Origin: an uncultured virus (IMG/VR IMGVR_UViG_3300020578_000049)
Taxonomy: Duplodnaviria > Heunggongvirae > Uroviricota > Caudoviricetes
IMG/VR virus record: IMGVR_UViG_3300020578_000049
DNA length: 64,000 nucleotides
Reading direction: 5' to 3' (one strand)
The notes beneath the pieces are model-generated. The model was not told the origin of the DNA, did not search any database, and saw only the letters and a program-made list of their open reading frames with translations. Both the position numbers and the translations under genes were made by a program. Shown here one piece after another: positions 1 to 64,000 of the stretch (within the stretch, counting starts at the first letter, position 1; each line of letters opens with the position of its first letter).

Positions 1-168
1 TGGACTACTTTCCCGTTTCATATATAACATACATTATAAGAAAGTATATTGTAAGAGATTTAGATTAAAAATAACACGGACCGACCTTCTCGGACTCCCT
101 TCGGTCGTTGTCAATCCCCCCCGCCCCTTTTTTTCGGATTGTTTATATTTATAATTAAACAAAATACT

Positions 169-963
169 ATGAGAACAATTAATGAATATAATAAAAGATT
201 TTATCAATTAATTGAGTCAACAATGGGGAATGTTAAACCCTTAATAACTGAAGAAGAAAATACGATTTATTCTATTCCACCATTTAACAACTTACCAGAT
301 GAAATAAAAACAAACACCAATGATTTGTTTGATGGTAATGTTGTGAACAACATTATAAATTTAAGTGGTTTAACACAACCTATTAAAATATATCAAATAA
401 AAACCAAATTAAATCTTGGGAATTTAAGTGCAATTTATTGTTTTGTTGACAAATCTGATTATGCTAAGAAATTAAAAATAACAGACATTAAAGATGGTAC
501 AAACTGTTTTGTTTGTAGGTCAAATGGAAATGATTTAAATGATACATCAAATTTTGTTTTACATACAAAACAAGATGGTACTGAAACGGTTTCACAATTT
601 ACCCAAGAAACCTTCAATTTAAGAAATGTTGTTACAACGGGAAATAATGAACAGGCAATCCTTTATCAAACTTATGTTAAATTTAAAGAATATGAACCGT
701 TTAAATCAAACCCAAAAAGTATTTCTTTTAACACAAAAGAAAACCAAGTTAATATGAATTTCAAGGATATAAATGGAAAAGATAGGAATATTATTTTGGC
801 TAGTAGGGGAGCTGAAAATGTCGGAGGGGAAAGATTTTTCTATCTAGGAGCATTCGAGTGTAACGAAACATCTTGCCCACTCAATGATAAAATTACCGTT
901 AGTAATAAATCTCCATTAGTTACTGTTGAATCTTTCCAAAGTAATGGATTAATACCTAAATAG
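169..963 (+). CDS. Hypothetical protein with RFxQLxESxMGxVKPL leader (putative capsid-internal protein)
   Basis: ATG at 169 follows TATTTATA (146-153); leader RFYQLIESTMGNVKPLITEE shared with ORFs 1071 and 4337. Confidence 0.75.
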   Translation: MRTINEYNKRFYQLIESTMGNVKPLITEEENTIYSIPPFNNLPDEIKTNTNDLFDGNVVNNIINLSGLTQPIKIYQIKTKLNLGNLSAIYCFVDKSDYAKKLKITDIKDGTNCFVCRSNGNDLNDTSNFVLHTKQDGTETVSQFTQETFNLRNVVTTGNNEQAILYQTYVKFKEYEPFKSNPKSISFNTKENQVNMNFKDINGKDRNIILASRGAENVGGERFFYLGAFECNETSCPLNDKITVSNKSPLVTVESFQSNGLIPK

Positions 964-973
964 TTTCCCACAA

Positions 974-1040
974 ACACGACCCCCATTTTAAAATAATCCT
1001 AATATTCGTAAAAAAATTTCTGGAAAAATTTTTTAGAAAA
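974..1040. repeat. Intergenic dispersed repeat copy 1 (ACACGACCCCC...AATATTC...A/T tracts)
   Basis: Related copies at 1537 and 3131. Confidence 0.85.
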
Positions 1041-1070
1041 TCTGGGTATTTATTATTAAATAAAATTATT

Positions 1071-1454
1071 ATGGAAAAATATAGATTTAAACAATTATTA
1101 GAATCACAAATGGGGAATGTTAAACCTTTGATAAATGAAGACATAAATGATTTCCCTATTTGTGTTAGGTCTGCGGATGGAGGTAAAGTAACTAGTAATA
1201 AAAACGGAAGTAATTATATATTAGTTAGAAAAGCTCACACAAATGAACATGGTGAAAAACTAGATTATAAATGGTTCAAAGATGGTACTTTAGGTTATGC
1301 TGTGGCTGATGATTACCCCGATAAAGATATGGCCGGTAGAATTGTCGATTCAAAATATTACTATTGTAAATGTGTAAATAAAAAATGTGTTCCTAAAGTT
1401 GTTGATAAACCGAGACAACAACATGAATGTTCCGACCAAAAAAAATGCGATTAA
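1071..1454 (+). CDS. Cys-rich hypothetical protein with leader
   Basis: Leader RFKQLLESQMGNVKPLINE; DFPICVRxAxGGKV module shared with ORF 11493. Confidence 0.75.
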   Translation: MEKYRFKQLLESQMGNVKPLINEDINDFPICVRSADGGKVTSNKNGSNYILVRKAHTNEHGEKLDYKWFKDGTLGYAVADDYPDKDMAGRIVDSKYYYCKCVNKKCVPKVVDKPRQQHECSDQKKCD

Positions 1455-1536
1455 CTTTTTACCCCCCCCCCTTTCAACAACAAATAGGGGGTTTTTTATT
1501 TTCCATAAAACACTCCACTAACGTGTCGGTCTAAAG

Positions 1537-1600
1537 ACACGACCCCCTTCTAGAAAATAACCCCAATATTCAAAAAAAATTTTTTGGAATTTTTTCTGGA
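1537..1600. repeat. Intergenic dispersed repeat copy 2
   Basis: ACACGACCCCC...TAACCCCAATATTC...TTTTTGGAATTTTTT. Confidence 0.85.
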
Positions 1601-1618
1601 AATTCCTATATTTGTTTT

Positions 1619-2107
1619 ATGTCAAAAATATGTAATGTCTGTAATTTACAAAAAGACCAATCTGAATATAGAAATAGAAATACTTGTAAGACCTGTGAAA
1701 ATAAGGAACGTTATAAAAGAAAGAAACTTCAAAGGTTAGATCCGGAATATGATAAGAAGTGTAGGGAGTATGATGTTTTAAGAAAACGAAAAAAAGAACG
1801 TCAGTGTCCCATTACCAATTTCAAACAACTAATAAGACAGTCAGTTAGAAAATCATTCAAACGTAGAGGGTATTCCAAAAAAACAAAAACATATATGATA
1901 TTGGGGGAAGAGTGGAATGTTGTAAAAACACATTTTGAATCTTTATTTCAACCAGGTATGTCCTGGGATAATTATGGTCTTTGGCATATTGACCATATTA
2001 AACCACTATCCCTTGCCAATACCGAAGATGAGGTTATTGGACTATGTCATTATAAAAACCTTCAACCCCTATGGAAAGAAGATAATCTAAAAAAAGGAAG
2101 TAAGTAA
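1619..2107 (+). CDS. HNH homing endonuclease with N-terminal CxxC zinc finger
   Basis: CNVC/CKTC; MSWDNYGLWHIDHIKP...HYKNLQPLWKEDNLKK; host-type TATATTTG at 1607-1614. Confidence 0.85.
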   Translation: MSKICNVCNLQKDQSEYRNRNTCKTCENKERYKRKKLQRLDPEYDKKCREYDVLRKRKKERQCPITNFKQLIRQSVRKSFKRRGYSKKTKTYMILGEEWNVVKTHFESLFQPGMSWDNYGLWHIDHIKPLSLANTEDEVIGLCHYKNLQPLWKEDNLKKGSK

Positions 2108-2147
2108 TTATATTTCTTTTGTTATATTTATTACTAAAGAATATATT

Positions 2148-2687
2148 ATGAATAGAAGTCAATCAAAAATTAGACACATACAAGAAGCTAATAAAAGATT
2201 AGAAAATAAACTAATACTTGAAAAAATTGGGGAACCTCTAACCCCAGAAGCGGCTGGTAGTCAAAAAGCACAATTCACCAAAAAGAAAGCACAATTTTTA
2301 AATTCATACTATAATATAAATTTATCCGCAGCACAAACTGGAAACTGGCAAGATAAAGATTTTAATGATACTTTAAAAAAGTATATGGAAGAAAAACAAA
2401 TTCCAGTTTGGGTTTGTAAAAAAGGTGATGGGTATTGTAACGATGATGCTGAAGGTGAGATTACTGCAAAAGGTGATGATTCAACAAAACTTCTTGATAG
2501 TATGAAAAAAATTGAAAAAGGAAAAGTAAATACAACATTTGATAAGGCGTATGATTATAAATTGGAAAATGGTAAATACTATTTTAAGGGAAAAGAAAAT
2601 ACCCAGTATGTAAAAAAATATCCTAATTGGGTTGAGGCTACTGGTAAGGGTCTTGAATCAATTAAAAGTAAAGTTTCATTTGCTTAA
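2148..2687 (+). CDS. Hypothetical protein with MNRSxxKIxHxQxxNxxLE leader
   Basis: Leader shared with ORF 8128; TATTTAT upstream. Confidence 0.75.
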   Translation: MNRSQSKIRHIQEANKRLENKLILEKIGEPLTPEAAGSQKAQFTKKKAQFLNSYYNINLSAAQTGNWQDKDFNDTLKKYMEEKQIPVWVCKKGDGYCNDDAEGEITAKGDDSTKLLDSMKKIEKGKVNTTFDKAYDYKLENGKYYFKGKENTQYVKKYPNWVEATGKGLESIKSKVSFA

Positions 2688-2811
2688 ATTATCATAATTT
2701 CAATTTTCTTCCTTTTACAATGGGGGTATAAACCGAACCCGGACTTCGTCCGTGATTTTCTTGGTCTTCGGTCTGGCCGCGTTTTTTGAATTGATTAATA
2801 TTTATCTCTAT

Positions 2812-3117
2812 ATTGAAAAAAGTTTATTATGGTTTGTAAGAAGGATGAATAATCCTGAAATATTGAGTTACATAGATAGAATTGTCCGAGAAGGATTTGA
2901 CTATGAGGACCCATGCAATTTTATTGATGATAGGGAGGGTTTTATAAACGTAATTGTTTATGGGTCTAATATAACATTTATAAATTCATATGACGAACTA
3001 AATAATATAAGTCCCGTTGGTGAAGAATTTATTTTTGATTTTATTAAAAAAAAATTTTTAAAAGTTATAACAAACCATTATGATTTTTGGATTTCTGACG
3101 GCTACTGTGATGAATAG
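2812..3117 (+). CDS. Acidic 'RR-family' hypothetical protein, start codon uncertain (ATT)
   Basis: IEKSLLWFVRRM aligns with MDKGLVFLLRRI of ORF 9909; TATTTAT at 2799-2805. Confidence 0.55.
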   Translation: MEKSLLWFVRRMNNPEILSYIDRIVREGFDYEDPCNFIDDREGFINVIVYGSNITFINSYDELNNISPVGEEFIFDFIKKKFLKVITNHYDFWISDGYCDE

Positions 3118-3130
3118 TTTTTCTACAGAA

Positions 3131-3197
3131 ACACGACCCCCATTTATAAATTAACCCCAATATTCAAAAAAAAATTTTTGGAAAATTTTTTCTAAAA
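3131..3197. repeat. Intergenic dispersed repeat copy 3
   Basis: ACACGACCCCC...TAACCCCAATATTC...TTTTTGGAAAATTTTTT. Confidence 0.85.
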
Positions 3198-3246
3198 TTT
3201 TGAGTATTTATAATTAAAATAAAAATAGAAAAAATGTAATAATAAA

Positions 3247-3843
3247 ATGAAAAGATTTTTAGTGACTGAGGATGAGAAAAAACAAATTATGGATTTGTAT
3301 AAACAAGTGATTACTGAGGAATCTGAAGTTGTTAACTCTGTTAGGGTTGCAATGGATGCTAAAAAAGAAATGGAGACAACAGGTATTAACTATAACGTAG
3401 TTAAACTTGACGATGTTGTCGATTCAAACGAACCCACTTGTATTCCACAAACAGATGATGAGACTAATAATGGTATCATTGCAAGGGTTTGGGATTGGGC
3501 CAATAATCCTGAAAATAGAGGTAATCTTAAACAAACTTTATTTTCATTAAAAAACGCAATTTTTAAAGCTAAAGACCAAGTTAAAGGAGATACGTCAACA
3601 ACCCAAACAACAACAGTCCAAGTTAAAGATGAGACTCAACCAATGAATGAACAAGTTGAAACGGCCTTAATAACAATCGCAGGTGTTTCATTAGGACCAA
3701 GTGTTCTTATCGCGATTGGAGCGATTTTACTTATAATTATTATTGTTGCTATAGTTTCTAAAAGTGGAGGTAAAAGACGTTCTTCTTGTAAGAGAAGAAG
3801 TAAATTATTTAAACGTCACGGAATTGACGGAATGTTTATGTAA
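3247..3843 (+). CDS. Membrane protein with leader
   Basis: Leader MKRFLVTEDEKKQIMDLYKQVITEE; C-terminal hydrophobic segment then basic tail. Confidence 0.75.
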   Translation: MKRFLVTEDEKKQIMDLYKQVITEESEVVNSVRVAMDAKKEMETTGINYNVVKLDDVVDSNEPTCIPQTDDETNNGIIARVWDWANNPENRGNLKQTLFSLKNAIFKAKDQVKGDTSTTQTTTVQVKDETQPMNEQVETALITIAGVSLGPSVLIAIGAILLIIIIVAIVSKSGGKRRSSCKRRSKLFKRHGIDGMFM

Positions 3844-3844
3844 T

Positions 3845-4005
3845 ATGAAATATATTATCACTGAATATAAATTAAGAGATGTTATCTACAACTACATAAA
3901 TAATTATTATGATTAGGTACTATGTCAGGTAGTGAATTGGAAGAAAAAAAGGGTGTTGACGATTGTTATAATGTTGAGTTATTAAACAGAAAATATTATA
4001 GATAA
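3845..4005 (+). pseudogene. Truncated/frameshifted leader-bearing gene
   Basis: MKYIITEYKLRDVIYNYINNYYD stops at TAG after 23 codons; a shifted frame continues GTMSGSELEEKKG... Confidence 0.4.
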
Positions 4006-4088
4006 ATAAAAAGTTAATATTTTAAAACCCCATTCTTATCAGTGGGGTTTTTTATTTCCTTTTAAAATATTTCAACTATATATAAATT

Positions 4089-4268
4089 ATGAACAACGAA
4101 CAAAAAGCGCAGAAGTATAATCAACTAATGATTGAATATACAAGAACTCAAAATAAAATCTCTTCAATAAGGGGGGAATCCCTTGAGTTAAACGAAAGAC
4201 AATTAAAAGAAATTCGTGAACTGGAAAATAAGTTAAGATATCTTATGGAAGCGGCATCTCGTTTGTAA
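4089..4268 (+). CDS. Small coiled-coil hypothetical protein (59 aa)
   Basis: Read by eye: MNNEQKAQKYNQLMIEY...EAASRL; followed by terminator-like hairpin. Confidence 0.65.
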   Translation: MNNEQKAQKYNQLMIEYTRTQNKISSIRGESLELNERQLKEIRELENKLRYLMEAASRL

Positions 4269-4336
4269 TTCAATTCCCCATCTAATAAAGAGTGGAGTTT
4301 TTTGTTTTATGATATATTTATATATAAAATTATATT

Positions 4337-4735
4337 ATGGAACTAAATAGATTTAAACAATTATTGGAATCAACAATGGGGGAAGTTAAACCATTAACTG
4401 AACAACCAAAACCAATATCAATACCAAAAGAACCAATAACAATACCAAAAACAGTATCAATACCTCCATCTGATGTTGTCAAGTCAGGACAAACTCCGTC
4501 AGGAAATATAGATTATAAGTCATTCGAAAATCCCAATTTACCTGAATGTATTGACTTCCTTGAAGGTGGTGCTAGTCCTGAACTAACAATTCCACTTAAA
4601 CCCGGTGAAATGCCACGGATTATTCCTTTGATGGACGACGTTTCAATTGGACTAAATGCTCCTCACATTGAAAGATTTATTTTTATGTCAAAAAATGGTA
4701 AGGCGTTTTGTAGAACTCAAATGGAGAAATATTAA
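4337..4735 (+). CDS. Hypothetical protein with leader and PIxIPK repeats
   Basis: Leader RFKQLLESTMGEVKPLTE. Confidence 0.75.
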   Translation: MELNRFKQLLESTMGEVKPLTEQPKPISIPKEPITIPKTVSIPPSDVVKSGQTPSGNIDYKSFENPNLPECIDFLEGGASPELTIPLKPGEMPRIIPLMDDVSIGLNAPHIERFIFMSKNGKAFCRTQMEKY

Positions 4736-4739
4736 AATT

Positions 4740-5234
4740 ATGAAAAAAATTATAAGACTTACAGAATCAGATCTTGCAAGAATTGTTAAAAGAACAATTA
4801 TGGAACTTGATAGGTCCACATATGAAAGAGCCGCAGATAATGCAAATCAAAGAGGTTATTCAAAATTAGGTAATAGATTTCGTGAACACGGAAAAGAATT
4901 TGGTTTAAACCAAGAAACAGGTAATGTTACAATGGTTGTAAAATATAAAGATGAAGAACAAACTTTAAACGTAAGAATTAATAGTGTTGAAGGGGAACCT
5001 AGTTATTCTATGAGTTATGCGATGAAAACAGAAGACCTTGAAACTGGAAATAAAAAAACATTTATGATAAACAAATATCTAGGTGAAATGGAGTTTTATT
5101 TAAGTGGTGATTATCCATCTTTACCAAAAACAAGAACGGATGCTAAAAAGGTCTTAAAAGCTTTTGAAAGTAATGGTATTGATGCTAGTGATATTGACCC
5201 AAGGTCAATATCATATGATGATACCGATTTTTAA
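4740..5234 (+). CDS. Hypothetical protein with MKKIIRLTE leader
   Basis: ATG 4740: MKKIIRLTESDLARIVKRTIME. Confidence 0.75.
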   Translation: MKKIIRLTESDLARIVKRTIMELDRSTYERAADNANQRGYSKLGNRFREHGKEFGLNQETGNVTMVVKYKDEEQTLNVRINSVEGEPSYSMSYAMKTEDLETGNKKTFMINKYLGEMEFYLSGDYPSLPKTRTDAKKVLKAFESNGIDASDIDPRSISYDDTDF

Positions 5235-5240
5235 TTATTT

Positions 5241-5268
5241 AAACCCACCACACAAAGGTGGGTTTTTT
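5241..5268 (+). terminator. Intrinsic terminator
   Basis: AAACCCACC-acacaaa-GGTGGGTTT followed by T tract. Confidence 0.8.
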
Positions 5269-5291
5269 ATTTGTTCTAATATTTATCTTAT

Positions 5292-5576
5292 ATGAAATCA
5301 AAATTATCTAAAGACCAAATATTTTTTATTAGAAGAAAACAAGATATTGAAAGACTTGTTGAGTTGGCTTGTAATTATGGTGCACAAGATGAAGATTTTT
5401 GTAAGTATGATTTTTATGATTACTACGATAATGTTTTAAATGATATTGAAAAAAATTTGGATAGAAATGGTATTATTCCTAATGGATTTCAACAAAAGGT
5501 AATTGAATTTGTTATGACATTTATGTTTGATTATATACATAAACAATACGAATCAAATAAAAGAATGTTGTGTTAA
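5292..5576 (+). CDS. Acidic 'RR-family' hypothetical protein
   Basis: QIFFIRRKQDIERLV; TATTTAT 5 nt before ATG. Confidence 0.7.
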   Translation: MKSKLSKDQIFFIRRKQDIERLVELACNYGAQDEDFCKYDFYDYYDNVLNDIEKNLDRNGIIPNGFQQKVIEFVMTFMFDYIHKQYESNKRMLC

Positions 5577-5577
5577 T

Positions 5578-5931
5578 ATGAAATCCCTAATTAGAAAAAT
5601 CCTTAAAGAAGAATATACACCAACCGAAACTGATTTTTTATATTATGAAGTCCCAAAAAAGTTGGTTGCTCAATTGGGAATTGAATTATTTAAAGAAGAA
5701 GATGTTGTTTACATTACTGAAATTCATTTTGATACGCAAAATGTCCTATTTCAACTTTTTTCTAGATATCCCTTTGTTCATGGTGAAGAAATACATTATG
5801 ATGAAGATAGGAATGTTCCAGGTGACTTTGAATCAAATATATTAATTCCAATTAAAGATTTACCAAAAAGTGTTCTTAATATAATACTAAGAAGATTGGA
5901 CCCAGAATATTTAAAATATATGAATCTATGA
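5578..5931 (+). CDS. Hypothetical protein with leader
   Basis: ATG 5578: MKSLIRKILKEE. Confidence 0.7.
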   Translation: MKSLIRKILKEEYTPTETDFLYYEVPKKLVAQLGIELFKEEDVVYITEIHFDTQNVLFQLFSRYPFVHGEEIHYDEDRNVPGDFESNILIPIKDLPKSVLNIILRRLDPEYLKYMNL

Positions 5932-6533
5932 AAATCCTTATAACTGAAAATCAAATACATTTACTTAGATTACTTGGGCAATTCATTGAAATTGTTGAAG
6001 ATCAGATTGAAGGTTATAAAGCCAATCTTAAATTTGCTTGGTGGTGTAAGGTTTATGATGAAGATAGTTTTACAACAAATCTTATTGATAGATCAATTGA
6101 AGAACTTATTGACCGAAACTGGGATTTTTTTCACGACAACACAGATAAGGGGGGAGCAACTATGGATCTTGAATTGATAGATGATTATGCTAGAGAACAT
6201 TATACCGAGCAAATTATTGATGTATTCAGACGTAAGTGTGGAAGTTCATTAAATGAATCAAAGATTGATTTTGTTAGAAGACTCCCAGCTGTTGAAGAAG
6301 AACTTAATAGACATTTAAAAAGGGTTGACCCCACAAAATTTGATTTCTTTCAACGTTATGTTGAATATCTTGCAAAAGTAACATTAATGTATGTTTCGGA
6401 TAATTTAATAAATCGTGATATTCGTGGAGAAAATTATGATTTATATACCGAATTTAGAAATCACATTATATATGGATTAAGAAATGATATAAGGGACATA
6501 TATGATAGCCGTAAACCTGGTGGTTTATTTTAA
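5928..6533 (+). CDS. Tandem two-domain 'RR-family' protein with leader
   Basis: MKILITENQ leader; internal SLNE then second domain KIDFVRRL. Confidence 0.7.
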   Translation: MKILITENQIHLLRLLGQFIEIVEDQIEGYKANLKFAWWCKVYDEDSFTTNLIDRSIEELIDRNWDFFHDNTDKGGATMDLELIDDYAREHYTEQIIDVFRRKCGSSLNESKIDFVRRLPAVEEELNRHLKRVDPTKFDFFQRYVEYLAKVTLMYVSDNLINRDIRGENYDLYTEFRNHIIYGLRNDIRDIYDSRKPGGLF

Positions 6534-6545
6534 TATTTATAATAT

Positions 6546-6926
6546 ATGAAAATTATTATCACAGAATCTCAATACGAAAGACTACTTGTTGATTTGTCTC
6601 CAGCTTTAAAAAGACGATTGACAGATGAAGATTTGAATACTATTGAAAGATTGGTATTAAAAAATATTAAACACTGCTCATACCCTTATTATGCTGACCA
6701 TTTTGATTTTTTTGTTGATGATATTATTTATCAGACATTACACGAATTTGTTGCGGAATATAAAAGTGATGAAATTGATACCGAATATGACGAAGAATGG
6801 GGTGAAGTATGGATTGAAGATAGTAAAGAAAAAATATTTGACTTATATTGGCCGTTATTTGCAAACATTAAATCTTTATATACCGATAAATTACACGATA
6901 TTTGGAAAGACATATTTAAGAAATGA
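6546..6926 (+). CDS. Acidic 'RR-family' protein with leader
   Basis: MKIIITESQY; LSPALKRRLT; clear paralog of ORF 6923. Confidence 0.75.
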   Translation: MKIIITESQYERLLVDLSPALKRRLTDEDLNTIERLVLKNIKHCSYPYYADHFDFFVDDIIYQTLHEFVAEYKSDEIDTEYDEEWGEVWIEDSKEKIFDLYWPLFANIKSLYTDKLHDIWKDIFKK

Positions 6927-7297
6927 AAAAGTTAATAAAAGAATCGGAACATCTCAAAGGACTATTTGCCAGCCTTCCACCATTTTTAAAAAGGAGGGTT
7001 ACAATTGCTGATTTAAAATGGATTGATGAAGAATTAACCAATTTTATTATCGCAACACCACCGACAGATAAATTTGATAATTTTTGTGATTATGTTCTTG
7101 GTGATTTGCTTCATAATTTTTTGGTTGATAGAAAAGATGAAGAGATTGATACGGTTGAAGACCCGGAATATGGTTTGATATATGATGATGAAAGTCTTGG
7201 TAAAGTTGCATCAATGTATTGGGAATTAATGCCATATCTTAAAAAAAGATATGAAATTAGACTTCATCAAGCTTGGGAAAGAAAGAAACAACAATAA
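6923..7297 (+). CDS. Acidic 'RR-family' protein
   Basis: LPPFLKRRVT...EEIDTVEDPEYG resembles DEIDTEYDEEWG of ORF 6546. Confidence 0.75.
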   Translation: MKKLIKESEHLKGLFASLPPFLKRRVTIADLKWIDEELTNFIIATPPTDKFDNFCDYVLGDLLHNFLVDRKDEEIDTVEDPEYGLIYDDESLGKVASMYWELMPYLKKRYEIRLHQAWERKKQQ

Positions 7298-7322
7298 TAA
7301 CAATATTTATAAATAAACAATT

Positions 7323-7778
7323 ATGGAACAATCACCCTTTGAAAATTTTTCTGATAAACAAATGATTAAGTATATGCGTTACGCATTACCAATCATTAGT
7401 GAACTTGACACACAAATTGAGTATTTCTTTGATGGAATATATGGCCCAGTCGAAAAACAACTTGCAGCACCAATTGGTGGTTCCTTATCGAGACTTGATA
7501 AAGAATATCTTTTTTATTTATATGTAAACAATGAAAATTTTGATGGCGAAACTATTAATAGACCAACACTAAATGAAAGAACCATTAATTTTATTGTAAA
7601 GGAAAGACAAATTACATATACAACATATAGTGAAGATTTACCAACATATGTTGATGAGTACATAGATCAAAGTTATTTATATCATCTAAAAGATAATGAT
7701 GAAATTGAACCTTGGGAATGGGATAGTGATATAGATTATGAGGATTCAGATTATATTGATGATGAATTTGATTATTAA
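7323..7778 (+). CDS. Acidic hypothetical protein
   Basis: ORF with TATTTAT upstream; very D/E-rich C terminus. Confidence 0.7.
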   Translation: MEQSPFENFSDKQMIKYMRYALPIISELDTQIEYFFDGIYGPVEKQLAAPIGGSLSRLDKEYLFYLYVNNENFDGETINRPTLNERTINFIVKERQITYTTYSEDLPTYVDEYIDQSYLYHLKDNDEIEPWEWDSDIDYEDSDYIDDEFDY

Positions 7779-7780
7779 TT

Positions 7781-8086
7781 ATGAATAAGGTACCCCCAGT
7801 TTTTTTAAGAAGATTTAATTCTCATAAATTTGAAAAAATTATGAGAAAAGGTGCTATTCACGCATATTGGAATACAACAAATAGAGAACAATTTAAAAGA
7901 GAATTGGCTTCATCGGCAGCTGATGCTCTTTTATATACGGTACATAGAATTGATCCAGAAACAGAATTAACAAAAGAAGAAATGGATGACATCACTGATT
8001 ATGTTATTGAAATTTTTAATTCATTAATGGATTTATATTATAACAATTTAAGAAAAGAATATCCAATTAGTGGAAAAAACATATAA
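7781..8086 (+). CDS. 'RR-family' hypothetical protein
   Basis: VPPVFLRRF. Confidence 0.7.
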   Translation: MNKVPPVFLRRFNSHKFEKIMRKGAIHAYWNTTNREQFKRELASSAADALLYTVHRIDPETELTKEEMDDITDYVIEIFNSLMDLYYNNLRKEYPISGKNI

Positions 8087-8127
8087 GTTTTTAACTTTAA
8101 TATATATTTATTAATAAAATTAATATT

Positions 8128-8421
8128 ATGAATAGAAGTTTTACAAAAATTAATCATATGCAAAAAGTAAATATGTTACTTGAAAATAGAATGTTACAAT
8201 ATAAAACATTGATAAAAGAAGATACTTCAATACATATCACAAATGAAGATGAAGATGATATCGTATTTAAAACATCTCCAACATCAACAAAAAAATTTTA
8301 TTACAGTTGTAGTACCAAAAAAGTTCAAAGCGAAGGTGGTGGTACAGAATCACCAGTTTTGACAGATGGCGATAAAAAACTTTTAGACTTAAAGTGTCAA
8401 AGTAATAATAAAGCGGTTTAG
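8128..8421 (+). CDS. Hypothetical protein with MNRS leader
   Basis: MNRSFTKINHMQKVNMLLE...LIKE, like ORF 2148. Confidence 0.7.
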   Translation: MNRSFTKINHMQKVNMLLENRMLQYKTLIKEDTSIHITNEDEDDIVFKTSPTSTKKFYYSCSTKKVQSEGGGTESPVLTDGDKKLLDLKCQSNNKAV

Positions 8422-8483
8422 TTTAAAATTTAAAAAAGGAATCTATAGATTCCCTTTTTTTGTTTAAACACTATTTATTATAT

Positions 8484-9239
8484 ATGAAAAACTATATTCT
8501 AACAGAAGAACAATTAACAAGGGTAATAACTGAAGAACGACCAATTAAAAAAGGTGTTGCAATCAAGTATTCACCAGGTAAAGGTGAAGACCCAGTTTAC
8601 CAATCTCATATGTTAGAGTTTAAGGATGAACAAGAATGGCAAGACTACAAAAAATCTCTTCCGAAAAAAAAAGAAATAATTGGTGTTATTGATATTAAAG
8701 AATCAATAAGTGAAAAAAAAAATCCGTTAATTTCTGAATCTGAAAACAAACGCATTGATGCTGGAAAAAAAATCTTATTAAGACATCTTAAAGATGAATA
8801 CCCATTTATTATTAATATTAATATCAGAATAAAAGATGGATTGTTTGGTAATGTTAGTTTCAAGATTGATTTAAATAAATTTTATGATTTTTATAATGTA
8901 ACACCACCAAATGATTATAAAGAATTTGATTTTCTATTACCAAACCTTGAAATTAGTAGATTGTATCTACAAAGTTATGTGGACGATAAGTTTAAAAACG
9001 ATTTTGGTTACGAATTTAATAGAAAGTTAGAAAAGTTTATGGATGATATTTACATACATTTACCAGAAAATATGATAAACTATAAGTTTGAAGGATTTTC
9101 AGATGAAGATTTTGAAACTGACGAATTTAGCACTAGAGATGTAAGTTTTTATAAAAGATGGCAAGGTGAAAAAGAACCGATTGAATTAAAAGTTGATGAT
9201 TACTTACCAGTAGTTGATTTAACTAAAATAAAATTTTAA
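8484..9239 (+). CDS. Hypothetical protein with leader
   Basis: ATG 8484: MKNYILTEEQLTRVITEE; TATTTAT 5 nt upstream. Confidence 0.7.
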   Translation: MKNYILTEEQLTRVITEERPIKKGVAIKYSPGKGEDPVYQSHMLEFKDEQEWQDYKKSLPKKKEIIGVIDIKESISEKKNPLISESENKRIDAGKKILLRHLKDEYPFIININIRIKDGLFGNVSFKIDLNKFYDFYNVTPPNDYKEFDFLLPNLEISRLYLQSYVDDKFKNDFGYEFNRKLEKFMDDIYIHLPENMINYKFEGFSDEDFETDEFSTRDVSFYKRWQGEKEPIELKVDDYLPVVDLTKIKF

Positions 9240-9281
9240 ACAAAAATCTTTATAAATTTATATTTTTTTATAATTTTAATT

Positions 9282-9836
9282 ATGGTTAAAGAATATGATA
9301 ATTTTATTTCAGATATTATTTGTGACCGACTTATTAAAATATCCTACAAAAATTTATCTGAAGCAGAAGTTTTAGGTGAAAAGATAGATGGATATAGAAC
9401 AGCAAATAGTTGTTGGTTATACGATGATGATTACGATATTGTAAAAAATTATAGACAGAAAATTTCTGAATTGGTTAATTTACCAATTGAAAATATGGAA
9501 TCATTACATATTGTTTCATATGATGTTGGTGGTGAATATAAAGAACATCACGATTTTTTCCATCCAACTGAAGAATATTTTGAAAATACCATATCTGCTG
9601 GAGGACAAAGAACAAAAACTTGTCTTCTTTATTTAAACGATTCATTTGAAGGTGGTGAAACTGAATTTATAAATTTAGGAATAAAAATAAAACCAAAAAT
9701 TGGTAAACTTATTGTTTGGGATAATTTAAATGAAGATGGGTCTTTAGATTATGATAGTTTACACGCAGGATTACCGGTTATTGAAGGAAAAAAATTTATT
9801 GCTGTTATATGGATAAGGGAAAATAAATTTATTTAA
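9282..9836 (+). CDS. Prolyl 4-hydroxylase-like 2OG-Fe(II) oxygenase
   Basis: Fe ligands HHD...LHAG; YLND..EGGETEF; KFIAVIWIR. Confidence 0.88.
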   Translation: MVKEYDNFISDIICDRLIKISYKNLSEAEVLGEKIDGYRTANSCWLYDDDYDIVKNYRQKISELVNLPIENMESLHIVSYDVGGEYKEHHDFFHPTEEYFENTISAGGQRTKTCLLYLNDSFEGGETEFINLGIKIKPKIGKLIVWDNLNEDGSLDYDSLHAGLPVIEGKKFIAVIWIRENKFI

Positions 9837-9908
9837 TATAAAAAAATATAAAATTTAACCTCATCTTTACGATGAGGTTTTTTTATTAATATTAGTATTT
9901 ATTAAAAT

Positions 9909-10229
9909 ATGGATAAAGGTTTAGTATTTTTACTAAGGAGAATTTCTCCAGAATATTTGAAACTACTGCTTGATGGTGAAATGGAAGATCAGCAACCTTG
10001 TTATTATAGAAATAGATTTGGTGAATATTTTGGAAAAGGTAAATATACAGAAGTTGTTCTTGAAGGTCTTTCTGATAACATATTTTATGTATATACAAAA
10101 CATAATCCAGCAACCGATGGTGATACAGAAAATGAAATTATAAGAGACATAGTTCAAAAAATATTTTTAAAAACTATAAAAAAATACTACGATGATGTTG
10201 ATTGTAGTGAAGAAGAAGATGAAGATTAA
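9909..10229 (+). CDS. Acidic 'RR-family' hypothetical protein
   Basis: LVFLLRRISPE...QPC, like ORF 2812. Confidence 0.7.
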   Translation: MDKGLVFLLRRISPEYLKLLLDGEMEDQQPCYYRNRFGEYFGKGKYTEVVLEGLSDNIFYVYTKHNPATDGDTENEIIRDIVQKIFLKTIKKYYDDVDCSEEEDED

Positions 10230-10787
10230 ATGAAATATCTAATAACAGAAAAACAAGGATCCAGACTGAAAAGTCAACTTTCACAATCATTTGATGAAAT
10301 TGGTTTTATTAATACAATCGATAGATACAGATTATCAATACCTCAACTTGATAAAATTTATAGAAATTCAAAATTACCAGAATTTAGTTGTGATGATTTA
10401 AATGAAATTTGTTCTAAATTAATTTATGAAAGTGATGTCAAAAAACGGTACATTACAGGAGAATATTTTATTAGTTTAGATATGGACGATTTTGTAGGTT
10501 CAGTATATTTCAAAGTAACAGATAATGAAACAACAAATAGTCTTGATGGTTATGCAACACCTTATTGGGATGGTAAATGTTTTTTACCAATTGATACTGA
10601 ATATTACAATTTTACAGATGATGACGGTGAAATAATCGATGAAGAAATAACTGGTCAGTACTATAAACAAATAAAATTACCGACCAAATTTGAAAGTTTT
10701 CAGGCAATAGTAGATTGGATGGAAAATGATTATATACAGTATTTAATTAATTTTTGTAAACAAACCTTTGAAGAATTGGAATCTTAA
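10230..10787 (+). CDS. Hypothetical protein with leader
   Basis: MKYLITEKQ; GYATPYWDG motif. Confidence 0.7.
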   Translation: MKYLITEKQGSRLKSQLSQSFDEIGFINTIDRYRLSIPQLDKIYRNSKLPEFSCDDLNEICSKLIYESDVKKRYITGEYFISLDMDDFVGSVYFKVTDNETTNSLDGYATPYWDGKCFLPIDTEYYNFTDDDGEIIDEEITGQYYKQIKLPTKFESFQAIVDWMENDYIQYLINFCKQTFEELES

Positions 10788-10801
10788 TAATATTTATCTA
10801 T

Positions 10802-10915
10802 ATGAAAAAAGAAGAAACAAAGCCAAGGAACAGAAAAAATCTTTCAAAAACACTTAAAAGAATTGAAAAAAATTCTGAAATCCTTAGAAAATATCAACAA
10901 GAACTGAAAAATTAA
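10802..10915 (+). CDS. Small basic protein (37 aa)
   Basis: Read by eye; TATTTAT 4 nt before ATG. Confidence 0.5.
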   Translation: MKKEETKPRNRKNLSKTLKRIEKNSEILRKYQQELKN

Positions 10916-10917
10916 TT

Positions 10918-11451
10918 ATGACAAAAATATTAGTAACGGAAGACCAATACCAAAGATTAATAAAAAGAATTACAGAAGAAGCTGCCGGTTATGACGACTA
11001 TAATGTTATGGCTCATCACGGCGGTACTTCTATGAAAGTATTGATTGATACTTTTACAGATTTATCACAAGTTCTTAGAAGTATCGGATATATGTTAAAA
11101 TCTGAAAATATTGAATATGTTGATTTAAAAGAAAATTTATATGAAGCAATTGATTTAATTTCAGAAATTAATTCGGCAATGGATATTGTTTTCAAAGATT
11201 TTACAGAAAAAGAATTAATTAGACTAGGTAAAATTTTACACAGAAAACTAGAATCTTATCAAGAAAAAATTAGAATAATGCTTAATATGGGTAAAGAATT
11301 AATAACAAAAGAAACAATCATTGATAAACTTTTTGGCTTAACAATGAATGTTTATAGAGCTATGACAGATTATGCAGCCGAATTAAAAGTCACAGACATT
11401 AAATTTCAAATAAGAATTGATAAAGGAAGCCCAAAAACCGATTTAAACTAA
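10918..11451 (+). CDS. Helical hypothetical protein with leader
   Basis: MTKILVTEDQYQRLIKRITEE. Confidence 0.7.
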   Translation: MTKILVTEDQYQRLIKRITEEAAGYDDYNVMAHHGGTSMKVLIDTFTDLSQVLRSIGYMLKSENIEYVDLKENLYEAIDLISEINSAMDIVFKDFTEKELIRLGKILHRKLESYQEKIRIMLNMGKELITKETIIDKLFGLTMNVYRAMTDYAAELKVTDIKFQIRIDKGSPKTDLN

Positions 11452-11492
11452 TTTTTTTGGTTTTATAACATATTTATAAATAAATTAAAATT

Positions 11493-12815
11493 ATGAGTTA
11501 TTATAGAAGATTAATCGAAGAATCTGAAAAACAAAGAATTTTGGGTCTACACAATAGAGTTAAAAAAAATCCAACAACACGATTATTGAAAGAAGGTCTT
11601 TATGATTTCCCAATATGTGTTAGAAATGCTAACGGTGGAAAAGTAAATAACATACAATTACCACAAAAGGCTTTAAATTTTTTATATGAAAAAATAGGAT
11701 ATAAAGGATCTACAATGTTTGAAGCGGTTGTTGTAAATGACCCAAGTACAAATTACACCTATTATTGGTTACATACACCATCTAAAATGGTTGTTAAAGT
11801 ACCCAATGGAGATGGTGAAGTAATAATTCAATCATATAGTTGTAACTGTAAAAAAGTTATAAGTCGAAAATATGATGGTCAAAATAAAGAAGATATCCCT
11901 TGTTCTGGAAATAACCAACAAGGTAATCAACAAGGTGGTGGTAAAGACACTAATTGTAAAAGTAAAACTCCTTACAACGCTATTACCGATATGGGTATGA
12001 ACTTTAAAGATGTTCAAGCTAAATGGATTGCGGCAAATTGTAACGGAACCACTCCTTGTATCAAAGGTGACGCAACAACCAATATAAATTTAAGAAACGC
12101 TTTTTGTGACGGAACTTGGAAACCAGATGGTTCTAAAAGTGATTTTCCATTACCAGGTGGTCAAATACCTGGTGGTGATGTTAAACTTCCAGATATAAAA
12201 GAAATACAAGCATGTTTTGGTAAAGTACAACTTGATATGCCATTTGAATGTAAAGGAACTGTAATGTCTACAACAGGAAATGTAGTAGGTGGTGGTTGTA
12301 TTAATGCTTTAATTAAAAGATTTGAAGAAATGCCACAAAAAATGTTAGAAGTAATTCTTTGTATTTTTGCTAAATTACAAATTCCTGAAACACTTTTAAG
12401 AATAGTAATTGACTATGTTACTAAAAATCCACAGATTATTATTGACATTATTAATAAGAATCCACAGATTATTATTGACATTATTACAAACAATCCTCAA
12501 TTAATAATTGATATTATAAGTAAAAACCCTCAATTAATAATTGATATTATTACTAAAAATCCAGATATCATAAAACAAATACCTATCGATAAATTACCAG
12601 ATATTTTAAAACAAATACCTATTGAAAAATTACCAGAAATTATTAAAATACCTGGTATTCCAATCCAGTTACCGGGTGATAAAACTATTGAAGATATATT
12701 AAAAGAATTTCCAGGAATGCCGATAGGTAAAATACCTGGTTTATTACCAGGGGATAAACAATATTCAGAAGAATATATAACACCAACATTTGAACAAAAA
12801 CCTAAAGCTGATTAA
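11493..12815 (+). CDS. Multidomain Cys-rich protein with leader and 11-aa NPQ(I/L)IIDII repeats
   Basis: MSYYRRLIEESEKQRILGLH leader; four NPQxIIDII units then IP-rich tail. Confidence 0.75.
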   Translation: MSYYRRLIEESEKQRILGLHNRVKKNPTTRLLKEGLYDFPICVRNANGGKVNNIQLPQKALNFLYEKIGYKGSTMFEAVVVNDPSTNYTYYWLHTPSKMVVKVPNGDGEVIIQSYSCNCKKVISRKYDGQNKEDIPCSGNNQQGNQQGGGKDTNCKSKTPYNAITDMGMNFKDVQAKWIAANCNGTTPCIKGDATTNINLRNAFCDGTWKPDGSKSDFPLPGGQIPGGDVKLPDIKEIQACFGKVQLDMPFECKGTVMSTTGNVVGGGCINALIKRFEEMPQKMLEVILCIFAKLQIPETLLRIVIDYVTKNPQIIIDIINKNPQIIIDIITNNPQLIIDIISKNPQLIIDIITKNPDIIKQIPIDKLPDILKQIPIEKLPEIIKIPGIPIQLPGDKTIEDILKEFPGMPIGKIPGLLPGDKQYSEEYITPTFEQKPKAD

Positions 12816-12827
12816 AAATTTATAGTT

Positions 12828-13655
12828 ATGAGTTATTATTTGAAAAATTTATTAAGTGAGTCTGAAAAAAGACGAATTTTAAATCTTCACGAAAATCGTA
12901 GAAAATACGAATGGAAAGGTTTGATTATGGAAGCAACTGAAGAAGAGGCTAAAAGTTTTTTTGAAAAAAGAAAAACAAAAATGAAAAATTTTCCACCAGT
13001 TGGAACTGTTATTGATTACGACGGGAAGGGTAATTTTGCATATAAAACAATAGACGCTAATAATAATCCATTATATTTATTTGCAGATGGTACAGCAAAA
13101 AATTCTACTGGTAAAACAGCTACAAATAGATGGTACGGTCAATTAAGTCCAGACGAAGTGGCCCTTGATAAAATGCCCACACTAAAACCAACTCTAATAG
13201 AACCTAAAATAGACTTAAATACATTAAGTTCAACACCTAAAGGTTCTGAACCCCAAGGAATGATGACAGGTAAAGAAATTAATCAAAGTAGAAGAGAGTT
13301 AAAAAGAAAAATAAAATCTGCAAAAAAACAATTTAAAAGTGAAAATAAAAAAAATAAACAAAGTTGTTTAGCCTACTTTAAAAATTGGGTAAACGATTGG
13401 AACCAGAAGGATGAAGCATTACAAGTTATTGTTAAAGAAACATCACCACAATACAATAGTTACGTAAAATTTTTAAGTTCTTGTTGTGATATTTTGAATG
13501 AAAATGGAAAACAACCAGCTCTTTATGGGCTTTGTTCTACTAAAGGTGTAGAACCAGAAACAATCGTTAAGTCTTATAAAACGAAAACAGGTGGTTCTGG
13601 ATTGGGTGCAATGGAAATAGAAAATCAAACCTATGAAAATTTAGGATTACAATAA
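12828..13655 (+). CDS. Hypothetical protein with leader
   Basis: MSYYLKNLLSESEKRRILNLH leader, shared with ORF 11493. Confidence 0.75.
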   Translation: MSYYLKNLLSESEKRRILNLHENRRKYEWKGLIMEATEEEAKSFFEKRKTKMKNFPPVGTVIDYDGKGNFAYKTIDANNNPLYLFADGTAKNSTGKTATNRWYGQLSPDEVALDKMPTLKPTLIEPKIDLNTLSSTPKGSEPQGMMTGKEINQSRRELKRKIKSAKKQFKSENKKNKQSCLAYFKNWVNDWNQKDEALQVIVKETSPQYNSYVKFLSSCCDILNENGKQPALYGLCSTKGVEPETIVKSYKTKTGGSGLGAMEIENQTYENLGLQ

Positions 13656-13684
13656 AAAAAAGGGACTTAAGTCCCTTTTTTTTT
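13654..13684. terminator. Bidirectional intrinsic terminator
   Basis: A tract-GGGAC-TTAA-GTCCC-T tract between convergent genes. Confidence 0.8.
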
Positions 13685-14108
13685 ACTCAACTCCCAAAAG
13701 TTCTAAATCAAAAAAAAGTTTTTGTCCTGCTAAAGGATGATTTGCATCCAAAACAACAACATTTTCTTTTACTTTAACAACTTTCACAATTACTGGACCG
13801 TTAGGACCAAATGTTTGTAACATAGCACCTTCTTGTACATCTTGTGGTACACGATCTTTAGGTATTTCAGTAATCAATTCATTATTATAATCACCATACG
13901 CTTCTGTATGTGGTATTTCTACCGTTTTTTTATCACCAACAGTCATATCAATTAACCCAGATTCAAAACCAGGAATTAATTGTCCTTGACCTAACGTTGC
14001 TTTAAGTGGTTCACGACCTTCATTTAATGAAGAATCAAATACAGAACCATCTTCCAATCTACCTGTGTAATTTACAGTCACAGTACTGTTTAGACTTACT
14101 TTGCTCAT
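13683..14108 (-). CDS. FKBP-type peptidyl-prolyl isomerase (SlyD/SlpA-like)
   Basis: YTGRLEDGSVFDSS; LIPGFE; EAYG; LDANHPLAG. Confidence 0.92.
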   Translation of the reverse strand: MSKVSLNSTVTVNYTGRLEDGSVFDSSLNEGREPLKATLGQGQLIPGFESGLIDMTVGDKKTVEIPHTEAYGDYNNELITEIPKDRVPQDVQEGAMLQTFGPNGPVIVKVVKVKENVVVLDANHPLAGQKLFFDLELLGVE

Positions 14109-14327
14109 AATATTTTTTTTATTAAGGATAGTTTATTTTAATTTAAATGTAAAACATTATGGTTAAAATAATATTACAAATAATATTCAATATTTGACAC
14201 CAAATTGAAAAAGAAATTGTTTTATACAATAGACCTTTTTTCTTGAAAAGTAAAAAATCTAAAAAAAATTTTTTCATAATAAAAAGTATTTATAATAATA
14301 TACTTATAAATTTTTAAAAAACCAACT

Positions 14328-14936
14328 TTGAAATCCTTAACTGATAAAATTGTTTCTTATTTAACTTTCGGTATAAATCTGGATATTTTACCAATAGACA
14401 ATAAAAATAAAAAAGAAGAAAAACCAGAAGAAAATTCAAAACTACCATCTAAAATACAGTCGGCAATCGATAAACTTAAAACAGATTGGGGTGTTGAAAT
14501 TACACAAAAACATATAGACAAAGAATTAGAACAAGAAGGTTCTTGGAAAGAAGACGCTGGAAGTGTAAACCAACAAGCACTAACAAATATAAATAAATTA
14601 ATAAAAGATTGTAATTCTAAATTTGGGTACCAAGGTGGTATAGCTTCTGGGTATCGAAGTTATAACGACCAAGTTAAAAATTTTGGTAGAAAAGTAAAAG
14701 AAGATGGTCGATCAATTGATAATGTACAAGCTTCTAATACAATCCCAGGATTCAGTGAACATCACACAGGTAAAGCCTTTGATATTTTTAGTACTGAAGA
14801 ATCTTGGTGGGATGCAAGACCAAAAGTAAAAAATTGGGTTGCAGATAATGCTAGTAATTATGGTTTTAGAGTTACATATAAAACACCTGGTACATTAAGG
14901 GTTGTGGAACCTTGGCATTTGTATTATACTAAATAA
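14328..14936 (+). CDS. M15B D,D-carboxypeptidase (VanY-like)
   Basis: SGYRSYNDQ; PGFSEHHTGKAFD; EPWHL. Confidence 0.9.
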   Translation: MKSLTDKIVSYLTFGINLDILPIDNKNKKEEKPEENSKLPSKIQSAIDKLKTDWGVEITQKHIDKELEQEGSWKEDAGSVNQQALTNINKLIKDCNSKFGYQGGIASGYRSYNDQVKNFGRKVKEDGRSIDNVQASNTIPGFSEHHTGKAFDIFSTEESWWDARPKVKNWVADNASNYGFRVTYKTPGTLRVVEPWHLYYTK

Positions 14937-14944
14937 TTATAGAT

Positions 14945-15520
14945 ATGAAAAAAATTATAAAAGAATCGGATTCAACATCACTTGTTAATAAGTTAGTATC
15001 TTTTTTAACTTCTGGGTTAAATTTAACTGATTTAACATTAGGTTCGGAAAAAGATGATACACAAATTTCTAAACCATCTTTATCTGATGATGAAGTGTAT
15101 GAAGCAATACTAACTGGTGTTGGTGCTCCAATAACAAAAGAAAATATGAAATTTATGTATGCTTGGAGACAAGGTGAAGGAGCAAAAGCAGCATTTAACC
15201 CATTTAACACAACGAAGAAAAAAGAAAAATCAACATTTTATAATTGTCTTAGTAGAAAAGATGGTAAATGTAATGGTGGTGTTAGAAACTATAGTAGTCA
15301 ACAAGAAGGTATTGATGCAACAATAGAAACTTTAAAATTAAGTTATTATACTTGTATTACAGATGGTCTTAAAAATGACATTGGTGCTAAAAAAATTGCA
15401 AGACAATGTAAAAGTGCTTTGAAGACTTGGGGTACTGGTGAACTTGTTGCTAAAGTTTTAGACGGTAACAAATTAAGTCCTTCACCAATACCAACATCCA
15501 CAACTAAAACAGTAACATAA
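14945..15520 (+). CDS. Putative lysozyme-fold peptidoglycan hydrolase
   Basis: AWRQGEG...NPFNTT...GVRNY..QEGIDAT pattern; adjacent to M15 peptidase. Confidence 0.5.
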   Translation: MKKIIKESDSTSLVNKLVSFLTSGLNLTDLTLGSEKDDTQISKPSLSDDEVYEAILTGVGAPITKENMKFMYAWRQGEGAKAAFNPFNTTKKKEKSTFYNCLSRKDGKCNGGVRNYSSQQEGIDATIETLKLSYYTCITDGLKNDIGAKKIARQCKSALKTWGTGELVAKVLDGNKLSPSPIPTSTTKTVT

Positions 15521-15735
15521 TGTTAAAGTTTTCCAAATACTTAATTATACAATTAATGAACAAGTATGGTTCATTTATGTGGTTTGGAACGCACGTATCT
15601 ATGACTCAAACAGATTGGCATTGGTTGTTTGAAACTTTTTTATGTATTTTTGTTAATTTATTAGTTATTTTTTCTTTATATTTGCAATACAAAGAAGAAG
15701 AAAATGAAAAACTACAAAAAACTAACAATACCTAA
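15520..15735 (+). CDS. Small membrane protein
   Basis: Hydrophobic segment; overlaps neighbours as in translational coupling. Confidence 0.55.
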   Translation: MLKFSKYLIIQLMNKYGSFMWFGTHVSMTQTDWHWLFETFLCIFVNLLVIFSLYLQYKEEENEKLQKTNNT

Positions 15736-16294
15736 AGATTCTGCTTGGAATAGAAAAGGGGTTTTACCATTCTTGTGGCGAAAAACACATTGGAGAATAC
15801 GATATTTTATTGGCGGAATAAAAAATATCTTTAGATGGATGCCAACTTTATATAAAGATAAAGATTGGGACGATTGGTATATTTTAACAATCTTACAAAA
15901 GAAAATAGAATTTCAGAGAAAAGAAATAATCTATGCAAATCGTCACATTAATGTTGATAGAGATAATCGTGATATGACAATTGTTTTAAACCTCATTGAA
16001 AGAGTTAAAGACGAATTCTATAATACTGAATATCTAAATTACGAAGAATCTAAATTTAGATTTGAACCTGTTGAAGATAATGAAAACTTCCGTTTTTTGG
16101 AAGTTGACGTTTTATCTGAAAGATATGATGATTTTTTAAAAAAATATCAATCAAGCGTTCGTAAAGTATTAAAAGAAAGACCCAATTTAGATAAAAAAGA
16201 TTTATGTTTTTATGTTTCAAAACATAATCAAGAAAAAGCACATAACTTATTGTTTAAAATCTTAAAAGAAAGAATGAAATGGTGGTGGGATTAA
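15704..16294 (+). CDS. Phage hypothetical protein (DxDWD...WWD type)
   Basis: KNIFRWMPTLYKDKDWD; C-terminal WWWD. Confidence 0.75.
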   Translation: MKNYKKLTIPKDSAWNRKGVLPFLWRKTHWRIRYFIGGIKNIFRWMPTLYKDKDWDDWYILTILQKKIEFQRKEIIYANRHINVDRDNRDMTIVLNLIERVKDEFYNTEYLNYEESKFRFEPVEDNENFRFLEVDVLSERYDDFLKKYQSSVRKVLKERPNLDKKDLCFYVSKHNQEKAHNLLFKILKERMKWWWD

Positions 16295-16476
16295 AAGTAT
16301 ATAAAGTAAAAGATAAAGAAACCTATAAAAAATTAAATTCTTTACTTGTTGGTTGGTGTTTTTTTAGACACGAAGGTGATGACTATTACATTAAAGCGCC
16401 TTCTAATAAAACAATAAAAGAATTAATAGAAAATGGTTCAATTACGGAATTAAATCAAACGAAGATTGAAGTATAA
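16279..16476 (+). CDS. Hypothetical protein
   Basis: ORF coupled to upstream gene. Confidence 0.55.
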   Translation: MVVGLKVYKVKDKETYKKLNSLLVGWCFFRHEGDDYYIKAPSNKTIKELIENGSITELNQTKIEV

Positions 16477-16720
16477 TTTGTTTTTTATCGCCAACAACAT
16501 TCCAAGCTCTTTGTATTAATAATTCAAGAGCTGATGGAAATAGTAAATCAACCTTTTCTGGTTCATCTAAATATAAGTTTACGCTTATCAAGTAAGAATC
16601 CTTACTTCTTACATACGTTAAATTACTTATTGTAATATAACTATTTTGTCCAAAAAATTCTTCCAAATCTCTTTTAAATTGTTTGTCTATAATTTTCTGT
16701 AGATATTTTTTATACTTCAT
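16442..16720 (-). CDS. Hypothetical protein
   Basis: TATTTAT on minus strand 3 nt before ATG. Confidence 0.65.
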   Translation of the reverse strand: MKYKKYLQKIIDKQFKRDLEEFFGQNSYITISNLTYVRSKDSYLISVNLYLDEPEKVDLLFPSALELLIQRAWNVVGDKKQIILQSSFDLIP

Positions 16721-16800
16721 TTAATAAATAATAACCTATGAATGTTTATTTGACAAGTAAAAAACAAAACCTCAATTAATTTCTAACGTATTTATTGTAT

Positions 16801-17394
16801 ATGAAAATATTGTTATCAACATTTTTAATTTTTATAAGTTTAATTGGGTTTACACAATGTAATGGTACACAATCTTTTACTTTAACACCCCCAGCAGTGG
16901 GTGGTACTTATTTACCAGGACAAGTTATTACAATGTGTTATACAATGAACGGATATACTCAGGCTGGTATTAACTGGATTGAAGGTTTTGATTTAACTTT
17001 AGGTTCTGGTTGGTCATCTGTTGTACCACAATCAGCACCTTTAAACTGTGGTGGTAACGCAACCGGCGGACAATGGACTTGGATGACTTCTGTAACATCA
17101 ACAACAACACCAATACAAACCGTGGGTCCTGGTTATTTCTTCGATTTAACAATAGATGGAAACCCAGGTAATGATTTTGGTGACGCAGGAAGTTGTGTAT
17201 GGACATTCTGTGTCACTTTGACTGTTGCAAATGTATGTACACCCCAAAATTTATTAATTCAAGTCACACCAGGGTCTGATGGTCTATGGGGAAGCTATAT
17301 TAGTTCTTCTTGTGATTTGGCAACACCATTTAATGTCTTTAACGGAACAATAAACACAGTTCCAATAGTATTGGGACCAATAAACCATAATTAA
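16801..17394 (+). CDS. Secreted beta-rich protein with C-terminal PIxHN motif
   Basis: Signal peptide MKILLSTFLIFISLIGFTQ; ends LGPINHN. Confidence 0.75.
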   Translation: MKILLSTFLIFISLIGFTQCNGTQSFTLTPPAVGGTYLPGQVITMCYTMNGYTQAGINWIEGFDLTLGSGWSSVVPQSAPLNCGGNATGGQWTWMTSVTSTTTPIQTVGPGYFFDLTIDGNPGNDFGDAGSCVWTFCVTLTVANVCTPQNLLIQVTPGSDGLWGSYISSSCDLATPFNVFNGTINTVPIVLGPINHN

Positions 17395-17400
17395 TCTATC

Positions 17401-17982
17401 ATGAAAAAACTTTTATTTATTTTAATGATGATGATTTCGGGGATTTCATTGTCACAACTATCAACAACAAACCCAGATACGGTTTGTTATCAATCAACAA
17501 CTCTTTCTACTTATACTGTACCATCTGTTGGATTAGGAACATATACTTGGACTGTTACAGCACCTGGTGTTATCACAGCAGGTCAAGGTACTAACTCAAT
17601 TTCTGTTAACTGGTCGGCAGCAGCCCCTGGACTAATCACAAATGGTGTATCTGTAACTTATTCTTCACCTCCACCAGCTAACTGTCCTGCAACACCGGTT
17701 AATTTAAATGTATTAATATACCAAGTTATACCAACAATTACTGCTTTAGGGCCATTTTGTGAATCAGATCCTTGTGTAACTTTAGTTGGAACACCGGTAG
17801 GAAGTACTTGGTCTGGTACTGGGGTAGTTGGTAACCAATTTTGCCCAGATAACGTAACAAATGGAACAAATGCAACCTCAACAGTGACATATACTGTAAG
17901 TTCTGGTGGTTGTACATTCTCAACATCAGTTGTTGTACCAGTATATGGAACACCAACATTATCGCCTATACAACATAATTAA
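17401..17982 (+). CDS. Secreted PKD/Ig-like domain protein with C-terminal PIxHN motif
   Basis: Signal peptide; YTWTV..G.I.AGQGTNSISVNW; ends LSPIQHN. Confidence 0.75.
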   Translation: MKKLLFILMMMISGISLSQLSTTNPDTVCYQSTTLSTYTVPSVGLGTYTWTVTAPGVITAGQGTNSISVNWSAAAPGLITNGVSVTYSSPPPANCPATPVNLNVLIYQVIPTITALGPFCESDPCVTLVGTPVGSTWSGTGVVGNQFCPDNVTNGTNATSTVTYTVSSGGCTFSTSVVVPVYGTPTLSPIQHN

Positions 17983-18548
17983 TGAGATTATTGTTATTTG
18001 TATCTTTTTTATGTCTTTCTTTGACCACATATTGTCAACATATGTTTGAATTGTGTGATGGTGAAAGTAAAACAGTCACTTATACGTCAAATTATGGTGG
18101 TTTCGGTACAAATACGTGGACAGTTAATGGAATTGTGTATAATAGTGAAGACTTAACATACACATTTACACAAACTGGAACATATAATATAGTATTGAGG
18201 CGTGAAAATGTTATTTGTTATGTTGAAGAATCAATACAAGTTGAAGTAACAGACTGTCCAAGAGTAGTTTATTGGGTACCTAACTGTTTTACTCCAGATG
18301 GAAATGAAAATAATCAATTATATGGTCCAGTTATGATTAGTGGATTTGATATAAATGGGTTTGAATTTACCATTTTTAATCGTTGGGGTAACATTGTGTG
18401 GAAATCTAATGACCCAAATGGTCGTTGGAACGGTACATTCAACAATAAAATGTGCACAGATGGTGTTTATATATGGAAATTAGTGTTTAATATCTTTGGA
18501 AACGACAAAAAAATACAAAATCACGGTCATTTGACGTTAATTAGGTAA
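17982..18548 (+). CDS. T9SS type-B CTD (gliding-motility-associated C-terminal domain) protein
   Basis: Signal peptide; VPNCFTPDGNENN...IFNRWGNIV...WNGT...GVYIW...GHLTLIR. Confidence 0.9.
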   Translation: MRLLLFVSFLCLSLTTYCQHMFELCDGESKTVTYTSNYGGFGTNTWTVNGIVYNSEDLTYTFTQTGTYNIVLRRENVICYVEESIQVEVTDCPRVVYWVPNCFTPDGNENNQLYGPVMISGFDINGFEFTIFNRWGNIVWKSNDPNGRWNGTFNNKMCTDGVYIWKLVFNIFGNDKKIQNHGHLTLIR

Positions 18549-18596
18549 AAATAAGGTTATAGACTGTTTTTTTTGCTAAATTTTAAGTTTTCAACC

Positions 18597-19037
18597 TTAA
18601 AACTCGTCATTTTTAATGTTTATTTCTTGAATTTTCAGTATTTTGACGTTTTTTCCCTTATTTTTAACCGTAATTTCCATTTCATTAGGGTAAAGTATGT
18701 TATTTTCGATAGTTTCTTCAATATCTACTTCTTTTTTGGGTATTTTTGTTGTAATTAGGTAGTATTTTTCCCCACATCTAGTACAAAATGAGTGATTTGA
18801 CAGTAATTCTGTCCTATTTTTGCTTAAATGTGACCCAATTTCGTCTAAATTAATGTCTTTTTTGTCATCTACGACTAAAATTCGGTATCCTTTTTGTGTT
18901 TTTGGTAGGTTTTAAGCCCATTTTAGGTAGTATTTTACCTCATTTTCGGCCTCTTTTTGGTTGAAATCCATTGATTTTAGGGTAGAAATTAGGGTTTTTT
19001 TACTAATTATTTCACTTAAAACAGGTAAAATCTTCAT
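18597..19037 (-). pseudogene. ADP-ribosyltransferase-like gene interrupted by one in-frame TAA
   Basis: 147-codon frame with a single TAA at 18912-18914; GYRIL, GSHLS, PNEMEI (R-S-ExE order); TATTTAT 4 nt upstream. Confidence 0.55.
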
Positions 19038-19054
19038 ATATATAAATAATTTAT

Positions 19055-19210
19055 TTATCCCTTTTTCTTATTGTATTTGATTTCCACTTCATATGGACCA
19101 GAATTTGACTTATAATTGTCATATTTCCAGATTAAAGTACAATCTTCGTGGGTAATAACACGTTCAAATACCTTACGTTCTATTTGTTTTTTAACTTTCT
19201 TATCACTCAT
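19055..19210 (-). CDS. Small hypothetical protein (51 aa)
   Basis: Read by eye; TATATTTG 6 nt upstream on minus strand. Confidence 0.6.
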   Translation of the reverse strand: MSDKKVKKQIERKVFERVITHEDCTLIWKYDNYKSNSGPYEVEIKYNKKKG

Positions 19211-19285
19211 AAAGTACAAATATAGTAATTTTTCTTTAAAAAAAGAAACCCCTCTTTTGGAGGGGAGTTAAAAACTGATAAAATG

Positions 19286-19519
19286 TTATTCTTGGGACTC
19301 TTTATCGTCTTCTTTAAAGAAATTTGTAAGAAACTTACCAACAACACCGAATACAATCGATGATACAATCATAATTTTGATTTCTTGTGTTGTAAAAATT
19401 TCTTTTAACGTGTCATACTGCCAAACACCACCAACCGCAACAATTGCAGCGGCAGCCAGTAATCCGTCCCCTAATTTTCTCCACTTTTTTGGTGTGGGTT
19501 TCCAATAATGTTTCATCAT
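19286..19519 (-). CDS. Holin-like two-TM membrane protein
   Basis: Basic N terminus, two hydrophobic segments, charged tail. Confidence 0.55.
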   Translation of the reverse strand: MMKHYWKPTPKKWRKLGDGLLAAAAIVAVGGVWQYDTLKEIFTTQEIKIMIVSSIVFGVVGKFLTNFFKEDDKESQE

Positions 19520-19616
19520 AGTTCTTTTTATATAAATATCATATAATAAAAAAAGGGACAGTAGCGAATTGTCCCTTTAACATTACCATAACCAGTAATG
19601 GTCCTAAGCAAAGTTT

Positions 19617-20168
19617 TTATTGTCCTTTTACAAGATTAACACACTGTTTAAGATACTCTTTAGCTCTTGGTGATGGTGTGTATTCATCATCTTTTGTTTG
19701 TAGGTTTAAAATACGTTCAATATCCTTAACAAGTTCTGTACCGTGTTCATTTTCTTTATATAGTTCAATGATTTTATCCATAGCCTTATGACACTCACCA
19801 GTTGTTTCATCGTGATAGTTTTTATTTCTAAAACGATTTAGATTATTCATCATATCATAAGCTAAATGAGCACCACCATCTTTAACGTCTTTAAATAGTC
19901 TTATGTTATTTAAGATTCCTAGAGTATCGACCATTGAATTCACACCCATTCTTCTTTTATTAACACCAGGGGCATATTTAACGTATTCATCGGCTTGACC
20001 AACAATTTCGTCAAGAAGAATCATATTTTCTGGAACACATCTAGGTTTAGGTGGTTCTTTCTTTTTATTTTCTCTTTGTTCACCACCCATCGGAACATCG
20101 CCATTTTCTTTAATTACCTTTTCAATTAAAGCAACAAGCTCACTTTCTGTTAATTTTATTTTTTTCAT
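19617..20168 (-). CDS. Hypothetical protein with MKKIKLTE leader
   Basis: MKKIKLTESELVALIEKVIKE; TATTTAT on minus strand. Confidence 0.75.
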   Translation of the reverse strand: MKKIKLTESELVALIEKVIKENGDVPMGGEQRENKKKEPPKPRCVPENMILLDEIVGQADEYVKYAPGVNKRRMGVNSMVDTLGILNNIRLFKDVKDGGAHLAYDMMNNLNRFRNKNYHDETTGECHKAMDKIIELYKENEHGTELVKDIERILNLQTKDDEYTPSPRAKEYLKQCVNLVKGQ

Positions 20169-20246
20169 ATGATGATTTTAAAATAAATATGTTTTATTTA
20201 ATCAATTTTAATGTATTTATATTAATAAATATCTAAATAGTTGATT

Positions 20247-20855
20247 ATGTTAGACAATATAATAAAAAGAGTTATAAATGAAGAAATAAACCACCCAATG
20301 ATTCTTACAGAATCGGTAAGAATTTCAGAAAATCTGAAATACCACTTGGATAATCAAATACCATTATCTGAAACTGTTTTTAGGATTTTTTCACCCGCAT
20401 ATTTTGAATTAATTAATGAAGTGAGAAAACTTTATAATAATGGTTTAATGGATATTAACGAAGAAGATTTGTGGTTAGTTGAAAGTAACTTAGGTGAAAG
20501 TGTTACATTAGATAATGGAAAAAAAGTTTGGTTAGATGTTCCATTTGAAGTAAAGGAATCAATTAATGAGGCCGAACATAGAGGTAAAAAAGTAAAGCTT
20601 GGAAGTCCTTTTAGAACACCAGGTGGGCCAAAGAAATTTGCGGTATATGTTAAAACTCCAGGTGGCGGTGTGAAAAAAGTAACATTTGGAGATCCGAATT
20701 TAAGAATTAAAAACGCAAATAAAGGAAGAGCAAAATCATTTAGAGCAAGACACAATTGTGACCAGAAAAAAGATAGAACCACAGCTGGGTATTGGTCTTG
20801 TAATGTTGGTAGATATGCCAAAAAATTAGGTCTTAAATCATCCAGAAATTGGTAA
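20247..20855 (+). CDS. Leader-bearing protein with basic C-terminal phage domain
   Basis: NIIKRVINEE; internal SINEAE then KVKLGSPFRTPGGPKKFAVYV...SFRARHNC...YWSC. Confidence 0.75.
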   Translation: MLDNIIKRVINEEINHPMILTESVRISENLKYHLDNQIPLSETVFRIFSPAYFELINEVRKLYNNGLMDINEEDLWLVESNLGESVTLDNGKKVWLDVPFEVKESINEAEHRGKKVKLGSPFRTPGGPKKFAVYVKTPGGGVKKVTFGDPNLRIKNANKGRAKSFRARHNCDQKKDRTTAGYWSCNVGRYAKKLGLKSSRNW

Positions 20856-20861
20856 TATTTT

Positions 20862-22094
20862 ATGGGACCATACGAAAGATTTATTAACCCAAGATATGTA
20901 AAAATATTCAATCATTTCTTAAAAGAAGTATGTGAAGCGGCTATTGAAAACAAATATCACACGAAGGTAAAGCTTAAATTATATGGTATTGGTGTAAGAC
21001 CAAAAAGTTCTGTTTATGAAGAAATACCAAAAGAAGAATTATTAGATTCACAGACAAAAGTTGATTTTTTTATTGATTCTGAACCTAGTAGATTTAGTAG
21101 ATTTAATGTTGTTGAAGATTTAATACTTCTTGAAGGTAAATCTTTCCTACAATTACAAAATGCCGACTATATGGGTTATATACCAGAATATTTTCGTATT
21201 AGAATACATTTCAATAACAGACCATTATTTCCTTTAGATTATGTTAGTGAAGATAGTTTAAATGAAGAAGTTGAGCCTTCTGAAAGGGCAGTTAAAAACA
21301 TTTGTGATGCAAAAAAATTCTGTGAAGCACAAGGAAAAATTACATTTGGACAATTAAAAGAAATTGTAACAAACGCAAAAGCAAAAAGACTATATCAACA
21401 TATTGGTGAAGGTGGCTTTAAAGCAACACTGAGATTACTTCCTTGGTTTTTTCCACAATTAGCAATTGCTGGTTTTACTGGATCAATACTAAGAGCTTTT
21501 AATAAAATATTCAGACCTGGGATTGAAGAAACAACTGGATATAAAACTTGGTGGGGTAAAACTATAATGAAATTGTTTGACTTGGTTGAAGGGGAATTGG
21601 GAATAGGTGACCCGTTATCAAAAATATTTTTTATTTCAGATGGATTAATGACAATGCTTGACGATAAATTAAAAGTTAAGTTTGCCAGACATATTGCTGA
21701 AATTGCTAGTGAAAAACCAGACGATGAAGAAGTTCCAGAATACTTTGTTGAAAATGAATTAAGGAAATATCTAAATGAAAAGTTTTTATTAGACCCACCA
21801 TTAAGTCCAAAAGAAATTAAAAAGAATGACGACTTACCTTTCAAAGAAGTTAAAGAAAATGGAATTAAAACAAGACTTTTCAAAGAAAATGTAAGTAATG
21901 GGGAATTAAAATGGCACTTTGATAAACAAGATAGAAAAGTTAAAGTTGTTAAATCAAATAACTGGATGTTACAGATGGATAATGATATCCCAAAACCATT
22001 AAAGGAAGGACAAACAATATTTATTCCAAAAGGTGTTTATCATAGAGTGATAAAAGGTCAAGGTGATTTAATTGTAAAAATAAAAGAATTGTAA
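20862..22094 (+). CDS. Multidomain protein with C-terminal cupin
   Basis: Internal SLNEE; ELKWHFDKQDR...IPKGVYHRVIKG cupin motifs. Confidence 0.7.
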   Translation: MGPYERFINPRYVKIFNHFLKEVCEAAIENKYHTKVKLKLYGIGVRPKSSVYEEIPKEELLDSQTKVDFFIDSEPSRFSRFNVVEDLILLEGKSFLQLQNADYMGYIPEYFRIRIHFNNRPLFPLDYVSEDSLNEEVEPSERAVKNICDAKKFCEAQGKITFGQLKEIVTNAKAKRLYQHIGEGGFKATLRLLPWFFPQLAIAGFTGSILRAFNKIFRPGIEETTGYKTWWGKTIMKLFDLVEGELGIGDPLSKIFFISDGLMTMLDDKLKVKFARHIAEIASEKPDDEEVPEYFVENELRKYLNEKFLLDPPLSPKEIKKNDDLPFKEVKENGIKTRLFKENVSNGELKWHFDKQDRKVKVVKSNNWMLQMDNDIPKPLKEGQTIFIPKGVYHRVIKGQGDLIVKIKEL

Positions 22095-22963
22095 TGTATA
22101 GAAAAAGATTTATAATAACTGAAAGTGAAAAAAAACATATAAAAAATTTATATGGTTTGTTAGTTGAACAAAGGGGTAATGTAACTGGTTGTACTTTTAG
22201 TGATGTGTATAAAAACACGTTAAGTGATTATAATGAAATTATGACTAAATATGGTAATGACTTTAATAAAATTTCTGATATTTTAACAACTAAAGCAAAA
22301 GAAATAATACAGAATGTAAAAAATAAAAATCAAAATGAAAATATTGAATTTGAGTCTGCCTGTCAAGTAGCTTTAAACACTATAAGAACAAATTATCAAA
22401 ATAAACCTTGGTTAATAATAGATCAGGTTAAAAATACAGTTTATTTTTTTACTAATGGTGGGACATATTTAACTGGGACTTTAGCAATTATGGGAAAAGA
22501 TAAACCAACTGATGAATTTAAAGCTTGGTCTTTAATGGATGATGATGAAAGAAACAATTCTGGTTTTGACCCAATATCTAGAATTGGCGGTAGATTTGCA
22601 CCAACTGGTGTGTTTAATGCTGGACCAGGACAAACTTATACACAATATACAGGTGCCGGAACAAAAGAAACCCCAAAAAATAATCTTTGGTCTTTTTTTG
22701 ATGAGTCTGGTAAAGAATTGGTAACAGCAATACACGGTGTTAAAAATACCACAGAAAGAAATGAAGCGTTTAAATGTGTAAATGGTACAAAACTAACTAA
22801 AGAAACAAATTTAGATTTATCTAGTGGTTGTATAAATTTACCAACAAGTTTTTTGGATAAATTAACCAATTTAAATATCGATATATCTAAGTATAAAATT
22901 TTTAGCTTAGGTGATGAAAACTATTTAGTTAAAAATTCATCAAACATTGATAACATCACTTAA
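22094..22963 (+). CDS. L,D-transpeptidase (YkuD-like) with leader
   Basis: AIHGV...SSGCINL; leader RFIITESEKKHIKNLYGLLVE. Confidence 0.75.
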   Translation: MYRKRFIITESEKKHIKNLYGLLVEQRGNVTGCTFSDVYKNTLSDYNEIMTKYGNDFNKISDILTTKAKEIIQNVKNKNQNENIEFESACQVALNTIRTNYQNKPWLIIDQVKNTVYFFTNGGTYLTGTLAIMGKDKPTDEFKAWSLMDDDERNNSGFDPISRIGGRFAPTGVFNAGPGQTYTQYTGAGTKETPKNNLWSFFDESGKELVTAIHGVKNTTERNEAFKCVNGTKLTKETNLDLSSGCINLPTSFLDKLTNLNIDISKYKIFSLGDENYLVKNSSNIDNIT

Positions 22964-23918
22964 CAACATATTTCACAGTATTTAAACAGCCTATTGTATT
23001 TGGATTCCCGCCAGCATAAGAAATCGCACTTTGTAATGATTCTTCAATATCCTTTAACTTATCAAAAATAGAAACTTCTTTATATGGTACAAGTTTTCTA
23101 ATCCCTTCTATTCTATTTGTTTTTCCAGATTGTGAAGATGATGCACTACCCCAAAATTCTTTGTACCAATGACCATCTAATTCATTTTTAATTTTTTCAC
23201 CTGGAGATTCGTTAAATCCGGCCAACATACCACCAATCATAACCATTGATGCTCCCAATACAAGACTTTTTACAATATCACAATGTTCTTTTATTGAACC
23301 GTCAGCAACAATTGGTTTTTTTGCAACTTTAACACATTTTTTAATCATAGATGCTTGCCAACCACGGTTACCAAATCCGGTTGAATGGTACGTTGTACAA
23401 GCTGATCCTCCACCAATACCGCATTTTACCGCGTCACAACCCCAAGACTCCAAATCCGTTACAGCTTCTGGTGTACAAACATTACCACCAATTAAAAATA
23501 CATTCGACATTTTATTTTTAATGTATTTAACCATTTTTTTCATTTTAATTGAATAACCGTGTGCAATATCAACTGTAATAAAATGCGGTATTAAATTTTT
23601 TGATACAAGTTTGTCAATTAAGTAATAAGAATCTTCATTTACACCAACAGAAATTGATGCAATTAAATTATGGTCTTTCATTTCTTTAACAAAAGAAAAT
23701 TCATCAATATTAAATCTATGTAATATATAGAAATAACCTTTTTTTGATAGTTCTTTAGCTAAATTAATATCAATTATACTTTCCATATTAGCAGGTACAA
23801 TCGGAAGTTTAAATCTATGACCACCAAACATACAAGTTGTATCACAATCACTTCTACTTTCAATACTACTAAAATTTGGTAGCAGAGTCATATTATCAAA
23901 ATCAAATACTTTTTTCAT
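22956..23918 (-). CDS. guaC: GMP reductase
   Basis: PIVPANM; ITVDIAHG; GIGGGSACTT; ADGSI; FWGSAS; LQSAISYAGG. Confidence 0.9.
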   Translation of the reverse strand: MKKVFDFDNMTLLPNFSSIESRSDCDTTCMFGGHRFKLPIVPANMESIIDINLAKELSKKGYFYILHRFNIDEFSFVKEMKDHNLIASISVGVNEDSYYLIDKLVSKNLIPHFITVDIAHGYSIKMKKMVKYIKNKMSNVFLIGGNVCTPEAVTDLESWGCDAVKCGIGGGSACTTYHSTGFGNRGWQASMIKKCVKVAKKPIVADGSIKEHCDIVKSLVLGASMVMIGGMLAGFNESPGEKIKNELDGHWYKEFWGSASSSQSGKTNRIEGIRKLVPYKEVSIFDKLKDIEESLQSAISYAGGNPNTIGCLNTVKYVVK

Positions 23919-24324
23919 TTTCATTATTTTCTTCAATTAAATTTGTAATTCTATTTTTACCCTTTTCACCAATTGGAATTGGGTTTCCTTCTTCATCGAT
24001 TCTAACAAATCTAATATTTGTTTTAAGAACAACAGCTTGATTACCAGTATAAACATTGTGTGCTCTTGCTTCCATATATAATGTTAAAGAACTATTACCA
24101 AGTTTTGCTGGTTTACCATAAATTTTTATTAACTGACCTTCTTTTGCTGGTTTTTCAAAATTACATTTATCTATTGACACCGTAACAATTCTTGGTGTGT
24201 CACATAATTGCATTGCATATCCTGCAGCCGAAGCATCAATCCAAGCAAGAAGTTTACCACCAAACAAATTTCCGTGGAAACCTAAGTCAGATTTTTTTAT
24301 TGGGTGTGAATTTAATAACTCCAT
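23902..24324 (-). CDS. Hotdog-fold acyl-CoA thioesterase
   Basis: DLGFHGNLFGGKLLAWID; VTVSID; FVRIDEEGNP. Confidence 0.88.
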   Translation of the reverse strand: MELLNSHPIKKSDLGFHGNLFGGKLLAWIDASAAGYAMQLCDTPRIVTVSIDKCNFEKPAKEGQLIKIYGKPAKLGNSSLTLYMEARAHNVYTGNQAVVLKTNIRFVRIDEEGNPIPIGEKGKNRITNLIEENNENEKSI

Positions 24325-24391
24325 TTCTTTATTTTATTTTTTAAAAAAATAGATATATTTTAATTTATAGTCAAATAAAGTATTTATTATT

Positions 24392-24988
24392 ATGAAGTTC
24401 AGAAATTTAATTTTGGAAGATGGTAGAAGAAGGGATGTTATTCGAGTTGTTGTCAAAGATATTATAAAATTATTTAAAGAAGAAGATGAAGGTGAATTTC
24501 ATTTACCAAATTATTATGATGAAGAAAATGATTACTATGAATTTCCAAATTTAGGAGAAGTTTTTCTTATTGAAGTTATTTTACAACAAAATGAAGACCT
24601 AGAAAGTTTCAAGGTTAATGCCGATTACTACCATAATGATGATATAATTGAAGTTACAATTGAATATAACCCAAATAATAAGACAAGAATAACTTATGAT
24701 TTGGTTGGTGAACTAAATGAAGTTATTGCACACGAAATTAGACATATTGAACAAAAAGTTAAGGGAACGTTTGATTTAGGTGGGGATGATGTTGAAGATC
24801 CTTATGAATATTATACACAACCACACGAACTTGACGCTCAAGTTTTTGGTTTTAAAAGATTATCAAAAATAACAAAAACACCAATGGATGTTGTTGTTAA
24901 AAGATGGTTTAAAACACATAAAGATGTTCATAGGTTAACCGATGAACAAGCAACAGATGTTATAAGTAAAATATTAAATTATAAGTAA
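24392..24988 (+). CDS. HExxH zinc metallopeptidase-like protein
   Basis: IAHEIRHIEQ; YYTQPHELDA; short LILE leader. Confidence 0.7.
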   Translation: MKFRNLILEDGRRRDVIRVVVKDIIKLFKEEDEGEFHLPNYYDEENDYYEFPNLGEVFLIEVILQQNEDLESFKVNADYYHNDDIIEVTIEYNPNNKTRITYDLVGELNEVIAHEIRHIEQKVKGTFDLGGDDVEDPYEYYTQPHELDAQVFGFKRLSKITKTPMDVVVKRWFKTHKDVHRLTDEQATDVISKILNYK

Positions 24989-24993
24989 TTGTT

Positions 24994-25404
24994 ATGAAGG
25001 TACCACAAGAATATACAGCTAAAGTTGAAAAAATAAAAAATGTTATTTTATCAAGGTCTGGTTTAATATCGGAATATGGTCTTAACAATATTAAAATGGA
25101 AGTTGACGAATTTGATACTTTTGCTGATAATACTGTTTCTGAAATTGTATTTAGTCTTAGATTGAGTAATGTTGAATGTGATGAATGTGATCATCAACCG
25201 GAGTTAATTAGTGAAACAATTATAAACTTAAAATATAAAATAGAAAGTGCTGCCAATTTTTATATTTCACCAACATTAGAATTAAAAAGTAGTGGAGATT
25301 CTCTTAGAGGTGTACTATTTTATGATTGTAAAATTTGGAGAAGTGAATTTGAATATCTTACATTTGGAATTTTCTATGATGTTGGTGAAGACTTTAAGAT
25401 TTAA
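24994..25404 (+). CDS. Hypothetical protein
   Basis: ORF only. Confidence 0.6.
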   Translation: MKVPQEYTAKVEKIKNVILSRSGLISEYGLNNIKMEVDEFDTFADNTVSEIVFSLRLSNVECDECDHQPELISETIINLKYKIESAANFYISPTLELKSSGDSLRGVLFYDCKIWRSEFEYLTFGIFYDVGEDFKI

Positions 25405-26011
25405 ATCTTTTTACAATTTCTAACATTAATCTTTTTGCAAAATTACCACCAAAACTAACAACTAAAAAAGCAAGACTTCGACCAACAATTTCTTTTGTAT
25501 CAACAGAACTTCCAGTTTGTGCAACTTCATATAACTCTGGTAATATTGGTATTAAAAAAGTATATGCAAGCATATTTGATATTTTAGCCGTAGGTACTGC
25601 CAAACTTTCAATAAAAGATAAAAAAACACTTTTTAATTTACCTGCAACATCCAAAGCACTATCAAATTCAAAAACCAATTCTTTTTCTTTTATTTTTTCT
25701 AATACTTTTCCTAACATTTCTTTATTTGAATGATAGTACGTTAATATTATTCCAGTTGAAATTAATGCTAATTCAGTTGATGATATTTCAGGAAATTTAC
25801 CTTCAATAAAATCTGATACTGGCATAACAAAACCAGCAATTGTTGCACCCCAAGTTGTTAAAAAATTTAAGTCAAGACCGATTTGGTTTTTTGTTTCTTT
25901 AACGACTTTTTTGAAAAAAGATTCTAACTCTTTTAATTTATCCACTATGTTTATTTGTCTTTCCTCAAGTAAAATTTTTTTATATTGAGACTCTGATATT
26001 ATTATCTTCAT
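25394..26011 (-). CDS. Membrane-associated protein with leader
   Basis: MKIIISESQYKKILLEE; hydrophobic helices. Confidence 0.7.
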   Translation of the reverse strand: MKIIISESQYKKILLEERQINIVDKLKELESFFKKVVKETKNQIGLDLNFLTTWGATIAGFVMPVSDFIEGKFPEISSTELALISTGIILTYYHSNKEMLGKVLEKIKEKELVFEFDSALDVAGKLKSVFLSFIESLAVPTAKISNMLAYTFLIPILPELYEVAQTGSSVDTKEIVGRSLAFLVVSFGGNFAKRLMLEIVKRFKS

Positions 26012-26044
26012 AACAAATAAATATTTCGCTATATTTATATTTGT

Positions 26045-26359
26045 ATGGCAAGTAGAATTAAATATTTAAAAAATGCACCACTTGAAGTCGGAGATGAAGT
26101 TGTGTGTGTGATAATGGATGATAATTTTTCACCCGTTAAGTCTGGAACTCCAGGAGTTGTTAAGTCTGTGAGTAATGTACAAGGAAGTAATGTATATTAT
26201 GTAAATTGGGCTAGTGGGTCCAAACTTGCATTACTTCAAGGTGTTGATCAATGGAGAAAAGTTGTTAGTGAAGACGATGAAGAAGAAGACAGACAATTAA
26301 GTGAAGGTTTTATGTTTTTTACCACAAAAAGAGCATTAATAAAAGAAATAAAAAAATAA
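26045..26359 (+). CDS. SH3-like small beta-barrel protein
   Basis: VGDEV...MDD..SPVKSGTPGVV...VNWASGSKLAL. Confidence 0.6.
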   Translation: MASRIKYLKNAPLEVGDEVVCVIMDDNFSPVKSGTPGVVKSVSNVQGSNVYYVNWASGSKLALLQGVDQWRKVVSEDDEEEDRQLSEGFMFFTTKRALIKEIKK

Positions 26360-26362
26360 ATT

Positions 26363-26989
26363 ATGGCACAATACTTTTTCAAAATGTCACAAGCTGAAAA
26401 AAATGACATTTTAGATAAACATAAAACAATTTATGATGGTTATGTAACACAATATGGTCAACAACCAAATATACAACCATTATATGTACAAGACTTTGCA
26501 AACGATAAAGGTGGTCTTACCGTATCAAATAAAGGTGTAGTAAAACCATACACAAATATGAATATCAATGAAGATATTGATAGAAGAGATAGAATTGGTG
26601 ATGGTCCACACGATTTACAAAATGGTACAGTTGATTTAAGAGGTGTTCCAGATATGTCAGATGTTGATAGAGAATATTTTCACAATTTATACCCATCTCC
26701 AAATGAAGATGAAACAGAATATGTTTCACTTGGAATGAAAAATGATGATGAAGAATGTACACATTGTGATGGAAATTCATTAGATATTGTTATTGATTTT
26801 GATGAATTGGGTGAAGACTTTGAATACGATATTGATAGGGATTTTTCTGAAGATTTAGCCGGGCCAATGAATTATGAAGTTACCGGAGATAGTTTTAGAG
26901 ATGAAGTTGATTATGAAGAAATTCCTAACTTTATGGAAAAACTAAACGAATCACTTGATATGTTTAGAAGATTTAAAAAATATAATTAA
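26363..26989 (+). CDS. Acidic hypothetical protein
   Basis: EKNDILDKH N terminus; C-terminal LNESLDMFRRF. Confidence 0.7.
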   Translation: MAQYFFKMSQAEKNDILDKHKTIYDGYVTQYGQQPNIQPLYVQDFANDKGGLTVSNKGVVKPYTNMNINEDIDRRDRIGDGPHDLQNGTVDLRGVPDMSDVDREYFHNLYPSPNEDETEYVSLGMKNDDEECTHCDGNSLDIVIDFDELGEDFEYDIDRDFSEDLAGPMNYEVTGDSFRDEVDYEEIPNFMEKLNESLDMFRRFKKYN

Positions 26990-26990
26990 A

Positions 26991-27293
26991 ATGGAAATAC
27001 AAGAAATTGTTTCTTACTACTTATACGAAGACACAAAAAGAGTTGAAGTTTCTTTTAGACTTACAACCGATTCTGAAGATGAAATAAGAAATGATGTTAT
27101 TAACTTGGATGATTCAAAAGAGTTTGGATATAATCTAATCCAGGAAAGTACAGATTTTTTTAATTTTGATGATGATGAATTGGATGAAGATGATTCAGAT
27201 TTTCAAACAATAGATGAAGATTTATTACTTTCTTTTTTAAATGAATATTACATTGTACATTCGGACAAATTACCTAAAGTTGAAATAATATAA
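26991..27293 (+). CDS. Acidic hypothetical protein
   Basis: ATG 26991 MEIQEIVSY. Confidence 0.7.
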   Translation: MEIQEIVSYYLYEDTKRVEVSFRLTTDSEDEIRNDVINLDDSKEFGYNLIQESTDFFNFDDDELDEDDSDFQTIDEDLLLSFLNEYYIVHSDKLPKVEII

Positions 27294-27309
27294 AAAAGTC
27301 CGTATTTTC

Positions 27310-27813
27310 TTACGGACCTACTCTTGTCAAAAAGAGTGTGATAGATTCATTTGGTCCAGATGAACCGTAAGCCCACTGTCCTGTTGAACGTAATACTAAT
27401 GTTTCAGCACCATCTTCAATAATATTAAAAACCTTTCTTGTTCCTTCAAATTCTATAATTAAGTTACCCAAAGCTGTATTTGTTTCACCAACAACATTAT
27501 AAAAGTAAGCTTTATTCCAAACTGTTGAACCATCTGGTTGTGGACTTGGTGAAAATCTAATTTGTACATAATCCATATGTAATTTAAAAAAACCAACTGG
27601 TATTGAATCAAAAGGTGATACATCGTTTGGATTCACGTATAAATCACCTGGATAGAAAACCATTGATTGTGGTGATGGACTATTATCAGTTTGTTCATAT
27701 GTTATTTTATCAACACGATATTCACCACTTAAAGATAAAAGTTTTGGTTGTGTATATTTAACACAAGAACTTAATGAAATTAAAAGAATAAAAAGTTTAA
27801 AAATGGTTTTCAT
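27310..27813 (-). CDS. Lipoprotein (lipocalin-like)
   Basis: Lipobox LSSC; LSGEYRV; TAATTTTG host-type element upstream. Confidence 0.7.
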   Translation of the reverse strand: MKTIFKLFILLISLSSCVKYTQPKLLSLSGEYRVDKITYEQTDNSPSPQSMVFYPGDLYVNPNDVSPFDSIPVGFFKLHMDYVQIRFSPSPQPDGSTVWNKAYFYNVVGETNTALGNLIIEFEGTRKVFNIIEDGAETLVLRSTGQWAYGSSGPNESITLFLTRVGP

Positions 27814-27885
27814 ATTGTATTATTTATATAACTACAAAATTAATACTTTTTTTTAAATATACAACTATTTATAAAGAAATATTTT

Positions 27886-28131
27886 ATGCAACTTGAAGAA
27901 TTAATTGGTTTAATGGAAAAATATACCTTTAATAATGATTTTGATGGTGAATTAGGCGAACAAGACGCACCTGCCGCTGGAGGTGGTGGTGCAACAGCTG
28001 GAGCTGCATACCCAACTGTCACAAAATGGGAAACCGGTTTAACAAGAAGTGTTGCAAACACAATTGATGATAAAGTTACTTGGTCGTCATTATATAAAAT
28101 TACAAGAGGAAAAGCAAATACATTATTATGA
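27886..28131 (+). CDS. Small hypothetical protein
   Basis: W..GLTR..AN motif duplicated; TATTTAT upstream. Confidence 0.7.
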   Translation: MQLEELIGLMEKYTFNNDFDGELGEQDAPAAGGGGATAGAAYPTVTKWETGLTRSVANTIDDKVTWSSLYKITRGKANTLL

Positions 28132-29147
28132 ATAACAAGAGCCTTTTATTGGAAAGAATTTTATTGAATATGATATATGATTCTAAAAAAACTTTGTCTG
28201 AAAATAAAATCATTCTTAATGAAAGTAAACCAAAAATAATAACATTTTATGGTCCTAAATCCCATAACCCAAATAAAAAAGTTCAATATATAATATATGG
28301 TACAATTATGAGTAATGTGTCTGCAAATTTAGAGAAGTTTGGATATAAACTAAGTAGTTCGAGTTGGGAATATACAGAAGGTTATAAACTTTCGAAATTT
28401 AAAACTGAAAATTCCATAGCAGATTGTTGCCTCGAAAGATACCCATGGTTGGGTCATAAAGATTACAAAAGCTACAGAAAAAAAAAGTGTGAGGAATTCG
28501 GAGGTAGTTTTCACTGGGACGAAGATAGATGTTCAAAAAATATGGGTGAGTGTAAGAAGTGGGATGATGAATGTGAAAAAAATTACCACACAAATTTGGA
28601 AATTTTAGAGAAAGAACGAGCCAGTCATTGTAAAGGAAAAATACAGGATAATCCACTAATAATGAACTTGCCATTTCAAATTGATTTACAAGGTTATCCA
28701 ATAAAATATTACTACGTAGAAGGTTTTATTGAACCTTTCAAAACAGAGAACTACAATGGTACATATCAAATTTATATGGAATTGGAAGGTAATGATTGTA
28801 CATTTGGCGACTTTACTTACTACCCTGTTGTGGATGGAAAGATTTGGAGGGGGCACGTTAGCCTACCCCCTTATGAAATACCACCAAAAAAACCAGAACC
28901 AGTTATAAAAAAGGTGGATAGAGTTGTTGATTCTGGAAAAACATTGGAAGAAAAAAAACAATGGTGTAAATTAAAGGGTAATGTTTGGGATGAAGTACTT
29001 GGTGTGTGTACCAATGCTAAAGTTAGTTTAAAAGCTAAACAATCAAGCGGTTCAAAAAGTAAAAGTGTTGGAATAATCAAAAACAATATTAATAGTGAAT
29101 TTAAAGCAAAAGAAATAACATTTCAGTTAAGTGGAGGAGGATTATAA
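28128..29147 (+). CDS. Cys-rich protein with conserved termini (paralog of 29149)
   Basis: MNNKSLLLExILLNMxYDSKKT start and EITFQLSGGGL end shared with next gene. Confidence 0.75.
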   Translation: MNNKSLLLERILLNMIYDSKKTLSENKIILNESKPKIITFYGPKSHNPNKKVQYIIYGTIMSNVSANLEKFGYKLSSSSWEYTEGYKLSKFKTENSIADCCLERYPWLGHKDYKSYRKKKCEEFGGSFHWDEDRCSKNMGECKKWDDECEKNYHTNLEILEKERASHCKGKIQDNPLIMNLPFQIDLQGYPIKYYYVEGFIEPFKTENYNGTYQIYMELEGNDCTFGDFTYYPVVDGKIWRGHVSLPPYEIPPKKPEPVIKKVDRVVDSGKTLEEKKQWCKLKGNVWDEVLGVCTNAKVSLKAKQSSGSKSKSVGIIKNNINSEFKAKEITFQLSGGGL

Positions 29148-29148
29148 T

Positions 29149-30096
29149 ATGAATAACAAGAGCCTTTTATTAGAAAAAATTTTATTGAATATGAAATATG
29201 ATTCTAAAAAAACTTCGTCTGAAAATAGAAAAATTATTTTGGAACAAGATCGAGACGGTGATGGTGTTCTTGACAAAAATGATTATTGTCCAGATGTTCC
29301 TGGTAAAAAAGAACTTAATGGTTGTCAACCACTTACAAAAACATTTGATATAAAAGGATCACCATTATACTTTTATGGCGAAGTTAAACAAACATTTGGT
29401 GATGCCTTAACAAAGGTTTTTTTAAATGAAAACGACCCCAATGCAACTGTAAAATATTATTATGGTTCCCATAGTAGGACATTAGGTCATATCCTATATG
29501 GCATGTGTCGTGCGTCGTTATCGAAGTACGCAAGGTCAAACGAAAACACATATTTCCAAAATGAAGAAATAACAAATTGTATTTCAGATAGTAAAAAAAA
29601 TTTAAGTTCTTTAAATAAAGCAGCCCCATTTTTAGTTTCACAAGGACCAAAAAATTTATTTTATTTAAGTTTCTATTGCGGTTACTGGGGACCAGAACGA
29701 CAAGGTTGGGGGCGTGATGGGTGGCAAACAATTTATGAAGACGGTTGTAATACAAATAATATTATTGGAGAACGTGGATATATTAACTATTCAACAGATA
29801 AGTGGTTACCTGTTAGAACATATATAAAACAACAACAACCAAAAAAACAAACACCAAAACCAAAAGAAAAAGTATTAAATCTGGATTTGAAGGACTTTGA
29901 AATTATCGGAACAAAGGGGTCTACAAATAAACCAATTGATGCAAAAACAACAGAAAATCAAGTTACAGATTTAGGTGTTGATAACGGTGAAAAAAGTAAC
30001 TTTAATAGGTCTAACATCTTACCAACCCCAAACACTACTGATGCTGAATCTAAATCACAAGAAATAACATTTCAGTTAAGTGGAGGAGGGTTATAA
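29149..30096 (+). CDS. Protein with conserved termini and TSP3-type Ca-binding repeat
   Basis: ILEQ then DRDGDGVLDKNDYCPDVPG..LNGC. Confidence 0.75.
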   Translation: MNNKSLLLEKILLNMKYDSKKTSSENRKIILEQDRDGDGVLDKNDYCPDVPGKKELNGCQPLTKTFDIKGSPLYFYGEVKQTFGDALTKVFLNENDPNATVKYYYGSHSRTLGHILYGMCRASLSKYARSNENTYFQNEEITNCISDSKKNLSSLNKAAPFLVSQGPKNLFYLSFYCGYWGPERQGWGRDGWQTIYEDGCNTNNIIGERGYINYSTDKWLPVRTYIKQQQPKKQTPKPKEKVLNLDLKDFEIIGTKGSTNKPIDAKTTENQVTDLGVDNGEKSNFNRSNILPTPNTTDAESKSQEITFQLSGGGL

Positions 30097-30112
30097 TAAA
30101 TATTTATAAAAA

Positions 30113-31702
30113 ATGAATAAAAAATTAATTTCAGAAGAAATCCTAAGAATCCGTGAAATGATGGGTTTTAGTAGTTATAACAAAAGATTTCTGACAGAAG
30201 GTGTAGGAAAGTTGTTAGCAGATGAGTCAATGCCTGGTGGTATTGTGGATGATTTGGCATCAATGGGTAAAACAGTTGATGATATATTTTCATACTCAAC
30301 AAAACTTGCAAATGACTTCCCAACAAAAACATTTGATTCAATTATTGATAGAGTTGCAAAAGAAAACACTATTGATAGTGCTTCTGTTACCAATGAAATG
30401 ATGAGAAAATTCATAGCAACACAACCAGGGCTTATGGATGAAATTATGACTGTTGCAGCAAAAATTGCAGATGAAAGTACAACATTAAAAATTAGTGACG
30501 TTTCTTTTCAAGATGTTTTTACAAAAGCAGGTTTAGAAGAATTTCCAGAAAATTTAAAAAATACTTTAGCAACAAAAATAACTGATATAAATAAAGATAC
30601 GACAAAAAAAATTTTAGACCAATTTGAAAAATTACTTGATGGAAATATAAAAATAAAAAATACACCAGAAGCAAAAGAATTATCAAATAAAATAAGAAAT
30701 AAAAGAGCCGAAATTCTTGATTATGAAGATTATAAAACTAAGAAAAGCTCAAATGTTGACGTTGCAAAAAATGTTACAGAAAAAGAAGATGGTTTTGGTG
30801 AAGGTGATTTCCAAGACTTCAAAAAAAATTGGACAAGAGAAGATGTTGGTGGTGTTACTGACCCAAATCAATACTCTGTAGTTAAAAATAGTGCTGAAGA
30901 AACATTCAAAAATTTACCAGAAACATTTAACCCTTCAGAAATAAAAAGGGGTAGAGTAAATTCATATAAATTTATACAAAACGACGAAAGTACAAATTTC
31001 CAAGATGTTTTAAGATCTAGAACACAGATGGAAGTTACGTTACCAAACGGTAAAAAAACATTAATGTATTCTTCATCTGGCTCAAATGTTGGAACAACAG
31101 GAAAAGAAGCTGGAGAATGGTTTTGGATTCCTGGTTTTGCAAGAAGTGGTTGGTATATAAAAACAACCGAAAGTGTTGCATACACTAAAGGTGGTAATCA
31201 ATATATGACAGACTTTGCAAAATATTTAGAAAATAATGGATATAATGGTTTATCTAAAGAAGGTACCACACCAAGTTCAGTTTCTAAAATAGCTTCAAAT
31301 GTAACACCAACATCAACAAATAGATTACAATCAATAGTTGGTGATACAAGTAAAATAAATTGGTCAGTTATTAATAATGCTAAAAATGTAGAAGATTATA
31401 ATAAATTTATTGATGACGCAATAGCAACAAATAATTATATGAAAATATCAAGAGCTGGTTTTGAAGAATATGGAATTCCTAATTTTAGAAAACATTTAAT
31501 GGATTTAGATTTAAAAGCCGGCGATAACTCAATTGCTAGACAAAATGGTTCACAAAATGAATTATATAAAATGAATAGAGAAATTTTTGATTTATATCAA
31601 GCCGAAGGTGGAACATCTGATACTTTTATGGATTGGTTAACAAAATTACCAGAAGATCAACTGGAAGATATATATAACTATATAAACTCAAAAAAACAAT
31701 AA
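30113..31702 (+). CDS. Large leader-bearing protein, paralog of 33965 with distinct C terminus
   Basis: LISEEILRIREMMG leader; ~200 aa N-terminal similarity to ORF 33965. Confidence 0.75.
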   Translation: MNKKLISEEILRIREMMGFSSYNKRFLTEGVGKLLADESMPGGIVDDLASMGKTVDDIFSYSTKLANDFPTKTFDSIIDRVAKENTIDSASVTNEMMRKFIATQPGLMDEIMTVAAKIADESTTLKISDVSFQDVFTKAGLEEFPENLKNTLATKITDINKDTTKKILDQFEKLLDGNIKIKNTPEAKELSNKIRNKRAEILDYEDYKTKKSSNVDVAKNVTEKEDGFGEGDFQDFKKNWTREDVGGVTDPNQYSVVKNSAEETFKNLPETFNPSEIKRGRVNSYKFIQNDESTNFQDVLRSRTQMEVTLPNGKKTLMYSSSGSNVGTTGKEAGEWFWIPGFARSGWYIKTTESVAYTKGGNQYMTDFAKYLENNGYNGLSKEGTTPSSVSKIASNVTPTSTNRLQSIVGDTSKINWSVINNAKNVEDYNKFIDDAIATNNYMKISRAGFEEYGIPNFRKHLMDLDLKAGDNSIARQNGSQNELYKMNREIFDLYQAEGGTSDTFMDWLTKLPEDQLEDIYNYINSKKQ

Positions 31703-31711
31703 TTTTATCAT

Positions 31712-33913
31712 ATGATGGAAAAACAAATATTATTAGAACTTAGAAGAATTCAAGAACTAATGGGTGTTAAAAAAATAATTAATGAATTTATTATAGACAC
31801 TGGAACTGGTGCAGTACCAAAAGCTAGTCCTGGTACTGGTATTTACGATGAAAAAGGAAACGAAGTTGAAGGAACTGACCCCGATGATGTTAGGTACCCA
31901 ACGTATGATTTGGGTCTTCCTCAATTTATGGAACCAACTGAAGCTGGTAGATTTATTAACGGTTTTAATTCACCACCAACTTTAATTATGGGGCCAAAGG
32001 ACGGTTCAGGCCCAAAGGTTTGGTATATTACATCATCAACAAAAATTGAAGATATCTTACCACCGGACGTAAAAAGTAAAATACAAATTGGTACTGTCAC
32101 AAATAAAGATGGTCAAGCCATTGAAAATCAAAAATATATTGAAATTGATGCTACATCCGATGAAGAAAAAACCGATAACACTACAGTAGTAAGTAATAAA
32201 AAAATCAAACTATGTTTACCAACACAAGAATGGTTTGATTCTTATGCTAACTTAGGTTTAGCCTATATGTTTGAAAATCCAAAAACAAGTAAAAAATACG
32301 CACTATTATTTGGAACTTGGGGAATAATGAGACAAACTGGACCTAAAAAAGAAGCGATGACTGGTTATGAAGCGGCTAAAGCTTGTTATGGTGCAGACAA
32401 TGGTTGGGAATTCAAAGTAACAAATGTATTAGGACCAACTGGTAAAGCTTTGGCCCCTTATCAAGAAGTTGGTGGAACAAAATTTTGGGATCCATCAGAT
32501 AAAGAAATGTTTGATACAAGGTCTGTTAATGATACATTCTGGGATAAATGGGGTATTTTCATTGAAATTGCTGTTGGTGTAGCTGTTGCTATTGTCGCAC
32601 CTTGGGTTGCTACCTTTTTAATTAGTCTAGCACCTATGGTTGGTGGTGCTTTTGCTGCAATTGTTGGTGGTTTACAGGGGGTAGCATATGGTGGAACACG
32701 ACTTCTAGTAGTACTTGTTGAAATTATAGCGGAAGGGACACTTCTGGCCCCATTAATTAAAAACCAATTAAGTCGAGGAGATGAAGTTGGTGCTGGAATC
32801 ACGGTAATATTTTGTTTTATACCTTTTTTAACAGAATTAAAACCAATTCATAATTGGTTAAAAAATGGTATTAGCGGTAGCTTTGGTAAAGCTGAAATAA
32901 AAGGTTTATTAGATGAAGTTGCAAAGGTAGATGGTGGATGGAACACAATTATGAATGTTTGGTCTGATTCACAAAGAAATTTATGGGAAGCTACCTTATC
33001 TCAACAAAATAAAGAAATATTTCAAGTTGGGATGACTGTGGTTAAAAACATAAGTGAAAAAGGAGCCGATGGTTCTAAAGACTTTGGGAAAGCTGTTGCT
33101 GATTACATGAATCAAAACGCTGACAAGGTTTTAAAAAATGCTAGACAGTTAGGATATACACCAATTGAAAAGGCAGTTGAAGATATTACAACGACTATAG
33201 TAACTATGCCTTTTTCTTTTACATCATTATTTACACAAACAGGATTAAAAGCAAGTCTAGCTAGGGGAATTATGACTTTTGCACCTGTTGCAATTGCCCT
33301 ACAACAAATAGGTAAAAAAATAAAAGAACAATTTCCAAACGAACAAGAGCAAAAACTTAAAGAAATGGAAGAAAAAGTTACAAAAGCTTTTGAAGACTTG
33401 GGAAATAATCCTGGTCAAGCTTATCAATTTGAATTGATGGCTACTTTATATCAAAAATTAGGTTGGTTAGATAAAGTTGGTGAAGTGACAAATTTAACAA
33501 TAGACAAAATTCTTGATAACCCAGAATTAAAAACGATGTACGATAATGAAGTTAAAACAACAATTGCTGAGCTTTTAAATAAAGAAGCAATAAAGCGAGC
33601 AAAAGAAGAAGAAAAAAAAGCTGCGGAATATTTATTATCAACTAGTGCCCAACAACAAATTGCAACTATTCAAACACTAATTATAATTAATCAATTACAA
33701 ACTAATATATTACCATCATTACTTGAAGGTCTTGGATATAAAAATCTTAAATTTGTTGACCCTTGTTGTGCAAGTTATTCCCAAACAGAAGACGCTCAGG
33801 AATTTATAGGAGAAAACGATGTTAAAGGTTTTATCGTATTTCCTAAAACAATGAAAGAAAATGATCCGTTTAAAATTGTTGTAAATGGTCAACAAGTTTG
33901 GCCAAAAGTCTAA
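31712..33913 (+). CDS. Large leader-bearing protein with hydrophobic helices (candidate ejection/translocation protein)
   Basis: LLELRRIQELMG leader; long Gly/Ala hydrophobic block in the middle third. Confidence 0.65.
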   Translation: MMEKQILLELRRIQELMGVKKIINEFIIDTGTGAVPKASPGTGIYDEKGNEVEGTDPDDVRYPTYDLGLPQFMEPTEAGRFINGFNSPPTLIMGPKDGSGPKVWYITSSTKIEDILPPDVKSKIQIGTVTNKDGQAIENQKYIEIDATSDEEKTDNTTVVSNKKIKLCLPTQEWFDSYANLGLAYMFENPKTSKKYALLFGTWGIMRQTGPKKEAMTGYEAAKACYGADNGWEFKVTNVLGPTGKALAPYQEVGGTKFWDPSDKEMFDTRSVNDTFWDKWGIFIEIAVGVAVAIVAPWVATFLISLAPMVGGAFAAIVGGLQGVAYGGTRLLVVLVEIIAEGTLLAPLIKNQLSRGDEVGAGITVIFCFIPFLTELKPIHNWLKNGISGSFGKAEIKGLLDEVAKVDGGWNTIMNVWSDSQRNLWEATLSQQNKEIFQVGMTVVKNISEKGADGSKDFGKAVADYMNQNADKVLKNARQLGYTPIEKAVEDITTTIVTMPFSFTSLFTQTGLKASLARGIMTFAPVAIALQQIGKKIKEQFPNEQEQKLKEMEEKVTKAFEDLGNNPGQAYQFELMATLYQKLGWLDKVGEVTNLTIDKILDNPELKTMYDNEVKTTIAELLNKEAIKRAKEEEKKAAEYLLSTSAQQQIATIQTLIIINQLQTNILPSLLEGLGYKNLKFVDPCCASYSQTEDAQEFIGENDVKGFIVFPKTMKENDPFKIVVNGQQVWPKV

Positions 33914-33964
33914 TAATTTTTTCATTTATTAGATTATTAACATATTTATTATAAAATTATAGTT

Positions 33965-35446
33965 ATGAAAGAACGTTTACTTATAGAAGAATTAGTTAGA
34001 ATCAGAGAAATGATGGGTTTTAGTGGTTATAATAAAAAATTATTATTGGAATTTGGTCGTCAATTAGCAGATGAGGCAATGCCTGGTGGTATTATGGATG
34101 ATTTGGCAGCTTTAGGAAAAACAGTTGATGATATATTTTCATACTCAACAAAACTTGCAAATGACTTCCCAACAAGAACATTTGATTCAATTGTAGAAAA
34201 AGTTGCTGACGAAAATGGTGGAATTTCACCAGGTTCTGTTACTAAAGAAATGATGCAAGAATTTTTTGCTAAATCAGGTGTCTTTGATGATTTGACAGAA
34301 GTTGCAACAAAACTTGCAGATGAAAAAGTTGGTGGTTATATGACAGATGTAAATTTTACAAACGCGTTTAACAATGCTGGTCAAGGTGGATTACCAGGTA
34401 GTGTACAAGTTGTTGTAAAACAAAAAATTACCGCTCAGAATAAAAGTACAACAGAATCAATTTTAGAACAATTCAGAAGACTTATTGAAAGTGACACAAC
34501 TTTAAAAAATTCTGACGCTGGTAAAAAAATGTTGGATACAATTAATAATAAAAAGAAAGAAATTGCAGATTTTGATGCAAATGAAGTAAGAAAATCAACA
34601 AGTACTGGTGGAGTTGGTGGAAGAGCAGGTACCGGACCAACGCAGGCGGAAATTGATGCCGCGATGGACGCATTAACAAATAGAATTAGTAATATTGATA
34701 CAACATCTGAAAGTACAATTATGAGTAGTTTGAATTCAATTTTAGACGAGCTTGAAACAAATGGTTTAATTAAATACCCAAAAGGTGTTACTAAAGAAAT
34801 GGTTGTAAAAGATTTAACAGCAGCAATTCAAAGACTTTCAAACAACGCACAAGCCGCTGAAGCGGCATTTAATAAACTGACAACAGCTGAACAAGCAGAA
34901 TGGGCACAAAAAGTAATAAAAGATTTAGAAAATGCTAGAGCTAAAGTTGAAGGTGACCCTAATAAACCTGGTTGGTTTAAAAGAACGTTTTTTAGTTGGT
35001 TAAATGAAACAGCTGAAGTTGGTAAAAAAGGAAATAAAATTGAACCAATAAAAATTGTAAAAGGATTTTTTAAAATTTATTTTTTGATAGGGGGGATTTC
35101 TTTTGCTGTTTGTGCTATTAAAAATATATGGGACTTTAAACAAGAAGGTGTTGAAGGTATTAATAGTGGAAAAGATTTTGCAGATTGTTTATTCACCATT
35201 GCAACTTGGGCTCCAGATGGGATAGTTTACCTATTAAATTTAGGTGAGGAAGTTTTAGATACCGATTATGAAAATACCCCCGAATCTTTTAGAAAATGGG
35301 CTGACACTAAAGAAGTAAAAGATAAATATAAGTATATTGATTCTGGATATGACGCAGATGGAAAAACATACTATTTTAAATTTAATGATGGTACTGTTAA
35401 AGATGTTAAATTTGACGCTGATAATCAAACTTGGGTAGTTGAATAA
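33965..35446 (+). CDS. Large leader-bearing protein with TM segment
   Basis: LIEELVRIREMMG leader; IYFLIGGISFAVCAI. Confidence 0.75.
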   Translation: MKERLLIEELVRIREMMGFSGYNKKLLLEFGRQLADEAMPGGIMDDLAALGKTVDDIFSYSTKLANDFPTRTFDSIVEKVADENGGISPGSVTKEMMQEFFAKSGVFDDLTEVATKLADEKVGGYMTDVNFTNAFNNAGQGGLPGSVQVVVKQKITAQNKSTTESILEQFRRLIESDTTLKNSDAGKKMLDTINNKKKEIADFDANEVRKSTSTGGVGGRAGTGPTQAEIDAAMDALTNRISNIDTTSESTIMSSLNSILDELETNGLIKYPKGVTKEMVVKDLTAAIQRLSNNAQAAEAAFNKLTTAEQAEWAQKVIKDLENARAKVEGDPNKPGWFKRTFFSWLNETAEVGKKGNKIEPIKIVKGFFKIYFLIGGISFAVCAIKNIWDFKQEGVEGINSGKDFADCLFTIATWAPDGIVYLLNLGEEVLDTDYENTPESFRKWADTKEVKDKYKYIDSGYDADGKTYYFKFNDGTVKDVKFDADNQTWVVE

Positions 35447-35470
35447 AATAATCAATAAAAAATGTAAAAA

Positions 35471-37891
35471 ATGATTTTAGGTAATTTTAGATATTGTATT
35501 AAATCTGGTGGGTCTTGGCGAGACGCAAAAGATAAGTCAGAATATGACACAGTAAAGGCTGCAAATTCAAATAACGCAAAAAAATATTCAAAAGAATATA
35601 ATTGTGATGGAAAAATAGCACCAAGTCCTCCAAGTCCTCCAAGTCCTCCAAGTCCTCCAAGTCCTCCAAGTCCTCCAAGTCCTCCAAGTCCTCCAAGTCC
35701 TCCAAGTCCTCCAAGTCCTCCAAGTCCAAGTACTAGTTATAGTGTTTGTCCTGGACCAACATATTCAAGAGGTTGTAAAGATAGCGGAGCGCCAAATCCG
35801 AATGGTATAATATATAAGGTACAAGGATGTATTGGAGCAAAACAAGATAGTTTATTTGGTCCAAAAACAGAAACAGCTCTTAAACTAAAAACTGGAAAAA
35901 CAACATTTACTGATGATGATTTTTCTACAATATGTAAAACAAGTGGTGGTGATAACACTGGTGGTGATAACACTAGTGGTGGACAAGGAATGAAACCAGA
36001 AGATCAAAAGAAATTTTTTGAAAAACTAGAAAGAACAGGTAGAATTTATGATGGGTATATACAATATTTATCACAAGAAACCGACATTTCAAGTAAAGAC
36101 GGAAAATCAATTTATAGTTGTTGTTATATTAAAAAATTTGAATGTTCAAGAAATCAAGAAGGAAAAATAATATCAATTGGAAATGGCGTACCAATTTCAA
36201 GTAAAAGCGACGTTAAATTTTCTGAAGATTATATTTATATTATTTTATTTCCAGATTTAATTTATGGTTATATGACAAAAAGAGGTTCTATTGCACTTAA
36301 TGGTTATAAATTAACTTGGACACCAGATGATCCTAACTCTCAAAATATTTTCTTAGAATCAAAAAGAAGAAATATTAAAGAACAAAACATTGATTTTTCT
36401 GGTCTTCTTGGTAGTAATTGGAATTTTAATGCTGGTGGTGGAAATCGAGGTTCTGGAACTAATCAACAACAAGGAAATCAATCTGGAAGTGGTAATCAAC
36501 AACAAGGAAATCAATCTGGAAGTGGTAATCAAATTCAAGGAAAAAAATATGAAATTGACTATGACAAACTATGTGCTTACGTAAACCCAAAAAGAGACGA
36601 GGCCATACAAATCATTGAAGGAATGAGGGATATGAAGATTCCAGTTTTCAATATTCCATTAGTTAACGCAGAAGGTAAGAAAGAACTACAACAGACAATT
36701 GATGAATTAAAAAAAGTAGATTGTAAAACAGTTTGTGAACCAGGGAATTTAAAAATTTTAGCAGATGGAAAAGCTATGATTTTAGATAAACAAAAAAATG
36801 ACCCAAATGCTAAATATGTTGAAAACAAGTTAGCAAGATTATTGGTTTTAATTGAAGAAATTGAAAGTGAATGTAAAAGAATAGATAGGGAAAAAAGAAA
36901 CTTTGAATCACAAAATCAAGGTGGTAGTCAAGGTTCTGGAACTCAAGGGTCTGGTAGTAGTCAAGGTACTGGTAGTAGTCAAGGATCTGGTGGTACAACT
37001 GTTGTTACTGGAAGTAGAAAAGACGAATTAAGAAAAATGTTTGGTTTTGTCGATGAAAATGGTGATATTATACCACCAAAATCAAGAATTAGTAGAATGA
37101 ATAAAATACCAGAAAAAGGTGTTGCTGGTTTTGGAAGTTTACAATATGCAATTGATAACTATAATGCAAGATCTGAATGGTTTGAAGATTATAACGAACT
37201 AATGGATACTGAAGGGTTATCACAGTTTAAATTGAAATTCCCAGAAGATTTTGAAGATGAAGATTATGCGGGAATGATAATTAATAAGGAAAACTATTCT
37301 GAATTAACCCCATTGAAAGCAGGTTCAAAAACCCAATATAAAAGATTTACTTTTGGTGACTTTTTGGAAACTAGCTCAACCTTACCAATTTTCCAGACAC
37401 AAGCGGGTACTGGTGAATATAATGTTGAAAAAACAAAATGTATTGGTAACCCAAGAGAAAAATTAATTAACTATCTTACAGCAGCATTTTCAGCGTCAAG
37501 AAAGTTTAGAGGTAGTAATGAATTAGATTATTTTGAAAGGTGTCTTGCGACCAAAAAATTACAAAATGCTTTTGACGATGAAGGTCCGCTAAGAAAAAGT
37601 GATTTTGAAGAAGTTGATACAGATAGGTTACCTTTTGGTGTTTTTAATAACAAACTTAATCTAAAAGAAATTATTAAATTGTTAAGAGGTGAAGAAGTTA
37701 ACGGTGTTAGAATTAATAATTCAAGTTTGATAGACAAAAACTTTTATAGAGAAGGTTTTGCGGTTTACGAATCAGTAAGAAAAACAGTTAAGAAAAATTT
37801 AAGTGAAGCAATTACTAAAAAGAAAAATTTAAAACTTACAGAATCTACTTTAACTAAAATTTTAACAAATATAAAAAGAAAAGGATACTAA
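35471..37891 (+). CDS. Large modular protein with (PSP)12 linker and peptidoglycan-binding-like motif
   Basis: KVQGCIGAKQDSLFGPKTETAL; G/S/Q linkers; leader-like LTE segment at C terminus. Confidence 0.7.
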   Translation: MILGNFRYCIKSGGSWRDAKDKSEYDTVKAANSNNAKKYSKEYNCDGKIAPSPPSPPSPPSPPSPPSPPSPPSPPSPPSPPSPPSPSTSYSVCPGPTYSRGCKDSGAPNPNGIIYKVQGCIGAKQDSLFGPKTETALKLKTGKTTFTDDDFSTICKTSGGDNTGGDNTSGGQGMKPEDQKKFFEKLERTGRIYDGYIQYLSQETDISSKDGKSIYSCCYIKKFECSRNQEGKIISIGNGVPISSKSDVKFSEDYIYIILFPDLIYGYMTKRGSIALNGYKLTWTPDDPNSQNIFLESKRRNIKEQNIDFSGLLGSNWNFNAGGGNRGSGTNQQQGNQSGSGNQQQGNQSGSGNQIQGKKYEIDYDKLCAYVNPKRDEAIQIIEGMRDMKIPVFNIPLVNAEGKKELQQTIDELKKVDCKTVCEPGNLKILADGKAMILDKQKNDPNAKYVENKLARLLVLIEEIESECKRIDREKRNFESQNQGGSQGSGTQGSGSSQGTGSSQGSGGTTVVTGSRKDELRKMFGFVDENGDIIPPKSRISRMNKIPEKGVAGFGSLQYAIDNYNARSEWFEDYNELMDTEGLSQFKLKFPEDFEDEDYAGMIINKENYSELTPLKAGSKTQYKRFTFGDFLETSSTLPIFQTQAGTGEYNVEKTKCIGNPREKLINYLTAAFSASRKFRGSNELDYFERCLATKKLQNAFDDEGPLRKSDFEEVDTDRLPFGVFNNKLNLKEIIKLLRGEEVNGVRINNSSLIDKNFYREGFAVYESVRKTVKKNLSEAITKKKNLKLTESTLTKILTNIKRKGY
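35621..35728 (+). repeat. 9-bp tandem repeat CCAAGTCCT x12 (last imperfect)
   Basis: Direct reading; encodes Pro-Ser-Pro. Confidence 0.95.
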
Positions 37892-38012
37892 AGATACTTG
37901 TTTGGTGTAGTTACCGAATAAGAATAAACCATCTAAAAGAAGGAGGTGTTTAAGTATCTGACAAGATAGGAACTTCGGTTCCTATTTTGTTTTTATGTTG
38001 TATTTATTTATT

Positions 38013-38762
38013 ATGGGAAGATTTATTCAAGCAAGGGTTAGTGCCTCTGTAAAAAATTTTGAAAATCAATTGATGGAAAAATATAATTTGATACCATATA
38101 CCAATAATGAAACTCCAACCGTTTTTTTTGGTTTATACCGTAAAGAAGATTATGAAGACTTTGATTTACATAGGAGCAATTCGATAATTGTTTGGTGTGG
38201 AAGTGATTCACATAAAATTGATAAATTTATAGATTTTGTACCTAAAATTAGAACTGTTAAAAATATTGCAAAGTCCAGTTTTATTTCAGAAGACTTAAAT
38301 ACGTTTAATATTGCAAATGAAATTTTACCTATAACACCAACGTTAAATATTAAAAATCAAAAACCTAGAGGTGAAAATGTATATTTTTATGGTAGTGTAG
38401 AAAATAATTTTTATGGTATTGATATTTTGAACCGAATTAAAAATAAATTACCATATAAAATATATATAACACAAAAAGACACTTACAATAAGGAAGAACT
38501 ACAAAAAATATATGAGTCGTGTTTTATTGGACTTAGGTTGACAAAACACGATGGTTTACCAAACACAGTATGTGAATTAGGTCTTATGGGTAGGAAATGT
38601 ATCTACAATGGAAACTTACCAAATGCAATACCATTTTTGGATGATGAAGATATTATTAATATAATAAATAAAGAATATGAAAATAGAATGGAAGATAATT
38701 CACAAATTGTTGATGATTTTTATCATTATCTTAATATAAACGATAATTGGCTTTATTATTAA
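38013..38762 (+). CDS. GT-B-like glycosyltransferase
   Basis: IYESCFIGLRLTKHDGLPNTVCELGLMG resembles GT-B C-terminal motif; adjacent to GT2. Confidence 0.6.
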   Translation: MGRFIQARVSASVKNFENQLMEKYNLIPYTNNETPTVFFGLYRKEDYEDFDLHRSNSIIVWCGSDSHKIDKFIDFVPKIRTVKNIAKSSFISEDLNTFNIANEILPITPTLNIKNQKPRGENVYFYGSVENNFYGIDILNRIKNKLPYKIYITQKDTYNKEELQKIYESCFIGLRLTKHDGLPNTVCELGLMGRKCIYNGNLPNAIPFLDDEDIINIINKEYENRMEDNSQIVDDFYHYLNINDNWLYY

Positions 38763-38779
38763 AAATCATAATATAAAAC

Positions 38780-40600
38780 ATGGGTAAAATAATTTTAGAA
38801 AATATTTTTGAAAACGAAAAAGAACCAATACTAACTGTTGCACTCCCGGTCTACAATAGTAAAAAAATAGCATGGGTGTGTCTTGAAAGTTTAGTAAAAC
38901 AAGAAAATATAAATTTTAATTGGGAACTTATCATATATGAAGAAGAACACGAACAATCAATATTCCCAAATGTTTTATATGATTATATAGAAGAATTAAA
39001 ATCTGTTGGATGTTCTAAAATATTATTTATAAGTGGAAAAGAAAAAGTATCTCTTGTTGAAAAATGGATTGAAATTGGAAAAAATGTTAGCCCAACATCT
39101 CAGTGTTTTATGCTCCAAGCCGCCGATTGTTATTCACCAAAATCAAGACTTAAAATAAGTTATGAAAAAATAGTAAATGAAGATTATGACTGGTATGATC
39201 AAACTAAAGGTTATTTTTATTCTTTTATAAGTGATAGAGTAATTCTATATGAATTCAAAGGATTAACAAATTTAAATATGTCCCTTAAAACGGAATATAT
39301 GAAAAATTTACCATTTTCTAAACTTAAAAGTGGTATTGATGGTTACATATATAACCATTGTGTTATTTCTTGTAAACAAGTTTCTAGAAATTTTAGAAGA
39401 TATTTTGACGATAAACTATATAATGATAGTATTGACACACAGGGACATAATAACATAAGCCATTCCAGAGAATCATATTTTGATACAAAACCAAATATTT
39501 TTACAAAAACAAATTTAAGTGTTAACGATTTAGGTTGGCCATACAATATAAAAAATTCAATAAATTCGACATCCATATATGAACTTACAATAATAATATC
39601 AACATATTTAAACACAAAATATTTAGAAGATTGTTTTAATTCAATTATAAATTCAATTGGTGAAAAGAAAGTACAAGTTTTGGTTGGTATTGATTCTTGC
39701 CTTGAATCCAAAGAACATATCGAATCACATAGTTATCCAGGTTATTTTGAATTTTTCTTTTTTGGAAAGAACAACGGACCTTATATTGTATTTAACACTT
39801 TATCAAAATTAGCAAAATCAAAAAACATTTTATTCTTTGGTTCCGATGATATTATGGATTTAAATATGGTTGAAGATTCAATTAAGGGTCTTACGACACA
39901 CGATTGTGTAAAACCATATTATACAAATTTTGTCGATGGTAAACCATATAATTCACAAACAAAAAAACACGTTGGTGAAGGTGTGTTCGCAATTAGAAAA
40001 GACATATTTGATTATATGAACGGGTTTGAACCCTGGATGTGTGCCGCAGATTCTGATTTTATGGGTAGATTATATGGAACAAAACAATATAAATTTAAGT
40101 TCACAAATAAAATTAATTTTTATAGAAGAATACATAAAAATGGTTTAACAAGTAGACCAGATACCGGAATGGGTTCAAAATTAAGAGCACATTATGGAAA
40201 ATTAGCAAGACAACGAAATTCTGTCGGACCAATAATTAAAATGGTCACAGAACCATATATTATGCTTAACACACAAACAGTAACAACATTAAGAAAAGAC
40301 ATTACAAGTCCAAACATACCAAAGGTTGAAAAAAACATATCACCTTTAAGTTTATTACAGAATAAATCTGTTGAACCACAACCTTTTAGGAATTATATAA
40401 TAGAAGAAGTTAAACACAAACCAAAATCACAAATAAAAGAAAGACCACCAATTAGTCAAGTAAAACAAAACCACAAACCAGAAAAACAATTAGACAAAAA
40501 TTCATTAGCGAATAAATCAAAGAGTGTTTCAGTAAATAAAAAACCACAAATTTCAGAAACCAAAGATTTTAATATTGGTAAAGATTCATTAAGAGTTTGA
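38780..40600 (+). CDS. Tandem GT2 (GT-A) glycosyltransferase
   Basis: LTVALPVYN...AADC and LTIIISTY...GSDD...AADSDF. Confidence 0.8.
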   Translation: MGKIILENIFENEKEPILTVALPVYNSKKIAWVCLESLVKQENINFNWELIIYEEEHEQSIFPNVLYDYIEELKSVGCSKILFISGKEKVSLVEKWIEIGKNVSPTSQCFMLQAADCYSPKSRLKISYEKIVNEDYDWYDQTKGYFYSFISDRVILYEFKGLTNLNMSLKTEYMKNLPFSKLKSGIDGYIYNHCVISCKQVSRNFRRYFDDKLYNDSIDTQGHNNISHSRESYFDTKPNIFTKTNLSVNDLGWPYNIKNSINSTSIYELTIIISTYLNTKYLEDCFNSIINSIGEKKVQVLVGIDSCLESKEHIESHSYPGYFEFFFFGKNNGPYIVFNTLSKLAKSKNILFFGSDDIMDLNMVEDSIKGLTTHDCVKPYYTNFVDGKPYNSQTKKHVGEGVFAIRKDIFDYMNGFEPWMCAADSDFMGRLYGTKQYKFKFTNKINFYRRIHKNGLTSRPDTGMGSKLRAHYGKLARQRNSVGPIIKMVTEPYIMLNTQTVTTLRKDITSPNIPKVEKNISPLSLLQNKSVEPQPFRNYIIEEVKHKPKSQIKERPPISQVKQNHKPEKQLDKNSLANKSKSVSVNKKPQISETKDFNIGKDSLRV

Positions 40601-40640
40601 TTTATTATGTTTTAATTTTTATGTTTTATAGAAAAATCAT

Positions 40641-40820
40641 ATGTACGTAATTGTAAAACACATCAAATTAGACGAAAACAAAAAAAGAGTTCCAGTTATA
40701 CTACTTAACAGCGAAAGTGAAATTTGGGAATTTGATACCGAAAAAGAAGCAGAAAAAATGAGAGAGATTTTTGAATTAAATTCAGATTCTGGTCATAAAT
40801 ATCAAGTTAAAAAGATTTAA
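40641..40820 (+). CDS. Small hypothetical protein (59 aa)
   Basis: Read by eye: MYVIVKHIK...YQVKKI. Confidence 0.65.
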   Translation: MYVIVKHIKLDENKKRVPVILLNSESEIWEFDTEKEAEKMREIFELNSDSGHKYQVKKI

Positions 40821-40825
40821 TATGC

Positions 40826-40899
40826 GGTCCCGTAGCATAATTGAATAATGCAACTCACTTCTAATGAGTAGATTCCAGGTTTGAATCCTGGCGGGACTA
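40826..40899 (+). tRNA. tRNA-Arg(UCU)
   Basis: Acceptor GGTCCCG/CGGGACT; anticodon arm ACTCA-CTTCTAA-TGAGT; T arm CCAGG-TTTGAAT-CCTGG; CCA not encoded. Confidence 0.9.
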
Positions 40900-40996
40900 C
40901 ACAAAAAAAATATTATGGAAGATATATTTGAACAAATACATAATGAATTTATAAATTCTGAAGATTATTTTTCATATCTTCAAGATATTTATTCTT

Positions 40997-41434
40997 ATGA
41001 AGAAAAGAATACGACTAACTGAAACTGAATTAATAAGTCTAATTAAAAGAATTCTTAAAGAAGAAAAGTATTCCGAAGAAGATATTAAGTACACCCACCC
41101 AATAACAGGTGAAGCCTGTAAAATCAAAGTAGCTAGAAATAAAGTAACTGATATGGAAAATAGACAATATGGATCAATCCTTGTCTGTATTGATGAAGAA
41201 TATGGTGATGAAAGAATTAAAGCCGAACTTCCAGTAGATGGTCCTACACCAGAAGAAGTTAGTGATTTTATATGTGAAAATATAGAAAGAACATTTGAAA
41301 TTCTGGATGATATGTTAACACACGAAGAAGAAGAGCCAATATCAGAAGAAGTTTATAGCCGAAGGTGGGACATTGTAGACCAGCCAATTGTTTGTTCAGA
41401 CAAACCAAAAAAGAAAAAAAGTTGGGAATACTAA
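40997..41434 (+). CDS. Acidic protein with leader
   Basis: MKKRIRLTETELISLIKRILKEE. Confidence 0.75.
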   Translation: MKKRIRLTETELISLIKRILKEEKYSEEDIKYTHPITGEACKIKVARNKVTDMENRQYGSILVCIDEEYGDERIKAELPVDGPTPEEVSDFICENIERTFEILDDMLTHEEEEPISEEVYSRRWDIVDQPIVCSDKPKKKKSWEY

Positions 41435-41462
41435 ATAATATAATATTTATAAATAAAAAATT

Positions 41463-41825
41463 ATGAAAAAAGTAATTAAACTAACAGAAAGAGACCTTAC
41501 AAGACTTATTAAAAGAATTGTAAAAGAAAGTGAAGAAGAAGTCAAACAAGAGTTAGATATGAAAAATAAATTGGATGATATCTTCTTTGGTTATGATAGT
41601 GCAAATATTTTTACACCATCTGGTGAATTTGGATACCTTTCACAAGAAAAAAGATTAAAAAAAGAAATAACACCAAAAGGAAGAAAAGAAAGAATCCAAC
41701 AAGTAATTGATGGTTTGGAAGAATACATTGAATACTTACGAAATGAAAAATTGGGTGAAGAAGATACCTGGATTGAAAATCCAAAATACGATGAAGTTTG
41801 GGGTGGAAAAAATGATGAATATTAA
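41463..41825 (+). CDS. Protein with leader
   Basis: MKKVIKLTERDLTRLIKRIVKE. Confidence 0.75.
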   Translation: MKKVIKLTERDLTRLIKRIVKESEEEVKQELDMKNKLDDIFFGYDSANIFTPSGEFGYLSQEKRLKKEITPKGRKERIQQVIDGLEEYIEYLRNEKLGEEDTWIENPKYDEVWGGKNDEY

Positions 41826-41892
41826 TTTTTTTTCAAAAACACTTTGGGTGGGTACAACCCGAAGTCGGTCCCGAGCTAGGTCGGGCACTACT

Positions 41893-41965
41893 ATGTCTCT
41901 GGTGTAATGGTTTAGCATAAACGGCTTCAACCCGTTCGGTTAGGGGTTAAATCCTTGTGTACGTG
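41893..41965 (+). tRNA. Degenerate tRNA with UCA anticodon (pseudo-tRNA or opal reader)
   Basis: D arm GTGT-AATGGTTTA-GCAT; anticodon arm AACGG-CTTCAAC-CCGTT; acceptor and T arms mismatched. Confidence 0.5.
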
Positions 41966-42012
41966 TTAATTTTTAATTTTGTCAATCAAAAAACTTTTTG
42001 TATATTTGTATT

Positions 42013-42513
42013 ATGAAAAACCAATTACCATACGAATCTACAGGAAGTGCGATTAAAGGTTATAGTGATTCTTTAACCGCAAGAAAAGAAACAAATGATT
42101 GTGTTGTTAGGGCATTTGCTTCGGCGTTTGATGTTACTTATGATTATGCACATAAGTATGTTGCAGAGGAGTTTAAAAGAGAACCAAGAAAGGGAACCTA
42201 CTTTACGGCATCTAAGATGAGTAAATTATCTGAAGGTGTGATCAAAGTTAATAATAAAAAAATTATCCCTATTGGTACAAAAAGTAATAGTGTAATTTAT
42301 CCATATTCACTTTCATATGAAATAAAAGTTAAAGGTGAAAAAGTTAAAAGACAAATGACTGTTGGTACGTTTGTAAAGAAAAACCCAAAAGGAACTTTCT
42401 TTGTATTGGTCAGAGGACATGCGTTTACAATCAAAGACGGTGTTGTTATTGGTAACCCTGAAGATGCAGTCAAAACAAAACGTCATATGAAATCGGCATT
42501 TGAAATTAAATAG
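42013..42513 (+). CDS. Cys-His (papain-like) phage protein
   Basis: NDCVVRAF...GHAFTIKDG; TATATTTG 4 nt before ATG. Confidence 0.6.
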   Translation: MKNQLPYESTGSAIKGYSDSLTARKETNDCVVRAFASAFDVTYDYAHKYVAEEFKREPRKGTYFTASKMSKLSEGVIKVNNKKIIPIGTKSNSVIYPYSLSYEIKVKGEKVKRQMTVGTFVKKNPKGTFFVLVRGHAFTIKDGVVIGNPEDAVKTKRHMKSAFEIK

Positions 42514-42578
42514 GGAATCCTACTTAAGATACAAAAAATAAATTTGGTAGATTAAAAAATTATTTATACTTTTGTTTT

Positions 42579-42884
42579 ATGGTAACATTTGATGATATAA
42601 AGTTTGGACCACATAAAGTTGGTGATGGATTACACGGATTGATTTTCTTTCCTGGTGGATATGGACTTTCGATTGCTAGGTTTAAATTTCCGGGGCATTT
42701 TCGTTATTCATCATATACAGATGATGATACTTTTGAAGTTGCAATTTTAAAGGGGACAAAAGATCAGTGGGAAATTTGTTATGATACAGAATTAACAAAT
42801 GATGTACTAGGTTACCAAACAAAAGAAGATATAAATAGAATAATTAAACACGTTCAAAGATTATATAACGATGAAAACAATTGA
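42579..42884 (+). CDS. Phage hypothetical protein
   Basis: F.GGYGLS...FEVAIL...DVLGY; host-type promoter. Confidence 0.7.
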   Translation: MVTFDDIKFGPHKVGDGLHGLIFFPGGYGLSIARFKFPGHFRYSSYTDDDTFEVAILKGTKDQWEICYDTELTNDVLGYQTKEDINRIIKHVQRLYNDENN

Positions 42885-42987
42885 GATTACATATGAGGAA
42901 ATTAAGATGGCAACAAGGCCAAATGTGTATCGTAATAAAAAAAAATACACAAGAAAAGAAAAGTTTAAAAAAGATTTGGTAGATTAA
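42871..42987 (+). CDS. Small basic protein, ArfA-like motif
   Basis: RPNVYRNKKKYTRKEKFK. Confidence 0.5.
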   Translation: MKTIEITYEEIKMATRPNVYRNKKKYTRKEKFKKDLVD

Positions 42988-43038
42988 AAAATTCTACATA
43001 TCTTTGTAAGACAAATAAGGAATAAAGGTTCTTTGAAA
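42975..43038 (+). promoter_or_regulatory. Bacteroidota-type promoter plus boxA-like element
   Basis: TTTG 42975, TATCTTTG 42999-43006, GTTCTTTGAAA 43028-43038. Confidence 0.7.
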
Positions 43039-43050
43039 TATTGAAAAACA

Positions 43051-43143
43051 TTGTGGTTGTAAGAAACGGGAAACTCGTAAAGTGTATCAACCTGTTAAAT
43101 CAAGATAGTGAAACGAGAGTTTGATTTAACTACTAAACTACAA
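43051..43143 (+). ncRNA. Structured RNA element (three-stem junction)
   Basis: TTGTGGTT/AACTACAA closing stem; GTTAAATCAA/TTGATTTAAC 10 bp; ACGGG-AAA-CTCGT. Confidence 0.55.
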
Positions 43144-43149
43144 AAAAAC

Positions 43150-43254
43150 AGTCAAGTGGCGGAATTGGTAGACGCTGGGAGAGATACCCAAGACTCCTTG
43201 GAATAAGGTAAATATTACACTTATTCCGTGCAGGTTCGAATCCTGTCCTGACAA
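43150..43254 (+). ncRNA. tRNA-Leu-derived tRNA-like RNA with enlarged anticodon loop and long variable arm
   Basis: TGGCGGAATTGGTAGACGC D arm; GCAGG-TTCGAAT-CCTGT T arm; 12-nt anticodon loop. Confidence 0.65.
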
Positions 43255-43486
43255 CAGTGGTTACCTGACTCCGATAGGACGGTAAAACCCATTGGGAAAT
43301 CGGAAGTCCGTGAATGGGGGCGCAAGCAAAGAAGAACTTACAATGGTGGAGTGCCTAAGACAAAAGAAACGAAGCGTATGGGTGATCATGCGTTGGATTC
43401 AAATCTCCACCTTTTTTAAATTAAAAAAATTATGACACCACTATTGTTAATATCATTTATATTGTTTATGTTTGTCATAAGAAAAA

Positions 43487-43576
43487 GACATTAGTAAACT
43501 TCAGTTCCCACACAGCGGTGAGATGGGCTAAGTTATATACAATTCCTCGGGGCTGGGAGTAGAAAGCTGAAGAGTC
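43487..43576 (+). ncRNA. Structured RNA element
   Basis: CTTCAGTT/AGCTGAAG closing stem; CCCA/TGGG inner stem; GC-rich island. Confidence 0.45.
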
Positions 43577-43582
43577 GTTGTT

Positions 43583-43698
43583 TGTCAGGAGTGTAATGAG
43601 GCATGGTGCCGAGTCCGAAAAACACCACGGTCCAAGAGCAATTTGGACGCGAAAAGTTATAAGGTTGCTCATTGTGGGTTCGAATCCCACCCTGACAT
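43583..43698 (+). ncRNA. tRNA-like RNA with pseudoknotted insertion
   Basis: Acceptor TGTCAGG/CCTGACA; T arm GTGGG-TTCGAAT-CCCAC; internal hairpin whose loop pairs downstream. Confidence 0.65.
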
Positions 43699-43960
43699 CT
43701 AAAAAAGTTAATTTGAAATTTGTGGATAATATTTTATAATATAGTTCTATTCATCTATTACATTGTAACGTATTTTGTGTTCGTATTTATTAAAAAACAA
43801 ATATCATGGAAGTAATTATTGCTTGTTTAGTACCCATTTCTCTTATTGGAATTCTTTTAGTTTCTTATTTAAGATATAAGGGAAAATAAAATATAATTTG
43901 ATTTTTTTTCATTTCTTTTTGTATTTATATAAAAACAAATAAACGTTAAATCAAATTAAA

Positions 43961-44128
43961 ATGAAATTAACAAAAGAACAAGTTTTAGGAATTGTTAGAC
44001 ATGCTTTGACATTTGTTGGTGGTATCGTTGTAATGAAAGGATGGGCTGATGAAAGTGTTGTTGTTGAAATTACTGGTGGTGTTATGACACTAGTTGGTGC
44101 AATCTGGTCAATCATTGCAAAAAAATAA
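43961..44128 (+). CDS. Putative holin (55 aa, two TM)
   Basis: GIVRHALTFVGG...LVGAIWS; TATTTAT upstream; terminator downstream. Confidence 0.65.
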   Translation: MKLTKEQVLGIVRHALTFVGGIVVMKGWADESVVVEITGGVMTLVGAIWSIIAKK

Positions 44129-44207
44129 GTTTCTTATAACTTTTTGTGAACCCCATCTTTTAGGTGGGGTTTTTTGTTGATTAAAAAAAAAGTTATATCT
44201 TTGTTAT

Positions 44208-44675
44208 ATGAATATATTTTTTTTAGATTTTGATACTAAAAAATGTGCACAGTATCATTGTGATAAACACGTTGTTAAAATGATTTTAGAAACAGCTCAA
44301 CTTTTATGTGGTGTTCATTGGGTTATTGGTTCAGAAGCTCCTTATAAGTTATCACATAAAAATCACCCTTGTGCCATATGGACCCGTGAAAGTCTTTCGA
44401 ATTACCTTTATTTATGTGACCTTGGTTTAGAATTGTGTAAGGAATATACATATCGTTACGGTAAAAGACATAAATCACAGGATATTATAGAATGGTGTTT
44501 GGACAACAAACCAAGTATTCCAGATAAAGATTTTACACAACCACCAAAAGCAATGCCAGACGAATTTAAAGTAGATTCTGTTATCGAATCTTATAGAAAT
44601 TATTATATGATTGCAAAAAAATCTTTTGTAAATTGGAAAAATAGAAATATTCCAGAATGGTTTTTAATTCATTGA
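44208..44675 (+). CDS. Pyrimidine-dimer DNA glycosylase (DenV-superfamily)-like protein
   Basis: MNIFFLD...HCDKHVVKMILETAQLL...HKNHPCAIW...YRNYY. Confidence 0.75.
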   Translation: MNIFFLDFDTKKCAQYHCDKHVVKMILETAQLLCGVHWVIGSEAPYKLSHKNHPCAIWTRESLSNYLYLCDLGLELCKEYTYRYGKRHKSQDIIEWCLDNKPSIPDKDFTQPPKAMPDEFKVDSVIESYRNYYMIAKKSFVNWKNRNIPEWFLIH

Positions 44676-44690
44676 TGTATTTATATACAT

Positions 44691-45770
44691 ATGAATTTAC
44701 TAGTAGAAACAAATACATATGGTTTTGCGACTGGTTCTAAATATCCTGGATGTCTTGATCAAGGTAAAGTTTGTCTTGGTGGTGGAATAAATGGTGATTG
44801 GGCCGGTTCTGCAGAAAGAGCACTACAGATGGCATCTTGGTTAAAAGATTTAGGATTTAACCCTGGTTCACAAAAAAGAAGTAATAAATTAACAGCATCT
44901 GGAAATAGGTCAGACCACTGGGATGGTTCAAAAGATTCTTATGGTATTGATTTACCTTGTCGTGGTGAAAAAGGTGATAAAGGTTGGAAAAAACTAAGAG
45001 AAGAATTTGTAAAACGTGGGTGGATATCAGAAGATAAAATGCCAGATAAATTACTACAAAAAGGTAACGGTAAGTGGATTAATTTTAATGTTGGAACCTA
45101 CAGATATCAAGTTGGTTGGAATGTTAAAGACCACTATGACCATATTCACGTAGGTGTTAGAAACAAAAAACCAGATGAAAAATATTCATCAACTGATGAT
45201 AGTGAAAGTCAAGATTCAAAAGAAGTATCTAATGAAGTTGTACCAAAAATAAAAAAAATATTTTATACCGCTTTTTCTTTTAAAGAACAATCTATAATTG
45301 AAGGTGTTTTAGAAAAACTAGATTCTTTGAATGTTAAAGACAATTTTTCAAAAATTGTTTTAGCATCACTTGTAATATATAAAAAAGATTCAATTATAAA
45401 AGATGATAAAACCTCAAATTCAGACGCTGAAACATTTATAAATGATTTGAAAGATAAAACATTCAATTCTTTAGATGAATGTTTGGACTACTTTGAAAAA
45501 GAATTGGGTAAAAGGGAATTTAATAGAAGTGAAATAAAAACAATTGCTGAAAAATTTGAAGTTAAAGTTTCCGATGATACTGGCGCTGAAATAAAAATTG
45601 ATTTGGAAAAAATCAGAGCCTTCATGAAAAAATTTAAGGAAATATTTAGTAGTGGTGAAGAAGTTTCAGAAGTTGAACTACCTAAAGTCAATTTAAAAAA
45701 AGAAGAAGAAAGTTTAAAATTAAATGAAGAATTAAATAGAATTAAAGATTTGATGAAAAAAATTCTTTAA
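44691..45770 (+). CDS. M15-like (Hedgehog/DD-peptidase fold) Zn peptidase with C-terminal leader-like motif
   Basis: SDHWDG...GIDL...HYDHIHVG; ends LNEELNRIKDLMKKIL. Confidence 0.65.
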   Translation: MNLLVETNTYGFATGSKYPGCLDQGKVCLGGGINGDWAGSAERALQMASWLKDLGFNPGSQKRSNKLTASGNRSDHWDGSKDSYGIDLPCRGEKGDKGWKKLREEFVKRGWISEDKMPDKLLQKGNGKWINFNVGTYRYQVGWNVKDHYDHIHVGVRNKKPDEKYSSTDDSESQDSKEVSNEVVPKIKKIFYTAFSFKEQSIIEGVLEKLDSLNVKDNFSKIVLASLVIYKKDSIIKDDKTSNSDAETFINDLKDKTFNSLDECLDYFEKELGKREFNRSEIKTIAEKFEVKVSDDTGAEIKIDLEKIRAFMKKFKEIFSSGEEVSEVELPKVNLKKEEESLKLNEELNRIKDLMKKIL

Positions 45771-45824
45771 CCTTATTGACACACCAAAATATTTATTCTA
45801 TGTTTGAACTATAAAACAAACAAA

Positions 45825-45974
45825 ATGGCAGAACAAGAAACACAAGTAATTGAAATTGAAATCTTTGGATACATCAATGATAAAGGACAAAGAGTTTTTA
45901 CACCAAATTTGGAGTTTGCCCACATTATGGCAACAAAATACGGTACAAACCACGTCTTTATAGAAAAAAAATAA
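45825..45974 (+). CDS. Small hypothetical protein (49 aa)
   Basis: Read by eye; TATGTTTG upstream. Confidence 0.6.
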   Translation: MAEQETQVIEIEIFGYINDKGQRVFTPNLEFAHIMATKYGTNHVFIEKK

Positions 45975-45990
45975 AAAAGTTCACAAAGTA

Positions 45991-46060
45991 CTTGACAAAT
46001 CAAAATAAATGTCTTAACTTTGTAAAACAATTCGGGAATGACCGAAAACGTTCTTTGAAA
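45991..46060 (+). promoter_or_regulatory. Bacteroidota-type promoter, hairpin and boxA-like element
   Basis: CTTG 45991, TAACTTTG 46015-46022, TTCGG-GAATGA-CCGAA, GTTCTTTGAAA 46050-46060. Confidence 0.7.
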
Positions 46061-46064
46061 ATAG

Positions 46065-46912
46065 AATTATCCGTTCAGGAGTAAGTAATGAAACTGATAA
46101 AGATATTGGGCCGTGTATAGTCCATAAAATAAACTGGGAAACCAGGATAAAGTGAATCATTCGTGTAAATGGTTTGCGGTTTGGGAAACTGAACGTGAGT
46201 ACACAAGCGGGATACCGTTTAACCTTTAATACCGAGGGCAACGCTGTAGGGAAAGTGGTTAGATGATTGGGCGATGTGGGTCGTCTGATTGAAGTGGGAA
46301 CACTAATAGGAATAACCCGTAGGAATATTGCAAAAAATAGAATTATCCAATTTTATCATTGCGTGTTCCAATATTAGAGATTGTTTAAAACCGAAAGGTA
46401 TGTTAATGTACGGGTGGTGCCGTTATTCACCTTGTCAAACTTGAACCAAGAAGTTAGACACGAAGTAGTCTTGAAGTATGGAAACTGGGAAGTTTCACGA
46501 AGTTGTTTAGTATTTCATAATCCAAAAGATAATGAAACTTTAGGTGGACCACAACTTCGATAATCCACAACACAAAAACATTTTTTTATAATTGGATATA
46601 AAAATCATAAAAGTAATAATGGAAAAGTGTCCATCACGGTATAACGGAAGTTGCCCACTTAGTCGTGAGATGTTCACGGCACATAAGGTTCCCAAGACCG
46701 AATGTATTTCTACCAAAAACCTCTAATCTCGCAAGGATTTACTGGGAAGGCATTCTCGGAGAGAGTTAAGTAATAGGAGAGTAGTTATATCGTTAAGGAG
46801 TGATTCACCTAAATAATCGGCAATGAGAAATACCATTCAAAAGATGGTGGATAAGAGTAGAAACAATAATGACTCTAAAGGTTCTCAATAAAACGTGTAA
46901 TCTCAACGTTCT
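46065..46912 (+). ncRNA. Large (~850 nt) highly structured ncRNA, GOLLD-like candidate
   Basis: No credible ORF; raised GC; many hairpins, several with GNRA loops; own promoter and boxA. Confidence 0.7.
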
Positions 46913-47061
46913 TTTTAAAATATTTTATAATAAAAAAATCAGTAAAAAAAGTAAAATACCGATTTTTAAAAAAATTATGGGGCAACAATTAGTTACCCTT
47001 TTCTTTTTATAAAAACTTTGATATATATTATTATAATAAACCTTTAATTACCTTATTCAAA

Positions 47062-47232
47062 ATGAAAAAATTAGTTTTACTTTCTGCTGCTTTTTTTACG
47101 ACAATTTCTCTTTTGACGGCTTGTGGTGAAAAAGGAACTGGAAACGCAACTTCAGATGCAACACCAGAAGCTACTGTTGAGGCAACTACTGAAGCTACGA
47201 CTGTTGTAAAAGATACTGCTGTTGTTAAGTAA
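47062..47232 (+). CDS. Small lipoprotein (56 aa)
   Basis: Lipobox LTAC; A/T/E-rich tail. Confidence 0.7.
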   Translation: MKKLVLLSAAFFTTISLLTACGEKGTGNATSDATPEATVEATTEATTVVKDTAVVK

Positions 47233-47286
47233 TTAGGAAATATCCTAAAAAAAGAAAACCCACTTCAAAAGAGTGGGTTTTTTAAT

Positions 47287-47677
47287 TGGTGGATCCGGAG
47301 GGACTCGAACCCTCGTCCGGTTCATCTTGTTTAAGAGACGACTACATGTTTAGGTTGGTATTTTCTAATACCCCAAAATATTTGATTTGTTCTTCAACAT
47401 CGTAAATCAACAACCAATGGTCCCGAATCGGATTTAGAGAGCCATCCGGTGTGCTCTATCAAACTACGACTTCTGTTGCTAGGTTATATGTCTGCCGACC
47501 CCCCGTTTCCGTATCTAATTAAGCTACAGTAACTTCAGAACCTCTTACTAATCCAAGAGTTTCCATTTTGTTTAGCACATTGCCAGTTGTTTTGTGAATC
47601 AGTTTTTAACGAGATTAATTCAGTCCCGACATGCTTCTATTATTCAACCAACGCCCGTCAAATCCAAAAACGGACCC
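47287..47677 (-). ncRNA. ssrA: tmRNA
   Basis: 5' GGGTCCG..GGATTTGAC; 3' GAGGGTTCGAGTCCCTC-CGGATCC-ACCA; G3.U70; tag frame 47584-47519. Confidence 0.92.
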
Positions 47678-47728
47678 ATAATATCAAAGAACTATATATA
47701 AATACAAATATAATTATATTTATCTAAT

Positions 47729-48778
47729 ATGGCAAGTGAAACCTATGAATTTTTACAAAAAGTTGCTAAAGGAAAAGAAACCAGTAGATGGTCTTACCCT
47801 GATGATTTAATTAATTACATTTCTTATTCAAAAGGTAAATCACCAAAAGTTGAAATTACTTTTGATGATGACGATGATTTTTTGGAAGTTTTAAATGTAA
47901 CAGATGATGATGATAAGTATATGTGGCGTAGATTTACTGGTAGAGGTTACTATGATTATGATTTTGATATGTGGAGATATGAAGAAGATTTTAGAGAAGG
48001 ATATATTGTTGGAGCTTTTAAAGGTGAAAACATTGTACTTACAAATAAAATTTTAAGTCTTACCGATCCAACCTTACAACTTAATGCCGATATAGTAGAT
48101 TACACACCTATTTCAAAATTTTTAGATGCAAAATTCCCAGATGAAATGTCTGATATTACATATGAATATGGGAGATATAATGAAGAATGTGTTTCAAGAG
48201 AAGTACAAAAAATACTAAGAAATGAAACAAATAATCCATTTAGAAACTTTGGTATTGTACAAAAACAACATTCTTATAAATTTGTAACATCTGTAAACAT
48301 TTTATTAAATCTATATAAAATGTTAAATGCTGAAGATGAAGATTTAAAAGGAATGTTAACATTATTATATAAAACTTATGGTGATAAAGATCCTGGTGGT
48401 TGGTACGATTTGGAATATAATGTTTTTTGTGATGATTATGATGAAGAAGGGTTCCAAAAAGAAGTTACTCGAAATCTTGAAAAGATTTTAGAAAGAGTTG
48501 AGGAAGATTTTGAAGGTGTTGACCAAGAAGAATATAATAAAATGCTTGATGTTATTTTAAAAATTGGTGGGTTTAATACTATTATTGAATTACCAGGTAA
48601 GAATATGCAAGTATTTTTCCATAGATTTGAACCCAGAACAAACAAATTATATTTTGATGTTTGGAAAGGAAATAAAAAAGAACAAAGGTCTATTACTAAT
48701 CTTGAAGATTTAAATTTAGCTCTATATCATCCTGAATTACTTGAAAATATAAAAAAAGTATTAAAAAAACTTTTGTAA
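47729..48778 (+). CDS. Acidic hypothetical protein
   Basis: TATTTAT 5 nt upstream; C-terminal LLENIKKVLKKLL. Confidence 0.75.
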   Translation: MASETYEFLQKVAKGKETSRWSYPDDLINYISYSKGKSPKVEITFDDDDDFLEVLNVTDDDDKYMWRRFTGRGYYDYDFDMWRYEEDFREGYIVGAFKGENIVLTNKILSLTDPTLQLNADIVDYTPISKFLDAKFPDEMSDITYEYGRYNEECVSREVQKILRNETNNPFRNFGIVQKQHSYKFVTSVNILLNLYKMLNAEDEDLKGMLTLLYKTYGDKDPGGWYDLEYNVFCDDYDEEGFQKEVTRNLEKILERVEEDFEGVDQEEYNKMLDVILKIGGFNTIIELPGKNMQVFFHRFEPRTNKLYFDVWKGNKKEQRSITNLEDLNLALYHPELLENIKKVLKKLL

Positions 48779-48806
48779 ATCAAAATAATATTTCTATATT
48801 TGTCGT

Positions 48807-49592
48807 ATGGAAAGAAATTTTGAACTATTAAAACAAGTACTATCGGTACCAACCAAAACTTATCAAGAAGATTTGATGATTGATTTTATAACAGAATGGT
48901 TGGATGAAAATAAAATCCCCTATTATGTTGATAACTTCTACAACATATATGCAACAAAACAAACTGATGAAAATATTAAATACTTTCCTTGTGTGGTTGC
49001 ACATACAGATACGGTACATACAATCGATTCTATCAATGTTGTTGAAGTACAACTACCAAACGCTCAAAAAGAAATTAAATTAGCCCTTAAAGCTTATAAC
49101 GATAAAGGAGAACCAATCGGTATTGGTGGTGATGATAAGTGTGGTGTTTATGCTTGTCTTGAATTACTAAAAGAATTACCAAATCTAAAAGCAGCCTTTT
49201 TTGTTGCCGAAGAAACCGGTTGTAAGGGATCATTTAATGCTGACCCCAAGTTTTTTAAAAATATTGGGTACGTAATTCAATTTGATGCACCAGAAAACAA
49301 TATGATTTCAGAATTCTTAATGAATAAACCAATGTTTAAAAGAGATTCAGATTTCTTTAATGTTGGGGGTCGTTTAATCACAGAACACTTTCCAGGCGAT
49401 ACCAAATACCACAGACACCCTTATACGGACATCTTTCCGTTAAATCAAAATTTTGGACTATCTTGTTTTAATATATCAATTGGTTATTACAACTATCACA
49501 CAAGAAATGAATATGTTGTTGTGGAAGATACCTACAACGGTATTAAGGTTGGTAAACTAATGATTGAAGAATTAGGTTACACTAAACATTAA
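48807..49592 (+). CDS. M20/M28-clan zinc peptidase
   Basis: VAHTDTVH; GGDDKCG; AEETGCKGS; YHT. Confidence 0.85.
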   Translation: MERNFELLKQVLSVPTKTYQEDLMIDFITEWLDENKIPYYVDNFYNIYATKQTDENIKYFPCVVAHTDTVHTIDSINVVEVQLPNAQKEIKLALKAYNDKGEPIGIGGDDKCGVYACLELLKELPNLKAAFFVAEETGCKGSFNADPKFFKNIGYVIQFDAPENNMISEFLMNKPMFKRDSDFFNVGGRLITEHFPGDTKYHRHPYTDIFPLNQNFGLSCFNISIGYYNYHTRNEYVVVEDTYNGIKVGKLMIEELGYTKH

Positions 49593-49608
49593 CAAAAAAG
49601 GAGGGTTT

Positions 49609-51669
49609 TTAATCCTCCTTTTTCTTTCTACCTCTTTTCTTTGGTTCTGGTTTTGTCCTGTCTTCAATTTCTATTGTTTGGTCTTCACCTTCTCCTTTAA
49701 CAAATAACATATATTCTTTTTCTTCCAGAACTTCATTTAATAATATTTTTTCTGAAATAAGGTCTTCTATTTTATCTTGAATGGCGCGTTTGATTGGTCT
49801 AGCACCATATTGTTCGTCAAAACCAACTTTTGCAATTAATTCAATTACAGATTGTTCATATGAAACTCTATATTTCATAGATGATAATCTATCAATAAGT
49901 TTGTCAATTTCTAATTTTACAATCTTATCAATATGTTCTTTTTTAAGTGAATTGAATATTACAACATCATCGATTCTATTTAAAAATTCTGGAGCAAAAA
50001 ACTTACTTAATTCTTTTTTCAAAACATCCCTTTTATATTCTTCCTGGACCGCATCACTATTATTGTTTGTTTTGAATCCAACGCCACTTCCAAAGTCTTG
50101 GACTTTTTTAACACCAATGTTTGATGTCATAATAATTAAACAGTTTTTGAAGTTGATTTTTCTACCCAAACCATCTGTCATATGACCGTCATCCAACATT
50201 TGAAGAAGTGTTGCAAAAATGTCTTTGTTTGCCTTTTCGATTTCATCAAATAAAATAACAGAGTATGGTTTGTTTTTAACTTGTTCTGTTAATTGTCCAC
50301 CTTCTTCGTGACCAACATATCCCGGAGGGGAACCAATAAGTCTTGATATGGTGTGTTTTTCTTGATATTCGGACATATCAACACGAATCAAACTATCTTC
50401 ACTACCAAAAATTTCTTTTGCTAATTTTTTTGCAAGGAATGTTTTACCAACACCGGTTGACCCAAGGAATATGAATGAACCAATTGGTCTATTTGGGTCC
50501 TTAATCCCAACCCTATTTCTTCTAATGGCTTTTGATATTTTTTTAACAGCTTCATCTTGACCAATTACAGAACCATTAAGTGAATCTTCCAAATTAACAA
50601 GTGAATTTTTTTCATCAATATTAATTTTACTTACTGGGATTTTTGTCATATTTGATACGACTTCATAAATCAAGTCTTCTGGGATACCACGTTTGCTAGT
50701 TCTTAATTTTTCTTCAAATTTCTTTTTTTCTTCGTCGAGTTTTGTTAAGATACTTTTTTCACGGTCACGAAGTTCTGCCGCCATTTCGTATTTTTGTTTT
50801 TTAATAACGTCAGCTTTTTCTTGTTTTACGTCCGCAGCTTCTTGCTTCAACTTTTCAATATGATCTGGAAGTTTTATATCAATTTGCATACGGGAACCAA
50901 CCTCATCTAAAATATCAAAAGCTTTATCTGGAAATTCCCTATCTGTAATATATCTATCTGCCAATTCTACACACAACCAAAGAGCTTCATCTGTATAATT
51001 AACTTTATGGTGTTCTTCATATTTTTCCTTACTTTGTTTTAAAATTTCAAAAGTTTCTTCTTTTGTTGAAGGATCAACGATTATTTTTTGAAATCTTCGT
51101 TCTAAAGCACCATCTTTTTCAAAATTTTTTCTATATTCATCAAGTGTTGTTGCACCAATACATTGTATTTCACCTCTTGATAATGCTGGTTTAAAAATGT
51201 TTGAGGCGTCCAATGAACCAGAACTATTACCAGCACCAACAATTGTATGAATTTCATCAATAAAAATTATAATATTTGGGCTTGATTGTAATTCTTCAAT
51301 TATAACCTTCATTCTTTCTTCAAATTGCCCACGATATTTTGTTCCGGCAACAATTGAATTAATGTCCAGTGAAACAATTCTTTTATCGGCTAAATTTTTT
51401 GGACATTCACCAGCGTGAATCATCATAGCTAAACCTTCTACAATTGCTGTTTTTCCAGCACCAGGTTCACCAATGATTATTGGATTATTTTTTTTTCTTC
51501 TGGATAATACTTGTGCTATTCTAAGTATTTCTTTTTGTCTTCCAATAACCGGATCTAATTTTCCTTGTTCTGCTAACTTAATCAAATCCTTACTGAAATT
51601 ATCTAAAACTGGGGTACCACCATCTTTCTTTTTACCCTTATCACCATCATCTACAAATTCTATTGCCAT
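49609..51669 (-). CDS. clpC: ClpC-like AAA+ unfoldase lacking the N-terminal Clp repeat domain
   Basis: GEPGAGKT and GSTGVGKT Walker A; UVR motif YEMAAELRD; VGF ClpP-docking loop. Confidence 0.88.
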   Translation of the reverse strand: MAIEFVDDGDKGKKKDGGTPVLDNFSKDLIKLAEQGKLDPVIGRQKEILRIAQVLSRRKKNNPIIIGEPGAGKTAIVEGLAMMIHAGECPKNLADKRIVSLDINSIVAGTKYRGQFEERMKVIIEELQSSPNIIIFIDEIHTIVGAGNSSGSLDASNIFKPALSRGEIQCIGATTLDEYRKNFEKDGALERRFQKIIVDPSTKEETFEILKQSKEKYEEHHKVNYTDEALWLCVELADRYITDREFPDKAFDILDEVGSRMQIDIKLPDHIEKLKQEAADVKQEKADVIKKQKYEMAAELRDREKSILTKLDEEKKKFEEKLRTSKRGIPEDLIYEVVSNMTKIPVSKINIDEKNSLVNLEDSLNGSVIGQDEAVKKISKAIRRNRVGIKDPNRPIGSFIFLGSTGVGKTFLAKKLAKEIFGSEDSLIRVDMSEYQEKHTISRLIGSPPGYVGHEEGGQLTEQVKNKPYSVILFDEIEKANKDIFATLLQMLDDGHMTDGLGRKINFKNCLIIMTSNIGVKKVQDFGSGVGFKTNNNSDAVQEEYKRDVLKKELSKFFAPEFLNRIDDVVIFNSLKKEHIDKIVKLEIDKLIDRLSSMKYRVSYEQSVIELIAKVGFDEQYGARPIKRAIQDKIEDLISEKILLNEVLEEKEYMLFVKGEGEDQTIEIEDRTKPEPKKRGRKKKED

Positions 51670-51711
51670 ATTAAAAAGTTTTATTTAATTTTAATTATAA
51701 ACTAACTAGTA

Positions 51712-51765
51712 GTCAATATTTGACATTCTGACATATGTTGTTAGAATATACTGACAAAATGTCAG
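51712..51765. promoter_or_regulatory. TGAC-based inverted repeats between divergent clpC and UVR gene
   Basis: CTGACA-AAA-TGTCAG 51751-51765; GTCAA-TAT-TTGAC 51712-51724. Confidence 0.55.
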
Positions 51766-51829
51766 TTTTATCATTTTGGTATGGATTTGGTCAAATCAGA
51801 ATCAAAATAAACTTATAAAAAAATAAATT

Positions 51830-52201
51830 ATGTTTGGAAGAAATTTTGACAAACTTTTTAATGAATTATTTAATTTCGAAAATCCATTTTTTAATGGATT
51901 AAACAACTTTGAAAAAAGAACTTATAAATCTGAAGATGGTTCTATTTCATTTACTTACATTACAAATGTCAAAGGTGACCTAAATAAATCAGATGAGGTT
52001 GACCTTTTAAAACAAAGACTTGAAATTGCAGTTGAAGAACAAAATTTTGAAGAAGCTGTGGAGTTGAGAGATAAGATTAAAAATCTGGAACAAAACAAAG
52101 AAAAAATAAGTAAGCTAAATAAAGAACTGGATGAATGTATTAAAAATCAGAACTTTGAAAAAGCGATAGAACTACGAGACAAAATCAACTCCCTAAAATA
52201 A
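51830..52201 (+). CDS. Double UVR (UvrB/C) motif protein, candidate ClpC adaptor
   Basis: AVEEQNFEEAVELRDKI and CIKNQNFEKAIELRDKI. Confidence 0.8.
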   Translation: MFGRNFDKLFNELFNFENPFFNGLNNFEKRTYKSEDGSISFTYITNVKGDLNKSDEVDLLKQRLEIAVEEQNFEEAVELRDKIKNLEQNKEKISKLNKELDECIKNQNFEKAIELRDKINSLK

Positions 52202-52265
52202 CAAGGTCCACCCCAAAAGGGTGGATTTTTGTTTTAAGTAAAATATATTTAAAATAAAAAAAGTT

Positions 52266-52511
52266 ATGGCAATTACAAAAGAAGAAATCAAAGGAACAAA
52301 AATTATAAATGAAGTTGAATCTTCAAATATAGTTAGAACTGAATATGATACCGAAACAAAAAAAATGATTGCAGAATTTAAAAATGGTATGAAATACGAA
52401 TATGATGATGTTCCACATCAAACTTACACATCATTTAGATCTGCAAAATCACAAGGGTCTTTCTTTAATACAAACATTTCTAAAACTTTTAAATATAAGA
52501 AATTAAGTTAA
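52266..52511 (+). CDS. KTSC domain protein
   Basis: VESSNI...YD...FKNG..YEYDDVP...AKSQGSFFN..I. Confidence 0.85.
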   Translation: MAITKEEIKGTKIINEVESSNIVRTEYDTETKKMIAEFKNGMKYEYDDVPHQTYTSFRSAKSQGSFFNTNISKTFKYKKLS

Positions 52512-52536
52512 TTCATTTTCTTAATATTTATATTTA

Positions 52537-53268
52537 ATGGATACCGAATTATTAAAAAGTTTTGAACCCCAAAAAGCATTAAATCCAAAAGTTTGGGTAG
52601 GCGATAAAAAAGAACCTAAATTAAAACCTGAAATAAGGGAAAGGTTGTTAGAAATTGCTTACGAATTTATTGACTTTTTGGATGTCGAAATTGTTGTTAC
52701 CGATATAATACTTACCGGTTCACTTTCTAATTATAATTGGTCTAAATATTCAGACTTTGACTTACATATTGTTGCGAATTTCCAACAGTATAAAGAAAAT
52801 CAAATTGAATTATACGAAAAACTTTTCACTTTGAAAAAAATGTTATTTAATCAAAAACACGATATAACAATAAAGGGGTATGAAGTTGAATTGTATGTTC
52901 AGAACGAAACAGAATCACACTTTTCAAGTGGTGTTTATTCAATATTATTTGATGAATGGGCAAATGTTCCAAAAAAAGAAGATGTTACAATAGATAAAGA
53001 ACTAATTAAAGAAAAGGCAAAACAATGGATGAATATCATTGACAATCTTTTAGATACGATAGAAGATGATGACGCAACAACAGCAAAAGAAACTGTTCAA
53101 AAATATAAAGATAAATTAAAAAAATATAGAACTTGTGGGTTAGAAAAAGACGGTGAATATTCAACAGAAAACCTTGTCTTTAAAATATTAAGAAGAAACG
53201 GATATATTGAAAAATTACACGATTCTACAACTGAATTGATAGATAAGAAATTATCTATGAACCAATAA
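52537..53268 (+). CDS. Pol-beta-superfamily nucleotidyltransferase
   Basis: LTGSLSNYNWSKYSDFDLH; VELYVQ. Confidence 0.8.
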   Translation: MDTELLKSFEPQKALNPKVWVGDKKEPKLKPEIRERLLEIAYEFIDFLDVEIVVTDIILTGSLSNYNWSKYSDFDLHIVANFQQYKENQIELYEKLFTLKKMLFNQKHDITIKGYEVELYVQNETESHFSSGVYSILFDEWANVPKKEDVTIDKELIKEKAKQWMNIIDNLLDTIEDDDATTAKETVQKYKDKLKKYRTCGLEKDGEYSTENLVFKILRRNGYIEKLHDSTTELIDKKLSMNQ

Positions 53269-53342
53269 TTTATTAAAAAATAAAATAATCTTAATAATCG
53301 ATATATTTATTAAGAAAAATAATTAATTCAAAAAAATATACT

Positions 53343-54878
53343 ATGGGAGGATTAAGACCTATCGGAAGTGAAAAATTGGAAGGAATGGATAAAATCCGTA
53401 GAATTATGGAAATTGCCAGATATAATGAATCAATTCCACAACCAGTAAATGAAGATAAAAAAACAGAATATACTGCAGAACTTGCAGACGGAAAAACTTA
53501 TACAATTGTAAGAGAAAGATTAGGATATATAATCAAGGAAAGCTATGATGATATTAATTCTGATTACATCGAACCAATTCAAAATAGAAAGTATTTTTCT
53601 TCGTATTCACAGGCATTGAAAAAGTTAAACCTTATGGCTAAAGACTTTAATCAAATGTACGGAAATGAAGAAGGTATGTCTTTATTTACCGAGCAAAAAA
53701 AAAAGTTCAAACTAAAACTTCCTGGTAAAAAAAAAGCTGAACCAACTGGAGATGTAGGAGCATTACCTCCACCAGAACCAGTAGCAGCTTCGGCACCAAT
53801 GCCGGCAGCACCACCTATGGATAATATGGGGGGTGCGGGTATGGCGCCACCAGAAACAGGGACTGTAGAAGGTGAAGGGGCTTTACCTCCACCACCAGAT
53901 ATGGGTGCAACTGGAAGTGATGAAGGACTACCTCCACCACCAGATATGGGTACGGAAGGAAGTGATGAAGGACTACCTCCACCACCAGAAGATGATATGG
54001 GTGATGAAGAAGAATTGCCTCCGCCACCAGAAGATGATATGGAAGATGAAGGTAAATCAAAGAAAGAAGGTGGAACTACATTTAAAGTAATACAAAAACT
54101 TACCGGCAAATTAGCACAAAGAATTAGAAAATTTAATAGTGAAGATGATATGGATCCAAATGATGTTAAATACATTATTAATTCAATTTTATCAGCACTT
54201 GATGTTGATTTGTTAGATGATGACGATCTTGAAGAAATTATATCGAGATTAGAAGGTGATTTAGACGAAGAAGGTGATGAAGAAGATGAAGACTTAGAAG
54301 ATGAAGAAATGAGTGACGAAGAAATACCAGAACCAACATCTGATGAAGAAGAAGAGACATTACCACCACCACCTCCTATTGGTGGTGAAACAACAGAATA
54401 TCGTGAAATTGGTGAAATTGCAAGTTTATCTGATGCAATTAAAAACAGTGTATCAAAACAATACGCTGGTAGAATGTTTGATAAAATGAAAGAAATGCCG
54501 GTTACAGGTGAACTTGAAGAATATGGAAGACATGGTGCTAGACAACCAAGACACACATATAACCATTTTTCACACGGAACATTTGGCGAATCAAAAGTTG
54601 ATAAAATTATTTCACAATATTTTACAACACAGAAAAAAGAAATTATTTCTGAAGAAAAGAAAAAAATACAAAAAATAGAAAAATACGAAAAAATCAAAGA
54701 AACAAATTACAGTAATGTTAAAAATCTTTCTGAAAATATTAAACAAGAAAGAATGGCATTAAAATATATGGAAAAAAATCCAGTTTCAGTTCTTATTGGA
54801 AAAACTAATAAGGGAAGTTTGGTATTTAAAGAAGGTGTTGTCAATACAAAAATTACAACAAACGGAATGGAAATATGA
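53343..54878 (+). CDS. Pro-rich acidic protein (candidate head scaffold/core)
   Basis: LPPPP repeats, D/E tracts; upstream of packaging module. Confidence 0.6.
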   Translation: MGGLRPIGSEKLEGMDKIRRIMEIARYNESIPQPVNEDKKTEYTAELADGKTYTIVRERLGYIIKESYDDINSDYIEPIQNRKYFSSYSQALKKLNLMAKDFNQMYGNEEGMSLFTEQKKKFKLKLPGKKKAEPTGDVGALPPPEPVAASAPMPAAPPMDNMGGAGMAPPETGTVEGEGALPPPPDMGATGSDEGLPPPPDMGTEGSDEGLPPPPEDDMGDEEELPPPPEDDMEDEGKSKKEGGTTFKVIQKLTGKLAQRIRKFNSEDDMDPNDVKYIINSILSALDVDLLDDDDLEEIISRLEGDLDEEGDEEDEDLEDEEMSDEEIPEPTSDEEEETLPPPPPIGGETTEYREIGEIASLSDAIKNSVSKQYAGRMFDKMKEMPVTGELEEYGRHGARQPRHTYNHFSHGTFGESKVDKIISQYFTTQKKEIISEEKKKIQKIEKYEKIKETNYSNVKNLSENIKQERMALKYMEKNPVSVLIGKTNKGSLVFKEGVVNTKITTNGMEI

Positions 54879-55282
54879 GTTACTTATTATACATAAATGG
54901 TTTGGGTCCTAATTATAGGGGTGAAAACATTTATGAATTTATTTTTGGTGATTCTTTGGAAGATGTTTGGGGTGAAAATTGGGAAGCAAGACCTGCAAAC
55001 GGTTATCCAAGTCCTCCGGATGTTGAACACGTAAAAAAAGTTGGGTCGTTAACACACAATGAAATTACATTGGAATTGGTACAAAATTCTGATGTTTTTT
55101 CTGTTCAAGATTCAATTGATGGTGTTATTGCCCTTGGTTGGGAAAAAGAAGATGAAATTGATTTTTCGTTGATTAAAAGATTGGTTTTTAAATATGGGGA
55201 CCAAGAACAGGATGTAAAAGATAAATTATACGAGAGAGACCTCGTGTTGCAATTTGAAAAAAAAGTTGTTTATGAAAACTAA
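54875..55282 (+). CDS. Hypothetical protein
   Basis: Coupled ORF; YEFIF; DSIDGVIALGWE. Confidence 0.7.
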   Translation: MSYLLYINGLGPNYRGENIYEFIFGDSLEDVWGENWEARPANGYPSPPDVEHVKKVGSLTHNEITLELVQNSDVFSVQDSIDGVIALGWEKEDEIDFSLIKRLVFKYGDQEQDVKDKLYERDLVLQFEKKVVYEN

Positions 55283-56198
55283 AAAATACATTGAAATTCT
55301 TTTGGAAAATGGTATTCATTTTACCACGGTTTCAAGAATGAAACCAAATCAAATAAGAATTCTTGCTGAAAAATTTGAAACTAAAGAAGCTATCCAAACA
55401 ACACGAAAAACCCTTGAAATCCAAAATGTTGATTCTTCAACGGTTAATCAAATGAAACAAAATAAGGAAGGTTTAAATGTTAAAGATGGTGAAGTAACCC
55501 CAAATCCAGATGGAAGTCTTACTGTTACTCGTGAAATAGGTGAAAAATTTGAATCAAAAGCACAACAAGGATTCTTTTGGGCCAAGTGTAATACAAGTAA
55601 GGGTGTTAAAAAGAAAAAATGGTGTGAAATGGCTAGAGAATTTTCAGATAGTACGTCAAAAAAACAATACAAAGATATGCCAGAAAAAAAACATCCAGAA
55701 AAAACTGTTAAAAGAAAAACAAGAAAAAATACCGATGAAAATTATGAAAAGTATTTGGAAGAACAAATATTCAATATGATTGAAAAACATATTGAACCTA
55801 GTATGACAAAAGGAGAATTGTTAAAAACAATTCAAGAAAAAGTTGATAAGTCAGAAAAGTTTATGTTGAACAACCCAAAGAAAAATACTATGTTTCAAGA
55901 AAAAGAGATGATAGAAAATACAAAAGAAAAAGAACGAACTAAAACAAAACCTGGAACTAAAACACCAACAAGAAGAAAAGGAAATCCATTCAAGGATCCG
56001 AATCCTGGTGTTGAAGAACAACCAAAAGCAAATACAAAAGAAAAAGAAAGAACTAAAGAAAGGGAAAAAACTAAAACACCGACAAGAAGAAAGGGAAATC
56101 CATTTAAGGACCCAAATCCTAGTGTTGAAGAACAACCAAAAGCAGAAGAACAAAAAAATGATTTTATGGTAGCAATAACTTCAATTTTAAGAAACTAA
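55272..56198 (+). CDS. Basic protein with 38-aa tandem duplication
   Basis: 114-bp repeat starting 55917 and 56031. Confidence 0.7.
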   Translation: MKTKKYIEILLENGIHFTTVSRMKPNQIRILAEKFETKEAIQTTRKTLEIQNVDSSTVNQMKQNKEGLNVKDGEVTPNPDGSLTVTREIGEKFESKAQQGFFWAKCNTSKGVKKKKWCEMAREFSDSTSKKQYKDMPEKKHPEKTVKRKTRKNTDENYEKYLEEQIFNMIEKHIEPSMTKGELLKTIQEKVDKSEKFMLNNPKKNTMFQEKEMIENTKEKERTKTKPGTKTPTRRKGNPFKDPNPGVEEQPKANTKEKERTKEREKTKTPTRRKGNPFKDPNPSVEEQPKAEEQKNDFMVAITSILRN

Positions 56199-56201
56199 AA
56201 A

Positions 56202-57578
56202 ATGGGAAATAGAGAATTAGAAAGACTTGTAAGAAAAATAATTAAGGAAGCACCAATTGATTATGGTGATTATCCTGAAAGAATGCACCCTAGAACACAA
56301 CAAAGAATTGAGGACCCAGAAGGTATCTACGCAAAGAATAGAGCTTTTAGGGGTGGTGCTTCTGATGTTGAAAAAATTGCTGGTAAAAGATTTAAAGAAA
56401 TTGTCGACTATGTAAAAAGATATTTTGGTACAGAACAAAATATTACAAACCCACAAGTTAAAATGTCAATACAAATGGCACAGATGCAAGCAGTTAGACA
56501 AGCTATGCAACTTGAACCAAGATATAGAGAACAACTTAGAGATTTGGCGGTTGAAATTGCGGCTAAAGAAGAAGGTTGGTTACCTTATTCTGATAATATG
56601 GAACAAGCAATTGAAAAAGGTTTGGTAATTAAAAAAAGAAAAGATGGTGGTGTTGTTTATGAATTTGATTTTGTTAATATGTTAACATTTTTAGGGGAAC
56701 AAGCAATCGACCCAAGTATTTTTAAAATGAAACCACAAAAAGAACAAAAACTTCCATTACCTCCAAATTTTTCTTTTGATATCGACGAACTAACACCAGA
56801 AGAACAAAAACAATTGGAAATTGAAAAAAGAAATGTTATCAATGCTATTATAATGGGTAAAGGAAAACGTGGTCAATTTGCTTACCAAATGTATAAGGAT
56901 AGATTAGACGCGATTGATCCAGGACTATACGCACTTTATAATAAAATTATGGGTGCTAATGACCTTATGTATTTTACAGATGAAGATTTGATTGAAGCTC
57001 TTGGTGGTAATGCCGCCGGTGCTGCAGGTAAAAAACAAGAAAGTAATGATGACGATGAAGACGAAGATGAAGGTGGTGAAGAAGGAGATGGAAATGATAC
57101 ATATTATGCTAATGGCTTAATATTTCCAATTTTACTTCACGAACTATTCAAATCATTTTCAATGATTCAGTCAAGAGCACAATGGAAAGATATGGACCCA
57201 GAAATCGCAACACAAGTTATTGGTCAAACAGATACAATGCAAAACGAACCAATGAATTTCCGTGTTGGTGGTGAGCTTGTAAGAAAATTAAGAACCTTAC
57301 TTCCAGATGAATTAACATTGGATAATGAAGGTAAAAAATATATTCCTTTCTTTGAACAATTGTTATATAGTATTCCAGCTGAAGAATTTTTAAAAAATGT
57401 AATTGCAAATGTTATTTCAGATAGTCCATCTGATAATGAAAAAGCTAAGAAAAAATTCAACGAATTATTACAACAAGCAAAAGCTAACTATAAAAAATAT
57501 AAAGAAGGTGATGACGATGATGATGACTACGATGACGATGAAGAAGATGATGATATCTTAACAAGACTAGGTTTATAA
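56202..57578 (+). CDS. Hypothetical protein with leader, upstream of terminase
   Basis: LERLVRKIIKE; FPILLHELFK. Confidence 0.75.
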   Translation: MGNRELERLVRKIIKEAPIDYGDYPERMHPRTQQRIEDPEGIYAKNRAFRGGASDVEKIAGKRFKEIVDYVKRYFGTEQNITNPQVKMSIQMAQMQAVRQAMQLEPRYREQLRDLAVEIAAKEEGWLPYSDNMEQAIEKGLVIKKRKDGGVVYEFDFVNMLTFLGEQAIDPSIFKMKPQKEQKLPLPPNFSFDIDELTPEEQKQLEIEKRNVINAIIMGKGKRGQFAYQMYKDRLDAIDPGLYALYNKIMGANDLMYFTDEDLIEALGGNAAGAAGKKQESNDDDEDEDEGGEEGDGNDTYYANGLIFPILLHELFKSFSMIQSRAQWKDMDPEIATQVIGQTDTMQNEPMNFRVGGELVRKLRTLLPDELTLDNEGKKYIPFFEQLLYSIPAEEFLKNVIANVISDSPSDNEKAKKKFNELLQQAKANYKKYKEGDDDDDDYDDDEEDDDILTRLGL

Positions 57579-57657
57579 ATTAAATAATATATTGTCCTAC
57601 AAAACCCCCTTTTATGAAAATAACTGGGGGTTTTGATATTTATATTAAAATATCTTT

Positions 57658-59430
57658 ATGAGTCTATCAAAAGAACAAATAATGCTAGAGTATGTAAAAT
57701 GTATGAAAGATACACCATACGCATTAAGAACATACTTACAGACATACGATAATACGGTTTCACAATTTGTACCTTTGGAATTATTTCCAGATCAGGTTTC
57801 ATTACTGAAGGACTATGAAGAACACGAAGAAAATATTGCATTAAAGTATCGTCAGGCTGGTGTGTCAACAGTGACTGCCGCTTGGATATCAAAAAAACTT
57901 GTGTTTGCAAAAAAAGAACGTCCAGAAAAAATATTGATTATTGCAAACAAACTTGATACGTCAATGGAAATGGCAAATAAAATTAGAGCATTTGTTGACC
58001 AATGGCCTAAATGGGTTGGCGCTTCTTTTTCTGCAGATAAAAATTCACAAAGACATTACAAACTAACAAATGGTTGTGAAGTAAAAGCAGTTGCAACATC
58101 ACGAGATGCCTTGAGGGGTTATACACCTACGGTACTTGTATTTGATGAGGCCGCGTTTATCGAAGCTGATGGTGATTTTTGGGCAGCTTGTATGGCATCA
58201 CTTTCTACCGGTGGTAAAGTAATTGTTGTATCAACACCAAACGGTTATGACCCAATTTATTATGATGTATATAATCAGGCGGTTAAAGGTGTTAACAACT
58301 TTAAAATTTCTGAAATGTTTTGGTGGAAAGACCCTAGATACTCAAAAGATTTATATCTGGTACCAACTGATGATATGGTTGATTATCTATTAAATAAAGA
58401 TGAAAAAGACCATTCTAAAAATATTTCATTTACTGATACTGACCCTTATGAAAGGGATTATGATAAAATAAAAGAATATTTTAATCAAGGATATAAACCC
58501 TGTTCTCCTTGGTATGAAAAAATGGTTAAAAAGTTAAAATACGATAAACGAAAAATTAACCAAGAGCTTAACTGTGAATTTCTGGGGTCTGGAGATAACG
58601 TATTTGATGCTAAAGAATTAGATTATATAAAAACAAGTACAATACAAGACGCACCATCTAAATTAATGGGAAATTCGCTTTGGATGTGGAAAGAACCAGA
58701 ACAAGGACATAAATACATTATGGGTGTTGACGTATCTCGTGGTGATAGTGAAGATTTTTCATCGATTCAAATTATTGATTTTGATGAGCGAGAACAAGTA
58801 TTTGAATATGTTGGAAAAATTCCACCAGACGCTTTAGCCGAAATTGCTTATAAATGGGGTATTATGTATAACGCATTTTGTGTTGTCGATATTACCGGTG
58901 GTATGGGTATTACGACAGTAAGAAAAATGCAAGAACTTGGTTATCGTAATTTATATATTGATGGTGTCGATTCAACAAACATTTGGTCATATAATCCAAA
59001 AGCACAAGATAAAATACCAGGAATAAATTTTAATAACAAACGTGTACAAATAATTGCGGCATTTGAAGAATATGTCAGACATAAATTTAAAATTAAAAGT
59101 ACAAGATTATACAACGAAATGAATACTTTTGTTTATGTTAATGGAAGACCTGACCACCAAAAAGGACAACACGATGACCTTATAATGGCAATTTCTATGG
59201 CAATTTATGTTGGGGAATCTTCATTTTCAAAGTTGGAAAAAGTCGTTGAAAAAACTAAAGTAATGATTGAATCTTGGACTGTTTCAAATAACGATTCAGT
59301 AGGAAAACAAATTCATTTTGACCCAGTAATTCCAAATGGACATATGTTAAATGAAAGAATGAAAATGAATTCTGGACCGGCAAAAGAAGATTATATTAAA
59401 TACGGGTGGTTATTTGGTGGTAGAAAATAA
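57658..59430 (+). CDS. terL: Terminase large subunit (T4 gp17-like)
   Basis: KYRQAGVST; VLVFDEAAF; VSTPNG; GVDVSRG; HDDLIMA. Confidence 0.93.
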   Translation: MSLSKEQIMLEYVKCMKDTPYALRTYLQTYDNTVSQFVPLELFPDQVSLLKDYEEHEENIALKYRQAGVSTVTAAWISKKLVFAKKERPEKILIIANKLDTSMEMANKIRAFVDQWPKWVGASFSADKNSQRHYKLTNGCEVKAVATSRDALRGYTPTVLVFDEAAFIEADGDFWAACMASLSTGGKVIVVSTPNGYDPIYYDVYNQAVKGVNNFKISEMFWWKDPRYSKDLYLVPTDDMVDYLLNKDEKDHSKNISFTDTDPYERDYDKIKEYFNQGYKPCSPWYEKMVKKLKYDKRKINQELNCEFLGSGDNVFDAKELDYIKTSTIQDAPSKLMGNSLWMWKEPEQGHKYIMGVDVSRGDSEDFSSIQIIDFDEREQVFEYVGKIPPDALAEIAYKWGIMYNAFCVVDITGGMGITTVRKMQELGYRNLYIDGVDSTNIWSYNPKAQDKIPGINFNNKRVQIIAAFEEYVRHKFKIKSTRLYNEMNTFVYVNGRPDHQKGQHDDLIMAISMAIYVGESSFSKLEKVVEKTKVMIESWTVSNNDSVGKQIHFDPVIPNGHMLNERMKMNSGPAKEDYIKYGWLFGGRK

Positions 59431-59438
59431 TTATAAAA

Positions 59439-59732
59439 ATGGGATTAGATAGAAGAAAAACTTCAGGAAGAATATTTGGTGGTTCTAATTTAATAGTACC
59501 AGATCAGCCTATATATTCAGTTAAAAATTTTCCACCATCTTTTAAATATAAAAGAGGAACGCCAAAAGATACTTTCAGAGAATTACCACCACCTAAACCA
59601 AATCCAACACCACCTACACCAAGTCCGACACCACCTACACCAAGTCCGACACCAATTGTTGAAACTTTCTATATTTTGACGGAATTACAAAAAGCAATCT
59701 TAACAGAAAGTGGTGAAAACATTATATACTAA
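59439..59732 (+). CDS. Pro/Thr-rich small virion-like protein
   Basis: PTPPTPSPT repeats; ILTE..ILTESGENI. Confidence 0.6.
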   Translation: MGLDRRKTSGRIFGGSNLIVPDQPIYSVKNFPPSFKYKRGTPKDTFRELPPPKPNPTPPTPSPTPPTPSPTPIVETFYILTELQKAILTESGENIIY

Positions 59733-59772
59733 TGAATATTTATATTTGACAATTATAAATTAAATTTCTATT

Positions 59773-61554
59773 ATGGAACAAAATACAAATCAACTTACAG
59801 TTTGGCAAAGACTTAATAAAGCATTTGGACCAAATTCTTTATTGGGTCAAGATATCCCAACACACAAGTTTAGTAAACAAGAATTACTTAAAACTAGGGA
59901 TAAATCCGAATTTGAAAAAGAAAAACTTCAAGCACAACAAACTTTATATTTATCAAACCAATGGCAAAAAATAGAAAGTAATTTATATACCCAAGCAATA
60001 TATTACGAACCAACAAGACTTGCCGCGTTTTATGATTACGAATCTATGGAATTTACACCAGAAATTTCAACGGCTTTAGATATATATGCTGAAGAATCAA
60101 CAACCCCAAATGAAGACGGTTATATCTTACAAATATATTCCGAATCAAAAAGAATAAAAGGAATACTTGCGGATTTATTTAACAATACTTTAGATATTAA
60201 TACAAACTTACAAATGTGGATTAGAAACACTTGTAAATATGGTGATAACTTTGTTTATTTAAAATTAGACCCTGAAAAAGGAATTATTGGTGGTGTTCAA
60301 CTACCTAATATTGAAATTGAAAGATTCGAACGAGGTATGACACCTAAATCACCAAACACCGAAGTAAAAGTTAATGAAAGAGGTTTGAGATTTAATTGGA
60401 AAGAAAAAAATATGGAATTTAACACTTTTGAAGTGGCACATTTCAGATTACTTGGTGATGATAGAAAATTACCCTACGGTACTTCGATGTTAGAAAAAGC
60501 AAGGAGAATCTGGAAACAGTTAGTTTTGGCCGAAGATGCAATGTTGATATATAGAACATCAAGAGCACCAGAAAGAAGGGTGTTCAAGGTATTTGTTGGG
60601 AATATGGATGATAAGGATGTAGAACCTTACGTACAACGTGTTGCAAATAAATTTAAAAGAGATCAGGTTGTTGATAATAAAACCGGTAATGTAGATTTAA
60701 GATTTAATCAAATGGCAGTAGATCAGGATTATTTTATTCCGGTTAGAGATGCTACACAAACAATGCCAATTGAAACTCTACCTGGTGGTACAAACCTTTC
60801 AGAAATTGCTGATATTGAATATATCCAAAAGAAACTTGTTACAGCTTTAAGAATACCAAAAGCTTACCTTGGTTTTGAAGAACCGGTTGGTGATGGAAAA
60901 AATTTATCACTACTTGATATTCGTTTTGCAAGAACAATTAATAGAATACAAAAAAATATTTTATCAGAATTAAACAAAATTGCAATTATACATTTATTTC
61001 TTTTGGGGTTTGAAGATGAATTACAAAATTTTACATTAGGTTTAAATAATCCATCAAAACAAGCGGATCTTTTGATGGTTGATGTGTGGAAAGAAAAGGT
61101 AACACTATACAAAGATATGGTTACAGAAATTCCAAATACATTAGCACCAACATCAGCTACTTGGGCTAAAAAACATATTTTTGGATTTTCTGATGAAGAT
61201 ATCAAACTTGATACTCAAAGACAAAGAATGGAAAGGGCTGTTGCCGCAGAACTTGCAAATACTGCAACAATTATAACACATACTGGATTATTTGATAACA
61301 TTGATAGATTATATAAAACAATAAGTGGAACAACTGAAGGTGGAGAAGCAGGTGCTGCACCACCACCGGGAGGAGGACCACCACCAGCAGGAGGAGGACC
61401 GCCGCCACCACCAGCAGGAGGTCTTGAAGGGTTACCTGAAAACAGAGAAAAATTAGAAAATTTATTACTAGAATCTAATGATGATGATTTTATAATAAAA
61501 AATAGTTCACTTGGTGATATTGAAAACGAATTATTAAAAATACTTAAAGATTGA
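59773..61554 (+). CDS. Portal protein (T4 gp20-like)
   Basis: YESMEFTPEISTALDIYAEE; EDAMLIYRTSRAPERRVF; DYFIP; IETLPGG. Confidence 0.93.
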   Translation: MEQNTNQLTVWQRLNKAFGPNSLLGQDIPTHKFSKQELLKTRDKSEFEKEKLQAQQTLYLSNQWQKIESNLYTQAIYYEPTRLAAFYDYESMEFTPEISTALDIYAEESTTPNEDGYILQIYSESKRIKGILADLFNNTLDINTNLQMWIRNTCKYGDNFVYLKLDPEKGIIGGVQLPNIEIERFERGMTPKSPNTEVKVNERGLRFNWKEKNMEFNTFEVAHFRLLGDDRKLPYGTSMLEKARRIWKQLVLAEDAMLIYRTSRAPERRVFKVFVGNMDDKDVEPYVQRVANKFKRDQVVDNKTGNVDLRFNQMAVDQDYFIPVRDATQTMPIETLPGGTNLSEIADIEYIQKKLVTALRIPKAYLGFEEPVGDGKNLSLLDIRFARTINRIQKNILSELNKIAIIHLFLLGFEDELQNFTLGLNNPSKQADLLMVDVWKEKVTLYKDMVTEIPNTLAPTSATWAKKHIFGFSDEDIKLDTQRQRMERAVAAELANTATIITHTGLFDNIDRLYKTISGTTEGGEAGAAPPPGGGPPPAGGGPPPPPAGGLEGLPENREKLENLLLESNDDDFIIKNSSLGDIENELLKILKD

Positions 61555-61577
61555 TATATTTATAATTAAAAATAATT

Positions 61578-62294
61578 ATGAAATTTGGTTTAATAAAAAG
61601 TAAGATAGAAAAATTACTTACAGAGTCATACAAAAGAAATTCTTTTAAAAATACATTATTTGTATTCAAAGAATTGGTATTGGAAAATAAAAATATTAGT
61701 AAACTTTATTACTTGTATGATGAATTATCAAGTAGTAAGGGGTTAACTGAATCTACAGCTTCTGAATTAATAAACCAATCAACAATATTATATGAAAATA
61801 CAATTAATAAAATTCCTAAAAAAAATCTAGAAGAAATTAATCTTTGGGTTGGGCATATCAAAACAAAAAATAATTACGAAGATATTGATAATCTGTTTTC
61901 AAGTAGTGTTTTAACATTAGAAAACAAAATTAAAAGTAAAAAGGTTATTTTAGAAAATTTAAAGAAAACTTCAGAAGATTTTGAAGTTATTGGTAATGTA
62001 CCTGTAAATAAATTAGTAAATGTTGCAAATAAAACTGTTGATAAATTTATTAATTCGTTAAACGAAGAAAGTAAAAAAATTTTAAATAAAATTTTATCTG
62101 AAGATGAAAATAAATTGAAACTTAAATATGAACTTCTAAAAGAAGATGTTATTGATAAGTTAGAAACTATGAAAACTTCTGAAACAGATTCAGAAGTTGT
62201 TAAGACAATTTATGAAACTATAAACAAGGTCGAAAAAGAAAATTTTGATAGAATTTCCTTTTTTAAATTACAAGAATTAAATAGAAGTCTTTAA
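61578..62294 (+). CDS. Helical head-module protein
   Basis: Position after portal; several LxE sites. Confidence 0.65.
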   Translation: MKFGLIKSKIEKLLTESYKRNSFKNTLFVFKELVLENKNISKLYYLYDELSSSKGLTESTASELINQSTILYENTINKIPKKNLEEINLWVGHIKTKNNYEDIDNLFSSSVLTLENKIKSKKVILENLKKTSEDFEVIGNVPVNKLVNVANKTVDKFINSLNEESKKILNKILSEDENKLKLKYELLKEDVIDKLETMKTSETDSEVVKTIYETINKVEKENFDRISFFKLQELNRSL

Positions 62295-62476
62295 TTCTGG
62301 TTCATAAATTTTTGTCGGTGAATTGCTTTTTGTAGAACTTGTCTTCTTTCTACTGATTTTTTTGTAAATTCTTTTCTATAATTAAGATTGGAATTTTGTC
62401 TGGTTTTTATAACCTTACCTTTTAATTCTTTAAGTGCTTTTTCGATGTCGTTTTTTTTTACTTGTATTATTAACAT
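62291..62476 (-). CDS. rpsU: Ribosomal protein bS21
   Basis: MLIIQV..DIEKALK..K.K..KT...RKEFTKKSVERR...KA. Confidence 0.88.
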   Translation of the reverse strand: MLIIQVKKNDIEKALKELKGKVIKTRQNSNLNYRKEFTKKSVERRQVLQKAIHRQKFMNQN

Positions 62477-62558
62477 ATATGATTTTATTTTATTTGATAT
62501 ATATTACAAAATTATGTAAATTTAAATAAAATAAACATCGAGACTATGAAAAATTTTT

Positions 62559-63026
62559 ATGAAAAAGGGAAAAACCTCAAAAATTAATGGATTTCGTACA
62601 TCCAAAGTAACTTATGGAACTGTAGATTCCAAAAATTTTAAATCACTTTATTTAAACATCCAAACTTGGGTGGAGCCAAAAAAAGAATCCGAAAACTGGA
62701 ATAGGGTTGTTCTCAATATGAATAGAAGTGTTAAACATTCCGTTCATAATCACATAAGTAAAGAAATTTTTGATGTAAAATTTATTGTAGATTTAGACCT
62801 TAGAACAAGTGGTTTACAGATAAAGAAAAAATCTTTTATGAATTTAGAAATAACTTTATTTTTAAATCAAGAAATAGACTTTAAATCAACGAAATTAAAA
62901 AAATATCTTAAAAATCTAACAAAAGAAATTTATTCAGATGTATTTCTTGGCAATGAGTATTTCAAATTTTATTTCACAAAAAATGGAAATACTAAACCTT
63001 TAAAAGTAAAAACCGAAAAAGTTTAA
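62559..63026 (+). CDS. Hypothetical protein
   Basis: YGTVDSKN; IVDLDLRTSG; KKSFM. Confidence 0.7.
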   Translation: MKKGKTSKINGFRTSKVTYGTVDSKNFKSLYLNIQTWVEPKKESENWNRVVLNMNRSVKHSVHNHISKEIFDVKFIVDLDLRTSGLQIKKKSFMNLEITLFLNQEIDFKSTKLKKYLKNLTKEIYSDVFLGNEYFKFYFTKNGNTKPLKVKTEKV

Positions 63027-63047
63027 TATTTATAATAAAATTTAAAT

Positions 63048-63764
63048 ATGAAAATTTTAGGACCAAACGAAACTGGAAAAGGAATCCTTATCGAATATGA
63101 CGCTGGGTATATAAACCCAAGAAGTCAAAATAATCATTACATAATGGAATCCCAAAATTTTTTGGACCATTCAAAACCATTTGAATTTTACGCTGTTCTA
63201 CAAAAGTACGATACCCCGAATAGAAACGGTAGAGTGTATCCAGAAAAGATATTAAAAAGGGAAGTAGAAAATTATAAAAAAATAATTGAAAAGGGAACTT
63301 CACTTTCTGAACTTAATCACCCAGAATCTTCATTAATTGATCTTGATAGGGTATCACACATTATTACTGATGTGTGGTGGGATGGTCCGATATTACTTGG
63401 TAAATTGAAACTATTAACATCACCTGGTTTTCACGAAAGAGGAGTTTGTTCAACAAAGGGAGACTTAGCTGCAAACTATTTAAGACAGGGAGTCACACTT
63501 GGTATTTCTTCTCGTGGTGTTGGTTCGTTAAAAAAGGTTGGTGAACAAAACGAAGTACAAGATGATTTTGAATTAATTTGTTTTGACCTTGTATCTTCAC
63601 CGTCAACACCAGGTGCTTATCTTTTCTTAGATAAAAATGATAGAATAAAATTTGATGAAAACTTGGAAGAAGAAAAAAGAATGAACGTGGAAAGAAATGT
63701 TGGTGAAAGTGGTAACAAATCTCTTGACTTAATGAAAAGATTATCCGATTATTTGGGTAAATAA
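63048..63764 (+). CDS. Prohead core protein protease (T4 gp21-like)
   Basis: NRNGRVYP; ELNHP; GISSRGVGS; FDLVSSPSTPGA. Confidence 0.93.
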   Translation: MKILGPNETGKGILIEYDAGYINPRSQNNHYIMESQNFLDHSKPFEFYAVLQKYDTPNRNGRVYPEKILKREVENYKKIIEKGTSLSELNHPESSLIDLDRVSHIITDVWWDGPILLGKLKLLTSPGFHERGVCSTKGDLAANYLRQGVTLGISSRGVGSLKKVGEQNEVQDDFELICFDLVSSPSTPGAYLFLDKNDRIKFDENLEEEKRMNVERNVGESGNKSLDLMKRLSDYLGK

Positions 63765-63772
63765 AAAAAATT

Positions 63773-63988
63773 ATGGAACAAGGAGAAAAATATTTTGTAG
63801 CAAAGATTACATCAGATTTGTTAGATTCGGAATCTGGAAGAGTAAAAAAACAAAAAGAAGAAAAATTAGTTTTGGGTTACACGCCGACGGATGTTGAAGC
63901 TAAAGTAACTAAAATCTATGAAAATTACACAATGGATTGGAGAATTACGTCAATCACAGAAAGTAAAATTGATGAAGTTATAGAATAA
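63773..63988 (+). CDS. Small hypothetical protein
   Basis: ORF after protease; TDVEAKV...ITESKI. Confidence 0.65.
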   Translation: MEQGEKYFVAKITSDLLDSESGRVKKQKEEKLVLGYTPTDVEAKVTKIYENYTMDWRITSITESKIDEVIE

Positions 63989-64000
63989 AACCCAAAATAA

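What the first reader, a model, noticed from the sequence alone, without database searches (positions are those of the whole stretch)
43583..43698. tRNA mimic with an H-type pseudoknot in the variable region
Seen: a perfect 7-bp acceptor and canonical T arm, and a TGGTG/CACCA arm with a 14-nt loop. Next is hairpin GTCCAA-GAGCAAT-TTGGAC (43630-43648), whose loop GAGCAA is exactly complementary to TTGCTC (43665-43670). I know no tRNA class with this layout; it is reminiscent of a miniature tmRNA-like or ligand-binding RNA.
Basis: partly seen in the sequence, partly recalled or inferred. Interest (0 to 1): 0.7.

Follow-up and report, generated by a model that had tools for sequence, protein, structure and literature searches.

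The report
Phage tRNA mimic with swappable tip
This is a conserved, expressed tRNA-shaped RNA gene of lake-water jumbo phages that almost certainly does not decode, and the proposed pseudoknot lies in an optional 46-base cassette at the tip of its anticodon-like arm and is not supported.

Summary
Comparison with 77 distinct homologs supports only three of them as helices: the acceptor stem, the T arm and the GTCCAA/TTGGAC hairpin. The pseudoknot (GAGCAA with TTGCTC) shows no compensatory change. It is complete in 11 of 28 type-A sequences. Its partner GCTC is the 3' strand of a helix supported by covariation and present in every form, including forms that lack the hairpin. TGGTG/CACCA is also unsupported, because TGGTG is the loop and 3' strand of a covarying 4-bp mini-hairpin.

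The element belongs to a family in the tRNA islands of freshwater jumbo phages. It has a constant 34 + 36-nt tRNA-like scaffold. A hypervariable tip sits where the anticodon loop would be: 5-8 nt, a 13-nt hairpin, or one of two 46-nt cassettes. Byte-identical scaffolds carry different tips.

It fails the tRNA tests: Rfam score below threshold, A8, no canonical D arm, no fixed 7-nt loop. Metatranscriptome contigs from two studies cover it at high depth with the cassette retained. No splicing enzymes were found in five related phage records.

Best reading: a non-decoding tRNA mimic with an exchangeable display arm. Its function is inferred only.

The parts
43583..43589 (+). Acceptor stem, 5' strand (TGTCAGG). 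Pairs with 43691-43697.
   Evidence: Covariation: 6 of 7 pairs have changes on both sides.
43590..43599 (+). 10-nt conserved single-stranded linker AGTGTAATGA. It stands where U8-N9 and the 5' D stem would be in a tRNA.
   Evidence: A8 in 73 of 77 distinct family members. Most of this stretch was fixed by my search patterns, so its conservation is partly ascertainment.
43600..43610 (+). H1: D-arm-like mini-hairpin GGCA-TGG-TGCC (4 bp, 3-nt loop YGG).
   Evidence: Third pair is C-G 31, A-U 1, G-C 1, U-A 1. RNAalifold predicts it in 6 of the 7 tip groups folded; the 8-nt-tip group folded differently there, and type A was not folded.
43611..43616 (+). H2, 5' strand: GAGT (lower) plus CC (upper). 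This is the base of the anticodon-arm equivalent.
   Evidence: Pairs with GCTC 43667-43670 and GG 43663-43664. Pair 29:88 is G-C 21, A-U 7, other 6. CC/GG continues into TTCC/GGAA in the 13-nt forms.
43617..43662 (+). Type-A 46-nt tip cassette (GAAAAAC...GTTATAA). Optional: replaced by 5-8 nt, a 13-nt hairpin or the type-B cassette in homologs.
   Evidence: identical scaffolds carry different tips. (model puts it in the apical loop). One copy in each of the four records that match; G004 has none.
43621..43623 (+). Helix a, 5' strand (AAC). Pairs with GTT 43656-43658.
   Evidence: GAC/GTT changes to AGT/ACT: 2 pairs changed on both sides in 8 sequences. Type B has GAC/GTC.
43628..43651 (+). Distal stem-loop CG-GTCCAA-GAGCAAT-TTGGAC-G-CG.
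   Evidence: 96% of cells paired and 2 pairs changed on both sides.
43663..43670 (+). H2, 3' strand: GG, a TT bulge, then GCTC.
43671..43673 (+). 3-nt junction ATT between H2 and the T arm.
43674..43690 (+). T arm GTGGG-TTCGAAT-CCCAC.
   Evidence: matches the T arm of the tmRNA/tRNA clan; 3 of 5 pairs changed on both sides.
43691..43698 (+). Acceptor stem, 3' strand CCTGACA, plus discriminator T. No CCA is encoded.

Best explanation
The element is one allele of a single-copy gene for a non-decoding, tRNA-shaped RNA that sits in the tRNA island of a clade of freshwater jumbo phages.

Shown:
- Architecture: a four-way junction made of a 7-bp acceptor stem, a 10-nt linker, a 4-bp mini-hairpin with a YGG loop (H1), a basal arm helix (RAGU/GCUY, UU bulge, CC/GG; H2), 3 nt, and a canonical T arm.
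- The tip of H2 is a swappable module. The window carries the 46-nt type-A cassette, which folds as a further helix plus a 7-nt-loop hairpin.
- The DNA stretch stands in RNA libraries of two studies with the cassette still in it.

Inferred:
- Host RNase P, RNase Z and the CCA-adding enzyme recognise the conserved top half (acceptor, T arm, elbow). They would mature and stabilise it like a tRNA.
- The bottom arm cannot present an anticodon. It acts instead as a display or decoy arm whose tip is under rapid turnover.
- Most likely role: engaging a host or phage tRNA-binding factor, for example an anticodon-loop nuclease or another tRNA-targeting defence.

The proposed pseudoknot is a coincidental complementarity between the cassette loop and the 3' strand of H2.
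For: Homologs:
- 16 of the 19 viral loci from an acceptor/T-arm pattern are 116-nt copies of this element.
- 133 loci came from a 5'-half pattern. 131 of them plus the window parsed into 77 distinct sequences.

Structure:
- On 34 insert-free or divergent members, 98% of cells pair, 12 of 22 pairs change on both sides, and 0 of 500 shuffles reach that.
- On 28 type-A members, 96.6% of cells pair and 6 pairs change on both sides.

Not a decoding tRNA:
- No ARAGORN call at default settings and no Rfam tRNA hit in the window.
- The G001 copy scores 21.6 bits against a threshold of 29.
- Two of 12 short forms score 26.4-26.6 bits; the other ten are not reported.
- A8 in 73 of 77 members, against T8 in 21 of 22 canonical tRNAs of the same phage clade.
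- Tip length in the 28 distinct short forms is 5, 6, 7 or 8 nt in 13, 5, 3 and 7 sequences.
- G001 already has 22 canonical tRNAs.

Swappable tip:
- 9 of 60 distinct scaffolds carry more than one tip.
- The window's exact scaffold also occurs with TTTAT and with the type-B cassette.

A covariance model built from insert-free forms alone hits the window at 85.9 bits, E 2.6e-22, once per genome.

Expression:
- RNA-library contigs in X20 and X22 (two studies) cover 43495-43697. Depth is up to about 70 in X20 and about 180-485 in X22, against 0-11 in the flanking bins.
- A 105-nt contig at depth 181 spans the whole cassette.

RtcB and the tRNA-splicing endonuclease are absent from all 5 related records, three of them 93-99% complete.

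Energy of the comparative model is -36.3 kcal/mol.
Against: - No function was tested. The decoy or display role is inference from the pattern of a conserved top half and a hypervariable tip.
- The 5' half looks conserved partly because my search patterns fixed it. Only five more divergent members were found (L180, L190, L205, L219 and L226).
- With a 5-nt tip, C-X-G can be drawn as a 7-nt loop closed by C-G. The 'anticodons' would then be UUA, UUG and GUA, which are single-step neighbours, so an ancestral or residual decoding role is not excluded.
- H2 is imperfect: pair 29:88 is unpaired in 6 of 34 and in 10 of 28 sequences.
- The RNA data are contigs, not reads. They cannot show RNA ends, strand, CCA addition or the absence of a spliced form, and DNA carry-over in RNA libraries cannot be excluded.
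- A similar hairpin interrupts an otherwise canonical tRNA-Arg(UCU) directly after the anticodon in L008 and L017. That fits an intron-like reading.
Confidence: 0.6

Rival explanations
1. It is a genuine tRNA gene interrupted by an intron in the anticodon loop, like the 'enigmatic' tRNA introns reported in Lak megaphages. The 46-nt cassette is removed and the short forms are intron-less alleles.
For: - ARAGORN with introns allowed and the threshold lowered to 80% calls a tRNA with a 43-nt intron at this spot.
- There is presence/absence polymorphism on identical flanks.
- A related hairpin sits directly 3' of the anticodon of a canonical tRNA-Arg(UCU) in L008 and L017.
- The Lak phage preprint reports conserved tRNA introns with insert-free alleles and says they may be common in large phages (10.1101/356790; passages read).
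Against: - The insert-free forms are not good tRNAs: below the Rfam threshold, A8, no canonical D arm, and tip lengths of 5-8 nt.
- The long alleles do not contain the short allele's tip sequence, so precise excision cannot turn one into the other (direct reading).
- I saw no bulge-helix-bulge motif. The insert simply extends the arm as a rod (inspection only).
- RtcB and the splicing endonuclease were found in 0 of 5 records.
- The RNA contigs show no joint that removes the cassette cleanly, while a depth-181 contig retains it. Contigs cannot prove absence of a spliced form.
Confidence: 0.15
2. It is a tRNA-like processing signal (a 't-element' or punctuation mark). Its only job is to recruit RNase P and RNase Z so that neighbouring structured RNAs, such as the upstream element U, are cut out of a common transcript. 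The bottom arm is then free to drift.
For: - A contig runs continuously from U into the element (43495-43613; depth 269.6 in X22 and 29.1 in X20).
- U lies between a tRNA and this element in many relatives.
- The top half is conserved and the bottom half is variable.
- tRNA-like t-elements shape transcript ends in plant mitochondria (PMC1920247; search listing and abstract only).
Against: - 47 of 56 short-form loci have no U upstream.
- The linker, H1 and H2 base are kept although a processing signal would not need them; this conservation is partly ascertainment.
- Drift does not explain discrete, structured 46-nt cassettes of two types being swapped on identical scaffolds.
- Ordinary tRNAs nearby could do the same job.
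Confidence: 0.1
3. One reading: a tRNA-like RNA whose hairpin loop GAGCAA pairs with UUGCUC to form an H-type pseudoknot, giving a miniature tmRNA-like or ligand-binding fold.
For: - There is perfect 6-bp complementarity in the window.
- It is seen by chance in only 566 of 20000 shuffles.
- A 5-bp core (AGCAA/UUGCU) is kept in 16 of the 28 type-A sequences.
- The single-sequence MFE fold also pairs these segments.
Against: - 0 of 6 pairs change on both sides, and every change that occurs breaks or weakens a pair.
- 6 of 6 pairs survive in only 11 of 28 sequences.
- Type-B loops (GACACTT and variants) are not complementary, and short forms have no such loop, yet TTGCTC persists.
- GCUC is the 3' strand of the covarying helix H2, so both pairings cannot exist together.
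- There is no tmRNA-like tag region, position 3:70 is not G-U, and no SmpB was found.
Confidence: 0.03
4. It is a decaying tRNA pseudogene with no function.
For: - Non-canonical features.
- One clearly broken copy: L098 fuses the cassette's GTGGG to the T arm.
Against: - Compensatory changes in four helices across many phage lineages.
- Conserved position next to the Glu, Asp, Met and Arg tRNAs.
- One copy in each of the three sources checked.
- High depth in RNA-library contigs.
Confidence: 0.05

Closest known systems
'Enigmatic' introns in tRNA genes of Lak megaphages and other huge phages (Devoto et al., preprint 10.1101/356790; passages read)
   Same: Short inserts at the anticodon loop of tRNA genes in very large phage genomes. 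Alleles with and without the insert exist, the insert sequence is highly conserved, and the removal mechanism is unknown.
   Different: - Here the host gene is itself not a canonical tRNA even without the insert.
- The tip exists in at least four length classes and two cassette types.
- RNA-library contigs retain the insert.
tRNA-like domain of tmRNA (RF00023)
   Same: Acceptor stem plus T arm; a single-stranded D-loop analogue in place of a normal D arm; the anticodon arm replaced by a long helix that carries extra modules.
   Different: - Only the T arm matches the model (14.3 bits against a threshold of 47).
- No tag reading frame and no pseudoknots.
- Position 3:70 is U-A rather than G-U.
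- A separate full tmRNA gene lies at 47287-47677.
Bacterial and phage Y-RNA-like YrlA (RF02553), the partner of Ro60/Rsr
   Same: A tRNA-mimicking module found in bacteria and phages and not used for decoding. The Rsr link in jumbo phages is noted in PMC7824862 (passages read).
   Different: - No YrlA match in the window.
- In YrlA the RNA ends are at the anticodon-stem side (recalled); here they are at the acceptor stem.
- No TROVE/Ro60 gene in 0 of 5 records.
tRNA-like processing signals: plant mitochondrial t-elements (PMC1920247, abstract seen) and mascRNA (recalled)
   Same: A tRNA-shaped top half recognised by RNase P and RNase Z, with no decoding function.
   Different: Those serve to define the ends of a neighbouring RNA. 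Here a specific, conserved lower body and structured exchangeable cassettes argue for a function of the RNA itself.
Engineered 'tRNA scaffold' for expressing RNA inserts in the anticodon arm
   Same: Same topology: foreign hairpins are grafted on the anticodon stem and the tRNA top half provides processing and stability.
   Different: That scaffold is man-made. This would be a natural counterpart, if the display reading is right.

Membership tests
Canonical decoding tRNA (RF00005) | 7-bp acceptor stem and a 5-bp T stem with a TTCRANT loop | tested here: met
   99% and 98% of cells paired, with compensatory changes.
Canonical decoding tRNA (RF00005) | Score at or above the Rfam gathering threshold (29 bits), or a call by ARAGORN at default settings | tested here: not met
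   No hit in the window. G001 copy 21.6 bits. Short forms 26.4-26.6 bits in 2 of 12 loci and none reported in the other 10.
Canonical decoding tRNA (RF00005) | Anticodon loop of exactly 7 nt | tested here: not met
   Tip lengths are 5, 6, 7, 8, 13 and 46 nt between the conserved CC and GG. Fifteen of 28 distinct short forms are not 5 nt.
Canonical decoding tRNA (RF00005) | U8 and a 3-4-bp D stem closing a 7-11-nt D loop with G18 G19 | tested here: not met
   A8 in 73 of 77. The candidate D-stem pair 12:26 does not follow the changes at position 26, while 20:26 of the mini-hairpin does.
Intron-containing tRNA (protein-spliced, bulge-helix-bulge type) | Insert at the anticodon loop, with insert-free alleles | tested here: met
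Intron-containing tRNA (protein-spliced, bulge-helix-bulge type) | Bulge-helix-bulge motif at the junctions, and a splicing endonuclease plus ligase available | tested here: not met
   No such motif in the covariation-supported fold (inspection only). PF01974 and PF01139 found in 0 of 5 phage records. Host enzymes could not be tested.
Intron-containing tRNA (protein-spliced, bulge-helix-bulge type) | A spliced junction in RNA | tested here: inconclusive
   No clean excision joint, and the cassette is retained in a depth-181 contig. These are contigs, not reads.
tmRNA (RF00023) | Full-model match, a tag reading frame, G3-U70 and the SmpB partner | tested here: not met
   14.3 bits on the T arm only. 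Position 3:70 is U-A. SmpB in 0 of 5 records.
YrlA / Y RNA-like (RF02553) | Model match and a Ro60 (TROVE) partner | tested here: not met
   No match at E up to 10 in 43300-44000. TROVE in 0 of 5 records.
   0 of 6 pairs changed on both sides. 11 of 28 sequences keep all 6 pairs. The loop is absent from type-B and short forms.

The most novel reading that the evidence does not exclude
Jumbo phages carry natural 'tRNA scaffolds'. These are tRNA-shaped RNAs matured by the host tRNA machinery, whose anticodon-arm tip is a cassette exchanged by recombination between co-circulating phages. They would serve as fast-evolving decoys or inhibitors of host tRNA-targeting defences such as anticodon nucleases. 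The same cassettes, when they land in ordinary phage tRNA genes, would be what has been called 'enigmatic phage tRNA introns'.
Probability: 0.2. Interest if true: 0.8.

Novelty: new variant of a known kind. Interest (0 to 1): 0.55.

Why it matters
- tRNA islands of large phages are usually read as codon-usage helpers. This family shows that such islands also hold conserved, expressed tRNA look-alikes that standard tRNA finders and Rfam miss and that probably do not decode.
- Identical scaffolds with different tips give a concrete, testable handle on the unexplained 'tRNA introns' of huge phages.
- The same pattern bears on what the non-coding RNA islands around GOLLD do.
- If the tip is a decoy or display module, it would be a new kind of RNA-based counter-defence and a natural version of the engineered tRNA scaffold.

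Tried and rejected
- BLAST of 43000-44200 against GenBank phages found nothing.
- Relatives could not be drawn for a virus record, so I used pattern scans instead.
- A type-B cassette pattern with one N too many found nothing and cost a scan.
- The type-A hairpin pattern found no second genomic context. The other matches were coding sequence or one divergent ortholog, L163/L205.
- The canonical D stem (G11 T12 A13 with T25 N26 C27) and an alternative anticodon stem (G24-C28 with GTTGC) were both considered. Both were rejected because position 26 covaries with position 20, not with 12 or 38.
- ATGAG/CTCAT and AATG/CATT pairings between the linker and the junction were considered. No compensatory change was seen.
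- ARAGORN anticodon calls on the short forms are inconsistent (Ile, Leu, Thr, Tyr, Lys, Stop) and were not used.
- A minus-strand terminator reading of the hairpin was rejected. The hairpin is part of a plus-strand RNA whose other helices covary.
- The genome-collection scan gave a single MAG scaffold, so there is no host clue.
- Literature searches found no description of this family. They cover open-access papers and bioRxiv only.
- RNA runs X19 and X21 gave only short, low-depth pieces and add nothing.

Full report
**Where it lies.** The window is part of a 72-kb virus record that CheckV rates 25% complete, so the phage genome is probably near 290 kb. Related records of 254-291 kb exist. 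Rfam finds three RNAs in the window: a tRNA-Arg at 40826-40899, a GOLLD RNA at 46498-46909 and a tmRNA at 47287-47677 on the minus strand. The finding therefore sits in a non-coding RNA island of a jumbo phage. DNA runs that hold the stretch are lake-water metagenomes.

**Checking the observation.** The programs do not see a tRNA:
- ARAGORN at default settings calls only tRNA-Arg.
- Rfam reports only a 14.3-bit T-arm match here.
- ARAGORN with introns allowed and a lowered threshold calls a tRNA with a 43-nt intron after AGTCC.

**Homologs.** An acceptor/T-arm pattern found 19 viral loci, 16 of them 116-nt copies of the element. A pattern from the 5' half found 49 viral and 84 metagenome stretches, and some contigs occur in both collections. 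Of these 133 loci, one lacked the 5' end and one lacked the 3' end. The other 131 plus the window gave 77 distinct sequences.

All 77 share a 34-nt 5' part and a 36-nt 3' part (GGTTGCTCATT, T arm, acceptor). Between them lies a segment X that varies in length:

| Distinct sequences | Form of X |
|---|---|
| 28 | 5-8 nt (TTTAA, TTTAT, CTTGT, TGTAA, TTTTAA, TGTAAA, TTTTAAA, CGTAAAAA and similar) |
| 3 | 13-nt hairpin extension (TTCC-GTTGA-GGAA) |
| 28 | 46-nt 'type A' cassette (one of them is 45 nt); the window has this form |
| 17 | unrelated 46-nt 'type B' cassette |
| 1 | broken copy |

**Structure from comparison.**
- *Insert-free and divergent members (34 sequences).* I tested a model of acceptor, mini-hairpin H1 (GGNA-YGG-TNCC), basal arm H2 (RAGT/GCTY, TT bulge, CC/GG) and T arm. 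It gives 98% paired cells, 12 of 22 pairs changed on both sides, and 0 of 500 shuffles as good.
- *H1.* It rests on divergent members found with a looser pattern (GGAA/TTCC, GGTA/TACC, GGGA/TCCC). The same changes contradict both a canonical D stem and an alternative anticodon stem.
- *Type-A members (28 sequences).* Adding helix a (GAC/GTT changing to AGT/ACT) and the extended distal hairpin gives 96.6% paired cells and 6 pairs changed on both sides.
TGGTG/CACCA has no change on both sides, and its first pair forms in 10 of 28. Only 11 of 28 sequences keep the full pseudoknot.
- *Mutual exclusion.* The pseudoknot's 3' partner is the 3' strand of H2, so the two pairings exclude each other.
- *Energy.* The comparative model costs -36.3 kcal/mol.
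- *Covariance model.* A model built only from insert-free forms hits the window at 85.9 bits over its full length, with the insert in the apical loop. It hits once in each of the three sources checked: the window, the G001 island and the G004 region.

**Is it a tRNA?** The evidence says no.
- Rfam tRNA scores stay below the 29-bit threshold: 21.6 bits for the G001 copy, and 26.4-26.6 bits for 2 of 12 short forms.
- Position 8 is A in 73 of 77 members. It is T in 21 of 22 canonical tRNAs of the related phage G001.
- The loop length is not fixed.
- G001 already encodes 22 canonical tRNAs in a 6-kb island, where this gene sits between tRNA-Glu and tRNA-Asp. Similar neighbours recur in other relatives.

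I therefore read it as a non-decoding tRNA mimic. One caveat remains. With a 5-nt tip, a 7-nt loop C-X-G can be drawn whose 'anticodons' would be UUA, UUG and GUA. An ancestral decoding role cannot be excluded.

**The cassette.**
- Nine of 60 distinct scaffolds occur with more than one tip. The window's exact scaffold also occurs with TTTAT (L060, L102) and with type B (L137).
- Chimeras of the 5' flank and the core exist.
- The type-A cassette is single-copy in each of the four records that carry it; G004 has none.
- A hairpin resembling type B interrupts an otherwise canonical tRNA-Arg(UCU) directly after the anticodon in L008 and L017.
- This matches the 'enigmatic introns' described in Lak megaphage tRNAs (10.1101/356790, passages read).

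Against splicing:
- The long alleles do not contain the short tip sequence.
- The insert extends the arm as a rod, and I saw no bulge-helix-bulge motif.
- RtcB and the splicing endonuclease were found in 0 of 5 records.
- T4-type RNA ligase and a CCA-adding enzyme occur only in G004.

**Expression.** Six RNA runs held a small share of the stretch, and four were laid.
- In X20 and X22, which come from two studies, contigs cover 43495-43697. Depth is up to about 70 in X20 and about 180-485 in X22, against 0-11 in the flanking bins.
- A 105-nt contig at depth 181 spans 43584-43688 with the cassette intact.
- Another contig runs from 43495 into the element.
- The joints that were seen are other alleles from relatives: an ext13-like tip, TTTAT and type B.
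- These are contigs. Ends, strand and the absence of a spliced form cannot be read from them, and DNA carry-over is possible.

**Mechanism.**
- *Shown:* the architecture, the modular tip, and presence in RNA libraries with the insert.
- *Inferred from what is known of RNase P, RNase Z and CCA-adding enzymes, which read the acceptor/T-arm half (general knowledge):* the RNA is matured and stabilised like a tRNA, while its lower arm presents a variable module.
- *Preferred role:* I favour a decoy or display role in phage-host conflict. The reason is that variation is concentrated exactly where anticodon-loop nucleases and many tRNA-binding factors act, on otherwise identical scaffolds. This step is untested.

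**Comparison and novelty.**
- The closest described phenomenon is the huge-phage 'tRNA intron'.
- The closest architectures are the tmRNA tRNA-like domain and YrlA. Membership in both was tested and not met.
- GOLLD RNAs are known to lie near tRNA islands (10.1101/2024.12.08.627333, passages read).
- I found no description of this family in five literature searches. Subscription journals and supplements were not seen.
- I rate it a new variant of a known kind.

Noticed in passing
window 43150-43254 (+): A second tRNA-like gene with a class-II-type D arm (GGCGGAATTGGTAGACGC). It has a 12-nt loop (AGATACCCAAGA) where the anticodon loop would be, an 8-bp extra arm, and the same CCTGACA acceptor 3' strand. 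Rfam tRNA scores it 24.1 bits, below threshold. Paralogs of 85-125 nt with very different middles occur in relatives.
   Followed up: partly
window ~43490-43582 (+): A conserved structured element ('U') lies directly upstream of the finding. Three nested helices covary: CTTCAG/CTGAAG with CTCAAG/CTTGAG; CAGC/GCTG with CCGC/GCGG and CGGT/ACCG; GAG/CTC with ACG/CGT. The apical loop GGGCTAAGTTATATACAATT is conserved. There is no Rfam match. RNA-library contigs cover it at high depth and run on into the tRNA-like gene. In relatives it sits between a tRNA and this gene.
   Followed up: partly
window 43257-43412 (+): Another conserved non-coding block (GGTTACCTGACTCCGATAGG...). It ends in GGTGGAG...CTCCACC followed by a T run. 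In relatives the same block follows the finding's homologs (L110, L139, L145). An RNA-library contig in X20 covers 43304-43372 at depth 30.
   Followed up: no
window 46498-46909 (+): A GOLLD RNA 3' domain scores 302 bits and lies 2.8 kb downstream.
   Followed up: no
window 47287-47677 (-): A phage-encoded tmRNA scores 103.6 bits in Rfam but is not called by ARAGORN. No SmpB gene was found in this record or in four relatives.
   Followed up: partly
window 41892-41966 (+): A weak tRNA-like sequence with a CTTCAAC loop (anticodon UCA). It scores 26.7 bits in Rfam and ARAGORN calls it only at a lowered threshold. Its acceptor and T stems are poor.
   Followed up: partly
L008 2493-2595 (-), and L017: A tRNA-Arg(UCU) gene has an anticodon arm identical to a canonical copy in G001 but carries a 29-nt hairpin insert directly after the anticodon. 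The anticodon TTCT can pair with AGAA at the insert's 3' end.
   Followed up: partly
L235 (G001:264500-272500): The tRNA island of a 97%-complete relative holds 22 canonical tRNAs. It also holds at least four sub-threshold tRNA-like genes at 1375-1457, 4741-4865, 5020-5100 and 5827-5942.
   Followed up: partly
L098 351-434 (-): A deletion variant of the family. The GTGGG of the type-B cassette is fused to the T arm, which removes the 3' half of the cassette and the 3' strand of the basal arm. It is probably a broken copy.
   Followed up: no
window ~43426-43470 (+): An AT-rich block (TTATGACACCACTATTGTTAATATCATTTAT) is conserved upstream of the homologs in several relatives, with or without element U. 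It may be a promoter. The simple sigma-70 scan gives only a 9-of-12 match at 43472-43500.
   Followed up: no

Follow-up and report, generated by a model that had tools for sequence, protein, structure and literature searches.

A GOLLD RNA gene with a boxA-like leader and a convergent tmRNA gene in an uncultured phage

The GOLLD locus and its extent

The window, which is the whole stretch of 64,000 nucleotides analysed here, carries a large RNA gene of the GOLLD family on its plus strand, with a tmRNA gene convergent to it and a gene-free stretch containing tRNA-like elements upstream. The features of the locus, in window coordinates, are as follows.

42976–43700, plus strand: gene-free stretch with tRNA-like elements, with a promoter match at 42976 and a boxA-like word
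45992–46022, plus strand: putative Bacteroidota-type promoter, read from the sequence and conserved in relatives
46031–46046, plus strand: 5' terminal hairpin TTCGG-GAATGA-CCGAA, a hairpin call that is kept in relatives
46031–46497, plus strand: GOLLD 5' domain of about 467 nt, outside the Rfam model, with nhmmer homologues and covarying helices
46050–46058, plus strand: boxA-like leader motif GTTCTTTGA in the context AAAACGTTCTTTGAAAATA, from comparison of GOLLD and 16S leaders
46498–46909, plus strand: GOLLD 3' domain, the RF02032 match
46560–46626, plus strand: AT-rich variable linker, unpaired in the Rfam consensus, GC 0.23
46725–46739, plus strand: hairpin with the loop CGCAA (46730–46734), read by a numbering offset as the self-complementary kissing loop L21a
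46742–46759, plus strand: hairpin with the loop GGCA (46749–46752), read by the same kind of offset as the second symmetric kissing loop, L21b
46892–46916, plus strand: terminal hairpin with the conserved loop GUAAUCUCA, then a U-run; the last Rfam helix (helix 41) and the probable 3' end
46980–47008, both strands: hairpin with T-runs on both sides, a possible back-up or bidirectional terminator, with a terminator score on the minus strand
47677 to 47287, minus strand: phage tmRNA gene (RF00023, 103.6 bits, cut-off 47)

The Rfam covariance model for GOLLD, RF02032, matches the window at 46498–46909 on the plus strand with 302.3 bits (E 1.5e-85, cut-off 150). The match spans model positions 1–416 of 416 and is not truncated. 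All 20 of the related loci that were tested with Rfam are also above the GOLLD cut-off, at 221–336 bits, and ROOL (RF03087) has no match in the window at Rfam thresholds. The original prediction had offered either GOLLD or a new large RNA class, to be decided by comparison with the Rfam models; with GOLLD matched at twice the cut-off, the first reading is borne out and the second is excluded by the score. A new class that is GOLLD-like merely in size and setting would fit with the 5' 467 nt being outside every Rfam model, and with the 5'-domain profile matching nothing at the GOLLD locus of an Acinetobacter phage. The 3' 412 nt, however, fit the GOLLD model end to end, and the two halves are contiguous in 55 loci, among the matches listed. 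A variable 5' domain is itself a described trait of GOLLD RNAs (PMC12286853, PMC12990946). The RF02032 score refutes this alternative, which retains almost no probability.

These data suggest, with a probability of roughly 0.93, that 46031–46915 on the plus strand is a complete GOLLD gene of about 885 nt, carried by a jumbo phage of about 290 kb that is uncultured and probably infects a freshwater member of the Bacteroidota. The family is a known one and this is a largely ordinary copy of it. The two-domain plan is present, with a variable 5' domain, a variable linker, and a conserved 3' domain making up the total length.

Conservation begins at the 5' hairpin and, in the alignment of 45 sequences described below (A2), ceases after the T-run behind the terminal hairpin, hence the placement of the gene at about 46031–46915. 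The bounds first proposed were 46065 to 46912. The end, near 46912, was well placed, and the start was not, since the conserved RNA begins near 46031, 35 nt earlier; the length, given as about 850 nt, is extended accordingly. The hairpin at 46980–47008 has one C-A mismatch on the plus strand and is followed there by TTTTCTTTTT. A hairpin terminator is found 30–60 nt behind GOLLD in many of the relatives in A2, and the hairpin in the window may be a back-up terminator.

No convincing ORF is present, in agreement with the description of the region as non-coding. The frames in 46014–46912 are of 40–75 aa only, mostly with TTG starts, and none of the six internal frames tested has a Pfam match. 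GC content is 0.40–0.48 at 46130–46310 and 46610–46790, 0.23 at 46550–46640, and 0.12–0.30 in the flanks. This profile agrees with the two GC-richer halves split by an AT-rich linker that had been noticed initially, and the AT-rich stretch is the variable linker of the GOLLD family. The single-sequence fold has a free energy of -212.2 kcal/mol and a z of -2.41, with 0 of 20 shuffles as good; for the opposite strand, z is -1.71 against shuffles. The single-sequence signal is modest and suggestive only; the strength of the case for a structured RNA comes from the family match and from covariation.

The phage association that had been proposed is supported by the neighbouring genes. The sequence is a virus record of 72,225 bases with an estimated completeness of 25% (IMG/VR IMGVR_UViG_3300020578_000049). 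Genes for a large terminase, a T4-type portal and a prohead protease lie in the window, and other RNA genes are nearby. The completeness of two relatives, 290,887 and 291,867 bp long, is put at 99%, so the record represents part of a jumbo phage genome of about 290 kb. A CHU_C type IX secretion domain, enrichment of a promoter motif, and a leader motif common with Bacteroidota 16S leaders are the host hints that point to the Bacteroidota. The GMP-reductase-like protein has no close bacterial relative in the genome collection, so the host is deduced from the motifs and one domain only. Host-like metabolic genes are present in the phage at 22956–24324 and 13683–14108, both on the minus strand; the metabolic genes include a GMP reductase/IMPDH-family gene (Pfam 1.6e-55), a 4HBT thioesterase and an FKBP-type prolyl isomerase.

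Relatives and covariation

A 16-base word from the 5' half occurs in at least 120 IMG/VR contigs. By nhmmer, the 5' half is matched in 95 of 122 IMG/VR loci and both halves are matched in 55, among the matches listed; many of the loci without a 3'-half match have too little DNA to include the 3' half. Alignment A2 contains the window and 44 full-length relatives from those 55, aligned with MAFFT, identical copies and copies more than 97% alike having been removed. More distant matches to the 5' half were found by blastn in phage records, where two huge phages, both uncultured and 642 and 635 kb in size, match 46108–46397 at 68–70%. In both of these, a GOLLD Rfam match lies directly behind the 5'-half match. 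Against cultured phages, blastn finds the 3' end alone, in eight Acinetobacter phage records, and no close cultured relative.

The RNAalifold consensus fold of the 45 sequences has 244 pairs in 41 helices. Standard pairs are formed in 95.0% of the cells, compared to 37.6–44.0% with the partners slid by 1–3 columns, and 163 of the 244 pairs have changes on both sides, compared to 57–81 with the partners slid; the slid controls flatter the fold because the structure was derived from the same alignment that was used for counting, and the changes are not independent events because the phages that supplied the 45 sequences are kin. Not one of the observed pairing measures is equalled in 500 column shuffles. 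Helices 3–24, which form the 5' domain, are 83.5–100% paired, with compensatory changes in all but helices 8 and 16. The 5' domain is supported as well as the 3' domain that is modelled in Rfam. In the GOLLD of Acinetobacter phage Herod, the 5'-domain nhmmer profile finds no significant match, therefore the 5' domain is not claimed to be common to all GOLLD RNAs. A short local resemblance to Herod can be seen by eye around GGGYCGTGTATA...ATAAAGT.

Dense stems had been predicted, with six named as examples and covariation proposed as the check. Five of these are real helices, all with compensatory changes in relatives. CTGG-GAAA-CCAG at 46134–46145 is helix 4, which is 100% paired; TGTCAAACTT/AAGTTAGACA corresponds to helices 22–23, GTCGTGA/TCACGGC to helix 30, and AACGT/ACGTT to helix 41. 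GAAACT-GGGA-AGTTTC is helix 24, where six out of six pairs change on both sides. The sixth, GGTTAGATGATT/GGTCGTCTGATT, does not form a stem; its two strings lack complementarity and are arms of different neighbouring helices, 10 and 12. The covariation looked for is present, in the 163 pairs changed on both sides. Invariant GAAA loops are found at 46138–46141 and 46394–46397.

The region could in principle be a decayed protein gene or a non-functional spacer in which hairpins occur by chance, as short frames exist and the single-sequence z of -2.41 is modest. Against this, the 163 pairs persist through changes on both sides, the six internal frames are without Pfam match, and at least 95 viral loci show strong conservation, in addition to the family match. 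It is the covariation that refutes decay or chance, and the likelihood left to it is negligible.

Length variants are seen among the relatives. In the related IMG/VR contig L044, the GOLLD at 1882–2229 is missing about 60–70 nt of the 3' domain and still scores 221 bits. The gap takes in the hairpins between AAGG and CAATAAT and is either a natural deletion or an assembly gap. In four huge phages of 263–642 kb (L002, L003, L017, and L067), GOLLD is directly behind a tRNA (tRNA-Met where called) and further tRNA-like genes are behind GOLLD. These four keep the hairpin and a GTTCTTTGAAAT leader, which is a variant in L002. The helix with the ACCAAG loop has insertions of 20–45 nt in L002, L003, and L067, and not in L017.

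Putative promoter, leader and the neighbouring RNA genes

The Bacteroidota promoter consensus is TTG/TAnnTTTG. Ahead of the GOLLD gene there is a -33 TTG at 45992–45994, within TTGACA, and a -7 element TAACTTTG at 46015–46022, the two being 20 nt apart. This block is conserved in most of the A2 homologues that are not directly behind a tRNA. The pattern TTG-N18-22-TAnnTTTG is found 27 times in the window, compared to 15.4 +/- 3.9 (maximum 22) in 50 resampled sequences. The GOLLD gene therefore has a putative TTG/TAnnTTTG promoter of its own. The 5' hairpin that follows covaries, with TCGG/CCGA replaced by CAGG/CCTG in relatives in A2.

The motif GTTCTTTGA is located at about +20 of the predicted GOLLD transcript and is exact in 43 of the 45 aligned GOLLD leaders. 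Leaders of 16S genes were surveyed for comparison using a published 16S probe, which gave 121 loci from named genomes, nearly all titled Bacteroidota, 62 of them with a leader of at least 250 nt. The exact motif is present on the sense strand of 19 of these 62 leaders, mostly of Bacteroidota, 91–204 nt upstream of 16S, and a form relaxed by one letter is present in 25. On the antisense strand of the same 62 leaders, neither the exact nor the relaxed form occurs (0 of 62). The flanks of the motif in the 16S leaders are often similar as well, for example AAACGTTCTTTGAAAATATTG. The other 37 leaders do not have even the relaxed motif, and it is therefore not universal in the Bacteroidota; many leaders of Flavobacteriaceae are without the motif. 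Within the window GTTCTTTGA occurs three times, with 0.94 expected and 7 of 100 shuffles reaching three. Each of the three follows closely on a full promoter match, in the sense orientation; they are found ahead of GOLLD, ahead of the tmRNA gene, and at 43028.

The boxA of rRNA operon leaders binds NusB and NusE/S10 and has a role in antitermination. The GOLLD motif resembles it in having A-rich flanks and in following a hairpin near the start of a transcript that is long, structured and untranslated. It differs in that, as read from the window, GTTCTTTGA would head phage RNA genes, namely GOLLD, the tmRNA and the tRNA-like array. GTTCTTTGA is read here as a putative boxA-type signal in the GOLLD leader, which may bind Nus factors. 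In the literature searched, no association of GOLLD with boxA, antitermination or tmRNA adjacency was found; PMC12990946 mentions antitermination solely in a T-box reference.

The same nucleotides might instead pair over a long range, as one side of a helix closing the entire RNA. RNAalifold pairs UCUUUGA with UUAAGGA (46798–46804) of the 3' domain as helix 1, with 94.6% of the cells paired. A change on both sides is, however, seen in only 1 of the 7 pairs and in one sequence alone. Helix 1 is thus without real covariation and was set aside from the RNAalifold structure. The Rfam consensus keeps AAGGAG whatever the leader, the same 9-mer as in GOLLD heads the leaders of the tmRNA and of the tRNA-like array where there is no such partner, and GTTCTTTGA also stands in bacterial 16S leaders. 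The long-range helix would therefore seem an unlikely explanation of the motif, and a boxA-type signal is the reading used below.

The tmRNA gene is on the opposite strand, 372 nt downstream of GOLLD and convergent with it. ARAGORN does not find a tmRNA at 47287–47677, even with a relaxed threshold; the Rfam call is accepted because 26 related records score likewise. These are the 26 of 44 related records in which a tmRNA is above the cut-off. In 25 of the 26 the tmRNA is 115–3,402 nt beyond the GOLLD 3' end, as estimated from a fixed offset, and in the remaining record it is 151 kb away. The two genes are convergent in 24 of the 25 and on the same strand in one. This arrangement should be seen as conserved synteny, rather than proof of a functional link, since the phages are kin. 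The full promoter match ahead of the tmRNA begins at 47735, and GTTCTTTGA is at 47692–47684 on the minus strand, 7 nt before the tmRNA 5' end. Among the 20 tmRNA leaders examined, of the 26 on record, GTTCTTTGA is exact in 9, and the other 11 have a one-letter variant in the same place (8 with GTTATTTGA, 2 with GTTCATTGA, and 1 with GTTCTTTAA). A TAnnTTTG box is present in 18 of the 20.

Several other features are found around the tmRNA gene. A strong bidirectional terminator is located behind it, at 47255–47281. Between GOLLD and the tmRNA, at 47062–47232 on the plus strand, there is an ORF of 56 aa whose start resembles a signal peptide and in which LLTA is followed by a Cys; it is lipoprotein-like, and no family match was found for it. 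Beside the tmRNA, at 47729–52201 of the window, are genes for a 349-aa protein without known family, a metallopeptidase-like protein (48807–49592; weak M20/M28/M42 matches, PHROG peptidase 1e-34), a ClpB/ClpC-like double AAA+ unfoldase (49609–51669, minus strand), and a UVR-motif protein (51830–52201).

No tRNA gene adjoins GOLLD in the window. The nearby setting consists of a tRNA-Arg 5.1 kb upstream and the tRNA-like array 2.3–3 kb upstream. A tRNA-Met on the same strand within 300 nt upstream is present in 11 of the 44 relatives, and not in the window. In the tRNA-like stretch at 42976–43700, the boxA-like word is at 43028–43036 in the context GGTTCTTTGAAATATTG, and three tRNA-like T-arm and acceptor ends can be recognized. 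The Rfam tRNA match here, at 43150–43254, is sub-threshold (24.1 bits, cut-off 29). ARAGORN, at a relaxed threshold only, reports "tRNAs" at 43150–43255 and 43583–43699, with anticodon-loop insertions of 32 and 43 nt. An array of tRNAs that are unusual or degenerate is one possibility for this stretch, and some other structured RNA is another.

The RNA, its predicted assembly and comparison with known cages

Contigs of GOLLD relatives (85% likeness) cover 46078–46900 in all four of the freshwater or river metatranscriptome runs, which come from three studies. Summed contig depth reaches about 64,000 over GOLLD, compared to 0–68 in the flanks, which are less conserved and match less well. In the sequencing runs, the share of sampled words found in any run is at most 0.11, and uncovered flanks are not evidence of silence. 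GOLLD-type RNAs or their genes occur in RNA libraries, as assembled contigs for which DNA carry-over is possible.

A cut in the AT-rich linker, or a second promoter within it, would generate two separate RNAs, one 5' and one 3'. In the env-38 GOLLD structure the two domains are separate from each other and fold independently (PMC12286853), and some GOLLD RNAs have a tRNA in the linker (PMC12990946), which would favour processing. Sigma-70-like hexamers are present in the linker of the window at 46564–46592. The metatranscriptome contigs are all short, and their summed depth is higher over the 5' domain, yet contig depth cannot rank the parts of a gene. In the window, however, the linker contains no tRNA and no match to the TTG/TAnnTTTG promoter. 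It is closed by helix 26 (about 46542–46548 with 46629–46635), a covarying helix with 7 of its 10 pairs changed on both sides, which ties the halves together. Full-length env-38 also assembles as one chain (PMC12286853). A split into two RNAs is thus considered very improbable, and a single RNA containing both domains is taken as the gene product in what follows.

GOLLD RNAs assemble protein-free into closed cages, in which the 5' domains are the caps and the 3' domains the ring (PMC12286853, PMC12990946). The env-38 GOLLD, from a marine metagenome, is a 14-mer cage by cryo-EM (Kretsch et al. 2025; PMC12286853), and its disordered linker points into the cage. The GOLLD of S. agalactiae is mainly a 10-mer and is without P21b and several 5' helices (PMC12990946). 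Expression of GOLLD rises at phage lysis and ribosomes are pulled down with it; both papers describe the purpose of the cage as unknown (PMC12286853, PMC12990946). Of the kissing loops, L21a shows a GC/CG switch and L21b is highly conserved (PMC12286853). In A2 the L21a-like loop is CGCAA in 36 and GUCGA in 9 of the 45 sequences, and the L21b-like loop has a central GC in all 45. These loops thus appear to behave as the published L21a and L21b, the helix names being assigned by a model-numbering offset rather than by alignment with env-38.

Transcription of the window RNA would start at about 46029–46031 from the host-type TTG/TAnnTTTG promoter. At somewhat less than even odds, the 5' hairpin and boxA-like GTTCTTTGA might recruit host Nus factors, enabling RNA polymerase to read through a long, hairpin-rich, untranslated RNA. 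The RNA would end at the terminal hairpin and U-run near 46916. It is likely, by homology with env-38, that many copies would assemble protein-free into a closed cage, and the chances are about equal that this would be a 14-mer or that it would have another even number of chains. The 5' domains would be the caps, the 3' domains the ring, and the linker would face the interior, with the self-complementary loops at 46730–46734 and 46749–46752 joining two half-shells. Given the neighbouring genes, the cage might be a particle of late infection in which components of the translation apparatus are held or shielded; this is the preferred guess, though a doubtful one.

A broader reading is that, in this clade of freshwater jumbo phages of roughly 290 kb, GOLLD, the tmRNA and the tRNA-like array are three stand-alone units, each with a host-type promoter and an rRNA-leader boxA, through which the phage would borrow host ribosomal antitermination. 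The pairing of GOLLD with the tmRNA, by the ClpC-like unfoldase and the peptidase, would then tie the cage functionally to ribosome rescue run by the phage. This proposal is speculative and improbable as a whole. If true, the three-unit boxA reading and the tie to ribosome rescue would be the first functional handle on GOLLD, one of the largest RNAs of bacteria or phages for which a structure has been solved. The family definition is unchanged by the window copy, and only the boxA-like leader common to three RNA genes and the conserved pairing of GOLLD and tmRNA go beyond the ordinary. These might aid work on function, or could be the mere shared ancestry of related phages. Covariation studies of the 5' domain, for which little modelling exists, can make good use of the subgroup, since it has at least 55 full-length, well-aligned jumbo-phage relatives.

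GOLLD was reportedly described by Weinberg et al. in 2009 from a Lactobacillus brevis prophage and others. The L. brevis RNA and the other RF02032 members are like the window copy in belonging to the same Rfam family and in being phage-borne; they lie near tRNA genes. The host phylum of the window copy differs from that of the L. brevis GOLLD, and it is carried by a virus contig, not having been seen as a prophage. ROOL is likewise a large, phage-associated RNA; it is found near tRNAs and makes an RNA-only cage (PMC12286853), yet it is unrelated to the window RNA in sequence and fold.

The env-38 and window RNAs are alike in their two domains, conserved 3' domain, AT-rich linker, L21a- and L21b-like loops, and GAAA loops. 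Both have a phage or tRNA-type neighbourhood, and they are of similar length, at 833 nt for env-38 and about 885 nt for the window copy. Differences are also seen. The env-38 gene is behind a tRNA-Met, as are 11 of the 44 relatives, whereas the window copy has its own putative promoter and boxA-like leader instead. Compared without alignment, the 5' domain of the window copy is about 47 nt longer, and its linker is about 67 nt rather than 42 nt. The window copy comes from a freshwater jumbo phage of Bacteroidota type and env-38 from a marine metagenome. The S. agalactiae GOLLD has the same conserved 3' domain as the window copy, which, unlike it, keeps a P21b-like hairpin and a large 5' domain. 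Because this P21b-like hairpin is absent from the RNA that forms the 10-mer, the window RNA looks closer to the env-38 type.
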